Source: Desulfosudaceae bacterium
GTDB lineage: Bacteria; Desulfobacterota; Desulfobacteria; Desulfobacterales; Desulfosudaceae
DNA: 64,000 bases
Assembly: GCA_963674745.2 (NCBI GenBank)
Contig: CAXXDV010000003.1
Location: 1,184,001-1,248,000 of the forward strand
Direction of reading: 5' to 3'
In this document: positions 1 to 64,000 of the stretch, piece after piece
Layout of the letters: each line of letters begins with the position of its first letter
Position numbering within the stretch: the stretch's first letter is position 1
Program-made: the position numbers and the translations under genes
Notes under the pieces: generated by a model
The model's input: the letters and a program-made list of their open reading frames with translations, nothing else
Told to the model about the DNA's origin: nothing
Database searches by the model: none

Positions 1-121
1 CATCAGGTGAGCACATAGGCGCATCATACTCAGAAATAAGGAAGCCCGGGCTATACGGACCAGCACAGCCAAACAACATCAGAACACTGATCAATGTGAC
101 AAGAATACCTAATTTTTTCAT
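1..121 (-). CDS. Lipoprotein, 5' part only (runs off the window); resembles TRL-like family
   Basis: Manual translation from ATG at 121: MKKLGILVTLISVLMLFGCAGPYSPGFLISEYDAPMCSPD; lipobox-like LFGC; AAGGAG RBS upstream. Not in the ORF track because it is truncated. Confidence 0.7.
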   Translation of the reverse strand, partial: MKKLGILVTLISVLMLFGCAGPYSPGFLISEYDAPMCSPD

Positions 122-400
122 AAATGATCTCCTTTAATTAAAGCCCCACTTAAATTAATATGAATGTACATGGCACAGCACCATGTATTATCATTTTGTT
201 TGCGAATGAAAAGTCGATCAGTCCAGCCTCTTTAACCATAGTAGCAGATTGAGACCATATGCGTTTTGAAGTTAAGTGATGAATTGAATAAATAATATAT
301 TGTAATACCGGGTTTAAGTCAATATGTTTTTGGCCATCCAATGAGCCATATTTTTCCTGTCGCAGGCGGGTAAATTCTTTGACAGGTAATCCCCAATATT

Positions 401-458
401 GTAGGGGCAGGCCCCCGTGCCTGCCCGGTGAAGGGCAACCACAGGGGGTTGCCCCTAC
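401..458 (+). repeat. GTAG-type REP doublet (REPIN), single copy
   Basis: GTAGGGGCAGGCCCCCGTGCCTGCCCGGTGAAGGGCAACCACAGGGGGTTGCCCCTAC: two inverted GTAG-hairpin units. Confidence 0.9.
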
Positions 459-566
459 AATTAAAATATGATTTATAAAAACCTGACCTTCTTCTCAAAC
501 AACCGGTAAGCGTTTAAAATCAATTTAAATCCGAAAGGTTATCAGCGGCAAGGCACAAAAAAAACA

Positions 567-595
567 TTGACAGACCTGGATTCTTTGGTCATGAT
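567..595 (+). promoter_or_regulatory. Putative sigma70 promoter of the first porin gene
   Basis: TTGACA-17 nt-CATGAT, about 80 nt upstream of the GGAGG RBS and start codon. Confidence 0.5.
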
Positions 596-671
596 ATCCG
601 GAAATCTAATGGGTAAGGGGTTCCACGTAATTTTTTAAGTTGGTTTTTTATTAATTTAAAGGAGGGAGGAC

Positions 672-2040
672 GTGATGAGAAGAGGGGTATTAATTGTATT
701 ATTGCTGTTATTGGCCATGCCGGTTTACGCCCTGAACATACCGATGGCAGCGGATTCGGATGTGAAGTTTGATATCGGTGGTGATGTCCGGTTACGGTAT
801 TATGATTTTGAAAATTTTTGGGATTTCAATGATGATACCCGTTTTGATGATTTTGAAACCTTTCGTCTTCGGACCCGCATTTATACCAAGGTCTCTTTGA
901 CGGACAATGTTTCCGGGTTTGTCCGGCTGGGTAACCAGACTTATGGCGAAAACATCGGAAGCACCGGAAAGAACAATGATGACAATGTGTTTGTGGACAA
1001 TGCCTACATTGATGTCCAGAATTTCTTCGGTCTTCCCCTGTCCCTGCGGGTCGGTCGTCAGAACCTGATGTATGGTACCGGGTTCGTGCTGTTTGACGGC
1101 GAGTCTGAAGCCGCTTCCACGACCATTTTTTTTGACGCTGTCAAGCTGTCCTTGAAAGTTTCCGACAACCTTAAAGTGGATGCCCTGTATGCCGTTGATG
1201 AAGAAAACAGCCGGGCCGAGAATCCTTCGGATGACGTCTACCTGACCGGTACTTACATTACTGCCAATTGCCCGGTAATGGGCGGTCAGCAGGAAATATA
1301 CGCCTTAAACCGGGTTGACAGAGGAATCGACAAGGATATCTGGATGTATGGTGCCCGTCTGTCCAACAAGTTCGACTTCGGCCTGGACTATTCCGCTGAA
1401 TATGCCGTTCAGAGAGGCAATGCCTTCCGTGACGCTTCCGGCGTAAAGATGGACCAGGAAGCCCGCGGCTGCAAGCTGGAACTGGGCTACAATGTGCCCA
1501 TCGAGTCCAAAGACTTCTCTCTGCGTCCGTTTATTGGTTATGTTCTCATGAGCGGGGACAAGGACCATATGGACAATGAGTTTGAAGGCTGGGATGTGTT
1601 CTACGGCGGATGGCCGCAGATCGGTACCGGCGGATGGCCGCAGGTCGGCGACCTTCTGGCCTGGGTATCCATCAACATTCCGCCGAACATGAGCCCGAAT
1701 TATTTTAATGGCAACACGGTAATCGGAGAAGCCAATTATTCCAACCTGGAAATTGCCTCGATTGGCGCTCAGGTCGGTATCAAAAAGGTAAAGGCCAACA
1801 TTGTCTATTCACAGCTCAAATTTAATGAGAAAAAATTCTGCAAATTATGCGCCTAATTTAGTACCTTTTGAGGATGATGACGATTACGGCGATTATTATC
1901 AGCTGCAGTTGTCTTATCCCTACACAAAAGCGCTGACTTTTTCTTTGTATGCGGCCGCCATCGAGCCGGGTGATGCTTTCCCTGACTCCAATGATGACAT
2001 GGCCCACGAATTGTTTTTCGAGACGAACCTGGCTTTCTAA
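672..2040 (+). CDS. Alginate-export-family-like outer-membrane beta-barrel protein, frameshifted at A6 run 1830-1835
   Basis: Signal peptide, GGDVRLRY first strand, LRVGRQ motif. Removing one A joins ORF 672..1856 to the 1801..2040 frame, which ends ...ELFFETNLAF (C-terminal Phe). Confidence 0.8.
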
Positions 2041-2069
2041 GTTTTACCGGTTCGTAAAGACCTGTTAAT

Positions 2070-2118
2070 AAAAACCGGAGATGATTCCTTTTTATCGGGA
2101 ATTGTCTCCGGTTTTTTT
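2070..2118 (+). terminator. Intrinsic (probably bidirectional) terminator
   Basis: AAAAACCGGAGA...TCTCCGGTTTTTTT hairpin 30 nt after the porin stop. Confidence 0.75.
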
Positions 2119-2119
2119 A

Positions 2120-2500
2120 TTTAAGTTTTAAGGTTTTAGAGTTTTAAGGTTTTAGGGTTTTGGTTCTGTGCTTAAGTGGTTATGTGATTATGTGGATGGG
2201 GTTTGAGGTGGGATTTAGCCCGCTTCGCGGGGGGATGATCGGAGACGGGGTTCGAGGTTCGGGGTTCGAGGCTCGAGGTTCGGGGTTCGGGTTCGGCGAT
2301 TAACCCGGATATTTCTCTGTAGGGGCAACCCCCTGTGGTTGCCCTTCACCTGGGCAGGCACGGGGGCCTGCCCCTACATTGTTCAGGAACATTCGCCACA
2401 TTCAGGAACATTCGCCACATTCACGGACATTCGCCCGGCCCGTAGGGGCAACCCCCTGTGGTTGTCCTTCACCAGGGCGGCCACAGCGGGTCGTCCCTAC
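2120..2500. repeat. Composite repeat: TTTTAAGG/GATTATGT/TTCGAGG microsatellites, then two REP doublets (2319-2377, 2442-2500) separated by a 19-bp TTCAGGAACATTCGCCACA repeat
   Basis: Read directly; 2170-2377 is visibly homologous to 5105-5284. Confidence 0.8.
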
Positions 2501-2527
2501 ACATTACCGGGCAGGTTGTTAAACAAT

Positions 2528-2562
2528 AAAAAAGCGGGACAGCCTTTGGGCCGGCCCGCTTT
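2528..2562 (-). terminator. Intrinsic terminator of the minus-strand porin
   Basis: AAAAAAGCGGG...CCCGCTTT hairpin, poly-U on the minus strand, about 20 nt past the stop at 2585. Confidence 0.65.
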
Positions 2563-2584
2563 GATTAAAACCGCTTGTTTGTAA

Positions 2585-3902
2585 TTAGAACTTCAGGATG
2601 GCGTCAAGTTGAACGCGGTCTTCATCTTTCCGGCCGTCCTTGTCTTCGTCTTCACGTTCGGTGAAAAAAACCCGTGGCATTCAGGTAAACATTGTCCGCC
2701 AGGAAATAGCGGATTTCGGCTTTATGCCCCCTGTTGTTGGTACCGCCGCCGTGAAAATCCGAATCCACGAACACGGCCGGGAAAGCATAGTCTTCCAGTT
2801 CCTGGTAGAGATATTTAACGTACAGGTCGCCTTTTTTCTTCTTGTTACCCGCGTCAAATCCGATCTGCCAGCCGGTGTCCCGATCATCACCGCCGTAAAC
2901 CAGCAGGTCGGCCGGATCGCTGTCACCCGGGTCAACACCGTCCTGAGTCAGATCATCGATATCCTGGTCGAGGTTCTTGATATAAGAGCCGAACAGGGAC
3001 ACGGGGACGGGCAGGATGCCTTTCATTTTGAGTTTGAAACCCAGCTCAAGGCAGGCAAATTCATTCAGCAGGTCGCCCTGGCTGTCAAAGATCATCTGCT
3101 GGCCGTATTTGTTGTTATAGCCGAGGAATTCCGTTTTATCACTCAGGATGCCGTTGTCCCACTGCATGTCATCCAGGTGGGTAAAGTCATAATACGTTGC
3201 GGCAGCGGTCAGGCTGACACCTTCAGCCAGGTCCATGACACCACCGGCCTGCCAGGTCGTCATGGCGGGATCCGTGTTGAAATCGTCCTTGGCGTCGAAT
3301 TCTTCGATCATCCACTGGCCCAGGTTGACGAACAGAGCCGTGTTTTCGTTTATTTTAAAGTTAAAAGATTCGGTGACACCTTCCGGGTTTACATCCGAGT
3401 CCCAGACCAGCGAGGAGGTGAACAGGGGGTTGGCCTGTTTTCCGGCCACGATGTTCATATTGTCGGTTGCCTTCCATTTGGCGTAAGCCTTGTCGATAAA
3501 GATGTTTTTTCCCCGGGCATGGCCGTCAAAACTCTGGTTGGTGGTGTTCTGGTAGCCGGAACCCGAGGCCAGTTGCAGGCCCACTTCTGTGGTTTCGGAG
3601 GTTTTGGCGGTCATTTTGAACCGGAGACGAAACCGTTCCCGGTTGCGGTGATAGTTTTCCCCGCCTTCATCCCGCCACTGGGTGTCATGGCGCAGCCGCA
3701 GGTCGCCGCCCAGTTTAATTTTTTCAACCCAGGGGGGCATCATTGACGTCTCCAGTTCCCGGGCTTCTTCCGCCGTCAGGATGTTTTTTTCCACCAGTTT
3801 GTCGATGAGTTGGTTACCGTCGCCGGCAAAAACCATACCGGCAGACAGAAACGTGATCGCCAGCGTCAGAACCCCGGTTCGGATCAAGTTTGATTTTTTC
3901 AT
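2585..3902 (-). CDS. Putative porin (beta-barrel), frameshifted at T7 run 2664-2670
   Basis: Signal peptide, LIDKLVEKNILTAEEA N-terminal helix, GGDLRLR and RERFRLR strands. Removing one T extends the ORF to ...DEDRVQLDAILKF* (stop 2585-2587). GGAG RBS favours the ATG at 3902. Confidence 0.8.
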
Positions 3903-4277
3903 TTTTTTCTCCATGTTCTTGTTTTGGTTTAATTGGATTATTATTAAGAATTGGTTGGTCGTAATTAAAATTATTCTTAATAAATATCCCCCTCATCATA
4001 TATATTCAAATAATGTTTGAGTTTTGGTTTTTATAAAATACTTAATATACAGTCGCATTATTCAATATCTTTAAAATATATCTGGGTTCTGTTTTTCTTG
4101 TGTTAGTGCGAGATTAAGATTTAAATATTAGGAAAATATTAGGGAAAGATAAAAAGTTTGTAAGGGGTGAAAAAGTGATCTGGCGGCACGACATGTTTTT
4201 ATGTTGATCAAGCCGCATGGTGAATGTTAGATAAAATATTCCTTGTTTGATGGTAACTTGTTAAGGGTCTGCCGGCA

Positions 4278-4942
4278 TTGAAATCAAAAAATACTGAAAC
4301 ATCAACCGTTCTGATTCTCCGGGAAGCCACTTCCACCCGTCCGGTTATCCGGGTGGTGGATCATGACGGCGTTGAGGCGGTGGTCAAGGATTTCAGCCGG
4401 AACGGTTTTTTTTTACAGAAACATTGTCGGCCGATTCCTGTTATGGCGGGAAGTCAAGGCCTACCGGCAGTTGTCGGATCTGGAAGGGGTACCGCGGCTG
4501 CTGCAAGTCGTCCGGGGCAGGTCACTGATGGTAGAAGCGGTTTCCGGCACTGACCTGAAAGAGGCCGGTCTGCAGAAAAAACTCACCCCCGGTTTTTTTG
4601 AAAGTTTGAAAGACCTGGTCAACGAAGTCCATGAACGGGGCGTGGCCCATTGTGACTTAAAAGCGTCGGGAAACGTGCTGGTCAGCGGAGACGGCCGGCC
4701 GTTTGTCATTGACTGGGGCGCATCCATCTCCCGGACCGAGTTCCGGTTTTTCCCGCTGACCATGATTTTTGACCGCTTTGTGGTGGACGATTACCGGGCC
4801 ATTACCAAATTCAAATTGCGATACCTGCCGGAATCCGTTGGTGAACAAGAAAAAAACGCAGTATGAGCATCGCAGTTGGGCGGAAAAGTCCATCCGGGCC
4901 ATTCGTGACAGGCTTCGGAAATTTCTCCAGGCGATAGCATAG
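4278..4942 (+). CDS. RIO1/Kdo-like protein-kinase-fold enzyme with two frameshifts (T9 at 4406-4414, A7 at 4850-4856)
   Basis: AVVKDF, REVKAY, HCDLK..N and IDWG motifs are split over three frames; removing one base from each run gives a continuous ORF ending ...LRKFLQAIA*. Confidence 0.75.
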
Positions 4943-5015
4943 CTCAGGCCTCGATCGACCCTCTTTAAAATAAGTGCTGCTGATACTGGCACCGCTTACA
5001 ACATTGCATAAGTTG

Positions 5016-5411
5016 AAAGTTTTAAGTGATTATGTGTTTAAGTGATTATGTGATTATGTGATTATGTGATTATGTGATTATGTGATTAAGTGATTATGTG
5101 GTTAAGTGATTATGTGATTATGTGGTTAAGTGGGCGGGGCTTGAGGTAAGAATTTAGCCCGCTTCGCGGGGGTGATTTCGAGGTTCGGGGTTTGAGGTTT
5201 AGGGGGATTCGTCCGGATATTTCACTGTAGGGGCACCCCCCTGTGGGTGCCCATCACCGGGCAGGCACGGGGGCCTGCCCCTACAGGTTAACCACCAAAA
5301 ATTTTAAAAACCTTAACATGCTAAAACCCTCGAACCTATCCACGGTAACCGGGCATGCTTGTGATCACATAAACACTTAACCACCTAAACACATAATCAC
5401 CTAAAAACTTT
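5016..5411. repeat. Composite element: (GATTATGT)n microsatellite, hairpin, REP doublet (5227-5284), inverted copy of the microsatellite arm
   Basis: About 14 imperfect 8-mer units at 5021-5131; 5364-5411 is the approximate reverse complement of 5016-5062. Confidence 0.8.
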
Positions 5412-5463
5412 AAAACCAAAAATCGCCCGATAGCCTGGATTTTAATTACCCGCAGGGAGGGGC

Positions 5464-5901
5464 TCACTCCTTCACCGATTTTCCCATATAATCATCCAGG
5501 GCCCGTTTGACGGTTTCCGCGGAAAGAAAGGCGCAGTGCTCATGATCTTTGGGCAGCCCGTCCACAATATCCAGGATCATGTCCCCGTTGAAATCGGCCA
5601 GTTCCTCGGGACTTTTGCCGTTGGCCAGTTCGGCGGCATAAGAACCGCAGACCACACTTGGCCCGCAGCCGTCTGTCATGAATGACGCGGCCACCACCCG
5701 GCCGTTTTCAAATTTTAGAAAAATTTCCATGGTATCGCCGCATGTTCCGGTCAGTTTGGCGTAACCGTCAGGCATATCAATCCGCCCCATGAATTTCGGT
5801 TCCCGCCAGCGTTTGTAGGCTATCTCACCGAATTCCTGGCGGGTTTCATTATATATTTCATCCTGGAGCTGATTTACAAAATCATCAAGTTCACTGTTCA
5901 T
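5464..5901 (-). CDS. NifU-N/IscU-like Fe-S cluster scaffold protein
   Basis: GTCGDTM, TDGCG and HEHCA: the three conserved scaffold cysteines. Confidence 0.85.
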   Translation of the reverse strand: MNSELDDFVNQLQDEIYNETRQEFGEIAYKRWREPKFMGRIDMPDGYAKLTGTCGDTMEIFLKFENGRVVAASFMTDGCGPSVVCGSYAAELANGKSPEELADFNGDMILDIVDGLPKDHEHCAFLSAETVKRALDDYMGKSVKE

Positions 5902-6169
5902 TATTTTACCTTTCCAATTCTTCTAATAAAACATATTTTTGATCAAATAACAAATGGTTAGATGATTCATAACTATTAAGCCGTGGCATGAAAAGGCTCA
6001 CGTGAAACACTAAAGACGAACCTCTTTAAACGCTAAAACGCTAAAACCTTAAACTTTCTTTCCTTATCGGTCCGGTTCGGACTGAACTCCGATTGTGACG
6101 CCGACGATGACCGGAATATCTATTTTGATCCTGTTTGTATTATTTTATTCGGGTTGTCAACTCGCAGCC

Positions 6170-6207
6170 TTGAAAAAATGGAAAAAAACTGCTAGATTCT
6201 AAAGAAT
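6170..6207 (+). promoter_or_regulatory. Putative promoter of the tolC-MFP-RND operon with overlapping palindrome
   Basis: TTGAAA-17 nt-TAGATT with extended -10 TG; ATTCT-AA-AGAAT dyad at 6196-6207. Confidence 0.5.
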
Positions 6208-6288
6208 ATGCTAAAAAAATACTTTTTGGGGGGATTGTCAACTTTTGTAAAAATATTCCCGGTTCCAGTCAACAATCGGAGTGAAAAA

Positions 6289-7677
6289 ATGAACAGAACA
6301 TTTCGTAAAGGGTTGTTCCTTGCGGCCTGCATGTGCCTTGCGGTTACGGTTTACGCCGAAACGCCCGGGCCGCAGGCGGTCAGCCTGACCCTGTCAGAAG
6401 CGATGCAGATCGCAGCAAAGGAAAATCCGGAAGTCCTGGCTGCCGGATTCAAGGTTGAATCTTCGGAAGCCGGCCTTGCGCAGGCAAAATCCGGATTTAT
6501 GCCTCGGGTTGATTTCATGGAAACCTACAACCGGACCACCAACCCCATGTGGGTGTTCGGTGCCAGGCTCAACCAGGAAAGCATCACCACCATGGATTTT
6601 AATCCTGACCGGCTCAATGATCCGGATGCCCATGATAATTTTACATCCACTCTGGCCGTGTCCTGGCCTGTTTTTACCGGTGGAAAGATATATAACCGCT
6701 TCAAGCAGGCCGAGACCAATGCCGAGGCCGATCAGCTTTTGTTCCAGCGGACCCGGCAGGCGGTTATGGCCCGGGCGGCCATGGCTTATGTGGGAATGAT
6801 GCTGGCCGGTGAACACCTGAAAGTCATTAACCAGTCGATTACCTCGGCCGAGGCAAATTATAAAATAGTCAAATCGGCCTTTGGCAGCGGCCTGTCTGTA
6901 AAAAGCGATCTGCTTCGTTCCCAGGTCACGCTGGCCGACCTGGAACAGCAGCGGCTGCAGGCGGAAAGTATGGTCAAAACAGCCGGGGCCGGTTTGAACG
7001 CCGCCATGGGCAGGGCAGTCGAAACGCCGTTGATTTTAACGTCATCTTTTGAAAAATGCTGTAAACTGTCGGGTGATATCGATCACTGGACACAAATCGC
7101 GTTGACCCATCGATCTGACCTTAAGCGGTTGCAATGTATGGAAAAAATAGCCGAACAGGGCGTTACCGTCTCCAAAGCGGATCACTATCCCAGCCTGCGA
7201 CTGGTCGGGTCTTATGATGTTAATACCGAAGATTTTGATGATACGGCCAACAGCTATACGGTCGGGGCCGTGATGAGCGTCAATCTTTTCAATGGCCTGG
7301 GCACCTCATCCGGTGTCAGGAGCGCCAGGGCCGACCTGAACAGTGTGCGGCAGATGATCAAAAAAATGGAACTGGGTGTCCGGGTGGAAGTTCAAAGCGC
7401 TTTTTTAGAAGCGCAAAGCGCTTTAAAACGAATAGACGTGGCCCGGGCCGCCCTCGACCAGGCGGAAGAAGGATTGCGGATCGTAAAAAACCGTTATGAA
7501 AATGGACTATTAACCATTGTCGGGCTGCTGGACGCGGAACTGGCCAATCGGCAGGCAAAAATGAGTTATTTCAAAGCGCTTCACGATTTCAAGACCGCCA
7601 TGGTCAAGCTGGAGCTGGCGGCGGGTATTATCAGCGAAACATCCGCTTATGATGATGAGGCGGTTGTTCATAAATAA
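6289..7677 (+). CDS. TolC-family outer-membrane efflux protein
   Basis: Signal peptide, LTLSEAMQIAAKENP, two OEP-like repeats, RYENGL motif; start placed at ATG 6289 after GGAG. Confidence 0.9.
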   Translation: MNRTFRKGLFLAACMCLAVTVYAETPGPQAVSLTLSEAMQIAAKENPEVLAAGFKVESSEAGLAQAKSGFMPRVDFMETYNRTTNPMWVFGARLNQESITTMDFNPDRLNDPDAHDNFTSTLAVSWPVFTGGKIYNRFKQAETNAEADQLLFQRTRQAVMARAAMAYVGMMLAGEHLKVINQSITSAEANYKIVKSAFGSGLSVKSDLLRSQVTLADLEQQRLQAESMVKTAGAGLNAAMGRAVETPLILTSSFEKCCKLSGDIDHWTQIALTHRSDLKRLQCMEKIAEQGVTVSKADHYPSLRLVGSYDVNTEDFDDTANSYTVGAVMSVNLFNGLGTSSGVRSARADLNSVRQMIKKMELGVRVEVQSAFLEAQSALKRIDVARAALDQAEEGLRIVKNRYENGLLTIVGLLDAELANRQAKMSYFKALHDFKTAMVKLELAAGIISETSAYDDEAVVHK

Positions 7678-7678
7678 T

Positions 7679-7842
7679 GTAGGGGCAGGCCCCCGTGCCT
7701 GCCCGGTGAAGGGCAACCACAGGGGGTTGCCCCTACGGGCCGGGGAGAGCGTCTATGAAATCGCGGAGGGCGTTCATAAATAATGTAGGGGCAGGCCCCC
7801 GTGCCTGCCCGGTGAAGGGCAACCACAGGGGGTTGCCCCTAC
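7679..7842 (+). repeat. Two tandem REP doublets (period 106 bp) inside the efflux operon
   Basis: Copies at 7679-7736 and 7785-7842 with a 48-bp linker. Confidence 0.9.
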
Positions 7843-7932
7843 GGGCCGGGGAACATGCAGGGCAAATGTAATAACATTCGACGATATTAATGTCGGCATA
7901 TTCACCACAGATATATACCGGGAGGTATTACC

Positions 7933-9099
7933 ATGCGGCAAAGAACATTTTTTTATATCCTGAGTTTCATGTTCGTTATCACGGCCTCTGGCTGCAGCGA
8001 TAAAATTGAACCGGGCACCACGCCGAACGACGTTACAAAAACCGTTAAAGCGCAGGTGGCTGTGGCGTCAACAAACGCCCGGCAGTTCTTTTATGAAGCT
8101 GTGGGAACCGTCGGTGCCCGGACGACCAGTACGCTTTCCAGCAAAATCATGGGCGTCGTCAAGGCGATCCATGTGCGGGAAGGGGACCTGGTTGAAAAGG
8201 ATGACCTGCTGGTGGAACTTGACGATCGCCAGCCCACGGCCCAATTACAACAGGCTGAGGCTGCCCTTGCCGAAGCCAGGCGCGCGCTTGAATCGGCAAA
8301 ATCGGCCAGGGACGCGGCCGAGGCCGGCGCCGATCTGGCCCGGGCGACCCATGACCGGTACAGCAAACTCCTGGAAGAAGAATCGGTCAGCCGGCAGGAA
8401 TATGACGAAGTGGATGCCCGCTATCGCAAGGCAAATGCTTCCTTTGTCCAGTCCGATGCCATGGTGGAAGCGGCCGGAAACCGGGTCGAGCAGGCCGAGG
8501 CCGGCGTAGCGTCCGCCCGGTCCATGTTCAAGGACGCTACCATCCGGGCTCCCTACCAGGGAACGGTAACGGCCAAAATGGTCGACGTGGGGGACATGGC
8601 TTCACCCGGAACGCCGTTACTGACCCTGGAACAGAAAGGTGTTTTCTGTGTCTCGCTGGTGGTGCCGGAAATCCATATCCGCACCGTGGCCCTGGGCGAC
8701 CAGGTGAGTGTGACCATTCCCTCCATGGAAGAACTGGTTGTTCAGGGAAAGATCGGCCGTATCGATCCGGCAGCGGATCAGCAGAGCCGGTCATTTATCG
8801 TTAAAGTCGCCCTTCCGGACGGGTATGACTTCCGTTCCGGTATATTCGCCCGCGTGGCCCTGCCGATCGGTGAAGCCGGTATGCTGCGGGTCCCGAAGAC
8901 CGCCCTGATTTACCGGGGGCAGTTGACCGGTTACTACATGGTGGACGATAACGATATCGCCCGTTTTCGCCTGCTCCGCACCGGAAGGGCCTTCGGCGAA
9001 TCGGTTGAAGTGCTGTCCGGCATGAAAGACGGCGACCGGTATGTGGTAATGCCGCCGCCGGATATGGAAGACGGCGCCAAAGTGGAGGTGGTCTCATGA
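7933..9099 (+). CDS. RND efflux membrane-fusion (periplasmic adaptor) lipoprotein
   Basis: Lipobox ASGC, lipoyl halves ([16 protein letters not shown]), coiled-coil hairpin. Confidence 0.9.
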
Positions 9100-12000
9100 A
9101 GGGAACAGGCCCGGCCGGAAAATTCGCTCATTACTTTATTGATTCCAAGCTGACCCCCCTTATTATTGTCGCTTCCATTCTGCTTGGTATCGCGGCCGTG
9201 ATCGCCCTGCCGCGGGAAGAGGAGCCCCAGATCATCGTTCCCATGGTAGACGTGTTCGTTCAAATGCCCGGCGCAAGTGCCAAAGAAGTGGAACAGCGCA
9301 TTACATCGCCCATGGAAAAACTGCTCTGGGAAATTCCCGGCGTGGAATACGTTTATTCCACCTCCAGCCCGGGCATGTCCATGGCCATCGTCCGTTTTTT
9401 TGTGGGGCAGGATGAAGAGGCTGCCATTGTGCGGCTTCAGTCAAAGCTGATGGCCAATTATGACCGTATTCCCTGGGCTGCCACGCCGCCCTTGATCAAG
9501 CCCCGTTATATCGATGATGTGCCCATTCTGGCCCTGACGTTCTGGGGAGAGGACTTTGATCACTACACCCTTCGCCGGGCCGCGGCCGAAGTTGAAAACC
9601 TGATCAAGCGTGAAGACAATGTCTCCATTACCTCCCTGATCGGCGGGGCTCCCCGCAGGATTCAGGTTGAAATCGATCCGGTCCGCCTGGCCGCTTACAA
9701 CCTTGACCTGGACCGGGTAGCGGCGATGCTCCAGGCCGCCAACCAGGAAACCGATCCGGGAAAAATTCCCAGCCCCGAAGGACAACTGCTGGTTCATACC
9801 GGCGGTTTTCTCGAAACCCGGCAGGATGTTGAATCGGTGGTGGTGGGCATATCGAACAATCGACCGGTTTACGTGCGTGATGTGGCCACGGTTATGGACG
9901 GCCCCGGTGAACCGGACCAGTATGTGTTTTTCGGCGCCGGACCGGCGGCGGAAGAAAAAGGTATTGCAGGGGCGCATGAGGGCAAGGGTATGACCCCGGC
10001 TGTTACGCTGACGGTTGCCAAGCGTAAAGGCACCAACGCCATTACGGTGGCGGAAAAGATTTTAGACCGCATTGAAGACGCCCGGGGGAAAGTCATCCCC
10101 GACAATCTGAATATCACGATTACCCGTCATTACGGTGAGACGGCCCAGGAAAAATCCAACGAACTGCTTTACCATATGTTGATCGCCATTGTATCGGTCA
10201 CCCTGCTGATCTGGTTTACGCTCGGACGCCGCGAATCCGGCGTGGTGGCCCTGGCCATTCCGGTCACCCTGGCCCTGACCCTGGCCGTGTTTTACCTTTA
10301 CGGGTACACCCTGAACCGGATCACCCTGTTTGCGTTGATTTTTTCCATCGGTATCCTGGTGGATGACGCCATCGTTATTGTGGAGAATATTGTCCGGCAT
10401 TTCAGGCTTCCCGAAAACAAGGGCCAGTCAAGGTCGCAGGTGGCGGTGGAGGCAGTGGACGAGGTCGGCAACCCGACCATCCTGGCCACACTGACGGTGA
10501 TTTTCGCGATTCTGCCCATGGCCTTCGTGGGCGGGTTGATGGGACCCTACATGCGGCCCATTCCGGTGGGCGCCTCGGCGGCCATGGTATTCTCCCTGCT
10601 GGTGGCCTTTATCATTACGCCCTGGGCCGCCATCCGCCTGATCAGAGACCATAAAACATCCCATGGCGGAGACGATGAGCACGGGCCCGAAGACTGGAGC
10701 ACCCGCCTGTACCGGAAGGCCATGGATCCATTGATTCACAAGCCGGGTATTCGATCCCTGTTCTTTATCGGGGTGGTGGGGTTGCTGCTGGCCTCCTGCG
10801 CCCTGGTCGGAATAGGGCTGGTACGGGTCAAAATGCTGCCTTTTGACAACAAAAGCGAATTCCAGGTGATTATTGATCTGCCGGAATCCGCCACCCTTGA
10901 AGAAACCGCGGCGGCAGCCTTGGAAATGGGCGACTACCTGTCCACGGTCAACGAAGTGACGGATTACCAGGTATATACCGGGACGTCCGGTCCTTTTAAT
11001 TTCAACGGCCTGGTTCGTCATTATTATTTGAGGCAGGGGCCTAACATGGCCGATATCCAGGTGAACCTTGCCGGAAAACATCATCGCAAAGACCAGAGCC
11101 ACGCCATTGCCAAACGTGTGCGACCGGAGCTGGTAAAGATTGCGGAAAAATACAAGGCCCGTATCAAGGTGGCCGAAGTGCCCCCCGGCCCGCCGGTGCT
11201 GTCCACCCTGGTGGCCGAAATTTACGGCCCGGATTACGATCGGCAAAAGGAAATCGCGCAGCAGATAATGGATGTATTTGAAGATACGGCCGGGGTTGTT
11301 GATGTGGACTGGTACATGGAAGACGATCAGCCGCGTTACGACTTTCAGGTAGACAAAGAACGGGCCGCGCTGCACGGTATCAGTGTCGCCCAGATCGCCC
11401 GCACACTTGAGCTGGCCGTCAGCGGTCGCCAGGTGGGATTGCTGCACCTGCCCCTGGAAAAAGAGGATGTGCCGATTACGCTCCGGCTCCCGCTGCCGGC
11501 CCGGGCCAGTATCAAGCAACTGGAAGGCATAAAAATCGCCGCCCCGGGCGGTGCCCTGGTACCCCTGTCAACACTGGTGACGCCGGTAAAAACAACCAAT
11601 GACAAGAGCATTTACCACAAGAACCTGATGCCGGTGGTTTACGTGATCGGTGACGTGGCCGGCGAAAAGGAAAGCCCGGTATATGCCATCCTGGAGATGA
11701 AAAACAAAATCGATGCCATCGACCTTCCCGAAGGCTACAGCATCGAACAGCATACGGCGCACTTGCCGGAAAGCGACCGGAAGTTCACCATGAAGTGGGA
11801 TGGAGAATGGCACATTACCTATGAAGTGTTCCGTGATATGGGTATTGCTTTCGCGGTGGTGCTGGTGCTGATTTTCGTCCTGGTGGTGGGATGGTTCCAG
11901 TCCTTTACCACACCGTTGACGATCATGGTGGCCATTCCCTTTTCGTTGATCGGTATTCTGCCCGCTCACTGGCTGGCCGGCGCTTTTTTTACCGCCACCT

Positions 12001-12326
12001 CCATGATCGGGTTTATTGCCGGGGCCGGCATTGTCGTCCGGAACTCGATTATCCTGGTTGATTTTATCGAGCTGCGGTTGGCGCAGGGCGTGCCCCTTGA
12101 CCAGGCGGTGATCGATGCCGGGGCCATCCGTTTCCGGCCCATGATGCTGACGGCCGCGGCCGTTATCGTCGGCGCCTCGGTGATCCTGTTTGATCCCATT
12201 TTCCAGGGCCTGGCCATTTCCCTGATGGCCGGTGAGGTGGCGTCCCTGCTGTTTTCACGCATGACGGTTCCGGTACTGTATTTTCTTGAAAAGCAATGGG
12301 AATCGGCACATGGCAGTCATTTATAA
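9096..12326 (+). CDS. RND efflux permease (AcrB/CusA superfamily)
   Basis: 1076 aa; [14 protein letters not shown] and RFRPMMLT motifs; ATGA overlap with the MFP gene. Confidence 0.95.
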
Positions 12327-12462
12327 ATTTTGTTGACAATGCGAAAGGTATCGTTTTATTTAAATTTTCGGGTTAAACTTCCGGTTTGACCGGATTATAG
12401 AAAAAAAGGGATAAAAACGGTTGGATGGTTCCGCGCAAGATTGATTTAAACTTGTTTGTTTC

Positions 12463-13548
12463 ATGATCAGTTTGATACCAAATAATGATTCCGGTCAGGC
12501 GTTGCGAATCCGGCGGGCATTGCTGGCGCTTTCCGGTTATTTCGTTATCTTTCTCGCTACCCTGATCTGTCATTACGGGGGAATGACAATCAATATCACT
12601 CTTGGTGGTATCTTCCTGCTGTATCTGTCTCTTGTGATGATTTACATCGTTGTTTTTCTTCTGATTTTTTCCGGGTTGAACCTGAAATTCAAAGATCCCA
12701 GCCTGACCGTATTTCAGCTGTTTATCGCCATCTGCTGGGCCGCGCAGATGGCTTACTTCACCAGTCCCGATATCAGGGGCAGTATTACCACGATTTATAT
12801 ATTGATGTTTATGTACGGTATTTTCCAGTTGCGGTTCCGGGAGTTCCTGGCACTCGTTGCCATGGCGGTCATGTTGTATGTTTTTTCCATGATGCTGCTT
12901 TATCACAACCATCCGGAATCGGTGGAGGTGATGACAGAAATTGTCCGCGCCATGATCCTGTTTATCGCGCTGCTGTGGGTTTCTTACATATCCACCTATG
13001 TTTTCAGATTAAGGCAAAAGGTCAAACTTCTGGCGACGCGTGATCCCCTGACAAACATTTACAACCGCAGAGAAATCCTTGAAATCCTGAAACGGGAGAA
13101 AGCATTTTCAGACCGCTTGGGGTTCCCCTTTACCCTCTGTATCCTGGACCTTGATGATTTCAAAAGAGTCAATGATACTTACGGGCACCAGGCCGGAGAC
13201 AATGTATTAAAAGCCTTTACCCGGACCATCAAAATGAATGTCCGGGCGGAGGATTATGTGGGACGTTACGGAGGAGAAGAGTTTTTTGTCATTTTTGTGA
13301 GTATTGACTGCAATGACTGCAACCCCGCCTGTGTTGAACGCCTGCTGTCGGCCACGCGGAGACTGACTTTTCCGGATATCGACAAGGACCTGCGGTTGAC
13401 CATATCCATCGGTGCCACGGCTTATATCCAGAACGGTGTTTCAGTAGACGGGCTGATATCAAGAGCGGATGAAGCCCTTTACCGGGCCAAGTCCGGCGGA
13501 AAGGACAGGGTTGAATACAGCATGCCTGTAATAAACCCGGATTTGTAG
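12463..13548 (+). CDS. Membrane-bound diguanylate cyclase (GGDEF)
   Basis: About six TM segments with an FKDPSLT motif (as recalled for SadC-like cyclases), DPLT, DLDDFKRVND, RAED I-site, GGEEF active site. Confidence 0.92.
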   Translation: MISLIPNNDSGQALRIRRALLALSGYFVIFLATLICHYGGMTINITLGGIFLLYLSLVMIYIVVFLLIFSGLNLKFKDPSLTVFQLFIAICWAAQMAYFTSPDIRGSITTIYILMFMYGIFQLRFREFLALVAMAVMLYVFSMMLLYHNHPESVEVMTEIVRAMILFIALLWVSYISTYVFRLRQKVKLLATRDPLTNIYNRREILEILKREKAFSDRLGFPFTLCILDLDDFKRVNDTYGHQAGDNVLKAFTRTIKMNVRAEDYVGRYGGEEFFVIFVSIDCNDCNPACVERLLSATRRLTFPDIDKDLRLTISIGATAYIQNGVSVDGLISRADEALYRAKSGGKDRVEYSMPVINPDL

Positions 13549-13776
13549 GGGCAGGCCCACGTGCCTGCCCTGATGAAGGGCAACCACAGGGGGTTGCCCC
13601 TACGGACCGCGGTATACGTTCTTTAATAATGTAGGGGCAGGCCCCCGTGCCTGCCCTGATGAAGGGCAACCACAGGGGGTTGCCCCTACGGACCGCGGTA
13701 TACGTTCTTTAATAATGTAGGGGCAGGCCCCCGTGCCTGCCCTGATGAAGGGCAACCACAGGGGGGGTGCCCCTAC
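13545..13776 (+). repeat. Three tandem REP doublets (period 86 bp)
   Basis: GTAG starts at 13545, 13631 and 13717; identical 27-bp linkers. Confidence 0.92.
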
Positions 13777-13994
13777 GGACCGAGGAGCGCGTGCATGAAA
13801 TATTTTAGGCGCCGGGGGCCGGGTTCAAATCAACCCGAAAAATATTCGCGTTAACCCGAATATGTTTATAAACCTGTTCAGGCAAAACGGTTATATGATT
13901 TTTTGCTAATTTTTACGTTTTTCCTTTGAAATAAGAAAACGATATATTACATTATGCTTCAATACGTTATCAATCACTCAGAAGAAAGATTGAA

Positions 13995-16900
13995 ATGCTA
14001 TCACTCCGGGCAGGCAGCGCTCTTTACCTTTTGTGGATAACTGTTTTTTGCTTGTTTCTTTCGTCGTTCCCGGTAAATGCCGGCCAGACTGTCAGGATTG
14101 TTGATCATCTTGATAAAATCCCCCTTGGCAAACATGTTGACATACTGGTTGATAAAAATAACTCATTCACCACAGATGAAGTCCTTTCCGGCAAAGCAGA
14201 AGATGAATTTGTCCCCAATGTCCGGCCGATTCCGACGTTCGGTTTTCAGAAGTCTACTTTCTGGCTCCGTTTTGATATTAAGAATTCAACCGATAAGAAT
14301 CGGCCCCTGATCCTCGAAAGCAATTGGCCCCACCATGATATCGTCGATTTTTATATTCTTAAAAATGGTAAACGCGTTTTTGAAGAACACCAGGGTGATC
14401 TTAAACCGTTAAACGGACGGGGGGAGAGATATTTAAATCCGATTTTCTCTTTTGCGCCGGCCCCCCAGGAATATTACACGGCTTATCTAAGGGTGCAGTC
14501 CAAGGCCTCCATGATCCTTGATTTTATCCTCTGGGATCCACAGGCCTTTTCCACTCATGCCATTCACAAACATTATGCCTTCGGCGTTTATTACGGTGCC
14601 ATCCTGATAATGATTTTATACAACCTGTTCCTGTTTTTCGGTATCCAGGAGAAGGTTTATTATCTTTATTACGTTCTGTTTATTGCCAGCCTGCTGTTGA
14701 TCCAAATGGTGCTGGACGGGTTTGCCCACGCTTACTTATGGCCGTCTTATCCTGGCTGGGCAAATAAATGCGTCAATATTTTCGTGTTTCTCGGGGTCTT
14801 CTGGGGAACGCTCTTCTGTCAGAAGTTTTTGAATACGGCCGTGAACACGCCGGTTTTCAACAGGCTGTTGAACGTGTTGGCCGGTTTCTCTTTTATCGGT
14901 ATCTGGGTGTTGTTTTTTACCGATGTTTTAATCGCCGGCATGCTTGCTTCGATTACAGGCATCGTATTTGCCGTATTGTCATTCGGGGCCGGGCTGGCCG
15001 GGCTGGCCAAAGGCGTCAGGGAGGCACGGTTTTTTGTTTCGGCCTCGTTCTGCCTTCTGGCCGGTATGGTTCTTGTGGCGCTGGGGTATACCGGAACCAT
15101 AGAAAAGACGTTTCTGTCAACTTTTGCCATGCACATAGGGACAACCATCCAGGCGCTGCTGCTTTCTTTCGGCCTCGTGGATCGTTTCAATGCGCTTAAA
15201 CTCGCCAACTCCCAGGCCCAGGAAGCCAACCTGAAAATGCAGGAAGCGTTTTCACAGAAACTTCAAAAAGAAATTGATCTCAAGACCCTTGATCTGAACC
15301 ACCAGAAAATTCGACTCGAGCAGGCAAACAGTGAACTTAAAAAGATCAATTCGATAAAGTCTCATTTTTTCGCCAATCTCAGCCATGAGCTGCGAACACC
15401 ATTGACCCTTATCAGAGGGTGGACCGATTATATTATAAGCGGCGAACTCGGGCAGATCCCGGAAAAATTAAAAGACATTATCCATAAAATCGATACCCAG
15501 AACCTGGCCCTGACGGAAAAAATCAACCACATGCTGAAATTGTCCAAATTTGATGCCGGCATGGCGGAACTTGTTTTATACCGGCTTGATATTGAAGATT
15601 TTATAGCCGACATCGTTACCAATTTCCGGGATCTGGCTACACACAGAAATATCGGGCTTAATTTTTCCTGCCAATCCAGAATAGATCAGGTCGCCATGGA
15701 CAAGGAAAAATTAACGGATATTCTGAATAACCTGATACGAAACGCCTATAAATTTACCGAAAGAGGTAACATCAATGTGACTTTATCTTCGATGAACAAC
15801 AACTTGATCATCGAGGTAAAGGATACCGGTGTCGGTATGGACCCGGCCAGCATGGAAAATATTTTCAACCGGTTTTATCAGGCGGAAAATTCGGAAGCCT
15901 GGAAGTTTGAGGGTACGGGACTGGGGCTGGCCATTGTCAAAGAGTCGGTCGACATGCTTCATGGTCAGATCACCGTCGAAAGCATAGAGCAGCAGGGCAC
16001 CACCTTTACCATACAGATCCCCATGAACCTGGAAAAACTGGTGCCCAACGCATTTGTTGACCGGCGCAAAAAAGACCGGAGAAAAACGGATCAGAAACAT
16101 GGTCCACAGAATCGACGACTGGGGGGCAGAAGAGAAAGCGATTTTGCGAAGATTACCGGTCAAAATATTGTCCAGATTCTGGCTGAAGACATCAAAACTG
16201 AAGACACGGATTCGGTGGTCGTTGTCGAAGCCGAAAACACAAGGGGCAAACTGGTGATCGCCGAAGACAACAAGGCGGTGCGTCTTCTGTTACAGACCAT
16301 ACTAAAAGATTATACCATGCACCTGGCGCCGAACGGCCTGCTGGCCTGGGAGGCCATTGTGAAGGAACGGCCGGATTTAATTATCTCGGATATCATGATG
16401 CCTGTAATGGACGGATATGAACTGGTTGAAAATATCAAATCCCACAAAGAAACGGAAAATATTCCCATTGTTCTGATTACGGCGACGGCTGATAAAAATG
16501 AGCGGATAAAAGGGCTTCAACTGGGAGCGAATGATTTTCTGACCAAACCCTTTCATCACCTGGAACTGAAAGCCCGCGTGAATAACGTGATCAGTCTGCG
16601 TAAGCTTTACCGGGAAAAACTCCGTACCGAGCAACTGGAAATGTTCTTGCTGGTGCTTGCTTCGGCAATTGAATCAAAAGACAAGTATACCGGCGGTCAT
16701 GTGGAACGGGTGGCTTACTATGCCCGGGACCTGGCGCAAAAAATAAGATTGCCGGAAGACAAGGTGAATGAAATTTATCTGGGAACGATCGTTCATGACA
16801 TTGGAAAAATCGGTATCCGGGATGAGGTGTTAAACAAGACCGGAAAGCTTACCGCGGCAGAGTTCGATCATATCAAGGAGCATCCCGCCATCGGTAAAAA

Positions 16901-17228
16901 TCTTCTTTCAAAACTTGAAATGCTTCCCGCCGCCGTCAATATCGCCTATGGTCATCAGGAGAAATGGGATGGTACAGGGTATCCACAGCGGCTGAAAGGG
17001 CTTGATATCCCCATAGAGGCCAGGATATCGACGGTCGCCGACTTCTGGGATGCCATCACTTCCGATCGCCCCTATCGACGGGCCATTCCGGTTATGGAAG
17101 CACTTGAAATCATGTCTGCCGAACGGGGTAAAACCTTTGACCCGCAACTGTACGACGCTTTTATGGATCAGAGCGAAAAATTGTATCTCAGATACTTAAC
17201 CAACGAGCAATTGAAAGGTTTGAACTAA
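13995..17228 (+). CDS. 7TM-DISM sensor-histidine kinase-REC-HD-GYP phosphodiesterase fusion
   Basis: DISMED2-like extracellular domain (FWLRF), 7TM (YNLFLF), H-box SHELRTPL, N/G1/G2 boxes, REC (AEDN, SDIMMP, KPF), HD-GYP (HDIGK, HQEKWDGTGYP). Confidence 0.92.
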   Translation: MLSLRAGSALYLLWITVFCLFLSSFPVNAGQTVRIVDHLDKIPLGKHVDILVDKNNSFTTDEVLSGKAEDEFVPNVRPIPTFGFQKSTFWLRFDIKNSTDKNRPLILESNWPHHDIVDFYILKNGKRVFEEHQGDLKPLNGRGERYLNPIFSFAPAPQEYYTAYLRVQSKASMILDFILWDPQAFSTHAIHKHYAFGVYYGAILIMILYNLFLFFGIQEKVYYLYYVLFIASLLLIQMVLDGFAHAYLWPSYPGWANKCVNIFVFLGVFWGTLFCQKFLNTAVNTPVFNRLLNVLAGFSFIGIWVLFFTDVLIAGMLASITGIVFAVLSFGAGLAGLAKGVREARFFVSASFCLLAGMVLVALGYTGTIEKTFLSTFAMHIGTTIQALLLSFGLVDRFNALKLANSQAQEANLKMQEAFSQKLQKEIDLKTLDLNHQKIRLEQANSELKKINSIKSHFFANLSHELRTPLTLIRGWTDYIISGELGQIPEKLKDIIHKIDTQNLALTEKINHMLKLSKFDAGMAELVLYRLDIEDFIADIVTNFRDLATHRNIGLNFSCQSRIDQVAMDKEKLTDILNNLIRNAYKFTERGNINVTLSSMNNNLIIEVKDTGVGMDPASMENIFNRFYQAENSEAWKFEGTGLGLAIVKESVDMLHGQITVESIEQQGTTFTIQIPMNLEKLVPNAFVDRRKKDRRKTDQKHGPQNRRLGGRRESDFAKITGQNIVQILAEDIKTEDTDSVVVVEAENTRGKLVIAEDNKAVRLLLQTILKDYTMHLAPNGLLAWEAIVKERPDLIISDIMMPVMDGYELVENIKSHKETENIPIVLITATADKNERIKGLQLGANDFLTKPFHHLELKARVNNVISLRKLYREKLRTEQLEMFLLVLASAIESKDKYTGGHVERVAYYARDLAQKIRLPEDKVNEIYLGTIVHDIGKIGIRDEVLNKTGKLTAAEFDHIKEHPAIGKNLLSKLEMLPAAVNIAYGHQEKWDGTGYPQRLKGLDIPIEARISTVADFWDAITSDRPYRRAIPVMEALEIMSAERGKTFDPQLYDAFMDQSEKLYLRYLTNEQLKGLN

Positions 17229-17254
17229 CATCTGATAATTGAGGATACGAATCA

Positions 17255-18973
17255 ATGGCTGATCGCTTTGAAGAGATTCGGAAGGCTAGAAGAAAAGTCA
17301 TCAAACACACGCGCTGCCGGTTTGAGAAAACCCTTGAAAGCTACCCTGTGCATGATCTTTCCGTAAAGGGCTTTTCTTTTTTATGCGACAGGGAAAAGTG
17401 CTTTTTTGACAAGAATCGGTCGTTAAACGAAATTCTTTTCTTTGATGCTGATGGCAATAAAATCATTGAAGCATCAGGAACCGTCGTTTACACCAAAACG
17501 TTCGATCAGAGCACCGTAAAGGTCGGCGCATCATTTGTATCCACTAAAATTGTTCACTCCATTCTGGGTAAGATAAGAACCACCCGTTATGTCCCTACCA
17601 TCCAGATGGATGCCGCAGTTCAAAACAGTGAAAACGGTTCTAAAGCCCATTTCAAGGGTTTTGTTGCCGATTATACCCCGTCTTCAACCCGGCTGACGTT
17701 TCCCGAAGACCGGCCCCGTGACCTTGAACTGGGTGATCTGGTTCAACTGAAGATTGAGTCAATGGGGAATGTCCTGCTGGAAGATACGGCCAATGTCATT
17801 CGCAAAAAATCAGACGGTTCCGAGCTGATCCTTCAGTTTTCAAAGAAATTCCTGGATGTCCCCAATATTGAAAGCATTTCCGAGTCTTTAAAAGACGCAA
17901 AAGAGACCCGGGAATACCTGGCCGGTTTAGATGATTACGATGCCGTCTCGGATTCGTTCAAGGCCCTGGTATCAGACTGGCGGATGTATATGACGCGTCT
18001 GAAACAGCGGCTTGACGACGAGAATTTAAAAAGCCGGTACCGGGATCATCATGAGCAGATTCATTTTTTGAAAAGCATTGAACAGGCGGTTATGGAAGAC
18101 ATGTACGGCTACATTCAAAAGCTGAACCATTTTGCAGACAGCCTGGACAAGACACAAAGTGGTTATTTCAAAAAATATTTCCGGGAAAACATGGAACCTT
18201 TTTTAAGGTCGTCACCGTTTGTCGCATCGGTTATTGATAAAGACAGGGGGTATGCCGGAAATTTTGAAATTATCAAACAGTTTTTCGACGACGACCCCTA
18301 CAAGGGCGACACCCTTTTCGCCAAAATGATCAATTGCCTGGCCTTGAGCCTTGACGCGGTCACAGCCCATCAGGACCGGATCAATTTTTTGTATGACAAT
18401 CTGATCGCCATGTATGAACAGACTGAAAAACCGTTCTCATTTTTTGTCCTGGGGTCGGGCCCCGGGGAAGAGATCCTGCGGTTTGTTGACCAAACACCGT
18501 TTACGCCGGAAAAACCGGTCCACGCGGCACTGCTTGATATGGATGCCTTTGCCCTGGTTGATTTTAAAGATCATATTCAGTATCTGGATATCAACCATTT
18601 CGAGCTGACCACGCTGAACCATAACCTTCTGAGCATTATTGCCGGCCGCGGAAAAGACCCGGTAGATACGAAATTTTCACTCACCTATTGTGCCGGTATG
18701 TTCGACTATTTTTCACTGAAAGTCTGCAAACGGATTATCCGTTACATGATCAAACATACCCAGCCGGGAGGTGTCGTCATTGTGACCAATGTCCATAAAA
18801 ATTGTTTTTCAAGAGCATTCATGGATTACGGCGGCGAATGGGAACTGGTACTTCGTGATGAGAAGGATATGGTCAGCATTGTGCCTGAAGGCCTTGCCCA
18901 TGATATTTTCCGTGATGAAAACGGCGCCAACATGTATATGAAGATATTTGTACCCGGTTCATTTTCTGACTAG
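17255..18973 (+). CDS. PilZ-domain protein fused to a class I SAM-dependent methyltransferase resembling PhcB
   Basis: N-terminal RKARR and DLSVKG PilZ motifs, a second degenerate PilZ-like domain, then RGYAGNFE, VLGSGPGEE, LLDMD, YCAGMFDYF, PGG and MDYGGEWELVLR. Confidence 0.75.
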   Translation: MADRFEEIRKARRKVIKHTRCRFEKTLESYPVHDLSVKGFSFLCDREKCFFDKNRSLNEILFFDADGNKIIEASGTVVYTKTFDQSTVKVGASFVSTKIVHSILGKIRTTRYVPTIQMDAAVQNSENGSKAHFKGFVADYTPSSTRLTFPEDRPRDLELGDLVQLKIESMGNVLLEDTANVIRKKSDGSELILQFSKKFLDVPNIESISESLKDAKETREYLAGLDDYDAVSDSFKALVSDWRMYMTRLKQRLDDENLKSRYRDHHEQIHFLKSIEQAVMEDMYGYIQKLNHFADSLDKTQSGYFKKYFRENMEPFLRSSPFVASVIDKDRGYAGNFEIIKQFFDDDPYKGDTLFAKMINCLALSLDAVTAHQDRINFLYDNLIAMYEQTEKPFSFFVLGSGPGEEILRFVDQTPFTPEKPVHAALLDMDAFALVDFKDHIQYLDINHFELTTLNHNLLSIIAGRGKDPVDTKFSLTYCAGMFDYFSLKVCKRIIRYMIKHTQPGGVVIVTNVHKNCFSRAFMDYGGEWELVLRDEKDMVSIVPEGLAHDIFRDENGANMYMKIFVPGSFSD

Positions 18974-19120
18974 CGTCCTGGCCGGGCACAGCCTGAACCA
19001 ATCCGGCAAGTAACATAAAAAGGTTTTAAAGTTTTAGGTTTTAGGGTTTTAAACGGCCCTTTTTTAATGGCTGCCACGGGAGTCAGGGGCTCTACGGGCC
19101 GAAGAGATCGTTTATGAACG

Positions 19121-19531
19121 CCCCTGTGCCTGCCCTGATGAACGACAACCACAGGGGGTTGCCCCTACAGGCCGTGGTATGCGTTCATGAAATCGTTATG
19201 TGCGTTCATGAAATCGAGGTCTGCGTTCATTAATATTGTAGGGGCAGGCCCCCGTGCCTGCCCTGATGAAGGGCAACCACAGGGGGTTGCCCCTACAGGC
19301 CGTGGTATGCGTTCATGAAATCGTTGTGTGCGTTCATGAAATCGAGGTATGCGTTCATTAATATTGTAGGGGCAGGCCCCCGTGCCTGTCCAGGTGAAGG
19401 GCAACCACAGGGGGTTGCCCCTACAGTCCGTGGTATGCGTTCATGAAATCGAGACATGCGTTCATTAATATTGTAGGGGCAGGCCCCCGTGCCTGTCCAG
19501 GTGAAGGGCAACCACAGGGGGTTGCCCCTAC
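19121..19531 (+). repeat. REP doublet array (one partial plus three full copies; periods 128, 128 and 107 bp)
   Basis: Full copies start at 19238, 19366 and 19473; linkers made of 21-bp CGTGGTATGCGTTCATGAAAT-like modules. Confidence 0.9.
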
Positions 19532-19566
19532 AGGCGGACCTTATCTGTTACTGCTCGTGTATCAAA

Positions 19567-19596
19567 TTGACAGCCGGAATCATTCCATCCTATAAT
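19567..19596 (+). promoter_or_regulatory. Consensus sigma70 promoter of the TPR-lpoB cluster
   Basis: TTGACA-18 nt-TATAAT. Confidence 0.65.
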
Positions 19597-19678
19597 AGAA
19601 GTTATTGCAGGTTTTCGATGACATTCCACCTGCGCGTTTTTTCATACATCACCAGATGAATATTTTCAGGAGGGAGCC

Positions 19679-20206
19679 ATGAAACGCTCTATTGTAACCC
19701 AGGTCTTACCTATCTTTTTAGCGGTCTGTCTGATCCCCGCAGCGGGATTCTGCGAAGATGTCAATATTAAAAAAGACACGGATATTACCATCAGACACAC
19801 CCGCAGTGTTGAAGGCGTGGCCGATGAAGTCATCAAGATGAAAGACTTTGACTTTGAACTGCAGCAGCGGGAAAGAGACCGCATGAAACAGTGGAATATT
19901 GAAGATTCCACCGAGGCGGTCAAGGTGGGTGATGTCTATTATGGGAAAGGCGAACTGGAAGACGCCATTGCGTTTTACCGCATCGCTATCAAGATCGATC
20001 CCGCCAATACGGAGGCGCATGAAAAATACGCTTCCGCCCGACAAGAGGAAAGTGAACAGGTCAGCACTCACTACTATCAGGCAATGGAGTATTACCGTAA
20101 GGGGATGAATGAAAAAGCCATCGATGAGCTGATCGCCGAACTCAAGGAAAATCCAGACAACGAGGAAGCCAGGATTAAGCTAAACGAAATTGAAAGTGGA
20201 CAATAA
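19679..20206 (+). CDS. Exported tetratricopeptide-repeat protein
   Basis: Signal peptide; TPR-like segments GDVYYGKGELEDAIAFYRIAIKIDP and YYRKGMNEKAIDEL. Confidence 0.8.
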   Translation: MKRSIVTQVLPIFLAVCLIPAAGFCEDVNIKKDTDITIRHTRSVEGVADEVIKMKDFDFELQQRERDRMKQWNIEDSTEAVKVGDVYYGKGELEDAIAFYRIAIKIDPANTEAHEKYASARQEESEQVSTHYYQAMEYYRKGMNEKAIDELIAELKENPDNEEARIKLNEIESGQ

Positions 20207-20217
20207 GGAGGCAGGTT

Positions 20218-20838
20218 ATGTTCCGGAACGTTTTTTCCAAAAGCATGTTTTTTATTTTTCTGACCGTTTTGGTCGCGTCATTAGCGGGATGCCGGGCAAC
20301 CACCCGTGACTATTCACCGGATGACGTTGTTCATTATGATGAAGGTTATGATTTTTCCGATAAGAACGCTATTGTCGATTACCTGGTGTCTTCCCTGGTT
20401 TCCAAGCCGCCGCTTGTATCTCGTTATGACCGGCCGGTAATGATTGTGTACGGGGTGGCCAATCGTACCTCGGAACACATTGAAACCAGCGGTATTACCG
20501 ATGATATCCGAATGAAAATTCTTCAGTCCGGCAAAGCCCGGTTTGTTAACAAGGTTCAACGGGACAATATTGCCGAAGAAACGGCATACCAGTACGGTGG
20601 TAATGTCAGTCCGGAAACCCGTCTTCAGCGGGCCCGGCAGATCGGGGCGGAATACATGCTCTCCGGCACCCTGCGTTCCATCAAAAAGAAGCAACCCAAG
20701 CAGGTGCGGCTGAAAAAGAAAACCCTTCAATATTACAGTCTGACCCTGGAGCTTACGGACCTGCAGTCCGGTCTGATCGAATGGACGGATAACGCGGAAA
20801 TCGTCCGGGAATCTTCAAAACCGTTCATCGGCTGGTAA
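20218..20838 (+). CDS. lpoB: Penicillin-binding protein activator LpoB-family lipoprotein
   Basis: Lipobox LAGC; VANRTSEHI, GAEYMLSGTL and LTLELTDLQSGLIEW motifs. Confidence 0.8.
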   Translation: MFRNVFSKSMFFIFLTVLVASLAGCRATTRDYSPDDVVHYDEGYDFSDKNAIVDYLVSSLVSKPPLVSRYDRPVMIVYGVANRTSEHIETSGITDDIRMKILQSGKARFVNKVQRDNIAEETAYQYGGNVSPETRLQRARQIGAEYMLSGTLRSIKKKQPKQVRLKKKTLQYYSLTLELTDLQSGLIEWTDNAEIVRESSKPFIGW

Positions 20839-20857
20839 CAGCCGGTCGAAATGACGC

Positions 20858-22072
20858 ATGCCTGACATGACCAGATCTTCCGGTACCAACCGGCAACACA
20901 GAATTTTTGTCCGCTGGATCTGTTTCCTGCTGATGGGTGCCGGCCTGGCGCTTTGCGGATGCACTTCTTCCAATCTGACCCTGGCCCGGAACGCTTTTTA
21001 CAGCGGTGATGTCGTCATGGCATCACAGGCGCTGGACGAGCCGGAGAAGGTCGGCTCCCGGGACCGGCTTCTTTATTTTATGGAAAAAGGGACCATTCTG
21101 CATTACGGCGGTGATTATGAAGGCAGTGCGGCTATTTTTCTCCAGGCCGCCGCCTTGATCACAGAACAGGAGGTGATCAGTGCCACCCGGCAGGCCGCCT
21201 CCATGGTGACAACCGAGTGGCTGACAAAGTACAAAGGCGAATATGTCGAACGGCTTTTTGTCCATACGTTCCAGATGATGAATTATCTGCTGCTGGGTAA
21301 GCATGAAAGTGCCCTGGTCGAAGCCAAGCAGGCGCTGGAAGTTTACGACACTTATCCCGAAGCCTGCGACGGCGATTATTTCACAAGGGCTCTGATCGCG
21401 CATTGTTTTGAAGCCCTGGACGAAATAAACGGGGCCTATATTGAATATAAGAAACTGGCTGAACTGATGGGGAATCCAGCGCCTGTGGCTGATAAACTCT
21501 GTCAACTGGCCAACCGGCTGGGTTTTTACGATGAAGTTGAGCATTTCAGCCAGTTTCTGCCGGACAAAAATGAAGAAAAGAGAGAAAGGCCGATCGGTGA
21601 AAGGCTGATATTTTTAAGCCGGGGCAGAGCACCGGTGAAAATTCCGCATGATATTATTCTGCCCGAATCCATTCGCTTTTCTTTTTCCACCTATGAGAAC
21701 CGGGGCGGTTATTTCCCGGGCCCGGAAATTCCGCCGTTACCGGGGATCGGGACCAGGACCCGGGTTACCACGGATGTCGGCAAGGTACTGCGCGCATCCC
21801 TGGATCAACGGCTGGCGCGGATCATCGCCAAGGAAACCGCCCGGGTGGTGGCCAAGGAAGCCATTGCCAACAACATCAATGATAGTGGTGTTGAGTCCCT
21901 GGTGCGTATTGCCTTTTTCCTGATGGAAGTGCCTGATACCCGCTGCTGGGAAACCCTGCCCGGGACCCTGACCCTGATCCGGGAGCCTGTTTTTCCGGGA
22001 GACAATGAACAGGCCGCGGACGGTCCGGATAACCCTGATCGCTTTTATCGTTATTTTTCAATCAGAAATTGA
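20858..22072 (+). CDS. COG3014-like TPR lipoprotein
   Basis: Lipobox LCGC; DRLLYFMEKG, YKGEYVE, ALVEAK and DTRCWETLP motifs; adjacent to lpoB as is usual for this family. Confidence 0.7.
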   Translation: MPDMTRSSGTNRQHRIFVRWICFLLMGAGLALCGCTSSNLTLARNAFYSGDVVMASQALDEPEKVGSRDRLLYFMEKGTILHYGGDYEGSAAIFLQAAALITEQEVISATRQAASMVTTEWLTKYKGEYVERLFVHTFQMMNYLLLGKHESALVEAKQALEVYDTYPEACDGDYFTRALIAHCFEALDEINGAYIEYKKLAELMGNPAPVADKLCQLANRLGFYDEVEHFSQFLPDKNEEKRERPIGERLIFLSRGRAPVKIPHDIILPESIRFSFSTYENRGGYFPGPEIPPLPGIGTRTRVTTDVGKVLRASLDQRLARIIAKETARVVAKEAIANNINDSGVESLVRIAFFLMEVPDTRCWETLPGTLTLIREPVFPGDNEQAADGPDNPDRFYRYFSIRN

Positions 22073-22090
22073 TTACATTACGTTCAGGCA

Positions 22091-22627
22091 TCAGCCGAAC
22101 ACCGCAAACAGCATCCTGCCGACGGTGGTCCAGCCCGGGTCTCCTTCCACAACCTCGCCATGGGAGGTCTCGATGCCCTTGAAAATATCATCCCAGCTGT
22201 ATGGGGTATCGTTTTTTTTGTAAACAAACAACAACTTGACTTCCACCCGCATGTCCGGTTTTACCGCTCCCAAACGCATTATGGTGACACCACCTGTTTT
22301 TTCGATTTCTGTTTTCCGATCCGATTTTCCAAAGTTTTCAGCCTTGGGCATCATAGCCGCTTTTTCATAGGCATCGGTGTAAAAGAGGAGGTCAATGTCG
22401 TCCTGGATTTTTCGTCCGGTGTTTCCGATTTCTATAATGTGGCAATCCATGGTAACTGTTTCGGTCTGAACCCGGGGAAGGGTGCGATGATTATACATGG
22501 TTTCGTATGCCGGAGTGGACGCAATCCAGACACCGCAGACCAGGAAAATGATCAGCGCCGCCAGGAAAAAGAGAAACCACCTTGTCCCGAATATTTTCGA
22601 GAGTGTTTCGCTGAATATTTCAGACAT
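22091..22627 (-). CDS. Hypothetical membrane-anchored protein
   Basis: 178-aa ORF with an N-terminal TM segment, co-oriented just downstream of the TRAP permease. Confidence 0.65.
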   Translation of the reverse strand: MSEIFSETLSKIFGTRWFLFFLAALIIFLVCGVWIASTPAYETMYNHRTLPRVQTETVTMDCHIIEIGNTGRKIQDDIDLLFYTDAYEKAAMMPKAENFGKSDRKTEIEKTGGVTIMRLGAVKPDMRVEVKLLFVYKKNDTPYSWDDIFKGIETSHGEVVEGDPGWTTVGRMLFAVFG

Positions 22628-22664
22628 GGCACACCATTTAAAAACTTTCGTTTTTTAAGGGCGG

Positions 22665-24713
22665 TCAAGCGGCCTGCCGGTCCGCCTGGTATCTTCTTAT
22701 GGCCTGGTTGACGATAATTAAAACATATATCAATATACCCACAAAGAACATATCATATTTTTGAGCTTGATCGTAGTGGATGGCAGCGGCTACTGCCCCG
22801 GGATAAAAGAGCGTAAATGAGGCGGCCAGAAAAAAAGGGATTTCATAAAGCCTGTTTTTTGTCAGGCACCAGCCCTGGACCGCGTTTTCAAAAGCGGCAA
22901 TACCGATCAGCGCCATGGCGAATAATAGCAGTGCATGGGGCCAGGAGTTGATACCGTGCAGAATCAGTTCCGGGTTAAAGACAAACAGAAAAGCGATAAC
23001 CGAAGTCCTGATATCGTATAAAAAACCCTGAATGCCGGTCTGGACGGGGTCGGATCCGGCTATGGCGGCGGCAGTATAGGCGGCCAGCCCCACGGGCGGG
23101 GTGTCATCGGCCAAAATGCCAAAGTAGAAGCAGAACAGATGCGCGGCCAGGATCGGGATGGCGAAATTGTACAATGCCCCGACCTGGACGATAATCGGTG
23201 CCGTCAGGGCGGCCATGACGATATAGGTGGCGGTGGTCGGCAGACCCATGCCGATCAAAAGGCTGGCAACGGCCGTTATCAGCAGCAGAAGAAAGATGTT
23301 GCCCATGGCAAGGGTTTCCACGATACCGGAGATCATGCCGCCGATGCCCATGTTGACCACGCCGACAATAATCCCGGCCGCGGCACAGGCCAGGGCTACG
23401 GCAATCATGTTGCGGGAACCGATGACCATTCCATCTATGATCAACCGGGCAGCACGTATAAAAGCCATCCTGAAGTCATCTTTGTTTTGCCGGGCGGTCC
23501 TGATCTCCTGGTAAACAATGATGAAAAAAAGAACCATGATGGCTCTGAAAGCCGCCATTTCCGGTGAATGGCGCATCACGACCAGTTCGTACAGAAGCAT
23601 AGCGATGGGAACAAGGTAATGAAGGCCTTTTTTTAAAGTGGGTAGAAAATCCGGAAGATCCTCTTTTGGCATGCCGAAGATGCCGAGTTTGGATGCTTCC
23701 AGGTGGCTGATGCAGAACAGGCCGAAATACGAGACAAAAGCCGGAATGGCGGCTGCCTTTATCACTTCCATGTAGGGCAGGTGGACATACTCGGCAATAA
23801 TAAAAGCGGCCGCGCCCATGATGGGCGGCATTAACTGGCCATCCGAACTGGCGGCCACTTCTATGGCGGCGGCTTTTTTGGCCGGATAACCGATGCGCTT
23901 CATCAACGGTATGGTAAACGGTCCGGTGGTAACGATATTGGCGATGCTTGAACCGGATATCATTCCGGTGGCACCACTTGAAACGACGGCCGCCTTGGCG
24001 GCTCCGCCCTTATATCGGCCCAGCAGGGACAGGGAGAGATTGGAAAAAAACCGACCGGCCCCGGCTTTATCCAGCAGCGCGCCGAGAAGAACGAACAGGT
24101 AAACAATGGAGGCCGATACCTCCAGGGGAATACCGAAAATGCCTTCGGTGGAAAGCGAGATATTGCTGATGTATTTTCTGACGGAGACGCCTTTAAAAGC
24201 GAAAATGTCCGGCATATGCTGCCCGGCAAAGGCGTACAGGGTAAAGAGGATCGCGATCACGGAAAGGGCCGGGCCGATGATGCGCCTGGCCGCTTCCAGC
24301 AGAAGCACGACCAGGGTGATGCCGGCTGTCAGGTCAAGTGCGTTCGGGATACCGGCCCGGGTGGCAATATTTTCATAATTGATGGACAGGTAAAGGGCGG
24401 ATATGGCACCGGCCGCCGCCAGAATATAGTCAATTACGGGAATACGATCGGATATGGAAAGAACCCCGGGCAATTTTTTCCGGCGTTTAAGGGCGGGGCT
24501 AAGGAGAAAAAGCAAGGCCATGGCGAAGGCCAGGTGGATCGATCTTGCCATGGTGCTGTCCAGCACCAGAAAACCGGCCAGGACCAGTTGAAAAACCGCC
24601 CAGGAGACAGCGATGGCGGCAATGAAAAACGATTCAAAATCCCGCGGGTTTCTGAATATGTCCGTTTGTTTATTTTCGATTTTTGCAGAAATACCGTCAG
24701 CGTTATTTTGCAT
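22665..24713 (-). CDS. TRAP transporter 4TM/12TM fused permease
   Basis: GGAAKAAV, GQLMPPIMGAAAF, GMGLPTTATY and DDTPPVGLA motifs. Confidence 0.93.
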   Translation of the reverse strand: MQNNADGISAKIENKQTDIFRNPRDFESFFIAAIAVSWAVFQLVLAGFLVLDSTMARSIHLAFAMALLFLLSPALKRRKKLPGVLSISDRIPVIDYILAAAGAISALYLSINYENIATRAGIPNALDLTAGITLVVLLLEAARRIIGPALSVIAILFTLYAFAGQHMPDIFAFKGVSVRKYISNISLSTEGIFGIPLEVSASIVYLFVLLGALLDKAGAGRFFSNLSLSLLGRYKGGAAKAAVVSSGATGMISGSSIANIVTTGPFTIPLMKRIGYPAKKAAAIEVAASSDGQLMPPIMGAAAFIIAEYVHLPYMEVIKAAAIPAFVSYFGLFCISHLEASKLGIFGMPKEDLPDFLPTLKKGLHYLVPIAMLLYELVVMRHSPEMAAFRAIMVLFFIIVYQEIRTARQNKDDFRMAFIRAARLIIDGMVIGSRNMIAVALACAAAGIIVGVVNMGIGGMISGIVETLAMGNIFLLLLITAVASLLIGMGLPTTATYIVMAALTAPIIVQVGALYNFAIPILAAHLFCFYFGILADDTPPVGLAAYTAAAIAGSDPVQTGIQGFLYDIRTSVIAFLFVFNPELILHGINSWPHALLLFAMALIGIAAFENAVQGWCLTKNRLYEIPFFLAASFTLFYPGAVAAAIHYDQAQKYDMFFVGILIYVLIIVNQAIRRYQADRQAA

Positions 24714-24807
24714 AATAAGGCATATAGCACACTATTCCCGAAAACTACAGGGGCACGGCACTCCGTGCCCGCCCCTACGGATGTGTTGCCGGCCGTTCAT
24801 TGATATT

Positions 24808-25508
24808 GTAGGGGCAGGCCCCCGTGCCTGCCCTGATGAAGGGCAACCACAGGGGGTTGCCCCTACGGCCCGGGGTATGCGTTCATGAAATCGTGGTATG
24901 CGCTCTTTAATAATGTAGGGGCAGGCCCCCGTGCCTGCCCTGATGAAGGGCAACCACAGGGGGTTGCCCCTACGGCCCGGGGTATGCGTTCATGAAATCG
25001 TGGTATGCGTTCTTTAATAATGTAGGGGCAGGCCCCCGTGCCTGCCCTGATGAAGGGCAACCACAGGGGGTTGCCCCTACGGCCCGGGGTATGCGTTCAT
25101 GAAATCGTGGTATGCGTTCTTTAATAATGTAGGGGCAGGCCCCCGTGCCTGCCCTGATGAAGGGCAACCACAGGGGGTTGCCCCTACGGCCCGGGGTATG
25201 CGTTCATGAAATCGTGGTATGCGTTCTTTAATAATGTAGGGGCAGGCCCCCGTGCCTGCCCTGATGAAGGGCAACCACAGGGGGTTGCCCCTACGGCCCG
25301 GGGTATGCGTTCATGAAATCGTGGTATGCGCTCTTTAATAATGTAGGGGCAGGCCCCCGTGCCTGCCCTGATGAAGGGCAACCACAGGGGGTTGCCCCTA
25401 CGGCCCGGGGTATGCGTTCATGAAATCGTGGTATACGTTCTTTAATAATGTAGGGGCAGGCCCCCGTGCCTGCCCTGATGAAGGGCAACCACAGGGGGTT
25501 GCCCCTAC
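24808..25508 (+). repeat. Seven tandem REP doublets, exact 107-bp period
   Basis: GTAG at 24808, 24915, 25022, 25129, 25236, 25343 and 25450; 48-bp linkers differ by single bases; variant REPs flank the array at about 24748-24778 and 25558-25585. Confidence 0.95.
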
Positions 25509-25598
25509 GGGCCGGGGTGATCGTTTATGGATATTACCGGATGCTCATACGGATATTGTAAGGGCAGGTCACCCGTGCCGTGCCCGATAAACGATTTT

Positions 25599-26594
25599 CT
25601 ATTTTACCAGGGCGGGTTTGATATGTTTTATCAGATCCGCTTCCCGATAATATTTAAGTGCGCCCTTGTGAACTGGGGCGGAAAGCCCTTTGAGCATATC
25701 CTTTTTAGTGAGCGTGGAAAATGCGGGATGAAGCTTTTTGAATTTTTCAAAATTGTCGAAAACTTCTTTGGTAACAGCATAGACGATTTCATCCTCAACC
25801 GTTGCCGAACTGACCAGTGTCGCCTTTACCCCGATGGTCCGCACATCGCCGGGGGTTGATTTGTTCGGGTAGTCGTCGCCGGAAATGACGGATTCGGCGT
25901 AGTAGCTGTATTTTTCAAGGAGCCGGTCGATACCGGTTCCCACTATGGGGATAATATTCACCTTGATTCTGCCTGAAGTGGATTCTTTGATATTGCCGTT
26001 GGGATGGCCCACGGTATAAAAAAAAGCATCGATTTTTTCATCCTGCACAAGGCCCGGTGCTTCAACCGCTTTGACCTGTTCGGCATGGATGTCTTCCAGG
26101 TCAAGGCCGAACGCGGACAACACGTCAATGGCGTTCTGCCGCTGGCCGGATCCCGGGTTGCCGATGTTGACCCGTTTTTGTTTTAAAGCGGACACGGTTT
26201 TAATGCCGCTGTCTGCGGATACCACCAGGGTAATGGATTCGGGGTGCAACGAAAAAACCGAGCGAAGCGCTTTCTGCGGCCCGCGTTTTTCCCACTCGGC
26301 CAGGCCGTTGTAAGCCTGAAACTGACGGTCCGACTGGGCCACGCCGAACTCCAGGTCGCCGCTTAAAACCGCGTTGATATTGTAAACCGAACCGGAAGTG
26401 GATTCAACGGTTGCCTTGATGTCGTATCGGGCGGCTTTTTTATTGATCATCCTGGAGATGGCGCCGCCGGCCGGGTAATAAACCCCGGTCACGCCGCCCG
26501 TGCCGATGGTGACGAATCGTCTGGCAGAAGCCGGGACGCTGAACAGCAAACCAAGACATAATACCCATAACAGCACTGATGGTCTTTTCGTCAT
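25599..26594 (-). CDS. TAXI-family TRAP solute-binding protein
   Basis: TIGTGGVTGVYY, STSGSVYNI, AQSD and PVHKGALKYY motifs; signal peptide from ATG 26594. Confidence 0.93.
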   Translation of the reverse strand: MTKRPSVLLWVLCLGLLFSVPASARRFVTIGTGGVTGVYYPAGGAISRMINKKAARYDIKATVESTSGSVYNINAVLSGDLEFGVAQSDRQFQAYNGLAEWEKRGPQKALRSVFSLHPESITLVVSADSGIKTVSALKQKRVNIGNPGSGQRQNAIDVLSAFGLDLEDIHAEQVKAVEAPGLVQDEKIDAFFYTVGHPNGNIKESTSGRIKVNIIPIVGTGIDRLLEKYSYYAESVISGDDYPNKSTPGDVRTIGVKATLVSSATVEDEIVYAVTKEVFDNFEKFKKLHPAFSTLTKKDMLKGLSAPVHKGALKYYREADLIKHIKPALVK

Positions 26595-26692
26595 TTTTAA
26601 ATCCTGTGCGCTGGCTTTGAAAAAAGTATTTAAAATTGAAGTTTTAAAAATAACATGGCGGTTGCCGGCGTTCAATATAAATACTTTTTTGT

Positions 26693-28072
26693 TTAATCAG
26701 GCCGGATATTGCCACGGGTATACGAAAAATAGATGCCGACCAGGCAAAGGGCGCAACAGGTGGCAAAACCAAGCCTGGTGGACAACAGGAACCGGTCGTA
26801 TTGGTCCGGCGTAATGGCTTCTCCGCCGATGAGAATGGCCAGGTACATGGTGGCAATAGCCATGCTGAGCATCTGGCCGATCAGCCGCATGGTGGCCACG
26901 GTGCCCGAGGCCAGGCCGTAATGGGCCGGCTGTACGCTGCTCATGATGGCGTTCATGTTGGGCGAGGAAAAAAGGGCGAATCCCAGTCCCAGTCCCAGCA
27001 GGGTGGTGACAATATAGGCAATGGTCGTGGTCGAAGTGATCCAGGCCAGAGAGAACAGGCCGGCGGCGCACATGGCCATGCCGATGGAGGCAATGACACC
27101 GGGCTCAAACCGATCGGAAAGCCGGCCGGCCAGGGGTGAGAACAGGGCCATCATGATCGGCTGGGTGATCAGGACCAGCCCGGTGGTCTGCGGCGTCAGG
27201 CCCTTGATGTATTGCAGGTAAAGGCTCAGGTAAAAGGCAATGGCAAAGGTGGCGGCATAGTTGATCAGGGCGGCCAGGCCGGAAAATGAGAACCCCCGGT
27301 TGTTTCGGAAAAGGCTGATTTCTACTACCGGAAAATCAGCGATGGTTTCCTGCCGGATAAAGATCGCAAAGGCCGCCATGCTGACGACAACCATGATGAT
27401 GCCTGAGGTTTCAGGCATTTTCGAAAGACCCAGCATAAAAAAGACCAGTGAAGCGGCATAAAAAAAGACGCCGGTCAGATCCAGGGACTGACCTTTGGCT
27501 ACCACCCATTCATCTTTTATCATGGTGACGGCCAGGTAAAACGACAGGAGGCCCAGGGGAAAGGTCACGATAAAAATGCTGCGCCATCCCCAGGCAGCCG
27601 TCAGGTAGCCTGCGGCAAAAGGTCCCGTGGAAAGGCCCATATATACAGCCGCCACCGTGATACCGATGGCCCGGCCGCGTTCGGACAAGGGGAAGACGGC
27701 CGCGATAATGGCAATACCGGTGGTGGAGATCATGGCAGCGCCGACGCCTTGCACCATTCTTAAGGCAATTACCATCCATATGGAGGGCGCCAGGGCGATG
27801 GTAACGGTTGACAGGGTGAACAGGGCAATACCGGTTACAAATATTTTTTTGCGGCCGGTCATGTCCGCGATTTTAGCGATGGGCACCAGCATGATCGCCG
27901 TCGACAACAGGTAGGCATTGGCCACCCAGCTCAACAAAACGGCCCCGGCGGAAAACTCACGGCCGATGGCCGGCAGAATAATGTTGACACCCGAGACCAT
28001 GAACGGCCCCATGAATGTCGTGGCGGTTACAACCAGCAGCAGGGCGGATTTAGACGTTTTGACCTGTTCCAT
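26693..28072 (-). CDS. MFS drug:H+ antiporter-like transporter (14-TM, EmrB/QacA-like)
   Basis: ADMTGRKK motif A, RMVQGVGAA, ERGRAIG, GRLSDRF. Confidence 0.9.
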   Translation of the reverse strand: MEQVKTSKSALLLVVTATTFMGPFMVSGVNIILPAIGREFSAGAVLLSWVANAYLLSTAIMLVPIAKIADMTGRKKIFVTGIALFTLSTVTIALAPSIWMVIALRMVQGVGAAMISTTGIAIIAAVFPLSERGRAIGITVAAVYMGLSTGPFAAGYLTAAWGWRSIFIVTFPLGLLSFYLAVTMIKDEWVVAKGQSLDLTGVFFYAASLVFFMLGLSKMPETSGIIMVVVSMAAFAIFIRQETIADFPVVEISLFRNNRGFSFSGLAALINYAATFAIAFYLSLYLQYIKGLTPQTTGLVLITQPIMMALFSPLAGRLSDRFEPGVIASIGMAMCAAGLFSLAWITSTTTIAYIVTTLLGLGLGFALFSSPNMNAIMSSVQPAHYGLASGTVATMRLIGQMLSMAIATMYLAILIGGEAITPDQYDRFLLSTRLGFATCCALCLVGIYFSYTRGNIRPD

Positions 28073-28077
28073 AAAGC

Positions 28078-28569
28078 TTAGCTTTTTTGCCTTGCAGCCG
28101 ATATGGTGATCAGGATCGCCAACCCGAAGCAGGCAACCGCGCTGAACAACAGCACAAAAACGTTTTTCGGCATTCCGGTTTTCAGCACCGACACACCGGG
28201 ATCATCCGGATTGTAAAAAACGGACACTTCTCCACCGGCAGGGTATTTGCGAAGGACGTCCCTGGCCCCGCTCAACGTCTTCTGGTACATGTCCGAGGCT
28301 GAGATGCGGTTGCCGGCATATTGCCTGCCGGCAACTTTATAGGTGTATTTAACCGAGGGGGAATATTGTGTGCGGTCGTCCACCCGGCGTGATTCGGCCC
28401 GTGAGTAAGTGATCTTTCCGGTGACCTGTGGCCAGTTTGCGCTTTTTTTGCCGATCGAGTATCGGAAAAGGCCGAAGCCGCCCAAAATCAGTCCGAAAAT
28501 GATCAAAACTGCGACCAGAATGACGGCATCACTTTTTTTGTTTGTTGCTGCCCTGGTTTCGTCTGTCAT
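28078..28569 (-). CDS. DUF3592-like membrane protein
   Basis: TM, SANWPQVTGKI...YTYKVAGRQY...VSVFYNPDDP, TM. Confidence 0.75.
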   Translation of the reverse strand: MTDETRAATNKKSDAVILVAVLIIFGLILGGFGLFRYSIGKKSANWPQVTGKITYSRAESRRVDDRTQYSPSVKYTYKVAGRQYAGNRISASDMYQKTLSGARDVLRKYPAGGEVSVFYNPDDPGVSVLKTGMPKNVFVLLFSAVACFGLAILITISAARQKS

Positions 28570-28697
28570 GATAGATGCCTCGCTTTGTATTTTAAAACGT
28601 ATCGTGTCGCGGACCAGGTGGATGGATATTTTAAGGTGCCGCAATCATCAGAATTTATCGGAAGCAAAAAGTGAAGTCAAGGACGGTGAAAGGCGTA

Positions 28698-29816
28698 TCA
28701 CAGGGTATCGATCAGGTTTCCGATAGTCGTGCTTTCATACCCGGGGATGGCGGCGATCTCTTCGCGCAGAGCCCGGGACTGGAGAGTGTCAAGCATGATG
28801 CGGATGGTCGGATGATCCATCAGGTCGTCGGGGACGATCAGGTCACAGCGCACGGTCTCAACAGGAACAAAGTCCAGGTGAAACATTTCAGCAACTACAT
28901 GAAGGCCGAGGGCGACATCGGCCAGACCGGCAGCCACCCATTGCGCGCCCTGGTTGTGGGTATTGACTTCATTGCCGTAACCCCTGACAGCTGAAATCGG
29001 GATGCCGGCCTTTGCCAGCTGGTCATCCAGCAAAAGGCGCAAGGCCGCGCCGCATTCCCGGTTGACCATGTCGACGTTCCTGTCAGCCAGGTCGGCCACA
29101 GAATGGATGTTGTGGGGGTTGCCCCGGGCAACGATCAGGCCTTCATCCATGCGGGTAAAACCGATCACCTTGCCGCTCATGCCGGGCAGCATTTTACGGG
29201 CGACCACTACGTTGGATTCCCCGTCTTCGGTATTATGAAGATGAATGCCGCCCACATGGGCGCGTCCGGCGGAAAGGGCCTGCATGGCGGCATAGCTGGA
29301 GGCAAAACAGCAATATACCCGGGCACCCGAAAAGGCGCGGGCCACATGCCCCCCCAGAATGGTAAACGCCGGGTCGCAACCGAAGAGCAGGACGGTTCTT
29401 TCCAGTATGTCGTCCGGACAATACACCCTGGCGGTCCGGTTGTCATCTTCCAGCAGGGCGTCAGCCGCCGGCAGCCCGCTGTTAAACAGGATATTGCCGG
29501 TGATGGGAACGCCGGTCAGCTTTCCCCGAAGATAGGCCGCCAGGAGTCGACGCGTACCCGATGAATCCTCTCCCACGATATCCACGGGCTGGCTTTTGCC
29601 GTAAATCTCCTCGTTGAAAAGGGTCTCCACCGAACATTCCAGGCAGCGGGCCAGTCTCAGAGACACGCCTGTGTTGGGCAGGTAGCGGCCGGACTCGATA
29701 TCGTATATCGCCTGACGCTTGACCCCGACCGCTTTGGCCAGGTCTGCCTGGGACAGGCCTTTGGCCTGGCGGTACGTCTTGACATGACAGGTTATTTTGG
29801 GCTTTTTTTCGTCCAT
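28698..29816 (-). CDS. XRE-HTH plus periplasmic-binding-protein-like (molybdate-sensing type) transcriptional regulator
   Basis: N-terminal LSQADLAKAVGVKRQAIYDIESGRYLP; C-terminal GCDPA, GLIVARGNP, VNRE.GA..R and ADVALG; divergent from the mod genes. Confidence 0.85.
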   Translation of the reverse strand: MDEKKPKITCHVKTYRQAKGLSQADLAKAVGVKRQAIYDIESGRYLPNTGVSLRLARCLECSVETLFNEEIYGKSQPVDIVGEDSSGTRRLLAAYLRGKLTGVPITGNILFNSGLPAADALLEDDNRTARVYCPDDILERTVLLFGCDPAFTILGGHVARAFSGARVYCCFASSYAAMQALSAGRAHVGGIHLHNTEDGESNVVVARKMLPGMSGKVIGFTRMDEGLIVARGNPHNIHSVADLADRNVDMVNRECGAALRLLLDDQLAKAGIPISAVRGYGNEVNTHNQGAQWVAAGLADVALGLHVVAEMFHLDFVPVETVRCDLIVPDDLMDHPTIRIMLDTLQSRALREEIAAIPGYESTTIGNLIDTL

Positions 29817-29876
29817 TATTTTGCCTCAAATGACGTTTTTAAAATTAGACTTGACATTTAGAAACATAGAAAATAA

Positions 29877-29906
29877 GTCTTATCCAGTCAATTGACGTTT
29901 GTAGAC
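29877..29906. promoter_or_regulatory. Candidate operator dyad in the divergent promoter region
   Basis: GTCT-N6-GTCAATTGAC-N6-AGAC symmetry; TTGACA at 29851-29856 nearby. Confidence 0.4.
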
Positions 29907-29984
29907 GACATATTTTGTTATTATAGCCGGGTTGTTAACATGTTGCAATCAAAAAAGAAACACGCGGGGACAGGAGATATCAGA

Positions 29985-31358
29985 ATGGGAAAGGTCACTT
30001 ACAAGCTGATACCGTTGGTTTTCCTGGTTTTTTTAACGCAAGTCATTCCGGGATCCTGTTTGGCCGATTCAGCTGACAAAACACTCGTTTTTGGCGCCGA
30101 TGTCCGGCTTCGATATGAATTTCAGGACAATTTCAACCAGCTTGCTTATGGCGAAAATCCGGTTAAAGGATCGTCCAGCGACGGATTTCTGTTGGGACGA
30201 CTTCGGGCCGGTTTCGATTACACCCCCTGCAACCATTTTCACCTGGCGCTCTGGCTGCAGGACGCCGAAGCATGGGGCCTGGCGCTGGCAGACAGTGATT
30301 TCCATAAAGGGAAGTTCGGCCAGCAACACAACCCCGACAAGGATCGATGGGAATTATGGGATTCGTACCTGGAATTCAAGAACCTTTTTGATGATACATT
30401 CTCTGTCAAAGCCGGGAGGCAGCGTATTTTTTACGGTGACAAGCGGGTGTTCGGCCCCGGCGAATGGGGGAACAGCGGCCGCTGGATCTGGGACGCCGTT
30501 AAGTTGTCCTATCAATTCAACCATGGCTTTGTAGACGCTTATTACGGCAAAACCCAGCTCCATGATCCCAACGCTTTCAGCCTCAATCATCGTCATGGAT
30601 TTGAAAGTGCCGGTATCTATAGTCAATTCAAGTCTCCGGTGAAACTGATCCCCATTGTGCTGGAACCGTTTATGATGACCCGGGTAGATGATCACGACCT
30701 TTACAAAGGAGAAGATCAGGCCATGGGCGACGTTGATTCCTGGTACTGGGGTTTCCGGGCCTTTAAAAAGAATTTCTTTGGTTTTGATTATGATTTTACG
30801 TATATTCGCCAGGCCGGAGATTATGCCGATGACGACATCGATGCCTGTGGCTATCACGCGCTGCTGGCCTATACGTGTAAACAGGTAAGCCTGGAACCCA
30901 GGATCAGCCTTGAGTACAGTTATGCTTCGGGTGATGATGACCCGGCTGACGGTGATCACGAGACGTTTGACGCCGCTTTCGGTGCCCGGGATAAAATGTA
31001 CGGCCGCATGAATCTTTTTCACTGGCAGAACTTAAAGGATGCCCAGGTGAATTTTGAGGTTAAACCGATCGAGTGGCTTTCCCTCAAGGCGGAAATCCAT
31101 CAGTTCCGGCTGGCGCAAAAAGAGGATGCCTGGTATCTCAATGCCCAGGCCTATCGGGACAAAAGCGGTCAATCAGGAGACGAGGTAGGGCGGGAAGTGG
31201 ATATCGTGGCGGTGATCAATTTTTTCCCCAGCCACTGCATTCAGGCCGGTTTCGGTCATTTCCGACCGGATGAATTTGCCAGGGCCGTTGCTTCGGACAA
31301 GAACAGTAACTGGGTGTTTGTGCAGTGGGAGTATAAGTTTTCCCGGAAGGTATTATAG
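29985..31358 (+). CDS. Alginate-export-family-like outer-membrane porin
   Basis: Signal peptide, GADVRLRYE, KAGRQRI, YASGDDDP and GREVD motifs; AGGAG RBS before ATG 29985. Confidence 0.85.
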   Translation: MGKVTYKLIPLVFLVFLTQVIPGSCLADSADKTLVFGADVRLRYEFQDNFNQLAYGENPVKGSSSDGFLLGRLRAGFDYTPCNHFHLALWLQDAEAWGLALADSDFHKGKFGQQHNPDKDRWELWDSYLEFKNLFDDTFSVKAGRQRIFYGDKRVFGPGEWGNSGRWIWDAVKLSYQFNHGFVDAYYGKTQLHDPNAFSLNHRHGFESAGIYSQFKSPVKLIPIVLEPFMMTRVDDHDLYKGEDQAMGDVDSWYWGFRAFKKNFFGFDYDFTYIRQAGDYADDDIDACGYHALLAYTCKQVSLEPRISLEYSYASGDDDPADGDHETFDAAFGARDKMYGRMNLFHWQNLKDAQVNFEVKPIEWLSLKAEIHQFRLAQKEDAWYLNAQAYRDKSGQSGDEVGREVDIVAVINFFPSHCIQAGFGHFRPDEFARAVASDKNSNWVFVQWEYKFSRKVL

Positions 31359-31436
31359 TGTGCAATTCATTACCGTTGCATATACGTTTCTGTTTAAATT
31401 TTTCATCACAAGTATCAATACAGCTGAAAAGAGAAA

Positions 31437-31494
31437 GTAGGGGCAACCCCCTGTGGTTGCCCTGGGCTGGGCAGGCACAGGGGCCTGCCCCTAC
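31437..31494 (-). repeat. REP doublet, single copy
   Basis: GTAGGGGCAACCCCCTGTGGTTGCCC...GGGCAGGCACAGGGGCCTGCCCCTAC. Confidence 0.88.
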
Positions 31495-31591
31495 GAAATG
31501 AAAGGGCCTGCCACTACAAAAAGAACAATGATGATTTACACCCGTATTTTAGCCCTGATTAGCTAAGATGATTTTATGTGGGAGACATATC

Positions 31592-32356
31592 ATGGCTTTA
31601 AGAAAAACAATTGCGGCCTTACTCATGTGTGTGTTTGTTATCGGTTCGACACCGGTCCGTTCAGAGGTGGTGACGATTTCGGTGGCCGGCAGCATGACCG
31701 ATGTTTTCAAGAAGCTGGCCGGTGCTTTTGAGCAGGCCAATCCGGACATCACCGTACAGCTTAATTTCGCCTCATCAGGGGCCCTGGCCAAGCAGATCAG
31801 CCAGGGTGCGCCGGCCGACATATTCGTGTCGGCCAACACCAACTGGATGGATTACCTGGTCGAAAAAAGGCTTGTTGATGCTGCCGATATCCGGATATTG
31901 GCGCACAACAGCCTGGTTTTTATCGGTGGAAAAGATAAAAAAGTCAGTACGCTGCAGGATCTGGCCGGATTTGATCGTATCGCCCTGGGCAGCCCGGCCA
32001 GCGTTCCGGCAGGAAAATATGCCGAGCAGGCCATGCGGTCGGTTGGTGTGTATGCGTCGCTGCTGGCTGCAAACAAGTTTATTATGGCCAAGGATGTCCG
32101 GCAGGCCCTGATGTATGCCGACAGGGGAGAAGCCGACGGCGCTTTTGTATACCGCACCGACGCGCTGCTGGCCGAAAAAGCGGTTATCCTGCTGGCGGTG
32201 CCGTCAAGTCTCTATCCGCGTATCGATTATCCCCTGGCCGTGACCATGTCGGGCAGGAACAAGCAGGCCGCCCGGCAAGTGTTTTCGTTTTTGAACGGTA
32301 AAGACGCCCTGGCAATAATCGAGTCGTTCGGTTTTGTGGCACCGGACGCAAAGTAG
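31592..32356 (+). CDS. modA: Molybdate ABC transporter substrate-binding protein
   Basis: VAGSM, NFASSGALAKQI, APADIFVSAN, SVPAGKYA and VYRTDA motifs. Confidence 0.93.
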   Translation: MALRKTIAALLMCVFVIGSTPVRSEVVTISVAGSMTDVFKKLAGAFEQANPDITVQLNFASSGALAKQISQGAPADIFVSANTNWMDYLVEKRLVDAADIRILAHNSLVFIGGKDKKVSTLQDLAGFDRIALGSPASVPAGKYAEQAMRSVGVYASLLAANKFIMAKDVRQALMYADRGEADGAFVYRTDALLAEKAVILLAVPSSLYPRIDYPLAVTMSGRNKQAARQVFSFLNGKDALAIIESFGFVAPDAK

Positions 32357-32475
32357 GGACACCCCCGATAAGCGCTAAGTCGCTTTAATATGTAAAGGTT
32401 AAGGAAAATAGGTTTGAACATCGGAAAAGAGAAAGAAATTGTAATCAAGTTTTTTAAAATTGACAGAATGCCTCA

Positions 32476-32526
32476 TTGGATGTTCGATGTTGGATGTTCG
32501 ATGTTGGACGTTCAATGTTCAACGTT
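32476..32526. repeat. 7-mer tandem repeat (TT[G/C]GATG)n between modA and modB
   Basis: TTGGATG TTCGATG TTGGATG TTCGATG TTGGACG TTCAATG TTCAACG. Confidence 0.8.
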
Positions 32527-32583
32527 TATTCTAAAAACGACTAAGCGTCTATAAAGCACCACTAAAAGAATAAAGGATCGTTC

Positions 32584-33270
32584 ATGCTTGTGCTGGGACC
32601 GGAGAACATATCAGCCATTGTGCTGTCCATGAAGGTGGCCACGGCCGCCACCCTGTTGTCGGTGCCGCTGGGTTTTTTCGCGGCCTATCTTCTGGTTTTT
32701 TCCCGGGTGCCCGGCAAAATCCTTCTGGACGGCCTGTTCAACCTGCCCCTGGTGCTGCCGCCGGTAGTGGTCGGTTATTTACTGCTGCTGCTGCTGGGCC
32801 AATCCGGTCTCGGGCCGTTCCTGGCCACGTTCGACATCCGGGTAATTTTTACCCTCAAAGGAGCGGTCATCGCCTCGGCCGTGGTGGGGTTTCCGCTGCT
32901 GGTCCGGTCCCTGCGCATCGGTATGGAAGATATCGACGAACATTATCTCCTGGCTGCCCGGACGCTGGGTGCCGGGTGGTGGGACACGCTGCTGACCGTG
33001 ATCCTGCCGCTTTCGGGCCGCGCCCTGGTGGCCGGTATGACCCTCATGTTTGCCCGCAGCCTGGGAGAATTCGGGGCGACCATCATTCTGGCCGGCAATA
33101 TCCCCGGTGTTACCCAGACCATCCCCCTGGCCATTTACGATTACACCAACACCCCGGGCGGTGACCGTATGGCACTTTCCCTGTGCCTGGTTTCCATGGT
33201 GCTGTCTTTTGCCGTACTCATGGTCAGCGAAGCCATGACCCGATCGTTTCAAAAAAAGGGCAGGGCATGA
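32584..33270 (+). CDS. modB: Molybdate ABC transporter permease
   Basis: LPLVLPPVVVG, FARSLGEFGAT and GNIPGVTQTIPLAIY motifs. Confidence 0.95.
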   Translation: MLVLGPENISAIVLSMKVATAATLLSVPLGFFAAYLLVFSRVPGKILLDGLFNLPLVLPPVVVGYLLLLLLGQSGLGPFLATFDIRVIFTLKGAVIASAVVGFPLLVRSLRIGMEDIDEHYLLAARTLGAGWWDTLLTVILPLSGRALVAGMTLMFARSLGEFGATIILAGNIPGVTQTIPLAIYDYTNTPGGDRMALSLCLVSMVLSFAVLMVSEAMTRSFQKKGRA

Positions 33271-34322
33271 AACTTCAGGTATCGGTTGAAAAACGGTTCA
33301 AGAATTTTTTTTTAAAGGCCGATTTTGTGGAGTCGGGCAACCGCACCGGTATCTTCGGACCTTCCGGCAGCGGCAAGTCGACCCTGGTATATCTGCTGGC
33401 CGGGCTCATGAAACCGGACCGGGGGGGCATTCGACTGAACGGCCACACCCTGTTTGACGCTGAGGAACACCTCCATGTGCCCACGGAAAAACGGCGCATC
33501 GGCGTTGTTTTCCAGCAGGCCCATCTGTTCCCACACCTGAGTGTCCGGAGAAACCTGTTGTACGGATTCAGACGTATTCCAAAACAGGACCGTAAAATTG
33601 CGCCCGAAGACCTGATCAATGTCCTGGCCCTGGATCATCTGCTGGATCGCAGCCCCAACCGCTTGTCCGGCGGGGAGCGACAGCGGGTGGCCCTGGGGCG
33701 GACCATCCTGGCCTGTCCGCGGCTGATTCTGATGGATGAACCATTGACCGGCCTGGACCGGAAGCTGAAATTTCAGATTATTCCTTACTTGCGAAAAGTG
33801 TTTGACGCCTTTGATATTCCGCTGATGTTCATCAGTCATTCCATCCAGGAAATGCGGCTGATGACCGATGATGTCCTGGCCTTTGACCATGGGCGCCTCC
33901 TGAACAGGATGTCGTCGGAAGCCCTGGCGCGTCAGAACCTGATGACCGGAAGCGGCGGCTATATGAACCTGGTCATTTTATCGGATCCCCGCCCCCACAA
34001 TTCAATTTATCAATACCGGTGGGGACAGAGCAGCTTGATCCTTACCGAACCCGGTCAGCCCGGGGAAAACCAGTTTGAACTGCCATCCCGGGAAATCATG
34101 CTTTTCAAGCGGCACCCGGAAGCTTCAAGTGCGAGGAACCTGCTGGACTGTACCGTGACGGACATTTTTCCGGTCGGCAACCGGGTTGGAGTGGAACTGG
34201 CCTGTCACGATCAAAAACTGATATGCCAGGTGGTGCCCGAATCCGTTGACGAATTGGGTATCACAAAGGGTGAAACCGTTGTGGCGGGCATCAAGGCGTC
34301 GGCCTTTAGAAAGTTGTTTTAA
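33267..34322 (+). CDS. modC: Molybdate ABC transporter ATPase with TOBE domain
   Basis: GPSGSGKS, LSGGERQRVA, SARNLL; ATGA overlap with modB. Confidence 0.93.
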   Translation: MKLQVSVEKRFKNFFLKADFVESGNRTGIFGPSGSGKSTLVYLLAGLMKPDRGGIRLNGHTLFDAEEHLHVPTEKRRIGVVFQQAHLFPHLSVRRNLLYGFRRIPKQDRKIAPEDLINVLALDHLLDRSPNRLSGGERQRVALGRTILACPRLILMDEPLTGLDRKLKFQIIPYLRKVFDAFDIPLMFISHSIQEMRLMTDDVLAFDHGRLLNRMSSEALARQNLMTGSGGYMNLVILSDPRPHNSIYQYRWGQSSLILTEPGQPGENQFELPSREIMLFKRHPEASSARNLLDCTVTDIFPVGNRVGVELACHDQKLICQVVPESVDELGITKGETVVAGIKASAFRKLF

Positions 34323-34360
34323 CGATGGCATCTTTATTTTATCAAATGAAGGGAGATGTA

Positions 34361-35398
34361 ATGCGGCAATGTTGTTTCCATACGGCTGTTGTGATCGTTT
34401 TAATCCTCAGTTGTCGAATAACCGTGTACGCGGAAGGTGCTTCAACGTTAAAACAGGAGAACGTGACGCTCAACATGGCGGTGGAATTCATGGACCATGC
34501 CGCTGCCGCCTTTATCTGCAATGATCAGGGCTGGTTTGAACAATCCGGTCTGAATGTAAAAAGTTATGAGAGTTACAATACCGGCATGGCACTGGCCGCG
34601 GCTCTTGCCAGAGGCGATGTCCAGGTCGCTTATCTCTGCCTGGTACCGGCCATCAATGCGTTTATCAATGCCGGGGTCCCGATCAAAATTGTTGCCGGTA
34701 CCCATCAGTACGGATACGGACTGGTGGTAGATGACAGGGCCGTTAAATCTGTTCAGGACCTTGAAAAAGAAGGCATCCGGCTGGGCTGCGTCAGAGAGGG
34801 CGGGGCTGTTGATGTGCTGTTACGAAGAATCATCGAGACGTATGGTCTTGACGTGGACAAAGTGCTCAAAAACGTACGGCGCATGCCGCCGGCAAAACAG
34901 CTGCTGGCGGTTCAGACCGGGCAACTGGATGCCGCCGTGCTGCCTGAACAATGGACGACCATGGCCGAGGCTTCGGGCTTCAAAATGCTCCTGATGGCCC
35001 AGGATGTATGGCCGCAAATGCAGGGAAGTGTTCTCGCGGTTCGGCACGACCTGATGACCCGTCATCCGGATGTGGTTCGAAAACTGGTTGATTTGCTGAA
35101 ACGGGCCAATGAATTGATCAACCAGGACCCGCGCAAGGCCGCCGAAATCGTTTCCAGGCAGATGCAACTTGCGGGCCCGGCTCTTGTTCAAAAAGGATTC
35201 AAGGCTGACGGTCATTCCGCGATTGCGCCCGACATATTGGCGCGTTCAATGAAACGATTGGTGTATACGATTGATATTGATCCGGGACAGGTCCAGCTGA
35301 CTATAGATTATATGGCCGATTTGGGTTACATTAAAAAACGATTTGCGGCTGAAGATATCCTTGACTTGAGGTTTATTGAAAATGCCCGGAGCCAATAA
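34361..35398 (+). CDS. ABC transporter substrate-binding protein, NitT/TauT (SsuA/NMT1-like) family
   Basis: Signal peptide; ALARGDVQVAY, PIKIVAG, GQLDAAVLPE, HPDVVRK. Confidence 0.8.
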   Translation: MRQCCFHTAVVIVLILSCRITVYAEGASTLKQENVTLNMAVEFMDHAAAAFICNDQGWFEQSGLNVKSYESYNTGMALAAALARGDVQVAYLCLVPAINAFINAGVPIKIVAGTHQYGYGLVVDDRAVKSVQDLEKEGIRLGCVREGGAVDVLLRRIIETYGLDVDKVLKNVRRMPPAKQLLAVQTGQLDAAVLPEQWTTMAEASGFKMLLMAQDVWPQMQGSVLAVRHDLMTRHPDVVRKLVDLLKRANELINQDPRKAAEIVSRQMQLAGPALVQKGFKADGHSAIAPDILARSMKRLVYTIDIDPGQVQLTIDYMADLGYIKKRFAAEDILDLRFIENARSQ

Positions 35399-36152
35399 AC
35401 GGTCCGCCGGATGGGGGCTATTGCCCATATTCGTTTTTCTGGGGTTATGGGAAGTGACGGCGCGGTTGAATCTGCTGCCCGGACACTTTTTTCTGCCCCC
35501 GTTTTCCGAGGTGTTGTCCCAATTTTACGTTTTGAGTGTGAACGGTGTGCTGGGTAAAAACTTTCTCAGCAGCCTGGTTCGCGTGCTGGCCGGATTTTTG
35601 GCTGGTTCAACCGCCGGTCTGATTGTCGGTACCCTGATGGGATGGCGTTCGACTATTGATAAGTCCTTCAGCCCGATTATCAGTCTGTTTTATCCCATCC
35701 CGGCCCTGGGATGGATACCATTACTGATGTTGTGGGTCGGCATCAATGAAATGCTGCCCATTATCCTGATTTTCATCTGTTCCTTTTTCCCGATGCTGTA
35801 CAACACGATTACGGGCATTAAAACCGTTGACCGGGATTATATCCTGGTGGCCCGGACGCTTGGCGCATCGGAAGGCCGCATCCTGTTCCGTGTTACTCTG
35901 CCATTGGCCCTGCCCAATATATTTACCGGTCTCAGGCTGGAAGCCGGCATGGCCTGGCGGACGGTGATTGCCGCTGAAATGGTGGCCATTCCCACCGGTA
36001 TCGGGGCATTGCTGATGAAAGCGGAAAGCCTGATGCGTATTGACATCATCATTGTCTGCCTGACCATACTGGCCGTCATGTGCCTGGCGTTTGAAAAAAT
36101 TTTTATTTTTATTGAAAACCGGTTGACATCAAACTGGCGGCAGAGCGTATGA
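35382..36152 (+). CDS. ABC transporter permease, NitT/TauT (SsuC-like) family
   Basis: PIPALGWIPL, ARTLGAS EAA loop, AWRTVIAAEM. Confidence 0.88.
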   Translation: MPGANKRSAGWGLLPIFVFLGLWEVTARLNLLPGHFFLPPFSEVLSQFYVLSVNGVLGKNFLSSLVRVLAGFLAGSTAGLIVGTLMGWRSTIDKSFSPIISLFYPIPALGWIPLLMLWVGINEMLPIILIFICSFFPMLYNTITGIKTVDRDYILVARTLGASEGRILFRVTLPLALPNIFTGLRLEAGMAWRTVIAAEMVAIPTGIGALLMKAESLMRIDIIIVCLTILAVMCLAFEKIFIFIENRLTSNWRQSV

Positions 36153-37237
36153 CAGAACATTATCTTCAGGTCAACAAATTAACGGTTACGCTGGGAAGAT
36201 TTTCCCTGAAAAACATTCAGCTTTCCTGCGGTAAGGGGGAATACCACGTGCTGCTGGGGCCGACCGGCAGCGGCAAGTCGACTTTGATGAAATGCATGCT
36301 GGGTTTTTTTCGCCTCGGCCGCGACACGATCTATTTAAACGGTAAAGATATCAGCCAGTATCGCCCGGAAGAACGGCGCATGGGGTATGTTCCCCAGAAT
36401 TATTCGCTGTTTCCTCACCTGAAGGTCGAAGCGAATATCCGTTTCGGGTTGTGTTGCAAAAAACATGATGCCTCAGCCGCAGACCAGGTGGTCAACCGGC
36501 TGTGCAACATGCTGGGGATTGACGGCCTTCGTAACAGGCGCATTCGTCACCTGTCCGGCGGAGAACGACAGAAAGTCGCCCTGGCCCGTGCCCTGGCCAT
36601 TCAACCCGACGTGATCTTTTTAGATGAGCCGTTCTCATCCATAGATGAGGGCGGCCGGCGTGACCTCTGGGTGGAGATGAAAAAAATCATCAACGAAATC
36701 GGCATTACCACGTTTCATATTACCCATAACCTGGAAGAAGCATACAGCCTGGGAGAACGGTTGTCGGTCATGCTGAACGGCAGGATTCATCAGAGTGCCG
36801 CCAAAAAGGAAATATTTGAATGTCCGGCAACCCGGGCCATAGCGGCGTTTTTGAACTACCGCAATCTTTTTTCGGGAACGGCCCGTCCGCACGAGGCCGG
36901 AACGGTTGTCGATACCGGTGCTTTCAAGGTCGTTCTTAATCGCGGGATCGCACCGGACAAGAGGGTCGATCTCTGCATACGGCAGCAGGACATTAAGATT
37001 ATCAAGCCGGGATCACCATTGAAAGATGCCTTAAAGCACAATGTCCTGGCCGGCTGTGTCGTCTCCGTGTTCCCCTTTCCGGAATACTGCCTGCTCCATT
37101 TCAGGATTGATAACAGCCCGCGGGAATTTGATTTTGAAATCAAGCTGCCGCCTTACCTGAAAGAGCGGTACGATCTCTTCCCGGGAAAAGCCATCCAGGT
37201 GGGGTTGTGGGAACCGAACATTATTGTGTTTGATTGA
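36149..37237 (+). CDS. ABC transporter ATPase with C-terminal TOBE-like domain (ModC/WtpC/CysA-like)
   Basis: GPTGSGKS, YVPQNYSLFPHL, LSGGERQKVALARAL; about 120-aa C-terminal extension. Confidence 0.88.
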   Translation: MTEHYLQVNKLTVTLGRFSLKNIQLSCGKGEYHVLLGPTGSGKSTLMKCMLGFFRLGRDTIYLNGKDISQYRPEERRMGYVPQNYSLFPHLKVEANIRFGLCCKKHDASAADQVVNRLCNMLGIDGLRNRRIRHLSGGERQKVALARALAIQPDVIFLDEPFSSIDEGGRRDLWVEMKKIINEIGITTFHITHNLEEAYSLGERLSVMLNGRIHQSAAKKEIFECPATRAIAAFLNYRNLFSGTARPHEAGTVVDTGAFKVVLNRGIAPDKRVDLCIRQQDIKIIKPGSPLKDALKHNVLAGCVVSVFPFPEYCLLHFRIDNSPREFDFEIKLPPYLKERYDLFPGKAIQVGLWEPNIIVFD

Positions 37238-37350
37238 TCCCCTGATTCGTGTTCAACCGTTCGTCTTCCGGTCCAGTCGCATAAATAACATAGCGTTAAA
37301 GGTGTTAGGTTTTAGGTGTTAAGGTTTTAAGGTTTGTTATGTATCGTCTC

Positions 37351-37625
37351 GTAGGGGCGACCGGCGGGTCGCCCCTACAGGCCGGGGTTTAGTGTTCGGT
37401 GTAGGGGCACGGCGTGCCGTGCCCTTTTGTTAAGGTTTGAGATCATTCGCAAATGTCGCTGGCGCAACTCGGCCCGGGCATGGTAGGGGCAGGCCCCCGT
37501 GCCTGCCCGGTGAAGGGCAACCACAGGGGGTTGCCCCTACGGATCGGGGTGGGCGTTCATGGATAATGCAGGGGCAGGCCCCTGTGCCTGCCCGGTGAAG
37601 GGCAACCACGGGGGGTTGCCCCAAA
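37351..37625 (+). repeat. REP cluster: single REPs at 37351-37378 and 37400-37424; doublets at 37483-37540 and 37568-37625 (degenerate)
   Basis: GTAGGGGC-hairpin units between convergent genes; 85-bp period for the doublet pair. Confidence 0.85.
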
Positions 37626-37633
37626 GGTTTATA

Positions 37634-38191
37634 TTAAGACGTTTTCAAAAGCGCCTTAATCTGGTCGTCCGCTTCGCTATCGGTTTCCAGGGGCACCCGC
37701 ATGCTTTCCAGGCAGCGGGTCAGCATGTTGAAATAGCTGCAGCATAGGATCAGCGCGGCCGCGCCGTGATTGCCGTACCGGTCTTTGATGGCCATCAGCA
37801 TTTCGTCCCCAAGACGGCCTTCCCTGGTGATTTCGTCTGCCACCCGGCAGAGCAGGTTGCCTTCCGCGTCAAGGGAGGTGACCGGATTTTCTTTTTTGAT
37901 GATATCGATATCTTTGTCGGTAAGGCCGGTCATCAAGCCGACGGTCACGTGGTGAGACCAGGCATACTCGCACCGAAGCACACCGACCACGCGCAAGACG
38001 GCGATCTCCCGCAGGCGGGCGTCAAAGTCGGTACCGGACAGCACCGATCCGGCCAGGTCAAGAAAGCCTTTAAAACTGTTCTGGACCAGGGCCATCATGC
38101 GAAAGGCGTTTAAGGGCGGCAACAGCTTCAACAGATCGGCGGTTTCCTGCGGCAATTCGTCAATCGCCGGCAAGTCGATGCATGGTTCCAT
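37634..38191 (-). CDS. Carboxymuconolactone decarboxylase/AhpD-like family protein
   Basis: LREIAVLRV...CEYAWSHH motif. Confidence 0.8.
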   Translation of the reverse strand: MEPCIDLPAIDELPQETADLLKLLPPLNAFRMMALVQNSFKGFLDLAGSVLSGTDFDARLREIAVLRVVGVLRCEYAWSHHVTVGLMTGLTDKDIDIIKKENPVTSLDAEGNLLCRVADEITREGRLGDEMLMAIKDRYGNHGAAALILCCSYFNMLTRCLESMRVPLETDSEADDQIKALLKTS

Positions 38192-38363
38192 AGCATAATC
38201 CTTTCAGGTCAGTTAGATATATTCGGACGGCTTTGTTATCAGGTTAAATTAATACAAGGGGTCAATAAGTTGTCGTTCACTTGAACCCTGGACCCCTTGA
38301 ATCCTTGAACCCTTTAAACATTAAAGTCCATTATGCTCTTTTAAAACTGAGTAAGTTTTTAAT

Positions 38364-39602
38364 TTAAATTAAAAGCCCTACAACTGTCCCTGTCATGCAG
38401 GTGGCCATGGTACCGGCCAGAATAGAACGGAACCCCAGGGAGACGATTTCGCCTCTTCGTTCCGGCGCCATGGTGCCCATTCCGCCGATCATGATGCCCA
38501 GGCTGCCCGGATTGGCAAAACCGCACATGGCATAGGTCATGATCATCAGGCTTTTGGGGCTCAAAGCACCTTCAGGAAGCTGGGCCATGTTCAGGTAGGC
38601 CAGCATTTCGTTTAATATGGTTTTGATGCCCATTAGCGATCCGGCCGTAAACGATTCTTTCCAGGGGATGCCCATGAGCCAGGCCACCGGCGCCATGAGA
38701 ACACCCAGAATGCGTTCTAAGGTCAAGGGGCTTTCTCCTGTACCGGGCATGTAGCTGAGCCCGATGTTGAACAGCTTTACAAGGGCCACCAGCACGATCA
38801 GCATGGCCACGATGTTGATCAGCAGTTCAACACCCTGAATCGTTCCCTGGGTAACAGCGTCCATGGTGCTCTTGGCGTTTTGCGGGAGAATAAAGTTCCC
38901 GGCGGTTGGAGAAGATGTCTCCGGGACCATTATCTTGGCGATGGTAATGGCCGCCGGAACGCTGATTACCGAAGCCGTCAGGATATGGCCCATGCCGTTG
39001 GGTATGATCCCGCTGATAAAACCGGCATACACCACCATAACGGTACCGGCGATGGTGGCCATACCGCAGGTCATGATACAGAAAATTTCACTGCGGGTCA
39101 TGTCTTTTAAGTAAGGCCGGATCAGCAGGGGGGATTCGACCATGCCGACAAAGATGTTGGCGGAAAGACCGACACCTTCGGCACCGCCGATGTTGGCGGA
39201 TTTTTGCAGGAGCCAGGAAAAACTCCTGACGATGGCCGGCAGGATTTTCCAGTAAAAAAGTATCGCCGACAGGGCGCTCATGATTAAAACAAGGGGCAGG
39301 GCCTGGAAAGCCAGAATAAAGGTTGCTCCCGGGTCGGTCATTTCAAAAGGGGACGGCAACTTGCCGCCTACGTAACCAAAGACAAACCCGGTGCCTTCGA
39401 TGGTCGCGGTTTGAAGAGCCAGGACAATTTTATTCAGCATTTTAAAGAACTGGAGAGAACCCGGGGTTTTCAGCAGGATAACCGCCAGCAGGAATTGAAG
39501 TCCGACCCCGACCAAAATGACTTTGATCCGGACCTGTCGCCTGTTTTCACTGATCAGCCAGGCGATTAGAACAAATACCAGAAGACCGACAATACCTTGC
39601 AT
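38364..39602 (-). CDS. nupC: Concentrative nucleoside transporter (NupC/CNT family)
   Basis: ANIFVGMVESPL, GMATIAG, NEMLAY and YAMCGFAN motifs. Confidence 0.92.
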   Translation of the reverse strand: MQGIVGLLVFVLIAWLISENRRQVRIKVILVGVGLQFLLAVILLKTPGSLQFFKMLNKIVLALQTATIEGTGFVFGYVGGKLPSPFEMTDPGATFILAFQALPLVLIMSALSAILFYWKILPAIVRSFSWLLQKSANIGGAEGVGLSANIFVGMVESPLLIRPYLKDMTRSEIFCIMTCGMATIAGTVMVVYAGFISGIIPNGMGHILTASVISVPAAITIAKIMVPETSSPTAGNFILPQNAKSTMDAVTQGTIQGVELLINIVAMLIVLVALVKLFNIGLSYMPGTGESPLTLERILGVLMAPVAWLMGIPWKESFTAGSLMGIKTILNEMLAYLNMAQLPEGALSPKSLMIMTYAMCGFANPGSLGIMIGGMGTMAPERRGEIVSLGFRSILAGTMATCMTGTVVGLLI

Positions 39603-39671
39603 AAATCCCCTCCGTTTTCCCGTTTTTATAAATAATGAAGCTTATCAATTTTATACCGGATCCCGGCTCAC

Positions 39672-40255
39672 GTAGGGGCAACCCCCTGTGGTTGTCCTTC
39701 ACCGGGCAGGCACAGGGGCCTGCCCCTACAATGCCCATGGACGACCGGCAATATTCATGAACGCTCTCCCCGGCCCGTAGGGGCAACCCCCCGTGGTTGC
39801 CCTTCACCGGGCAGGCACGGGGGGCCTGCCCCTACAATGCCCATGGACGACCGGCAATATTCATGAACGCTCTCCCCGGCCCGTAGGGGCAACCCCCCGT
39901 GGTTGCCCTTCACCGGGCAGGCACGGGGGCCTGCCCCTACAATGCCCATGGACGACCGGCAATATTCATGAACGCTCTCCCCGGCCCGTAGGGGCAACCC
40001 CCCGTGGTTGCCCTTCACCGGGCAGGCACAGGGGCCTGCCCCTACAATGCCCATGGACGACCGGCAATATTCATGAACGCTCTCCCCGGCCCGTAGGGGC
40101 AACCCCCTGTGGTTGTCCTTCACCGGGCAGGCACGGGGGCCTGCCCCTACAATGCCCATGGACGACCGGCAATATTCATGAACGCTCTCCCCGGCCCGTA
40201 GGGGCAACCCCCCGTGGTTGCCCTTCACCGGGCAGGCACAGGGGCCTGCCCCTAC
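39672..40255 (-). repeat. Six tandem REP doublets in the opposite orientation (period 105-106 bp)
   Basis: GTAG at 39672, 39777, 39883, 39988, 40093 and 40198; identical 47-bp linkers. Confidence 0.95.
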
Positions 40256-40269
40256 AACAATTGCGAACG

Positions 40270-40397
40270 TCCTCAAACCTGGAACCTCAAACCCTGAACC
40301 CTTAATCACATAACCACTTAATCACATAATCACATAATCACATAACCACTTAATCACCTAAAACTTTAAAACTCTAACACTCTAAAACCTCAAACCC
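40270..40397 (-). repeat. Microsatellite arm (ACATAATC/CTAAAACT-type 8-mers and AACCTCA-type 7-mers)
   Basis: Reverse complement of the tracts at 2120-2300 and 5016-5200. Confidence 0.8.
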
Positions 40398-40431
40398 CTC
40401 CTAATTGACTGCGACAAACCGGGTTTCGCGA

Positions 40432-42387
40432 TCATTCATACCGCAACGCATCAACCGGATTGAAACCGGCCGCCTTTTGCGCCGGCCAGAGCCCGAATCC
40501 GATACCTACGGCAATGGAAAAGGTTGTCGCCAGGACGACGCTGGCCGGCGAGACCATGGTCGTCCAGCCGGCAAAAGTTGAAAGTCCGGTCGCAATACCC
40601 ACGCCCAGCAGTGTTCCAAGAAGCCCTCCACAGAAGGTCATGACAATGGATTCGATCAGAAACTGCACCATGATATCACGTGAGCGGGCGCCGATGGCAA
40701 TTCGGAGACCGATCTCCCGGGTTCGTTCCGTCACCGACACCAGCATGATATTCATGATGCCGATACCACCTACCAGCAGTGATATGGCCGCGATGGCCCC
40801 CAGTAAAATCCCCATGGTCCGGGTCGTGCTCCCCAGGGTCTCCTGGATCTCACTCAGATCCCGTATGTCGAATGTATCCTCCTGGTTTTTTGAAAGCCGT
40901 TGCCTGGTCCGAAGAAGGGACCGGATCGCCTCTTGAGCGGCCGGCATGGAGTCCTGGTCGACAACTTCCGCGTACATGGCATCGATATATTTTTTTCCCA
41001 GCACCCGGTACATGGCGGTCGTCACCGGCATCACCACGACATCGTCATTGTCCCGCCAGGCATTCGAGCCTTTTTGCGGCAGAACGCCAATGACGGTGAA
41101 GTTAATACGGTTGAATTTAACTGTTTTACCGATAGGGCTTTCCTGTCCGAAAAGTTCTTTGGCCACTGTCAGTCCGATTAACAGGACCTTGTCCCTCTGC
41201 CGGAGTTCTGTTTTGGTAAACCACCGGCCGATGGTGGGCATGGAGGCCCGCATGACACCGTAATCATATCCCACGCCTTCGACACGCGTGTTCCAGTTTT
41301 TATCCTTATACACCACCTGCCCGCTGCCGCCGACCATGCCGGCAGTGTATCGGAGCAGGTGCAGTTGCTTTACGGCTGTGACGTCGGCATCGGTGAACCG
41401 GGCGATATCGCCTCCGGCCGTGTGGATGCCGTGCATGCGTGGGGAGCCGGGCCGGATGGCCAGCAGATTGGAACCCAGGGATTTCAGACTTTCTTCAATG
41501 GATGTCTTGGCCCCGCGACCCAGGGCAAGCATGGCGATGACCGCCGCAACCCCGATGAGGATACCCAGGATAGACAGAAAAGACCGCATTTTGTGGGCGA
41601 ATACCGATGAAAAAGCCTGGCGAAGATGATCGGTAAAGGCAATACGGCCTATTTTAGGGGCGGACATGTCAAACATTTCAGTCCGTTCACCTTCCCCGGG
41701 AAAGGGGTTGGTGTTCTTTCTCGTTTCATCGGCAATGATCTCACCATCCCGCATATGGATTACCCGATCGGCATAATCTGCTACTTCTTTTTCATGGGTG
41801 ACCATTATGATGGTTTTGCCCTCCCGGTTCAGCTGCTTCAGAACATCCATGATATCGGCTTCGCTTTTTGTGTCCAGGTTTCCGGTGGGCTCGTCGGCAA
41901 AAATAATGGCCGGATCGTTGATCAGCGCCCGGGCGATGGCAACCCGCTGTTGCTCACCGCCGGACATCTCACCCGGCCTGTGATGCGCTCTTTGGGCCAG
42001 CCCTACCTGTGAAAGGCGTTCCAGGGCGAGCTCTTTCAGACCCCGCTTGCCGGCATAAATCAATGGCAGTTCTACGTTATCAACGGCTGAAGATCTTTGC
42101 AGTAAATGAAACTGCTGAAACACGAATCCGGCCAGATGGTTTCTGAGGGCAGCCAGGGTGTCGCTGTCCAGTCGGGTGACATCCTTGCCGAACAGGGTGT
42201 AAGTGCCGCTGTCGGGCCTGTCCAGCAGGCCCAGTGTGTGCATCAGGGTCGATTTCCCGGAACCGGAGGGCCCCATGATGGCGATAAATTCACCCGCTTC
42301 AATGGTCAGGGAAACATTTCGCAGGGCATGTACTTTGACATCACCGGTGCGATAAACCCGGGAGAGATTCTCAATCGCGATAATCAT
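40432..42387 (-). CDS. macB: MacB-type ABC ATPase-permease fusion
   Basis: GPSGSGKST, MSGGEQQRVAIARAL, VGGIGIMNIMLVSVTERTREIG, DALRYE. Confidence 0.93.
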   Translation of the reverse strand: MIIAIENLSRVYRTGDVKVHALRNVSLTIEAGEFIAIMGPSGSGKSTLMHTLGLLDRPDSGTYTLFGKDVTRLDSDTLAALRNHLAGFVFQQFHLLQRSSAVDNVELPLIYAGKRGLKELALERLSQVGLAQRAHHRPGEMSGGEQQRVAIARALINDPAIIFADEPTGNLDTKSEADIMDVLKQLNREGKTIIMVTHEKEVADYADRVIHMRDGEIIADETRKNTNPFPGEGERTEMFDMSAPKIGRIAFTDHLRQAFSSVFAHKMRSFLSILGILIGVAAVIAMLALGRGAKTSIEESLKSLGSNLLAIRPGSPRMHGIHTAGGDIARFTDADVTAVKQLHLLRYTAGMVGGSGQVVYKDKNWNTRVEGVGYDYGVMRASMPTIGRWFTKTELRQRDKVLLIGLTVAKELFGQESPIGKTVKFNRINFTVIGVLPQKGSNAWRDNDDVVVMPVTTAMYRVLGKKYIDAMYAEVVDQDSMPAAQEAIRSLLRTRQRLSKNQEDTFDIRDLSEIQETLGSTTRTMGILLGAIAAISLLVGGIGIMNIMLVSVTERTREIGLRIAIGARSRDIMVQFLIESIVMTFCGGLLGTLLGVGIATGLSTFAGWTTMVSPASVVLATTFSIAVGIGFGLWPAQKAAGFNPVDALRYE

Positions 42388-43361
42388 TTTTTCTTTTTCT
42401 TGGAGCCAAACGGTAAAAACGGATTACTGCCGGTTTTGTCCTCAGGGACGACGTATTTCTGGCGTTTCACGATGACGATCGTATTTTCATCGATACCGTC
42501 GACAATCTCGACCCGGTCGGTATTGGAAAGGCCGATGGTGACTTCTGTTTCAACCGGCTGGGCGGTGTCGGCCTGTTTTGTCAAGACACTTTTTTTACCA
42601 TTATGTTCGATCAGGGCTTCGACGGGAATCAGTAACACGTTTTCTTTACGTCTAACCGTGATGTCCACATTGGCACTCATTCCGGAACGGAAATAATCGG
42701 GTATGAATTCCGGAAAAACGTCGACCTGATAGACGGTCACATTATTGGTAATTGTTGATTCATAGGCGATATGCTCGACAACACCGGGGAGCTGGTTTTC
42801 CGGATAAGCGTCCAGGGCAATTACCGCTTTCTGTTCGGGCTTGACCAGGCCGATATCGGTTTCATCCACCTGGGCTTTGACAATCAACCGGTCGGAGAGT
42901 ACGATTACCGCGTTTGAAGTGGTTATCGTCTGTCCCGGTTCAACCGACCGGACAATCACTTCTCCGTTTATGGGGGAAATCAGGGAAGTTGCTTTATAGA
43001 CATTCTCCCAGTAATCCATAACCGATTCCCCCTGTCCCCGGGCGGCGTCGAGCAAGGCCGCCCGTTCCGTGGAACTCATGCGGGCCACGATCTGCCCCTT
43101 CTTGACCTGATCACCTTCCTTGACCAGCAATTCTTCAATCCGTCCGTTGATGGCCGGCTTGACTTCAAGACGGTTTTTCGGCTCTACAATCCCGGTGGTG
43201 GAAATCGAAACCTCCATATCACCGGGGACCGGGTGAATTTCTTCCATGATGAAGTCGGCTGACGGATTTTTTTCGTTCCTGTATCGACTGTACCAGATAC
43301 CGGCGCCAATAATGATAACGATCAGAACGAGATAGACAATTTTATTTTTTTTCAAGATCAT
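42384..43361 (-). CDS. macA: MacA-type periplasmic adaptor
   Basis: N-terminal TM, VKEGDQVKKGQ lipoyl motif, VDETDIG, RSGMSANV. Confidence 0.85.
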   Translation of the reverse strand: MILKKNKIVYLVLIVIIIGAGIWYSRYRNEKNPSADFIMEEIHPVPGDMEVSISTTGIVEPKNRLEVKPAINGRIEELLVKEGDQVKKGQIVARMSSTERAALLDAARGQGESVMDYWENVYKATSLISPINGEVIVRSVEPGQTITTSNAVIVLSDRLIVKAQVDETDIGLVKPEQKAVIALDAYPENQLPGVVEHIAYESTITNNVTVYQVDVFPEFIPDYFRSGMSANVDITVRRKENVLLIPVEALIEHNGKKSVLTKQADTAQPVETEVTIGLSNTDRVEIVDGIDENTIVIVKRQKYVVPEDKTGSNPFLPFGSKKKKK

Positions 43362-44667
43362 ATTCCAGTGTTTCTCCCATCGCCTGAATCCAGTAAGCGT
43401 GAGCGGTCAGCGCTTCCGTCAGGTAGGACAGCCAGGTTTTCCGGTCTCTCTCCAGATCATCTTCAATAATGGCCCAGTTATCAAAGGAGATCAATCCGTT
43501 TGAATATTCAACCTGTGTGATTCTGGCCCGCTCTTCCGATGCTTTTAAAAAGGCCTCGCCGACAGCGACCCGGTCGACGGCATCCTGAAGATCGGACCAG
43601 CCTGTAAACAGGGTGTAAAGTACTTCATGGTAGCCGCTCTTTTCTTCGGCCAGGGCCTGTCTCAGCCCGGAGTCCGCCTTTTTGAGTGCTGCAAATCGGC
43701 TGCCGCCCTCAAACAGAGGGATGGATAGAGAAAGGCCGGCCGACCACCTGTCCCGTTCCGGCGGCCAGTCCGAATCGCTCCTGCCGGCCGACGCTTCGGC
43801 GTAAATCTGAGGGAAAAAATCGGATTTCGCGATGTCTTTTTCTGACCGGGCAATATCCTTTTGCGCCACCAGTTCTTGTAAAAACGGTGTCTCATGGGCC
43901 AGTTTTTCAAAGTCCGGGATGCCGGAACCGATTTCCGGCAATGTCATGTCTCCGACAATAGAGATCGACTCTCCGGTACTTCGGCCCAGCTCCCTGGCCA
44001 GACGCCAGCGGGCCAGTTCAATAGCCCGCCTGGAAGATTGAATTTCATATTCGGCCTGGGCCAGGTTGGCCCTGGCGGACAGCAACGATCCCCGGTGTTC
44101 CCGGCCGGCTTCGTAGCGGAGTTCGACCAGCCCCAGGTTCTGCTTCCGTCTTTCGGCGATTTCTTCTGTAATGGAGAGCAGCTTGCGGGCCTGAAGCAGT
44201 TTGATGAAGGCGACGCGAAGATCCAGTCGTATGCGTGATGAAACCAAATCGTAAGCAAACTGCCCGGCGGTTACGGCCGTCCGGGATGAGGCGAGCTGGT
44301 TGGCTGTCCGGCTGCCGTCATAAAGCAGTTGCCGGCCGCTGATGCTGTACCCGTGAGAACTGGTGGCGGGTTGGTCGTCACTGTCGCTGCGGCTGCTGTT
44401 AATAGAAGCGCTGACCTGGGGCAGGGCGGCGCTTCGGACGATATCCTCGTTGACCATGGCCTGGTTTAACTGTTCCCTGGCTGAGCGCAGGTCGGGATGG
44501 GAGATTAATGCTTCCCTGACGCACGCTTCCCAGGAAAAAGGCCCTTCTTCCGCGAACAGGAGTTGCCCCGACAACCCGCAGATAAATGGAATCAGGGCTG
44601 TTATCATGATGATACGAAAAAATCCGGCCGGCCGGGCCGGGAAAGTTCCCGGGCAAAAAAGATGCAA
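43342..44667 (-). CDS. TolC-family outer-membrane protein of the MacAB system (start uncertain)
   Basis: OEP repeats, RYEAG, LSIPLFEGG; overlaps the macA start. Confidence 0.88.
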   Translation of the reverse strand: MHLFCPGTFPARPAGFFRIIMITALIPFICGLSGQLLFAEEGPFSWEACVREALISHPDLRSAREQLNQAMVNEDIVRSAALPQVSASINSSRSDSDDQPATSSHGYSISGRQLLYDGSRTANQLASSRTAVTAGQFAYDLVSSRIRLDLRVAFIKLLQARKLLSITEEIAERRKQNLGLVELRYEAGREHRGSLLSARANLAQAEYEIQSSRRAIELARWRLARELGRSTGESISIVGDMTLPEIGSGIPDFEKLAHETPFLQELVAQKDIARSEKDIAKSDFFPQIYAEASAGRSDSDWPPERDRWSAGLSLSIPLFEGGSRFAALKKADSGLRQALAEEKSGYHEVLYTLFTGWSDLQDAVDRVAVGEAFLKASEERARITQVEYSNGLISFDNWAIIEDDLERDRKTWLSYLTEALTAHAYWIQAMGETLEYDLEKK

Positions 44668-44774
44668 AGCAATCCTCTACAGACTTGTTGAAAACGATCC
44701 GTTTTTTCAGCATAATCTCTGTTTTCGGCCAGATTGTCAAGAGTTAAGCCGGAAGGCGCAGGATACAAATTCAT

Positions 44775-44798
44775 GTAGGGGCACGGCGTGCCGTGCCC
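44775..44798 (+). repeat. Single GTAG REP variant
   Basis: GTAGGGGCACGGCGTGCCGTGCCC, the same variant as at 37400. Confidence 0.75.
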
Positions 44799-44944
44799 GA
44801 TTGTAAATTATGTCCATTCAGGGCTCCCCCCTGTGGCTGCCCTTTGATTAAAAAGCATGAAATATCAGGGGCAGGTTTACAACCGAGGCTGATTAAAGTA
44901 AGTTTGAAATTAAAACCAGTGACTTCTTTACAGGATTCCCTTTT

Positions 44945-45916
44945 ATGCCTGTCTCCAACATTGAACGCCTGCGGCAATTCTACAGCCGATTCAAGGCCGG
45001 TGATCGTGTGCTGGTGGTTATTAATGCCGACCCTGATGCCATCGCCAGCGCCATGGCCGTGAAAAGACTGTTATGGAAACGGGTGGCTTCCGTAACCCTG
45101 AGCAACATCAATGTAATCGAACGACCGGATAACCTTGCCATGGTCCGGTTGCTGACGACCGGTTTGGTCCATATCGGCGGGGTCGACATCAATCAGTATG
45201 ATCGTTTCGTGATTGTGGATTCTCAGCCCCACCATCATGAATGGTTTTCTGTTTTTAACCCCGATGTGGTGATCGATCATCACCCGCCGGGAAAAACCCC
45301 GATTACCGGTTATGCCGATATCCGGCCGGAATACGGGGCCACCTGCACCATGATGGTTGAATATCTGAAAGCAGCCAAAATTTCACCCGCCATCAAACTG
45401 GCCACCGCTCTTTACCTGGGCATCAAGGTGGATACCGGTAATTTCGAACGACGTGTGCTGATGGAAGATGTGCGGGCTTTTCAATTCGTCTATCAGCGGG
45501 CCAATGTGTATCTTGCCCGGAGAATCGAGCAGGAGGAGATCAAACGGGATTTTTTAAAATATTTTTCAAGGGCCCTGGATCGTCGAACAATCTCGAATAA
45601 CAGGGTTTTTGCTCACCTGGGGCAGGTGGAAAGCCCGGATGTGTGTGTCATCCTGGCTGATTTTTTCATGCGTGTCAGCGCCATCCGCTGGAGCGTCGTG
45701 TCCGGAGTGCATGGCAGAACACTGGTCGTTATTTTCAGAAACGACGGCATCAGCCGGGATGCCGGCAAAACAGCCGCAAAACTGTTCGGGTCCATGGGGG
45801 CTGCCGGCGGGCACAAGGGAATGGCCCGGGCCGAAGTCGACCTGGGGGTGTTTTCAAACAAAACAGGCGTTAAAAGCGGACAGGAGATTCAGGAGTGGAT
45901 AGCGGATCATTTTTAA
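44945..45916 (+). CDS. DHH-family phosphoesterase (NrnA-like)
   Basis: ADPDAIAS, IVDSQ, IDHH, GIKVDT and AGGH motifs. Confidence 0.9.
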   Translation: MPVSNIERLRQFYSRFKAGDRVLVVINADPDAIASAMAVKRLLWKRVASVTLSNINVIERPDNLAMVRLLTTGLVHIGGVDINQYDRFVIVDSQPHHHEWFSVFNPDVVIDHHPPGKTPITGYADIRPEYGATCTMMVEYLKAAKISPAIKLATALYLGIKVDTGNFERRVLMEDVRAFQFVYQRANVYLARRIEQEEIKRDFLKYFSRALDRRTISNNRVFAHLGQVESPDVCVILADFFMRVSAIRWSVVSGVHGRTLVVIFRNDGISRDAGKTAAKLFGSMGAAGGHKGMARAEVDLGVFSNKTGVKSGQEIQEWIADHF

Positions 45917-45993
45917 AGACACCATTAATTCTTAATACTTCATAACGATGTGCGGTTGCCGCAATATTCAATAAACATGATGAGGAGGAGACC

Positions 45994-46941
45994 ATGGCCT
46001 ATGTTTACGATTATGTCTGTGCAGGATTGACTATCCTTGATATTCTGGGCCGGCATATTGAAAAAATTCCGGAAGGCGGCGCCACGGAAATTATTGACCA
46101 GATACGGATTACCCCGGCCGGAACGGCTGCCGGTCCTGCGGTGATCGGTTCCCGGTACGGACTGAAAACCGCCCTTGTGGGTGCTATCGGTAAAGATGAC
46201 ATGGGGCAGATCCTGGAAAGCATGCTCGAGGCAGCTAATGTGGATACGGCTTTGCTTCAGCACCGTGACGACATGCCCACTTCCGCAACCATGCTGGCGG
46301 TGACGCCCCGGGGGCAACGGCCCAATTTTCATGCTATCGGCGCCTCGGTAATGCTGGAGCTTGATGAAGCCCGGAAGAACGCCATTGTCAACAGTCGCTT
46401 TGTTCACTGGGGTGGTGTCGGTACCATGCTTCTTCTGGATGGCGGTCCCGGCGTCGAGGTTCTAAAAGCTGCCCGGGAAAACGGGGCCACGGTAACCTGT
46501 GATTTTATCGCACCCGGACCTGAAATAATGGATGCCTTGAAACTGGTAATGCCGCATGTGAACTATTTTATGCCCAGCCTGGAAGAAGCCATGGCGGTGG
46601 CGCAAACCAGCGGCCCGGAAGACACGGGCCGGTTTTTCATCGATATGGGGGCAGATGCCTGCGTGATCAAGTCCGGCGCACGGGGTTCTTTTTTGATTAC
46701 CCGAAAAGACCGGATACATATTCCGGCACTGGCGGTTGATGTGGTGGATACAACCGGTTGCGGGGATGCCTACTGTGCGGGATTTGCGGCCGGTCTGGCA
46801 CAGGGGTGGACACCGGAAAAAGCCTGTCGGTTCGCGTCGGCAACCGCCGCTCTGGTCGCAACGGGATTGGGCAGTGATGCCGGCGTAACGGATTTTGAGG
46901 CAACCCTGTCGGCCATGGAGAATTTAAAGCCGCTTGATTGA
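45994..46941 (+). CDS. PfkB/ribokinase-family carbohydrate kinase
   Basis: GAIGKDDMG; VVDTTGCGDAYCAGF signature. Confidence 0.92.
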   Translation: MAYVYDYVCAGLTILDILGRHIEKIPEGGATEIIDQIRITPAGTAAGPAVIGSRYGLKTALVGAIGKDDMGQILESMLEAANVDTALLQHRDDMPTSATMLAVTPRGQRPNFHAIGASVMLELDEARKNAIVNSRFVHWGGVGTMLLLDGGPGVEVLKAARENGATVTCDFIAPGPEIMDALKLVMPHVNYFMPSLEEAMAVAQTSGPEDTGRFFIDMGADACVIKSGARGSFLITRKDRIHIPALAVDVVDTTGCGDAYCAGFAAGLAQGWTPEKACRFASATAALVATGLGSDAGVTDFEATLSAMENLKPLD

Positions 46942-47613
46942 TTACGGGGCTGCCTTTTGCTGCTCTTCTGCCAGCAGGGCGGCCAGCAGGGTCTGCGTAT
47001 CCTCCGGCAGTTCGTTGACAGGCAATCCGGTGGCCAGCGCCCGGTAATAAATTTCCGCCGCCTTTTCCAAAAGAGCGGCGTTACGTATGGCTTTGACCAC
47101 ATCCGTCCCCAGGCTGAGCGCTCCGTGGTTTTGGAGAATATAGCAATTGGCATGGTTGCTTAACAGGGGTGCCAGGTTTTCGATGAGTTGCGGGCTGCCG
47201 GAAAAACCATATGGCACGACTTCTACCCGGTTACCGATAAAAAGGGATACTTCGTCAAACAGGGCCGGGATGGGCCGGTTAATCAGCGCGAAAATACTGG
47301 CAAACCGCTGATGGGTGTGGGCCACAGCCTTCACGTCCGGCCTCCGGCGATAGACCTGTAAGTGCATGCCGGCTTCGATCGACGCCTTTTTGCTGTTCTC
47401 AACCAGGGGAGACAGGTCCGGGCCTAGCACACAGATATCCCTGGACGTCATGTCCTGATATGGTGTCTGAGAAGGCGTAATCGCCAGGCCGTCCGTCTTA
47501 CCGACGCGGACCGAGACATTCCCGCCGGTCTCCTGCGCCAGCAGCCCCATCTCCACCAAAGACCGAACCCCTTTGATAACCGCTGATTGATAAGATTCAA
47601 ATGGATGTGACAT
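46942..47613 (-). CDS. Class II aldolase/adducin family protein (FucA/AraD-like)
   Basis: GGNVS, ITPS, SIEAGMH, HTH and LQNHG metal ligands. Confidence 0.92.
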   Translation of the reverse strand: MSHPFESYQSAVIKGVRSLVEMGLLAQETGGNVSVRVGKTDGLAITPSQTPYQDMTSRDICVLGPDLSPLVENSKKASIEAGMHLQVYRRRPDVKAVAHTHQRFASIFALINRPIPALFDEVSLFIGNRVEVVPYGFSGSPQLIENLAPLLSNHANCYILQNHGALSLGTDVVKAIRNAALLEKAAEIYYRALATGLPVNELPEDTQTLLAALLAEEQQKAAP

Positions 47614-47614
47614 A

Positions 47615-49555
47615 TTATTCTGATCCGCTTCCCCTGTTGAATACTTTATTTAAAACCGCGGCCACCTGGCCCGTTGTAAAGGGCTTTGGTAAGACCCCGG
47701 AAAACCCGTAATCTTTATAATTGGCCAGGATGGGATCATTTGAATATCCGCTGGAGACAATGGCTTTGACGGCCGGGTCAATTTTTAACAATTCGGGTAT
47801 GACCCTGGCGCCGCCCAGTCCTCCCGGAACGGTCAAATCCAGGATGACCAGGTCAAACGGTTCCCCGGAGCGGTGTGCCTGACGATACTGCTCAATGGCT
47901 TCGGTACCGTCTTTTACAGCCATGGTTTCGTATCCCATCTGTTCCAGTATGGTGGTCGATATTTTCAGGATCTGCTCATGATCATCCATGACCAGTACTT
48001 TTCCTGTTCCCTGATGCGCCGTGTTTTCGTTACAGGTGTTTTGGCTTGTTTCGTCGCAGGCCGGCAGAAAAAGCGTCATGACAGTTCCTTCGTTTACTTT
48101 TGAACGGGCATTGATGTGTCCGCCGTGCCTTTTGATTATTGAAAATGTGGAGGCCAGCCCCAGGCCGCTTCCTTGCTGTTTGGTCGTGAAATAGGGGTCA
48201 AATATTTTTGAAAGATGTTTTTCCAGAATACCGACACCCTTGTCTTCAATTTCTATTTTGATAAACCTGCCGTCAGGTAAAGGCAGGCCGGCGTTTGCAA
48301 CAATCCTTATGTTCGCCGTTCTGATTTTGATCGTACCGCTCTCGGGCATTGCCTGGCAGGCATTTAAGACAAGATTGCCTATGGCCTGATTGATCTGCCC
48401 CGGATCGATGTCAGCCGGCCATAAGTCTCTGGCAAGTTCAAAAACACAGGTCGACCCGGACCCACTGGTGACAAAGCGGGCTGTCTCTTTAATGAGTTGA
48501 TTGAGGTCCGTTGACTGTTTAACGGGCTCGCCGCCCCTGGCAAAGGTCAACAGCTGCTGGGTCAGGCCCTGGGCCTGCAAGGCACCGGTCTGTATACCCG
48601 TCAGTATCTCGTACAGCGGGTCCATTTTGTCGAGCTTGTCCCGGGCCAGGGACGTGTTGCCGATAATAACACCGAGCATGTTGTTGAAATCGTGAGCAAT
48701 GCCTCCGGCCAGCGTGCCGATGGCCTCCAGTTTTTGAATCTGAAGCCGCTGGGCTTCCAGTTCTTCTTTCTGTTTTTGAACCCTGGTGACTTCTGTAATA
48801 TCGCGAACAATGCCGCTGATAACGGTCACCTTTCCGTTTTGTCGCTCCAGGGGCACTTGAACCGTGTGAAAAACGTATTCGTTGGCCCCCATTTTGAGGG
48901 TTCTGATTTCGTTGACTTCCTCCCCGTTAAAGGTTTTGTCATCGACTTCTTTGACAACTTCAGCGAATTCGGGATTAAATAACTGTTCGGGTGTTTTACC
49001 GATTATCTCCGCCTCATTCAGACCGAACAGTTTCGCCATGGCGGGATTGACAAAGGTATATTGCCTTTTGTCATTTTTAATGAAAATGAAATCCTGGGCG
49101 GCTTTTGTGACCGTCTCATATCGATGTTCGCTGGCCTGAAGCGATTGTCGCATCTGCTTCCGGTCGGTGATGTCCCTGCCGACCGCAATATATTTTTCAC
49201 CGTTACCGGTATCCCATACTTTCCAGTCAATCCAGCGTATTTCACCATTTTTACAACGGTAGCGGTTTTCGATTTCAATCAGTTTTTTTCCCGCAGAAGC
49301 GCTGAGCAGAGCGCTTTTTGTCCGCTCTAGGTCATCCTCATGCACGAAATGGAGGAACGGTTTACTGCAGAATTCTTCCGGCGTATAACCCAGAATTTTT
49401 TCAAAGGAATCGTTGATCTTTTCAAAATAGCCTTCCAGGTTAGCCGAACCGATCATATCCGGTGAAAGGTCGAAAATCTGCTGGAGCTCTCCGGCCAGTT
49501 TTTCGTTCGCTTGAACAATAGCGGTTAATTCTTCGTAGGTCGGTTTGTCATTCAT
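47615..49555 (-). CDS. PAS-PAS hybrid histidine kinase with receiver (CckA-like architecture)
   Basis: Two PAS/PAC domains, GGIAHDFNN H-box, FDPYFTTK, REC (MDD, LDLTVP, KPF). Confidence 0.92.
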   Translation of the reverse strand: MNDKPTYEELTAIVQANEKLAGELQQIFDLSPDMIGSANLEGYFEKINDSFEKILGYTPEEFCSKPFLHFVHEDDLERTKSALLSASAGKKLIEIENRYRCKNGEIRWIDWKVWDTGNGEKYIAVGRDITDRKQMRQSLQASEHRYETVTKAAQDFIFIKNDKRQYTFVNPAMAKLFGLNEAEIIGKTPEQLFNPEFAEVVKEVDDKTFNGEEVNEIRTLKMGANEYVFHTVQVPLERQNGKVTVISGIVRDITEVTRVQKQKEELEAQRLQIQKLEAIGTLAGGIAHDFNNMLGVIIGNTSLARDKLDKMDPLYEILTGIQTGALQAQGLTQQLLTFARGGEPVKQSTDLNQLIKETARFVTSGSGSTCVFELARDLWPADIDPGQINQAIGNLVLNACQAMPESGTIKIRTANIRIVANAGLPLPDGRFIKIEIEDKGVGILEKHLSKIFDPYFTTKQQGSGLGLASTFSIIKRHGGHINARSKVNEGTVMTLFLPACDETSQNTCNENTAHQGTGKVLVMDDHEQILKISTTILEQMGYETMAVKDGTEAIEQYRQAHRSGEPFDLVILDLTVPGGLGGARVIPELLKIDPAVKAIVSSGYSNDPILANYKDYGFSGVLPKPFTTGQVAAVLNKVFNRGSGSE

Positions 49556-50036
49556 TTTTATTTCCTTCGCCGCCGCCATACAGAATGGCTTCCAGCTCCC
49601 TGGTTTTCGGGCGGAAATAGATCATGGAGATGGCGCTGATAAACATGAACGAATACAACAGTTGAAAGTCCTGGCATAAAAAAAACAACACTAGCCCGTA
49701 AATACCGACACTCTCGCAAATAGCGCAGGAGATCAAAACAATAACGGTATATTTTCCGGCGGCCTGGCTGATGTCCGCCTGTTTTCGGCCAGCCATTTTT
49801 AACATAAACCATCTGAGGAAAAAGGCGATAACCACTTCAGTGACGCCAACCGCAAACAGGATATTGGTAAAAAGCGCCAGAGGGAAATCAGGTCCCAGTG
49901 TGTTTGAATCCAACTGGTCCATTACCAAATGGGCCATAATGATATACATCAGCAATGAAAAAAACATGGCACCCCAGATGATCCAGGTCATGACCATTTT
50001 TTTTGCCAGTTCTTGTTTTTCTTCCATGGTTGCCAT
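49548..50036 (-). CDS. Hypothetical four-TM membrane protein
   Basis: 162 aa, hydrophobic, GGAGG RBS, overlaps the kinase start. Confidence 0.75.
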   Translation of the reverse strand: MATMEEKQELAKKMVMTWIIWGAMFFSLLMYIIMAHLVMDQLDSNTLGPDFPLALFTNILFAVGVTEVVIAFFLRWFMLKMAGRKQADISQAAGKYTVIVLISCAICESVGIYGLVLFFLCQDFQLLYSFMFISAISMIYFRPKTRELEAILYGGGEGNKNE

Positions 50037-50312
50037 AATTGCCTCCCATTGACTTCGGTTATCAAAAAGCCGTGTTGTTTTTTTTGGGTGGGGTTTAATG
50101 ACATTCTGGGCAAAATCCGGCAGGCTGTCAATAAGATTACCGGATTTTTACGTGTTGATTGAGGCCATGACCGCATGGCCGCTTCTGCTGAGCGCAGGAC
50201 ATTAACTCACGCAGGGGCATCCACAGGGGGGCGCCCTGTTATGGGGCGACCGCGGGTCGTCCCTACACCATTGGCGAGGGGTCTGCAGCACTCCAGGAGC
50301 GTCCAGGGTGAA

Positions 50313-51338
50313 CTACCGGCACCTGATCTGGCCGTGTACGATTGACGCGTCTTGAATGACACGGATTGACTCAAGCCCGAAGCGTTCTTTCAGGTGCTTG
50401 ATATTGTCGTTGCGCAGCCCTTTTAATCTGGAGACATCATGGGGATGAACAGCCAGGGTCAGTTGACTGGTATTCCCGGGGCTTTGGCTGATGAGCCGGA
50501 CGGCGTTTTCAAGGAAGATTTCCGAAAAGACCAGGTGCCCGAAAGCCGGGTGATAGGGGCCGGCCAGTACAACGGCGCTGTCATCCAGGTCTTCTGTTGG
50601 TTGAAGCCCCATGCGGATTACGGGTATGTCATGTCCTGCAAATATTCTGTACAACCGGGATACCAGCCGGACGGTCTCGTTCAGGCCGGCCGGTTTGTAT
50701 CGGCCTTTCTCGAACCACTGTGCCAGAATGCTGCCGGAGATGACGACGGCCGGATATATCCTGACAAAATCGGGCCCGGATGCGGCTATTGTTTCGGCTG
50801 TTTTTATCGACTGCGGGCCGCTATCGCCCGGTAGACCGGTCATGATCTGTGCCCCGGTTTCATAGCCTCGTTGTTTGAGCCTTTTAATGGCCTCATTACT
50901 TTGCCCGGCCGTGTGTCCACGCCGGCAAAGTGTTAAGACGGTATCATCCATTGACTGGACCCCCAGTTCAATGGTTTGTACGGAAAAGTCCGATATGATG
51001 TCCAACTTGTCGGGCGTGATGGTGTCCGGCCTAGTGGAGAAGCGGATCGTGTCGACCAGGCCCTCATGGACGCATTTTTGTGTTTCTTTCAGCAGGGCGA
51101 TGATGGTTTCCGGAGCCAGCCCCAGGAAATTGCCGCCGAAAAAAGCCAGTTGTACCGGCGTTCGCCGTCGATGATTATACAAACGGAACTGATCGATGAC
51201 GGGTCGGATATCGGCGGGGGAAGGTGGCTTGACGATGCCGGTAATGGCGGTCTGGTTGCAGAATATGCAACGATGCGGACAGCCGGCATGAGGAATAAAA
51301 AAAGGGATGACAAAGGGTTTGAGGGGCTTGCTATTCAT
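50313..51338 (-). CDS. Radical SAM protein (Elp3-like radical-SAM-only family)
   Basis: IPFFIPHAGCPHRCIFCNQ, STRPD, IELGVQS, GPYHPAFG; coupled to the rnc stop. Confidence 0.9.
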   Translation of the reverse strand: MNSKPLKPFVIPFFIPHAGCPHRCIFCNQTAITGIVKPPSPADIRPVIDQFRLYNHRRRTPVQLAFFGGNFLGLAPETIIALLKETQKCVHEGLVDTIRFSTRPDTITPDKLDIISDFSVQTIELGVQSMDDTVLTLCRRGHTAGQSNEAIKRLKQRGYETGAQIMTGLPGDSGPQSIKTAETIAASGPDFVRIYPAVVISGSILAQWFEKGRYKPAGLNETVRLVSRLYRIFAGHDIPVIRMGLQPTEDLDDSAVVLAGPYHPAFGHLVFSEIFLENAVRLISQSPGNTSQLTLAVHPHDVSRLKGLRNDNIKHLKERFGLESIRVIQDASIVHGQIRCR

Positions 51339-52029
51339 TTTCGGCCGGGTTGTGAATCTGCTTGAGGGCGTTTTTAGCCGCCATCTGCTGTGCGGCCTGC
51401 TTGCTGCTGCCAAAGCCTTCCGCTTGAATGTCTCCCGCCGTTACCATGTAACGAAAGGTTTTTTCATGATCCGGGCCGAAGGACTCGATAATATCGTATA
51501 CCGGTGCGATCTTGAATTCCGCCTGGGTATATTCCTGCAGGCTGCTTTTAAAATCATAGCCGATGTCTGATACGGAAACCGTCTTTAAGTCCTTGTGAAA
51601 GAAACGGTTGACGACTTCGAGGGCCGCCTCCAGTCCGCCGTCAAGGTAAACCGCGCCCAGCAGGGCTTCAAAGGCATTGGCCAGAATAGAGTCTTTGTAG
51701 CGGCCCTGGGTCAACTCTTCGCCTTTGCCCAGTTGAAGAAAAGACCCCAGGGAAAATGTTTTGGCGTGGTCCGCCAGGCTCTGGTCATTGACCAGGCTGG
51801 CGCGGATTTTGGACAAGGTGCCTTCATTTACTTCCGGGTAATATGTCATCAACAGGTGGCTGATGCTAAGAGACAGGACAGCGTCACCGAGAAACTCCAG
51901 CCGTTCGTTATCTTCAATATCCGGTTGCTGCTGCTCGTTGACAAAGGACCTGTGGCGCAATGCCTGTTCGGCCAGGCGCTGATTTGAAAAAACATGACCG
52001 AGACTTTTTTCAAGTTCGCTGATATTCAT
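51331..52029 (-). CDS. rnc: Ribonuclease III
   Basis: NERLEFLGDAVL signature plus C-terminal dsRBD. Confidence 0.97.
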   Translation of the reverse strand: MNISELEKSLGHVFSNQRLAEQALRHRSFVNEQQQPDIEDNERLEFLGDAVLSLSISHLLMTYYPEVNEGTLSKIRASLVNDQSLADHAKTFSLGSFLQLGKGEELTQGRYKDSILANAFEALLGAVYLDGGLEAALEVVNRFFHKDLKTVSVSDIGYDFKSSLQEYTQAEFKIAPVYDIIESFGPDHEKTFRYMVTAGDIQAEGFGSSKQAAQQMAAKNALKQIHNPAENE

Positions 52030-52057
52030 AACCAATGCCGGAAAAGTTAAGTGATCT

Positions 52058-52933
52058 TCAACCGTTATAGGCTTTTATCTGTTCGTAAAGCTGATAATCC
52101 ACAAACAGGTCGCCGCGTCCTTTTCCCATTTGAATGTCGGGGTTTATGTCGCCGTGAAAATCGCTGCCACCGGTCACCAGAAGTCCGTGGCTGCGGGCAA
52201 AGTCTGAATACAGTCCGGTCTCCTGCCTGGAGTGCCCGGGGTAATATGCTTCGATACCCAGAATGCCCTGATCAATCAGGACGTCAAGCAATTCTTCCAG
52301 GCTGTGCTGCCCTGGCAGGTCAATTAGTCCGGGATGCGCCAGCACCGGAATGCCGCCGGCATCAGTAATCAATTCAATCGCCAGACGGCAGGAAATTCGT
52401 TCCTTGTCCACAAAAGCGCTGCCGTTTTTCCCGATATATTTGTCAAACACCTCATTGATTGAAGCGGCATAACCTTTATGCACCATGGCCTGGGCGATAT
52501 GGGGGCGTCCCGTCTGACTGCCTCTGGCAAACGGGGCGATGTCTTCTGTGCTAAGAGGGATGCCGATCTGGTTAAGCCGTTGGATAATTCTGGGGGAGCG
52601 GTCGTTCCTGGCAGCCCGGAGTTCGGCCAGATGATGGTTCAGCCGCGTGTTGTGGACATCGATGTCGTATCCCAGAATGTGAATACTGCCGGTGACGGTT
52701 ACGATTGATGGAAAGGCGGCACTAATCTCTACTCCGGTCAAAAAATCCAGGGCAGGGTGGGGAGATTGCGACAGTACTTTTTTGCATCCGTCGGTGGTAT
52801 CGTGATCGGTTATGGAAATAGCCGACAGCCCCGCCGCCAGGGCTGCGTCAATTATTTCCAAAGGCTCCAGCGTACCGTCTGAAGCAGTGGAGTGGATGTG
52901 AAGGTCAATAAAACGACGATCATTAAATCCCAA
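52058..52933 (-). CDS. PHP-domain phosphoesterase (TrpH/YciV-like)
   Basis: DLHIHSTASDG, ITDHD, GRPH, AHP and GGSDFHG motifs. Confidence 0.92.
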   Translation of the reverse strand: MGFNDRRFIDLHIHSTASDGTLEPLEIIDAALAAGLSAISITDHDTTDGCKKVLSQSPHPALDFLTGVEISAAFPSIVTVTGSIHILGYDIDVHNTRLNHHLAELRAARNDRSPRIIQRLNQIGIPLSTEDIAPFARGSQTGRPHIAQAMVHKGYAASINEVFDKYIGKNGSAFVDKERISCRLAIELITDAGGIPVLAHPGLIDLPGQHSLEELLDVLIDQGILGIEAYYPGHSRQETGLYSDFARSHGLLVTGGSDFHGDINPDIQMGKGRGDLFVDYQLYEQIKAYNG

Positions 52934-53285
52934 GGATTTTCTCCATCTCCTCCTCTTTTTTCTTGCATTTGATGCAACGGGTCGTCACGGGCCGCGCTTT
53001 AAGCCGTTCCAAAGAGATGTCTTCCTCGCATATCTCACATTGGCCGAAAGTACCTTCTTCTATTCGATCCAGGGCGCCTCTTATTTTTTTGATCAGCTTG
53101 TGTTCCCTGTCCCGGATACGTAAAATAAAGTTTCTGTCGGATTCATGGGAAGCACGGTCTGTCGGGTCAGGAAATGACTCGTCTTCATTGGTCATGCCTG
53201 CCACCGTATCGTCCGCCTGAGACAACAATTCATTTAAACGGTTGGAAAGAAGCGTTTTGAAATATTCAATGTCCTTTTTTTTCAT
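52923..53285 (-). CDS. dksA: RNA polymerase-binding protein DksA
   Basis: DPTDRA coiled-coil tip and C4 zinc finger (CEIC...CIKC). Confidence 0.93.
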   Translation of the reverse strand: MKKKDIEYFKTLLSNRLNELLSQADDTVAGMTNEDESFPDPTDRASHESDRNFILRIRDREHKLIKKIRGALDRIEEGTFGQCEICEEDISLERLKARPVTTRCIKCKKKEEEMEKILGI

Positions 53286-53520
53286 AATAACCCGCACCCT
53301 TTTCGTTGATTGACAACTGCTAAAAAAAATTATTAAACAGAGATTTTTAACAAATTATTTTGTGGATGTAAAGCAGGAAATTGTTTTTTTAGCAACCAAA
53401 TGATGCTAAATTTAGATAATATTTTTTCTATCACGTTCAGATATCGAAACTTTTTATAAATAATATATCATTTTTTCAATATATTAGTAAAAGATTTCTC
53501 ATAATTTACATTAGGTTTTT

Positions 53521-54156
53521 ATGGCTGACCGAAATAACACGTCTCAACCGGAAACCTTGCCCGAAAAGCAGAGGACCTGTCGCCGATGTGGTACCTGCTG
53601 CCGGAAAGGTGGCCCATGCCTCCATTTGGAAGATCTGGAACTGGTTGAAAGCGGAAAACTTCCGATACACCATCTTTTTACAATTCGTAAGGGTGAACCT
53701 GCCCGGGACAATATTCGCAACCGTATCTGTTATGCCGGTGAAGACATCATAAAAATCAGAAGCAGGAAAGGGGTGACCGCCTGTCTGTTTTATAATTCAG
53801 CGGACCATGCCTGTGAGGCTTATTCCTTTCGGCCGCTGGAGTGCCGGGTTTTGAAATGCTGGGATAATACAGAGATAATAAATATTTACGAAAATCAGCG
53901 GTTAAGCCGTAAGGATATTCTGGACGGCAGCCCAAAACTGTGGGAGTTGGTGACGGTTCATCAGGAAACATGTGATTACGAAAATATCGGACAGGCGGTG
54001 AAAGAAAAGGATATGGATACTGTGGCATATCTGCTCAGTTATGACCGCGCCTACCGTGACCTGGTGGTTGAAAAAGGGCTTCTTGAGGCCGCTGTTCTTG
54101 ATTTTTTCTTTGGTTTGCCCTTGTCTGTCACCATAAAACGTTTTGGGGTTCAGTAA
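53521..54156 (+). CDS. YkgJ-family cysteine cluster protein
   Basis: CRRCGTCC...CLF...C..Y..RPLEC pattern. Confidence 0.85.
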   Translation: MADRNNTSQPETLPEKQRTCRRCGTCCRKGGPCLHLEDLELVESGKLPIHHLFTIRKGEPARDNIRNRICYAGEDIIKIRSRKGVTACLFYNSADHACEAYSFRPLECRVLKCWDNTEIINIYENQRLSRKDILDGSPKLWELVTVHQETCDYENIGQAVKEKDMDTVAYLLSYDRAYRDLVVEKGLLEAAVLDFFFGLPLSVTIKRFGVQ

Positions 54157-54210
54157 CCGTTTCCGATTTTCTCCGATCCTTTCCGGTTTGGTAATCACCT
54201 GATTTTTTTA

Positions 54211-54240
54211 TTGACAGGGATGTCCGGGCAAAGATATAAA
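54211..54240 (+). promoter_or_regulatory. Putative promoter of the Ni/Co transporter operon
   Basis: TTGACA-18 nt-TATAAA. Confidence 0.5.
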
Positions 54241-54320
54241 AAAACTATCTGACAGCATGATAATATCGGGCTGAAGCCGAGGACGTCAGTAACATCAGGT
54301 ATTTTTTATTTTAACAATCG

Positions 54321-54368
54321 ACCACGAAGGCAATTGTATCTGCAGATACAGGTTCGTGGTTTTTTTTT
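54321..54368 (+). terminator. Leader terminator/attenuator-like hairpin upstream of the DUF4198 gene
   Basis: ACCACGAA..TGTATCTGCAGATACA..TTCGTGGT followed by a run of Ts, 21 nt before the ATG. Confidence 0.6.
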
Positions 54369-54389
54369 GCATTGATAAGAGGTGACGGT

Positions 54390-55166
54390 ATGAAGATTCA
54401 ATGGAAGATGGCGCTGGTAATGGTATTGCTGGTGTTGGCGGTTTCCTGTCCGGCCGTCGCGCATTTTGGAATGGTTATTCCTTCGGATTCAATGGTAATG
54501 CAGGAAGATGTCCGCTCGGTAGATTTAACCCTGTCGTTTTCGCATCCGTTTGAAATGGTTGGAATGGAACTGGTCCGGCCAAAACGGTTCTGCGTGGTTC
54601 ATGATGGAAAAACCGAAGACCTGACGGCACAGTTAAAAGAGACCAAAGTGATGGGGCAAACTGCCTGGCAGGGATTATTTCAGGTCAAGCGGCCGGGGGC
54701 TTATACGTTTTTCATGGAACCCGTTCCATACTGGGAACCGGCCGAAGACTGCTTTATCATTCATTATACTAAAACAGTTGTAGCCGCCTTTGGCGATGAC
54801 GAGGGGTGGGACATGCCGGCCGGATTGAAGACGGAAATCGTGCCCCTGTCCAAGCCTTTCGGGCTTTATGCCGGAAACGTTTTCCAGGGAATGGTGCTTT
54901 TGGACGGCAAACCGGTTTCCGGAGCCGAAGTTGAAGTGGAGTATTATAATGAAGATAAGCAGGTGACGGCGCCGACGGACTACATGATTGCCCAGACGAT
55001 AAAAGCGGATCCCAACGGCGTGTTTACCTATGCCGTTCCGTCAGACGGCTGGTGGGGATTTGCCGCTTTGAACCCGGCGGATTATCAGATAGCGCACAAT
55101 GGTGACAACAAAGATGTGGAATTGGGCGCTGTTATCTGGGTGAGGTTTCATAAATGGCAAAAGTAA
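54390..55166 (+). CDS. DUF4198-family periplasmic protein associated with Ni/Co uptake
   Basis: Signal peptide ending AVA|HFGMVIP (N-terminal His), FSHPFE, PYWEPAED, GWWGFAAL. Confidence 0.85.
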   Translation: MKIQWKMALVMVLLVLAVSCPAVAHFGMVIPSDSMVMQEDVRSVDLTLSFSHPFEMVGMELVRPKRFCVVHDGKTEDLTAQLKETKVMGQTAWQGLFQVKRPGAYTFFMEPVPYWEPAEDCFIIHYTKTVVAAFGDDEGWDMPAGLKTEIVPLSKPFGLYAGNVFQGMVLLDGKPVSGAEVEVEYYNEDKQVTAPTDYMIAQTIKADPNGVFTYAVPSDGWWGFAALNPADYQIAHNGDNKDVELGAVIWVRFHKWQK

Positions 55167-55234
55167 CGGCATCTTGAACTTCTTTTTTTGCTGTTCGTAA
55201 TGAACTTTTCCGGTACTCAAAGGTGATGTAATAT

Positions 55235-55825
55235 ATGCATATTTCCGAAGGCATACTATCGTGGCAGGTGCTGACCGCCGGCGGCGCCGTGTCTTTAACC
55301 GGTACTGTTATCGGCATCAAGGCGCTGGACCAGGAGAAGGTGGCCAGGACGGGTATTCTTTCAGCGGCGTTTTTTGTGGCTTCCCTGATTCATATTCCCC
55401 TTGGTCCCGGCAGTGTTCATCTTATTTTAAACGGCCTGGTCGGTCTGCTGCTGGGGTGGGCGGCTTTTCCCGCCATCCTCGTCGCCCTGATGCTTCAGGC
55501 GATCATGTTTCAATTCGGTGGTATCACCACGCTGGGAGTGAATACGCTAATCATGGCCGTGCCGGCGGTTGTCTGTTATTATCTTTATAACTTTTTTTCC
55601 GGTAAACAGCTGATTCAGTCAGTGGCCGGGTTTGTTGCCGGTGTACTGGCCGTTTTTTTGAGTGCACTTCTGGCGGCGGCGGTTCTGGTGTTTTCCGAAA
55701 ACAGCTTCCGGGAAATGGCGGTCTTAATTGTAACCGCGCATGTACCGGTCATGATAATCGAGGGGCTGATTACCGGATTTGCCATTACTTTTTTGAAGAA
55801 AGTCAAACCGGATTTGTTGAAATAA
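55235..55825 (+). CDS. cbiM: Ni/Co ECF transporter S component
   Basis: MHISEG N-terminus, SVHL, FGGITTLGVN. Confidence 0.92.
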   Translation: MHISEGILSWQVLTAGGAVSLTGTVIGIKALDQEKVARTGILSAAFFVASLIHIPLGPGSVHLILNGLVGLLLGWAAFPAILVALMLQAIMFQFGGITTLGVNTLIMAVPAVVCYYLYNFFSGKQLIQSVAGFVAGVLAVFLSALLAAAVLVFSENSFREMAVLIVTAHVPVMIIEGLITGFAITFLKKVKPDLLK

Positions 55826-55852
55826 ACAGCGCCAGCATGATTTTTTTGGAGA

Positions 55853-56551
55853 ATGCCTATGATTCGATCAAATCTGAAAGGTGCGGTCTTTGGGGGCCGA
55901 CAAAAGAAACGGATGACAAACATTGTTCTTTGGGCCTGGGTCCTGCTTTTTGCGGCGGCCACCATCGCTTCCGCACATCGGGTGATTGTTTTCGCCTGGA
56001 TTGAAGGCGATACGGTTTTTACCGAGAGCAAGTTTCCCGGCGGCGCGAACGTATCCAACGGGAAAATAACCGTGTTGGATGAGGCCGGTCAAGAGTTGCT
56101 GACCGGAAAAACGGATGAACAGGGCGCGTACTCTTTTTCCCTGACATCGCTCAAAAAACCGTCCGAGCTGAAAATCGTGTTGAATGCCGGCATGGGGCAT
56201 CAGGCATATTGGACCCTGACACGACAGGATGTCGGTCAGGCACTGGGAGCAGAAAGCGCTGCAGGCGCATCAGCAGTCGAGGCTGAAACAAACCTTAACC
56301 CGCCATCCGGTGGTCCGTCCCCGTCCTCTTTACCTCCCCCGGAAGATAATACGCCCTGTCGGCTGAATGATGCCGAGTTAAGACAGATCGTGGAAGCGGC
56401 GGTTGATCGAAAGCTGTCACCGGTTATGGACATGCTGGTTGCAATTCGTGAAGAAGCGGCCATCGGTCTTGACGATGTGGTTGCGGGTTTAGGTTATATT
56501 TTCGGGTTAACCGGGGTCCTGGCCTGGTTTTATTCCCGGAAAAAAGGATAA
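55853..56551 (+). CDS. CbiL/NikL-like accessory component (start may be 55859 or 55913)
   Basis: ASA|HRVIVFAW, GKTDEQG, AGMGH, C-terminal TM GLGYIFGL. Confidence 0.75.
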   Translation: MPMIRSNLKGAVFGGRQKKRMTNIVLWAWVLLFAAATIASAHRVIVFAWIEGDTVFTESKFPGGANVSNGKITVLDEAGQELLTGKTDEQGAYSFSLTSLKKPSELKIVLNAGMGHQAYWTLTRQDVGQALGAESAAGASAVEAETNLNPPSGGPSPSSLPPPEDNTPCRLNDAELRQIVEAAVDRKLSPVMDMLVAIREEAAIGLDDVVAGLGYIFGLTGVLAWFYSRKKG

Positions 56552-56556
56552 TCGCT

Positions 56557-57306
56557 ATGATCAGTGAACCGTTTGTGTCCGGCAACTCGGTACTGCACCG
56601 GACAGACCCCAGAATCCGTCTGGTGGTAGCGGTTTTGTTCTCCTGCACGGTAGCTGTCTGTTTTGACTTCTCTGCTCTTTTGACCGCTCTGGGTGCGGCT
56701 TTGATACTGGTTCTTCTGGCCCGGTTGAATCCCGTCAAGCTCTTAAAACGGCTTTTTCTGGTCAACGGTTTTGTCCTGATGCTCTGGTTGTTTCTGCCCT
56801 GGACTTACAGCGGTGACGCAATTTTTTCAATCAGGGGACTGGACATAACCCGGCAGGGGGTCATGCTGGCAACGGTTCTGACCATTAAATGTAATGTGAT
56901 CATTTTGTTGCTGATTACGATGGTGTCAACCATGTCGTTTGTGACCATGGGGCATGCCTTGCACCGATTGCGGATACCGGATAAATTTGTGGCCCTTTTT
57001 GTATTAACCTATCGGTATATTTTTGTCATTGAACAGGAATATCAAAGAATCATCCGGGCGTTGAAAATAAGAGGATTTATACCCCGTACAAACCTGCATA
57101 CCTATAAAACCTATGCTTATATCGTCGGTATGCTGTTTGTGCTGGCAACCGAAAGGGCGGAAAGGGTTTATTTCGCCATGCGGTGCCGGGGGTACAGCGG
57201 TCGTTTCTATAGTCTGTCCGAATTGCGCTCCTCTCCGGGCAGTATGGTTTTTCTGCTGGTAATGATCGCTGTTATGATCGGTATCGGCTATCTGGAATGG
57301 GGATAA
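56557..57306 (+). CDS. cbiQ: ECF transporter T component
   Basis: LHRTDPR, TYRYIFV, ALKIRGF and AMRCRGY motifs. Confidence 0.92.
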   Translation: MISEPFVSGNSVLHRTDPRIRLVVAVLFSCTVAVCFDFSALLTALGAALILVLLARLNPVKLLKRLFLVNGFVLMLWLFLPWTYSGDAIFSIRGLDITRQGVMLATVLTIKCNVIILLLITMVSTMSFVTMGHALHRLRIPDKFVALFVLTYRYIFVIEQEYQRIIRALKIRGFIPRTNLHTYKTYAYIVGMLFVLATERAERVYFAMRCRGYSGRFYSLSELRSSPGSMVFLLVMIAVMIGIGYLEWG

Positions 57307-57307
57307 C

Positions 57308-58036
57308 ATGTCTGAGCAAAAACAACTTTTAATTGAGATGGCAGGTATCGATTTTTCTTATCCCGGTGCCGGCCGGGTTTTTAATGGGCTTGATTTTGCG
57401 TTCCACCAGGGGGATCGCGTCGGTCTTTTGGCGCCCAACGGCAGTGGAAAGACAACGTTTTTTCATATGATCATGGGGCTTATCAAACCGGACAAGGGAA
57501 ATATGAGGCTTTTTGGAGAACCCGTCTGCCGGGAAAAAGACTTTGTCCGTATTCGTCAACGTGTCGGGCTGCTGTTTCAGGACGCCGATGATCAGCTCTT
57601 TTGTCCAACCGTACTTGAAGATGTCGCTTTCGGTCCCCTGAACATGGGCAAGCGTAAATCAGAAGCCGTTGCCATTGCCCGTAAATTTTTAGATTTTTTA
57701 GGACTTGCCGGTTATGAAGATAAAATCACCTTTCATCTGTCCGGGGGGGAAAAGCGCCTGGTCTCTCTGGCGGCTGTCCTGGCCATGGAGCCGGAGGTGC
57801 TGCTGCTCGACGAACCGCTGACCGGCCTGGATATCCGGACACGCAAAGCGATCCATGATATTCTACAGGATATTGATCTTTCATATATTATCATTTCACA
57901 TAACATTGAATTTCTGGCCGCAACGACAAGCAGTATTTATACACTTGAAGACGGGAAACTCATCATCGATTCAGAAATTCACCATCACCGTCATGAACAT
58001 GCCCATATGTTCGGTGACCTTCCCCATCAACACTAG
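57308..58036 (+). CDS. cbiO: ECF transporter ATPase with His-rich tail
   Basis: APNGSGKT, FQDADDQLF, DVAFGPLN, LSGGEK. Confidence 0.92.
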   Translation: MSEQKQLLIEMAGIDFSYPGAGRVFNGLDFAFHQGDRVGLLAPNGSGKTTFFHMIMGLIKPDKGNMRLFGEPVCREKDFVRIRQRVGLLFQDADDQLFCPTVLEDVAFGPLNMGKRKSEAVAIARKFLDFLGLAGYEDKITFHLSGGEKRLVSLAAVLAMEPEVLLLDEPLTGLDIRTRKAIHDILQDIDLSYIIISHNIEFLAATTSSIYTLEDGKLIIDSEIHHHRHEHAHMFGDLPHQH

Positions 58037-58526
58037 CCCGAATATTTCACCCTTCTTACACGCCTTGACCCCGAACCGGAATTTAAATTTTTGAGATGCC
58101 CTAGTCCGAATGTCTTATTCTGTTTCCAGTATATAAGTAATTAAAAACATTAAAAATAGACGTTGCGCTGCATGTTTTAAAAACAACCCGCCGAAAGCGG
58201 ACGCGTTTCTTGAGATATGTGGCGTATTAATCTTGAATTTTTTATTTTCTCTTGTTCAGATGCAGGTCAGCACGAATCAATTCCTAAAAACGCTTCAGGG
58301 ATAAAAACTGTTAAAAAAAGTTGATTTTTTTATATTGAAGTGTTAAAAAATTTTGTGGATAGGGGGTGCCGTTATAATCCGGAAAGATGTGTCGGGCCTA
58401 ATTCCAGCCAAAAACAATGTTTCCGGTAATTAACGGTAGTATAAACTGCCCGCGTTGAAGACACTCGTTTGAACAGGGTTGACACTCAACGCGGCAGGAA
58501 AAGTGTGACTGTAAAAGGAGGTAGCT

Positions 58527-58727
58527 TTGGCAGACGGAGTTGTTAAATGGTTTAATGAGAAAAAAGGGTTTGGGTTTATTGCGGTTGATGAAAGCAATGA
58601 TGTATTTGTTCATTACTCCGCAATCAGTATGCCGGGTTTCAAAACATTATTGGAGGGAGACCGGGTTACTTTTGACATTGAGGACACTGACAGAGGGCCT
58701 GCGGCCCGGAATGTCATGAGGGCCTGA
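58527..58727 (+). CDS. Cold-shock protein (TTG start)
   Basis: [15 protein letters not shown] and [12 protein letters not shown] motifs; AGGAGG RBS. Confidence 0.96.
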
Positions 58728-58752
58728 TTTTTTTATTTTGATGTTTGTAATT

Positions 58753-58803
58753 GAAAAAGGCATTTCATCTACCTGACCATCTTCATTATGGAATGCCTTT
58801 TTC
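58753..58803 (+). terminator. Terminator-like hairpin after the csp gene
   Basis: GAAAAAGGCATTTCAT...ATGGAATGCCTTTTTC. Confidence 0.6.
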
Positions 58804-58936
58804 ATTCTCTGTGTTTGTCAAGCGGGTTTTATCGCAATTAATAATGAGGCCAGTAACCTGTGTTACTTTAACTGACGACAGGTCGGGCTCGGTGAAAACA
58901 TTGTCTGACCGGTTCAAGCCAATCGAAAGGATGCCA

Positions 58937-59851
58937 ATGAAGAAAAAAGGTGTAATATTATTATTGTGCTCAATAATATTGTGTGTTTCCGCCTGTTCAA
59001 TCTTCTGGTCGACGCCGGAACCGCTCATAAACAACACCATGGATATGGCGTTTGTGTATATCCCGCCGGGTTCGTTTATTATGGGTAGTCCCCCTTATGC
59101 CGCCGTCCGCTTTGATGATGAAACCGAACATAGAGCGGAAATCAGCAAAGGCTTTTATATACAGATGACGGAAGTGACACAGGGCCAATGGAAGGCCGTT
59201 ATGGGGGATAATCCCTCGTTGTTTAATTTTCAAAAAAAGGGAGATGATTATCCGGTGGATAATGTCTCCTGGAATGATGCCCAGGCTTTTATCGAAAAAT
59301 TGAACGCGGCCGAAAGCGGTCAGAAATACCGATTGCCCACCGAGACCGAGTGGGAGTATGTCTGTCGACTGGGCTCGGACAGAGGGCCCTTTGCCGATGC
59401 GGTCATGATTTCGGATATCAGTCGAATAATCAAGCACGGGATCAAAATCGTCACCTTTGATCTGTTTACCACCGGTGACTGCCTGTCAACGGATCATGCC
59501 AATTATAACGGCAATTATCCGCTGCTCGGTTGTGATAAAGGTGTTTTCCGCGAGATAACCATGCCGGTTAAAAGCTTTCCTCCGAACAAGCTGGGGGTTT
59601 ATGATATGCATGGGAATGTCAATGAATGGTGTCAGGATACTTATGGCAAATATGACGTAAGACACAAAACATTTCCGATGTACAAGATTAAGGATTCAAC
59701 CGGCTCGGAAAGTGGAAAATACAAGGTCTACCGGGGTGGCAGCTGGGTATCGAGCGCGAAATATTGCCGCTGCGCCTACCGGGGACGCGAAGCCGCTGAT
59801 TTTAAAAATGAAACCTTAGGTTTCCGGTTGGTAAAAATGGTTAATGAGTAG
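58937..59851 (+). CDS. FGE-sulfatase (SUMF1/C-type lectin fold) domain lipoprotein
   Basis: Lipobox VSAC; RLPTETEWEY, DMHGNVNEW, RGGSW and GFRL motifs. Confidence 0.9.
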   Translation: MKKKGVILLLCSIILCVSACSIFWSTPEPLINNTMDMAFVYIPPGSFIMGSPPYAAVRFDDETEHRAEISKGFYIQMTEVTQGQWKAVMGDNPSLFNFQKKGDDYPVDNVSWNDAQAFIEKLNAAESGQKYRLPTETEWEYVCRLGSDRGPFADAVMISDISRIIKHGIKIVTFDLFTTGDCLSTDHANYNGNYPLLGCDKGVFREITMPVKSFPPNKLGVYDMHGNVNEWCQDTYGKYDVRHKTFPMYKIKDSTGSESGKYKVYRGGSWVSSAKYCRCAYRGREAADFKNETLGFRLVKMVNE

Positions 59852-59887
59852 TCTTGCGCGGTAAACATTTGAAGGAGGAATTTCTTC

Positions 59888-61201
59888 ATGCGCCACAAAT
59901 TGCATCCCCAGTCTGAAGATCATCAATATACCGTTCTGGTATGTATTATTATAATGTTTTTAGCCCTGGCGCTGACCGCTTGTGCCAACAAAGCCTGGTA
60001 TCAGTCTTATGGCTTTGATTCCCGGGAAGATGTCATATCCATTGCTTCGGTTCCGGTGCTGATCGACGCACTGGGGGATCAGGACCCCAGTGTACGCAAG
60101 AAGACTGCCCGTGCACTGGAGGAGATCGGTTCTGACGCCAAAGATGCCGTACCGGCACTGACGGAAGTCTTGAAAGATAACGATTTCAACGTTCGTCAGG
60201 CCGCTGCTGACGCTCTGGAAGCCATTGAACTGATGGGTATATCGGGTAAAGATGATGAGGCAAAAAGAAAAGTCCGGTTGCTGGTAAACACCACCAGGCT
60301 GGAGATAGATAACTGGATGATTCGGCTGGAGGCCGTTAACAGGCTGGCTGACCTGGGGCATGAGGCTGCTGATGCCTTACCAGAATTGATATCCATTATT
60401 GAAGACAGGTCTGACTGGCGCGATCATTATTATAATCAAGTACTCAAAGGGGCTGTGATTGCTCTTGGAAATATCGGTCCTGAAGCCCGGGCTGCAAATC
60501 CAGCCCTGATAAAACTGATGGACAACAAGGACTACGAGATTCGTCTGGAAGTTGTCAAGGCCCTGGGTAAAATCGGTCCGGGTACAGACACGGCTGTAAG
60601 AGAAGCCTTGATCGAGGCCGTACACGGTGACCCGGAACTGATCGGCGTGCGGGATGCTTTTGCCAGCATGCTGCCGTCAAGCCAAAAAGACCTGGCGTAT
60701 ACAAACATGCATTTTGGTGATCCGGACAGCGATGTCCGCAAAGAAGCCGCAGCCGTTCTTGGGAGATTCGAAGCAGACGCGGTGGCGGCTGTACCGGCGC
60801 TCTTGGAAGCGACGATGACCGACATTAATGCCGATGTCCGTCGTCAGGCCGCCTTGTCGCTGAGCAAAATTCAACCGGGTGGCGGAGCAGCCATGATCGC
60901 GTTTGATAAAGCCTTAACTGAAAAGGAAGCCCCCATGACACGGGCGGCTGCTGTTTTTGAACTGCGCAACGCCATGCCGGAATACAGGGAATCCTGGATG
61001 CCGCGATTGCTTCTTTGTCTGGATGATGTTGACGAGGGGGTTCGTTTAAATGCCGTCAAAACACTGGGGGAATTTAAAATCGTTAATAAGAATGTATACA
61101 AAGCCCTTCGCCGACTGGCCCTTGAGGATAAGTCCCTGACGGTAAAAGCAGAAGCTGGAAGAACGCTGAATTATTTAAAGAGTGTCCATCCGGCTGATTA
61201 A
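59888..61201 (+). CDS. HEAT-repeat (PBS lyase-like) lipoprotein
   Basis: Lipobox LTAC; repeated D..VR..AA.ALG.IG units. Confidence 0.88.
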   Translation: MRHKLHPQSEDHQYTVLVCIIIMFLALALTACANKAWYQSYGFDSREDVISIASVPVLIDALGDQDPSVRKKTARALEEIGSDAKDAVPALTEVLKDNDFNVRQAAADALEAIELMGISGKDDEAKRKVRLLVNTTRLEIDNWMIRLEAVNRLADLGHEAADALPELISIIEDRSDWRDHYYNQVLKGAVIALGNIGPEARAANPALIKLMDNKDYEIRLEVVKALGKIGPGTDTAVREALIEAVHGDPELIGVRDAFASMLPSSQKDLAYTNMHFGDPDSDVRKEAAAVLGRFEADAVAAVPALLEATMTDINADVRRQAALSLSKIQPGGGAAMIAFDKALTEKEAPMTRAAAVFELRNAMPEYRESWMPRLLLCLDDVDEGVRLNAVKTLGEFKIVNKNVYKALRRLALEDKSLTVKAEAGRTLNYLKSVHPAD

Positions 61202-61215
61202 TCATTATTACGCTG

Positions 61216-62421
61216 ATGGCACGCATAAAAATTCTGGAAAACAATATCCGGCATTATGCCTGGGGATCTCTCACCGCTATTCCTGAATTGCTGGACATTT
61301 CTTTTTCCTCCGATCGCCCGTGCGCTGAACTCTGGATGGGCGCACATCCAAACGCCCCTTCCCGGGTAACTCACGAAGGAAGAACAGTTTCCTTAGACCA
61401 ATATATTGTTCGAAATGCGGAACACCTGCTCGGTAAAACAGTTGCCGGAAAATTTAACAACAGCCTGCCGTTTTTGTTCAAAGTGTTGGCTGCAGCGGAA
61501 CCGCTTTCCATTCAGGCCCATCCGGATAAAGCCCAGGCAAGAGAAGGGTTTGATCGGGAGAACAGGGCCGGCATACCTCTGGACGCGCCGAACAGAAACT
61601 ATAAGGATTCCCATCACAAACCGGAATGTATCTGTGCCATGACGCCGTTTACCGCATTGTGTGGTTTTCGGGATATACCGGATATTATCCATAATCTTTC
61701 CACCGTTCTTCCCGGGCACCGTCAAAATGTGCTGTCTGATCTCCACAGAAAATCGGATAGCGTCGGATTGAAGGCGTTTTTTCATCAATTACTCGTTATG
61801 GATTCCGATGCAGCAGGTGATGTCACGGCCCGGGCAGTTGACGAAGCCGGAAAGCGGGCCGAAAACGATTTCATGTGCCGCTGGATAGTACGCCTGAATC
61901 AGTTCTATCCGGGTGATATCATGGCACTGGCGCCTGCTTTTTTGAACCTGGTTGAATTGTCTCCCCAACAGGCCCTGTTTCTGCCGGCCGGTGTACTTCA
62001 TGCGTATCTCGAGGGCGTCGGGGTCGAGCTGATGGCCAGCTCTGATAATGTTCTGCGCGGCGGGTTGACACCCAAACATGTCGATGTTGATGAGTTGATG
62101 CGTGTGCTTGATTTTTCTCCACTGACCCTTCAGTTGTTGTCTCCGGAATTCGGTGAGGGCTGTGAAGGCGTGTTTGACACTTCAGCGGAAGAGTTTGTCC
62201 TGTCGGTGGTGCGCGTCATGCCCGGGACAACATGCATTCCCGGTCAGCAGGGCAGGGTGGCGATTCTACTGTGTGTTGAAGGTCAGGCCATCCTGACCGA
62301 TGAGGACACGGAAGAAACAACCGAACTGACCAGAGGGGTCTCAGTCATCATACCGGCATCTGTTACGCACTATACGCTTTCCGGAGACGCAAAAATATTC
62401 AAGGCGAGCGTTCCCTGCTGA
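61216..62421 (+). CDS. manA: Mannose-6-phosphate isomerase class I
   Basis: YAWGS, AELWMGAHP, LSIQAHP, HKPE and SDNVLRGGLTPK motifs. Confidence 0.96.
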   Translation: MARIKILENNIRHYAWGSLTAIPELLDISFSSDRPCAELWMGAHPNAPSRVTHEGRTVSLDQYIVRNAEHLLGKTVAGKFNNSLPFLFKVLAAAEPLSIQAHPDKAQAREGFDRENRAGIPLDAPNRNYKDSHHKPECICAMTPFTALCGFRDIPDIIHNLSTVLPGHRQNVLSDLHRKSDSVGLKAFFHQLLVMDSDAAGDVTARAVDEAGKRAENDFMCRWIVRLNQFYPGDIMALAPAFLNLVELSPQQALFLPAGVLHAYLEGVGVELMASSDNVLRGGLTPKHVDVDELMRVLDFSPLTLQLLSPEFGEGCEGVFDTSAEEFVLSVVRVMPGTTCIPGQQGRVAILLCVEGQAILTDEDTEETTELTRGVSVIIPASVTHYTLSGDAKIFKASVPC

Positions 62422-62457
62422 TCAACAAATCATAACATTAATATCGGACTTTTAGAC

Positions 62458-63894
62458 ATGGACAGACATGTGCAGACCAAAATAATCGCAACCATCGGGC
62501 CCAGTTCCAGGGAAAAAAACGTTATGCGCCGCCTGGTCGAGGCCGGCGTCTCGATCTTCCGGTTGAATTTTTCCCATTCATCCCCCGACACGTTCTCTGA
62601 CGTAATTGAATTCTTCAGGGATATTGAACAGAAAACCGGTAAAATAATTACGCTGATGGGCGATCTTGGGGGGCCCAAGATACGTATCGGCAAAGTTGAG
62701 GGAGCGCCCCTGCAGGTTTTCTCCGGGCAGGCGGTCCGGCTTGGCCCTTCCAGTGCGGAGAAAAACTTTGACGATGCCCCTTATCTTCCCCTGGACTTTC
62801 CTGGAATTTTGAACAAACTGGACGTTGGATTGTCCGTAATCCTCAGTGACGGTATTCCAAAATTCCAGATTAAAGAGATCTCAGATACAGACCAGGGGCA
62901 GGTTTTTATCCTTGAAACAATAAACAGCGGTATCGTTTCTTCCAGCAAGGGTATTTCTTTTCCCGGCCTGACGTTCGATCTGCCGGCCCTGACAAACAAA
63001 GATCGTGAAGATGTGGCCGAAGCGTTACGCCTGGGGATTGATGCCCTGGCCTTGTCTTTTGTCCAGAAAAAACAGGATGTGCTGGATTTAAAGGATGAGA
63101 TGCAGCGTCATGGACGGCAGGTTCCGGTAATTGTGAAGATCGAGCGGGTCGGGGCCGTTGATGCTTTTGACGAAATTATTGCCGAAGCCGACGGCATTAT
63201 GGTGGCCAGGGGCGACCTGGGCCTGGAAACTTCTTTGCCGGCTTTGCCGGTACTGCAGAAAAAGATCATCAATATGTGTCTGGATCATCAGAAACCCGTC
63301 ATTGTAGCCACCCAGATGCTATTGTCCATGGTGCATAATCCACTTCCCACCCGGGCCGAAGCGGCTGATGTCGCCAATGCCATTATGGATGGTGCCGACG
63401 CGGTGATGCTGTCCGAAGAAACAGCCGTCGGTGAATACCCGGTCGAGGCTGTGACCATAATGGGCCAGGTGGCCCGTCATGCAGAGCAGTACATGGCCGA
63501 AAAAATGGCCGGCCCCCGTTATCCCAAAGGTGATCAGGTGGGCAAGCATCTGGCTTATTCCGCCTGCCAGGTGGCTGACCATGCCGGAAGCAGGGCTCTG
63601 ACCTGCCATACCGCCAGCGGGTTGACCGCCGCCATGCTGTCCGCCTGTCGTCCGGCCAGACCGATCTACGCTATTTCGCCGCATATTGAAACCGCCCGGC
63701 GGATCAATTTTCTATGGGGTGTCAGGCCCGTGCAGGGAGATAATCAACTGGAGGACCATCTTGACCGGGTGGAAATGTTTATCGAAAGCCATGATGAATT
63801 TGCCAAAGGAGAGAGCTTCGTCATTACATCGGGACAGCCCACACCCGGGCAGCCGCAAAACGATACTAACCAGATGAAAATATATTACAAGTAA
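62458..63894 (+). CDS. pyk: Pyruvate kinase
   Basis: TKIIATIGP, RLNFSH, MVARGDLG, ATQML and DAVMLSEETA motifs. Confidence 0.97.
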   Translation: MDRHVQTKIIATIGPSSREKNVMRRLVEAGVSIFRLNFSHSSPDTFSDVIEFFRDIEQKTGKIITLMGDLGGPKIRIGKVEGAPLQVFSGQAVRLGPSSAEKNFDDAPYLPLDFPGILNKLDVGLSVILSDGIPKFQIKEISDTDQGQVFILETINSGIVSSSKGISFPGLTFDLPALTNKDREDVAEALRLGIDALALSFVQKKQDVLDLKDEMQRHGRQVPVIVKIERVGAVDAFDEIIAEADGIMVARGDLGLETSLPALPVLQKKIINMCLDHQKPVIVATQMLLSMVHNPLPTRAEAADVANAIMDGADAVMLSEETAVGEYPVEAVTIMGQVARHAEQYMAEKMAGPRYPKGDQVGKHLAYSACQVADHAGSRALTCHTASGLTAAMLSACRPARPIYAISPHIETARRINFLWGVRPVQGDNQLEDHLDRVEMFIESHDEFAKGESFVITSGQPTPGQPQNDTNQMKIYYK

Positions 63895-64000
63895 GCTTAT
63901 GGGGCATTTTAAAATCAATACCCGGGATATTTTTTTTATTTTAAAGGACCAGCTTGACTATGGCGCGCTGTGTGCCCTGGATAAATACAGCGATCTTGAC

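Follow-up and report, generated by a model that had tools for sequence, protein, structure and literature searches.

A candidate two-gene Phc-derived signalling unit wired to c-di-GMP in a member of the Desulfosudaceae

Introduction

In Ralstonia and Cupriavidus, the phcBSRQ genes encode a system in which PhcB makes 3-OH PAME or 3-OH MAME, PhcS senses and output runs via the LysR regulator PhcA. To our knowledge, no receptor of PhcB products other than the PhcS type has been described. Control of c-di-GMP degradation by a lipid signal is known from the DSF system RpfF-RpfC-RpfG, and in RpfG-type logic phosphorylation of a receiver switches an HD-GYP domain. RpfF-RpfR is the BDSF counterpart, as far as the available part of PMC8846402 describes it. 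Cyclic-nucleotide-gated acyl synthases, namely NasP (cAMP) and the NAS-PilZ proteins Nas343 and Nas354, are treated in the available part of PMC4897644, where c-di-GMP control is proposed. The fatty-acid methyltransferase FmtB of Bordetella, of which 3OCJ is a palmitate-bound orthologue, has been characterised as monocistronic, with no role as a signal synthase described (PMC5426589). The arginine-rich region (ARR) of Cle is a c-di-GMP-binding peptide with tandem [YF]xGPx[RK]R motifs (PMC5677366). The literature that we searched gave no account of a unit of a PilZ-PhcB protein and a 7TM-DISM kinase-phosphodiesterase, and it described Phc signalling for Ralstonia and Cupriavidus only. Here we analyse a locus of a Desulfosudaceae bacterium that we read, at a probability of about 0.45, as a Phc-derived pair of signalling genes tied to c-di-GMP, with a feedback loop through sensing of its own product.

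Results

The window, i.e. the whole analysed stretch of 64,000 nucleotides, contains a cyclase, a kinase and a methyltransferase gene, all on the plus strand; the ORF coordinates confirmed this arrangement and the gap of 26 nt between the latter two, both given in the original prediction. The features are, in window positions:

12463-13548, plus strand: GGEEF diguanylate cyclase gene, membrane protein, 361 aa; a neighbour outside the conserved unit
13544-13801, no strand: three 86-nt GTAG-type REP-like repeats in the cyclase/kinase interval; a genome-wide element outside the system
13926-13955, plus strand: promoter-like site 5' of the kinase gene (matching 9 of 12 consensus positions; the region holds no more such sites than its shuffles)
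13995-17228, plus strand: hybrid sensor kinase-phosphodiesterase gene, 1077 aa, first core gene (Pfam, catalytic motifs, orthologues)
14127-15185, plus strand: 7TMR-DISM sensor, DISMED2 aa 45-181 and 7TM aa 193-397; not a homologue of the PhcS-type six-helix sensor
16062-16142, plus strand: Arg-rich linker with tandem RxxxRR (R691/R695/R696, R708/R712/R713), by conservation
17255-18973, plus strand: tandem-PilZ PhcB-family SAM methyltransferase gene, 572 aa, second core gene (BLASTP, tree, fold match)
17276-17551, plus strand: first PilZ barrel, in which R9xxxR13 and D34xS36xxG39 are intact (AF2 model, motifs, PilZ matches)
17609-17839, plus strand: second PilZ-like barrel with degenerate motifs (AF2 model, motifs, HMM test)
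18260-18262, plus strand: N336 of GYAGN, a clade-specific residue where every other PhcB-family group has Asp
19043-19060, plus strand: terminator-like hairpin 3' of the methyltransferase gene (consensus match only)
19120-19535, no strand: four copies of the same REP-like element, 3' of the unit

The call of the first gene as a GGEEF cyclase holds (Pfam GGDEF, E 8e-39), with GGEEF at residue 270 and an RxxD I-site upstream. Its membrane domain was considered as a PhcS-type sensor and rejected, since profile comparison found it not to be PhcS-like. Because 446 nt with the three repeats (195 genome copies of at least 50 nt) and the promoter-like site part cyclase from kinase, the three genes, while co-oriented, probably do not form a single operon. 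Downstream of the methyltransferase gene, Pfam recognises TPR, LpoB-like and lipoprotein genes.

Orthologues of the kinase, 55-71% identical, lie 5' of the methyltransferase gene in eight other genomes; the synteny survey that had been proposed thus found the two genes adjacent in 8 of 9 other genomes, with gaps of -4 to 94 nt, and with different flanking genes at every orthologous locus. The genome G238 (91% complete, 350 contigs) encodes an 81% identical methyltransferase; the 104 nt before its gene hold a repeat element, and a 7TM-DISM kinase was not found in this genome. The cyclase is upstream of the kinase in none of the six loci with visible upstream DNA, and three paralogues of 46-70% exist elsewhere in the genome that holds the window. 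Its top relatives in G002, G005 and G027 share 40-48% identity with it and sit on other contigs; G439 and G441 yielded none. Likewise, TolC/MFP/RND genes gave no match in loci L001-L008, L084, L087 and L111-L129. Neither the inclusion of the cyclase in a closed cassette nor the link to an RND pump is therefore supported, and since neither cyclase nor pump is conserved beside the kinase-methyltransferase pair, the unit consists of two genes.

Members of the PhcB family are almost always encoded beside a sensor gene, and a six-helix PhcS-type sensor lies directly behind 127 of 129 PhcB-type genes. The PhcB-sensor pairs found here (673 protein clusters with E no higher than 1e-30) are distributed over Betaproteobacteria, Verrucomicrobiota, Planctomycetota, Spirochaetota and Desulfobacterales, with c-di-GMP phosphodiesterases as their end point in anaerobic lineages. 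In a sample of 401 genomes, all four with the 7TM-DISM kinase have the methyltransferase next to it, and a full-length methyltransferase was found in none of the 20 whose kinase has other sensors. In spirochaete relatives, the partners of the enzyme are PhcS-type-sensor HK-REC-HD-GYP genes (seen as consecutive accessions and at L131), close kinase relatives with another sensor have a PilZ-thioesterase upstream (11 of 11 loci), and one kinase relative with a PhcS-type sensor carries a PilZ-methyltransferase. Sensor and enzyme thus vary together, in a co-variation comprising three or four evolutionary events only.

BLASTP aligned the window methyltransferase with P0055, the named PhcB of C. necator N-1, at 28% identity over 389 aa (E 2e-41), and 6 of its 43 homologues bear the JGI name '3-hydroxypalmitic acid methyl ester biosynthesis protein'. 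The whole protein has no match in Pfam or NCBIfam. In our trees, which were quick trees with 10 more distant rows on the other side, the tandem-PilZ clade (10 rows) and the PhcB clade (14 rows) share one side of a branch with an SH-aLRT of 96, the former being sister to the latter and not within it. The AF2 model (pLDDT 85) combines two beta barrels with a helical region and a Rossmann fold, and Foldseek matched it to class I methyltransferases and to MrkH. Compared by structure, the catalytic region comes closest to 3OCJ (Z 19.6, rmsd 3.1, 248 aligned residues; next matches at Z 17.0-17.2), with which it shares a helical lid and a Rossmann fold and which holds palmitate in its cavity (PMC5426589); unlike the window protein, FmtB lacks PilZ domains, and the two are 12% identical. 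Searches with A1, PhcB and a Rhizobium relative against the sequences of solved structures returned nothing significant. A grouping away from PhcB, which the original prediction had named as speaking against it, did not occur, and the kinship is upheld by BLASTP, sister position and fold; judged from its sequence, the protein is a true PhcB-family relative.

The window enzyme retains 46 of 87 PhcB-conserved columns, the SAM motifs among them; the SAM-binding GxGP, D428, YCAGxFDY, H372/R375 and TNV are all intact. Position 336 is Asn in all 23 clade members but Asp in 133 of 133 PhcB-type proteins and in 132 of 132 further representatives having the motif, and L533 replaces His/Tyr in the window clade. 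The replacement at 336 possibly represents a change of specificity; loss of activity from altering a residue that is invariant elsewhere is conceivable as well. Conservation is highest in the methyltransferase domain (67-89%, compared with 46-76% in the helical region).

The predicted combination of PilZ and SAM methyltransferase was correct as to domain types but not as to number, there being two PilZ-like barrels instead of one. Residues 8-95 matched Pfam PilZ weakly and below cut-off (E 0.013), and 27 of 30 Atlas matches of the first barrel were PilZ, at 0.91-0.92. The strands modelled at residues 20-99 form a six-stranded PilZ barrel, and this barrel has both motifs of a PilZ c-di-GMP receptor, RxxxR and [D/N]hSxxG as defined in 10.1101/814665. 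Both occur in 22 of 23 clade members, the remaining one being truncated; the methyltransferase hence carries an intact c-di-GMP motif in barrel 1. The second barrel has neither RxxxR nor [D/N]hSxxG (R111-Y-V-P-T and D139-Y-T-P-S-S in the window protein), and the relative P0029 supports it by a Pfam PilZ match at 114-202. In an HMM test of its kinship with the PhcB N-terminus, 7 of 70 reached P<1e-3 and 0 of 70 did so after shuffling; hhalign gave no significant PilZ-like kinship of the PhcB N-terminus. Since C. necator PhcB modelled without an alignment reached a pLDDT of only 36, a PilZ-like PhcB N-terminus is backed by sequence, and weakly; the second barrel appears weakly homologous to PhcB's own N-terminal domain.

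For the kinase, all domains that had been read from the sequence were recovered by Pfam above cut-off (DISMED2, 7TM-DISM, HisKA, HATPase, REC, HD_5), in the order DISMED2, 7TM, HisKA (H464), HATPase, Arg-rich linker, REC (D799) and HD-GYP. The motifs H464, D799, HDIGK and HQEKWDGTGYP are intact and agree with an RpfG-type HD-GYP protein (REC Asp, HD, HHExxDGxGYP). The kinase adjoins the methyltransferase but is not a counterpart of PhcS: its 7TM-DISM sensor has no homology to the PhcS-type sensor, whose profile does not match the window kinase (profile-profile probability 1%). Pfam MASE8 describes PhcS-type sensors poorly (E 0.54, elsewhere nothing over cut-off). Direct descent of the kinase from the PhcS-type HK-REC-HK of the sister clade is not supported, its core lying with Desulfobacterales HK-REC-HD-GYP proteins. 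A stand-alone PhcS-type-sensor HD-GYP protein of genome G000 was dismissed as a dedicated receptor, as it has no specific co-occurrence with the methyltransferase. Several observations speak against a loop closed by product-sensing: the sensor type of the kinase is unrelated to PhcS, with DISMED2 a predicted carbohydrate binder according to the available part of PMC8846402; PhcS-type sensors are present elsewhere in 9 of 10 enzyme-carrying genomes and could be the real receptors; and G238 has the methyltransferase with no 7TM-DISM kinase found.

All 30 aligned kinases, the most distant at 32% identity, keep the six Arg residues of the linker, which is a candidate second c-di-GMP site. The simple motif occurs in 2 of 4595 ORFs versus 0-2 in shuffles, so that only the conservation of the linker counts. 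A linker specific to PhcB partners was rejected, as most of the kinase family has it. Complex prediction of the methyltransferase with kinase residues 678-1077 scored 0.00 and is uninformative either way.

Discussion

We propose that the unit probably links a self-made lipid signal to c-di-GMP. The 572-aa protein, whose enzyme class follows from homology and whose fatty-acyl substrate would follow from the chemistry of the family, presumably methylates a fatty-acyl carboxyl group with SAM to give a diffusible lipid methyl ester. c-di-GMP of the general pool would bind to the first PilZ barrel and gate the methyltransferase, binding and sign being deduced from the motif. The kinase would sense a cue via its 7TM-DISM domain, autophosphorylate at H464 and pass the phosphate in cis to D799, switching the HD-GYP phosphodiesterase. 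The cue is most likely the product of the methyltransferase itself, so that the signal would alter c-di-GMP and c-di-GMP would alter signal synthesis; for this weakest step, suggested by the co-variation of sensor and enzyme only, we see about even odds. The unit would have arisen when a tandem-PilZ PhcB lineage, elsewhere found beside PhcS-type sensors, gained a 7TM-DISM kinase-phosphodiesterase as its new partner. The Asp-to-Asn and His/Tyr-to-Leu changes could be signs of an altered product, and the kinase linker may serve as a second c-di-GMP input.

As in the Phc system, a homologous methyltransferase is encoded next to a membrane histidine kinase, and the weak homology of the second barrel extends the likeness. 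In contrast to Phc, the enzyme has an extra N-terminal PilZ domain with intact c-di-GMP motifs and an Asn in GYAGD, the kinase lies upstream with a non-homologous sensor, PhcR and PhcQ are absent, with TPR, LpoB-like and lipoprotein genes downstream, and the output is a fused REC-HD-GYP. As in DSF and BDSF signalling, a lipid signal would control c-di-GMP degradation, but by another synthase chemistry, with kinase, receiver and HD-GYP in one chain and a predicted c-di-GMP sensor on the synthase itself. Fusion or gating of a small-molecule lipid synthase by a cyclic-nucleotide sensor is shared with NasP and Nas343/Nas354; these are N-acyltransferases, whereas the window enzyme is a methyltransferase with a paired kinase-phosphodiesterase, none being described in the available part of PMC4897644. 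The linker resembles the ARR of Cle in being a short peptide with tandem Arg motifs next to a receiver domain, a resemblance only: it precedes REC inside a hybrid kinase and lacks the tandem [YF]xGPx[RK]R consensus. An exact match to [YF]xGPxRR occurs in L005, a kinase of the sister clade.

Among the alternatives, an open chain survives best, and we regard it as unlikely but worth weighing. Here the kinase would read an outside cue (carbohydrate, surface or ion) via DISMED2 and set the c-di-GMP level that gates the methyltransferase, and the ester would be perceived by other species or by PhcS-type sensors encoded elsewhere in the same genome. The predicted carbohydrate binding of DISMED2 (PMC8846402, available part) fits, as do a PhcS-type-sensor-PAS-HD-GYP protein (C3:1333015-1334883) and a PhcS-type-sensor-GGDEF protein (C3:1648962-1650191) encoded in G000, the position of the former architecture directly behind PhcB-like enzymes in six other loci (L122, L242-L245, L247), and G238, with methyltransferase present and kinase not found. 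However, the G000 sensor does not track the methyltransferase, because all 12 same-family genomes have a close match to the sensor domain and only 3 the enzyme; no match to a PhcS-type sensor was obtained in the enzyme-bearing G440, whose completeness is not given, and a coupled change of sensor and enzyme residues better fits a direct ligand-receptor pair.

It is improbable that the methyltransferase clade lost catalysis and became a c-di-GMP- and lipid-binding regulator of the kinase. N336 and L533, as well as the departure of the PhcS-type receptor from the unit at the same node, would agree with it, but GxGP, D428, YCAGxFDY, H372/R375 and TNV are intact and the methyltransferase domain is the best conserved part. 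We give equally little credit to a non-signalling methylation of fatty acids or another metabolite under c-di-GMP, an FmtB-like membrane or detoxification role with the kinase as a mere upstream regulator: the closest solved structure is an FmtB orthologue without a described signalling role, yet by sequence the enzyme stands far nearer to PhcB, and a membrane sensor gene adjoins almost every family member. Finally, one closed cassette of cyclase, kinase and methyltransferase with an upstream RND pump exporting the signal is most improbable and largely refuted by synteny, the co-orientation and intact cyclase motifs being outweighed by the scattered cyclase relatives, the missing pump genes, the intervening repeats and promoter-like site, and the non-PhcS-like membrane domain.

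Returning to the two-gene loop, a wider version seems rather doubtful to us: anaerobic Desulfobacterales and spirochaetes might share a modular chassis for signalling between cells, HK-(Arg linker)-REC-HD-GYP always with a PilZ-fused lipid-tailoring enzyme, in which sensor and enzyme swap together as chemical dialects. In the present unit, an altered-loop PhcB would make a new methylated lipid that is the 7TM-DISM ligand, and c-di-GMP would feed back on the PilZ synthase and the RxxxRR linker.

If the two-gene reading is true, biofilms of sulfate reducers, in sediments and in corrosion, would have a lipid-ester signal coupled directly to c-di-GMP, with the signal synthase itself under c-di-GMP control. 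A 7TM-DISM receptor that is now an orphan would also gain a candidate ligand, and a hybrid kinase a candidate c-di-GMP site.

Organisation of the kinase-methyltransferase unit

The three open reading frames described in the original prediction were confirmed, the last two being separated by 26 nt. The features of the region are as follows.

12463-13548, + strand: cyclase (361 aa), GGDEF match with E 8e-39, carrying GGEEF and an I-site
13544-13801: GTAG-type REP-like palindromic repeats
13995-17228, + strand: kinase (1077 aa) with the Pfam domains DISMED2, 7TM-DISM, HisKA, HATPase, REC and HD_5
17255-18973, + strand: tandem-PilZ SAM methyltransferase (572 aa)
19120-19535: GTAG-type REP-like palindromic repeats
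19567-19596: perfect sigma-70 consensus, preceding the next three genes
19679-22072: genes for a TPR protein, an LpoB-like protein and a 404-aa lipoprotein-like product, unrelated to the kinase-methyltransferase unit

The repeats of both arrays belong to a type with 195 genome-wide copies that are 50 nt or longer. The catalytic residues of the kinase (H464, D799, the HD and the GYP motif) are intact. The kinase gene lies directly 5' of the methyltransferase gene in eight of nine other genomes (L001, L002, L003, G001, G002, G005, G027 and G109); the gap between them ranges from -4 to 94 nt, and the genes around the pair are unrelated from one locus to the next. The exception, G238, has an 81% identical methyltransferase that lies at the beginning of a contig and is preceded by a repeat element, and a 7TM-DISM kinase was not found in this assembly (91% complete). 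When 401 genomes, sampled evenly across the class, were searched for the kinase family, 24 had a match; the sensor was 7TM-DISM in four, in all of which the methyltransferase adjoins the kinase, and no full-length copy of the methyltransferase was present in the 20 genomes whose match has another sensor, a pattern that is not a statistical test because these genomes are kin. The unit thus consists of two genes, kinase and methyltransferase. Its host is called 'sulfate-reducer type' by inference from kin, since the close relatives of the methyltransferase are named Desulfobacterales by their sources.

The methyltransferase is a PhcB relative

As a whole protein the methyltransferase matched no family in Pfam or NCBIfam. 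In an AF2 model (pLDDT 85, 41-sequence alignment) two beta barrels are joined by a Rossmann fold and a helical region, so that the predicted combination of PilZ and SAM methyltransferase stands in both parts, except that there are two barrels and not one. A genome scan with the methyltransferase alignment identified Cupriavidus loci ordered methyltransferase, kinase, REC-kinase and REC, in agreement with the gene order reported for phcBSRQ (PMC2842291). The protein cluster of the Cupriavidus enzyme includes a member named PhcB of C. necator N-1, and with this PhcB the window protein shares 28% identity across 389 aligned aa (E 2e-41). A quick tree built from 34 catalytic regions set 10 tandem-PilZ and 14 PhcB-type proteins, as two sister clades, apart from the remaining regions (branch SH-aLRT 96), and a 69-row quick tree agreed; the suspected relationship to PhcB was thereby corroborated. 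Databases already reflect this homology in the KEGG-style automatic names given to relatives.

The best fold match among 48,161 chains was 3OCJ (Z 19.6, rmsd 3.1, 248 aligned; next Z 17.0), an FmtB orthologue described with a probable palmitate in its cavity; the same paper reports in vivo evidence that fatty-acid methyl esters are formed, and found no activity in vitro (PMC5426589). Homology to PhcB, the trees and this fold match make the assignment as a fatty-acyl O-methyltransferase well supported at the level of the class, which does not include the exact product.

Candidate c-di-GMP sites

Barrel 1, the first N-terminal barrel, carries R9xxxR13 and D34-L-S36-x-x-G39, corresponding to the PilZ motifs as defined in 10.1101/814665. 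Of 23 proteins with at least 58% identity, 22 carry both motifs and the 23rd is truncated; among the remaining 18 aligned relatives RxxxR persists, but Glu replaces Asp (16) or the protein is truncated (2). The Pfam PilZ match to residues 8-95 is below the cut-off, and PilZ accounts for 27 of 30 Atlas matches of barrel 1. Barrel 2 has degenerate motifs and shows weak homology to PhcB's own N-terminal domain (in one test, another being not significant), and barrel 1 is therefore the addition.

A feature absent from the original prediction is the kinase linker between HATPase and REC, with six arginines (R691, R695, R696, R708, R712 and R713) that are conserved without exception in all 30 aligned kinases. 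Comparable repeats occur in the three sister-clade kinases, and in none of the 23 parsed PhcS-type fusion kinases beside a PhcB gene that lacks barrel 1 (parsing failed for 35 of 62). There is a resemblance to the ARR peptide with which Cle proteins bind c-di-GMP (PMC5677366), but the linker does not match the Cle consensus and is therefore regarded as a candidate c-di-GMP site only. A distant paralogue of the window kinase in the same genome (L212, C3:1523946-1527164; 30%) shares its domain string but lacks the Arg-rich linker, and no methyltransferase lies nearby.

The sensor is not of the PhcS type

A gene for a six-helix 'YYAG' membrane sensor (PhcS-type) lies directly 3' in 127 of 135 PhcB-type loci, six of the others reaching a contig edge and two lacking it; this figure is partly circular and no census, since the sensor profile was built from 95 of these same sensors and the loci are the best 80 of each of two scans. 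Such a sensor also follows the nearest tandem-PilZ relatives (L004, L005 and L006), as HK-REC-HK, and with SpoIIE, HK-REC or PAS-HD-GYP as the fused output it is found next to more distant PhcB-like enzymes of Desulfobacterales; in six loci the PhcB-like gene is directly followed by a sensor-HD-GYP gene. The window kinase is not matched by the profile, and its 7TM-DISM sensor has no profile-profile similarity to it. Judged by sequence, the kinase is not PhcS.

Several further loci were noted. In L122, L242-L245, L247 and L124-L127 the neighbour of a PhcB-like enzyme is a PhcS-type sensor carrying a PAS-HD-GYP or HK-REC fusion, some of these loci also having REC-GGDEF genes, and a cNMP-binding N-terminus of the enzyme was confirmed by Pfam in L118, L122 and L124. 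The sensor following the enzyme is fused to a SpoIIE/PP2C phosphatase in L117 (by Pfam), L121, L123 and L250, with a second sensor-PAS-kinase also 3' of the enzyme in L121 and L123. A PKS/FabA cluster and a ketosynthase III gene lie divergently 5' of a sister-clade tandem-PilZ PhcB (L005:551-9045) and could supply its acyl substrate; another tandem-PilZ PhcB gene (L006:9986-11685) consists of two overlapping ORFs, by frameshift or assembly error. The proteins P0238-P0266 form a further PhcB-like family of ~590-600 aa with N-terminal RRxxxR and DhSxxG motifs. On plasmids, a distant PhcB-like methyltransferase is divergent from a GGDEF-EAL gene (Rhizobium, L278), and a phcBS-like cluster has a cyclopropane fatty-acyl synthase 5' (Paraburkholderia, L276).

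Co-variation of sensor and enzyme

The HK-REC-HD-GYP core family of the kinase comprises at least 257 proteins, and among the 120 listed the sensor is 7TM-DISM in 17, HisKA_7TM in 37, PhcS-type in 32 and a periplasmic-binding domain in 5, with none assigned in 29. Spirochaetes encode the PhcS-type form next to a tandem-PilZ PhcB (consecutive accessions HUX12039/HUX12040 and MCG8453098/MCG8453097), and L131 holds such a pair in divergent orientation. Wide flanks were fetched for 11 of the 18 genomes whose kinase-family match is neither 7TM-DISM nor PhcS-type; in all 11 (L214:8199-11561 and L256-L265) a ~244-aa gene lies directly 5' of a ~873-aa membrane HK-REC-HD-GYP protein, and the six scanned encode PilZ plus a hotdog thioesterase (4HBT_2). 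This pair is a candidate c-di-GMP-gated free-fatty-acid signal system. The PhcS-type relative in G257 is preceded by a 1070-aa PilZ-methyltransferase. In L255:3727-9452 and L266:6552-13536, PilZ-methyltransferases of 1070-1077 aa that give no match to the PhcB-family profile precede PhcS-type-sensor kinases with REC-HD-GYP fused or separate.

The enzyme itself differs in the window clade. It has N336 where Asp is found in 133/133 PhcB-type, 25/25 spirochaete-clade and 95% of 19 sister-clade proteins, and in 12/12 more distant ones; a set of 145 further representatives has Asp in 132, the motif not being located in the other 13. L533 stands for His/Tyr. Sensor and enzyme thus vary together, and this co-variation, though based on three or four events, is the chief argument that the kinase senses the product of the enzyme.

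Mechanistic models

PhcB-type esters are reported as signals sensed by a kinase (PMC11960443), phosphorylated REC is described to govern HD-GYP activity (10.1101/2021.11.05.467447), and cyclic nucleotides can gate acyl synthases (PMC4897644, citing NasP). The sequences establish the domain content of the unit, its intact motifs, homology and gene linkage. We infer that c-di-GMP would gate the methyltransferase via barrel 1, that the ester would act on the adjacent 7TM-DISM kinase, and that the response of the kinase would alter c-di-GMP hydrolysis and so feed back on ester synthesis. The unit would then work like a Phc or DSF circuit. We give this feedback loop as a whole a tentative probability of about 45%.

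DISMED2 is a predicted carbohydrate binder (PMC8846402), and of 10 genomes with the enzyme that were searched, 9 encode PhcS-type sensors at other sites, which weakens the view that the kinase senses the product. The kinase might instead perceive an outside cue, with the ester being read by those PhcS-type sensors or by other species; we consider such an open chain rather unlikely, though clearly the strongest competitor. The window genome has two stand-alone PhcS-type proteins, a sensor-PAS-HD-GYP (L210, C3:1333015-1334883) and a sensor-GGDEF (L211, C3:1648962-1650191), which are possible receptors or eavesdroppers. The L210 sensor has a match in 12 of 12 same-family genomes, only three of which have the methyltransferase; its gene adjoins a 2313-aa PfaA-like synthase ORF.

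That the enzyme is catalytically dead in the window clade is improbable: the SAM motifs are kept and the catalytic domain is the best conserved part, which favours changed specificity over loss. We regard a non-signalling role of the enzyme as equally doubtful. The larger cassette originally proposed, with the cyclase as a member, has hardly any likelihood left, the cyclase being 5' of the kinase in none of the six loci with that DNA visible.

The cyclase has three paralogues in its own genome (46-70% identity), relatives of only 40-48% on other contigs in G002, G005 and G027, and no match in G439 or G441, and its gap to the kinase gene holds REP-like repeats and a promoter-like site. The suggested link to an RND pump likewise finds no support, as no TolC, MFP or RND relative was found in the loci checked.

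Relation to known systems

In the open literature, covered mostly at abstract level, neither PilZ-PhcB fusions nor PhcB homologues from outside Ralstonia/Cupriavidus were found to be described. The window enzyme is a PhcB-family member; the kinase-methyltransferase unit, however, lies outside phcBSRQ. The system imagined in the original prediction, with a proper PhcS-type receptor, is represented by the spirochaete pairs, and the unit of the window is its sensor-swapped version.
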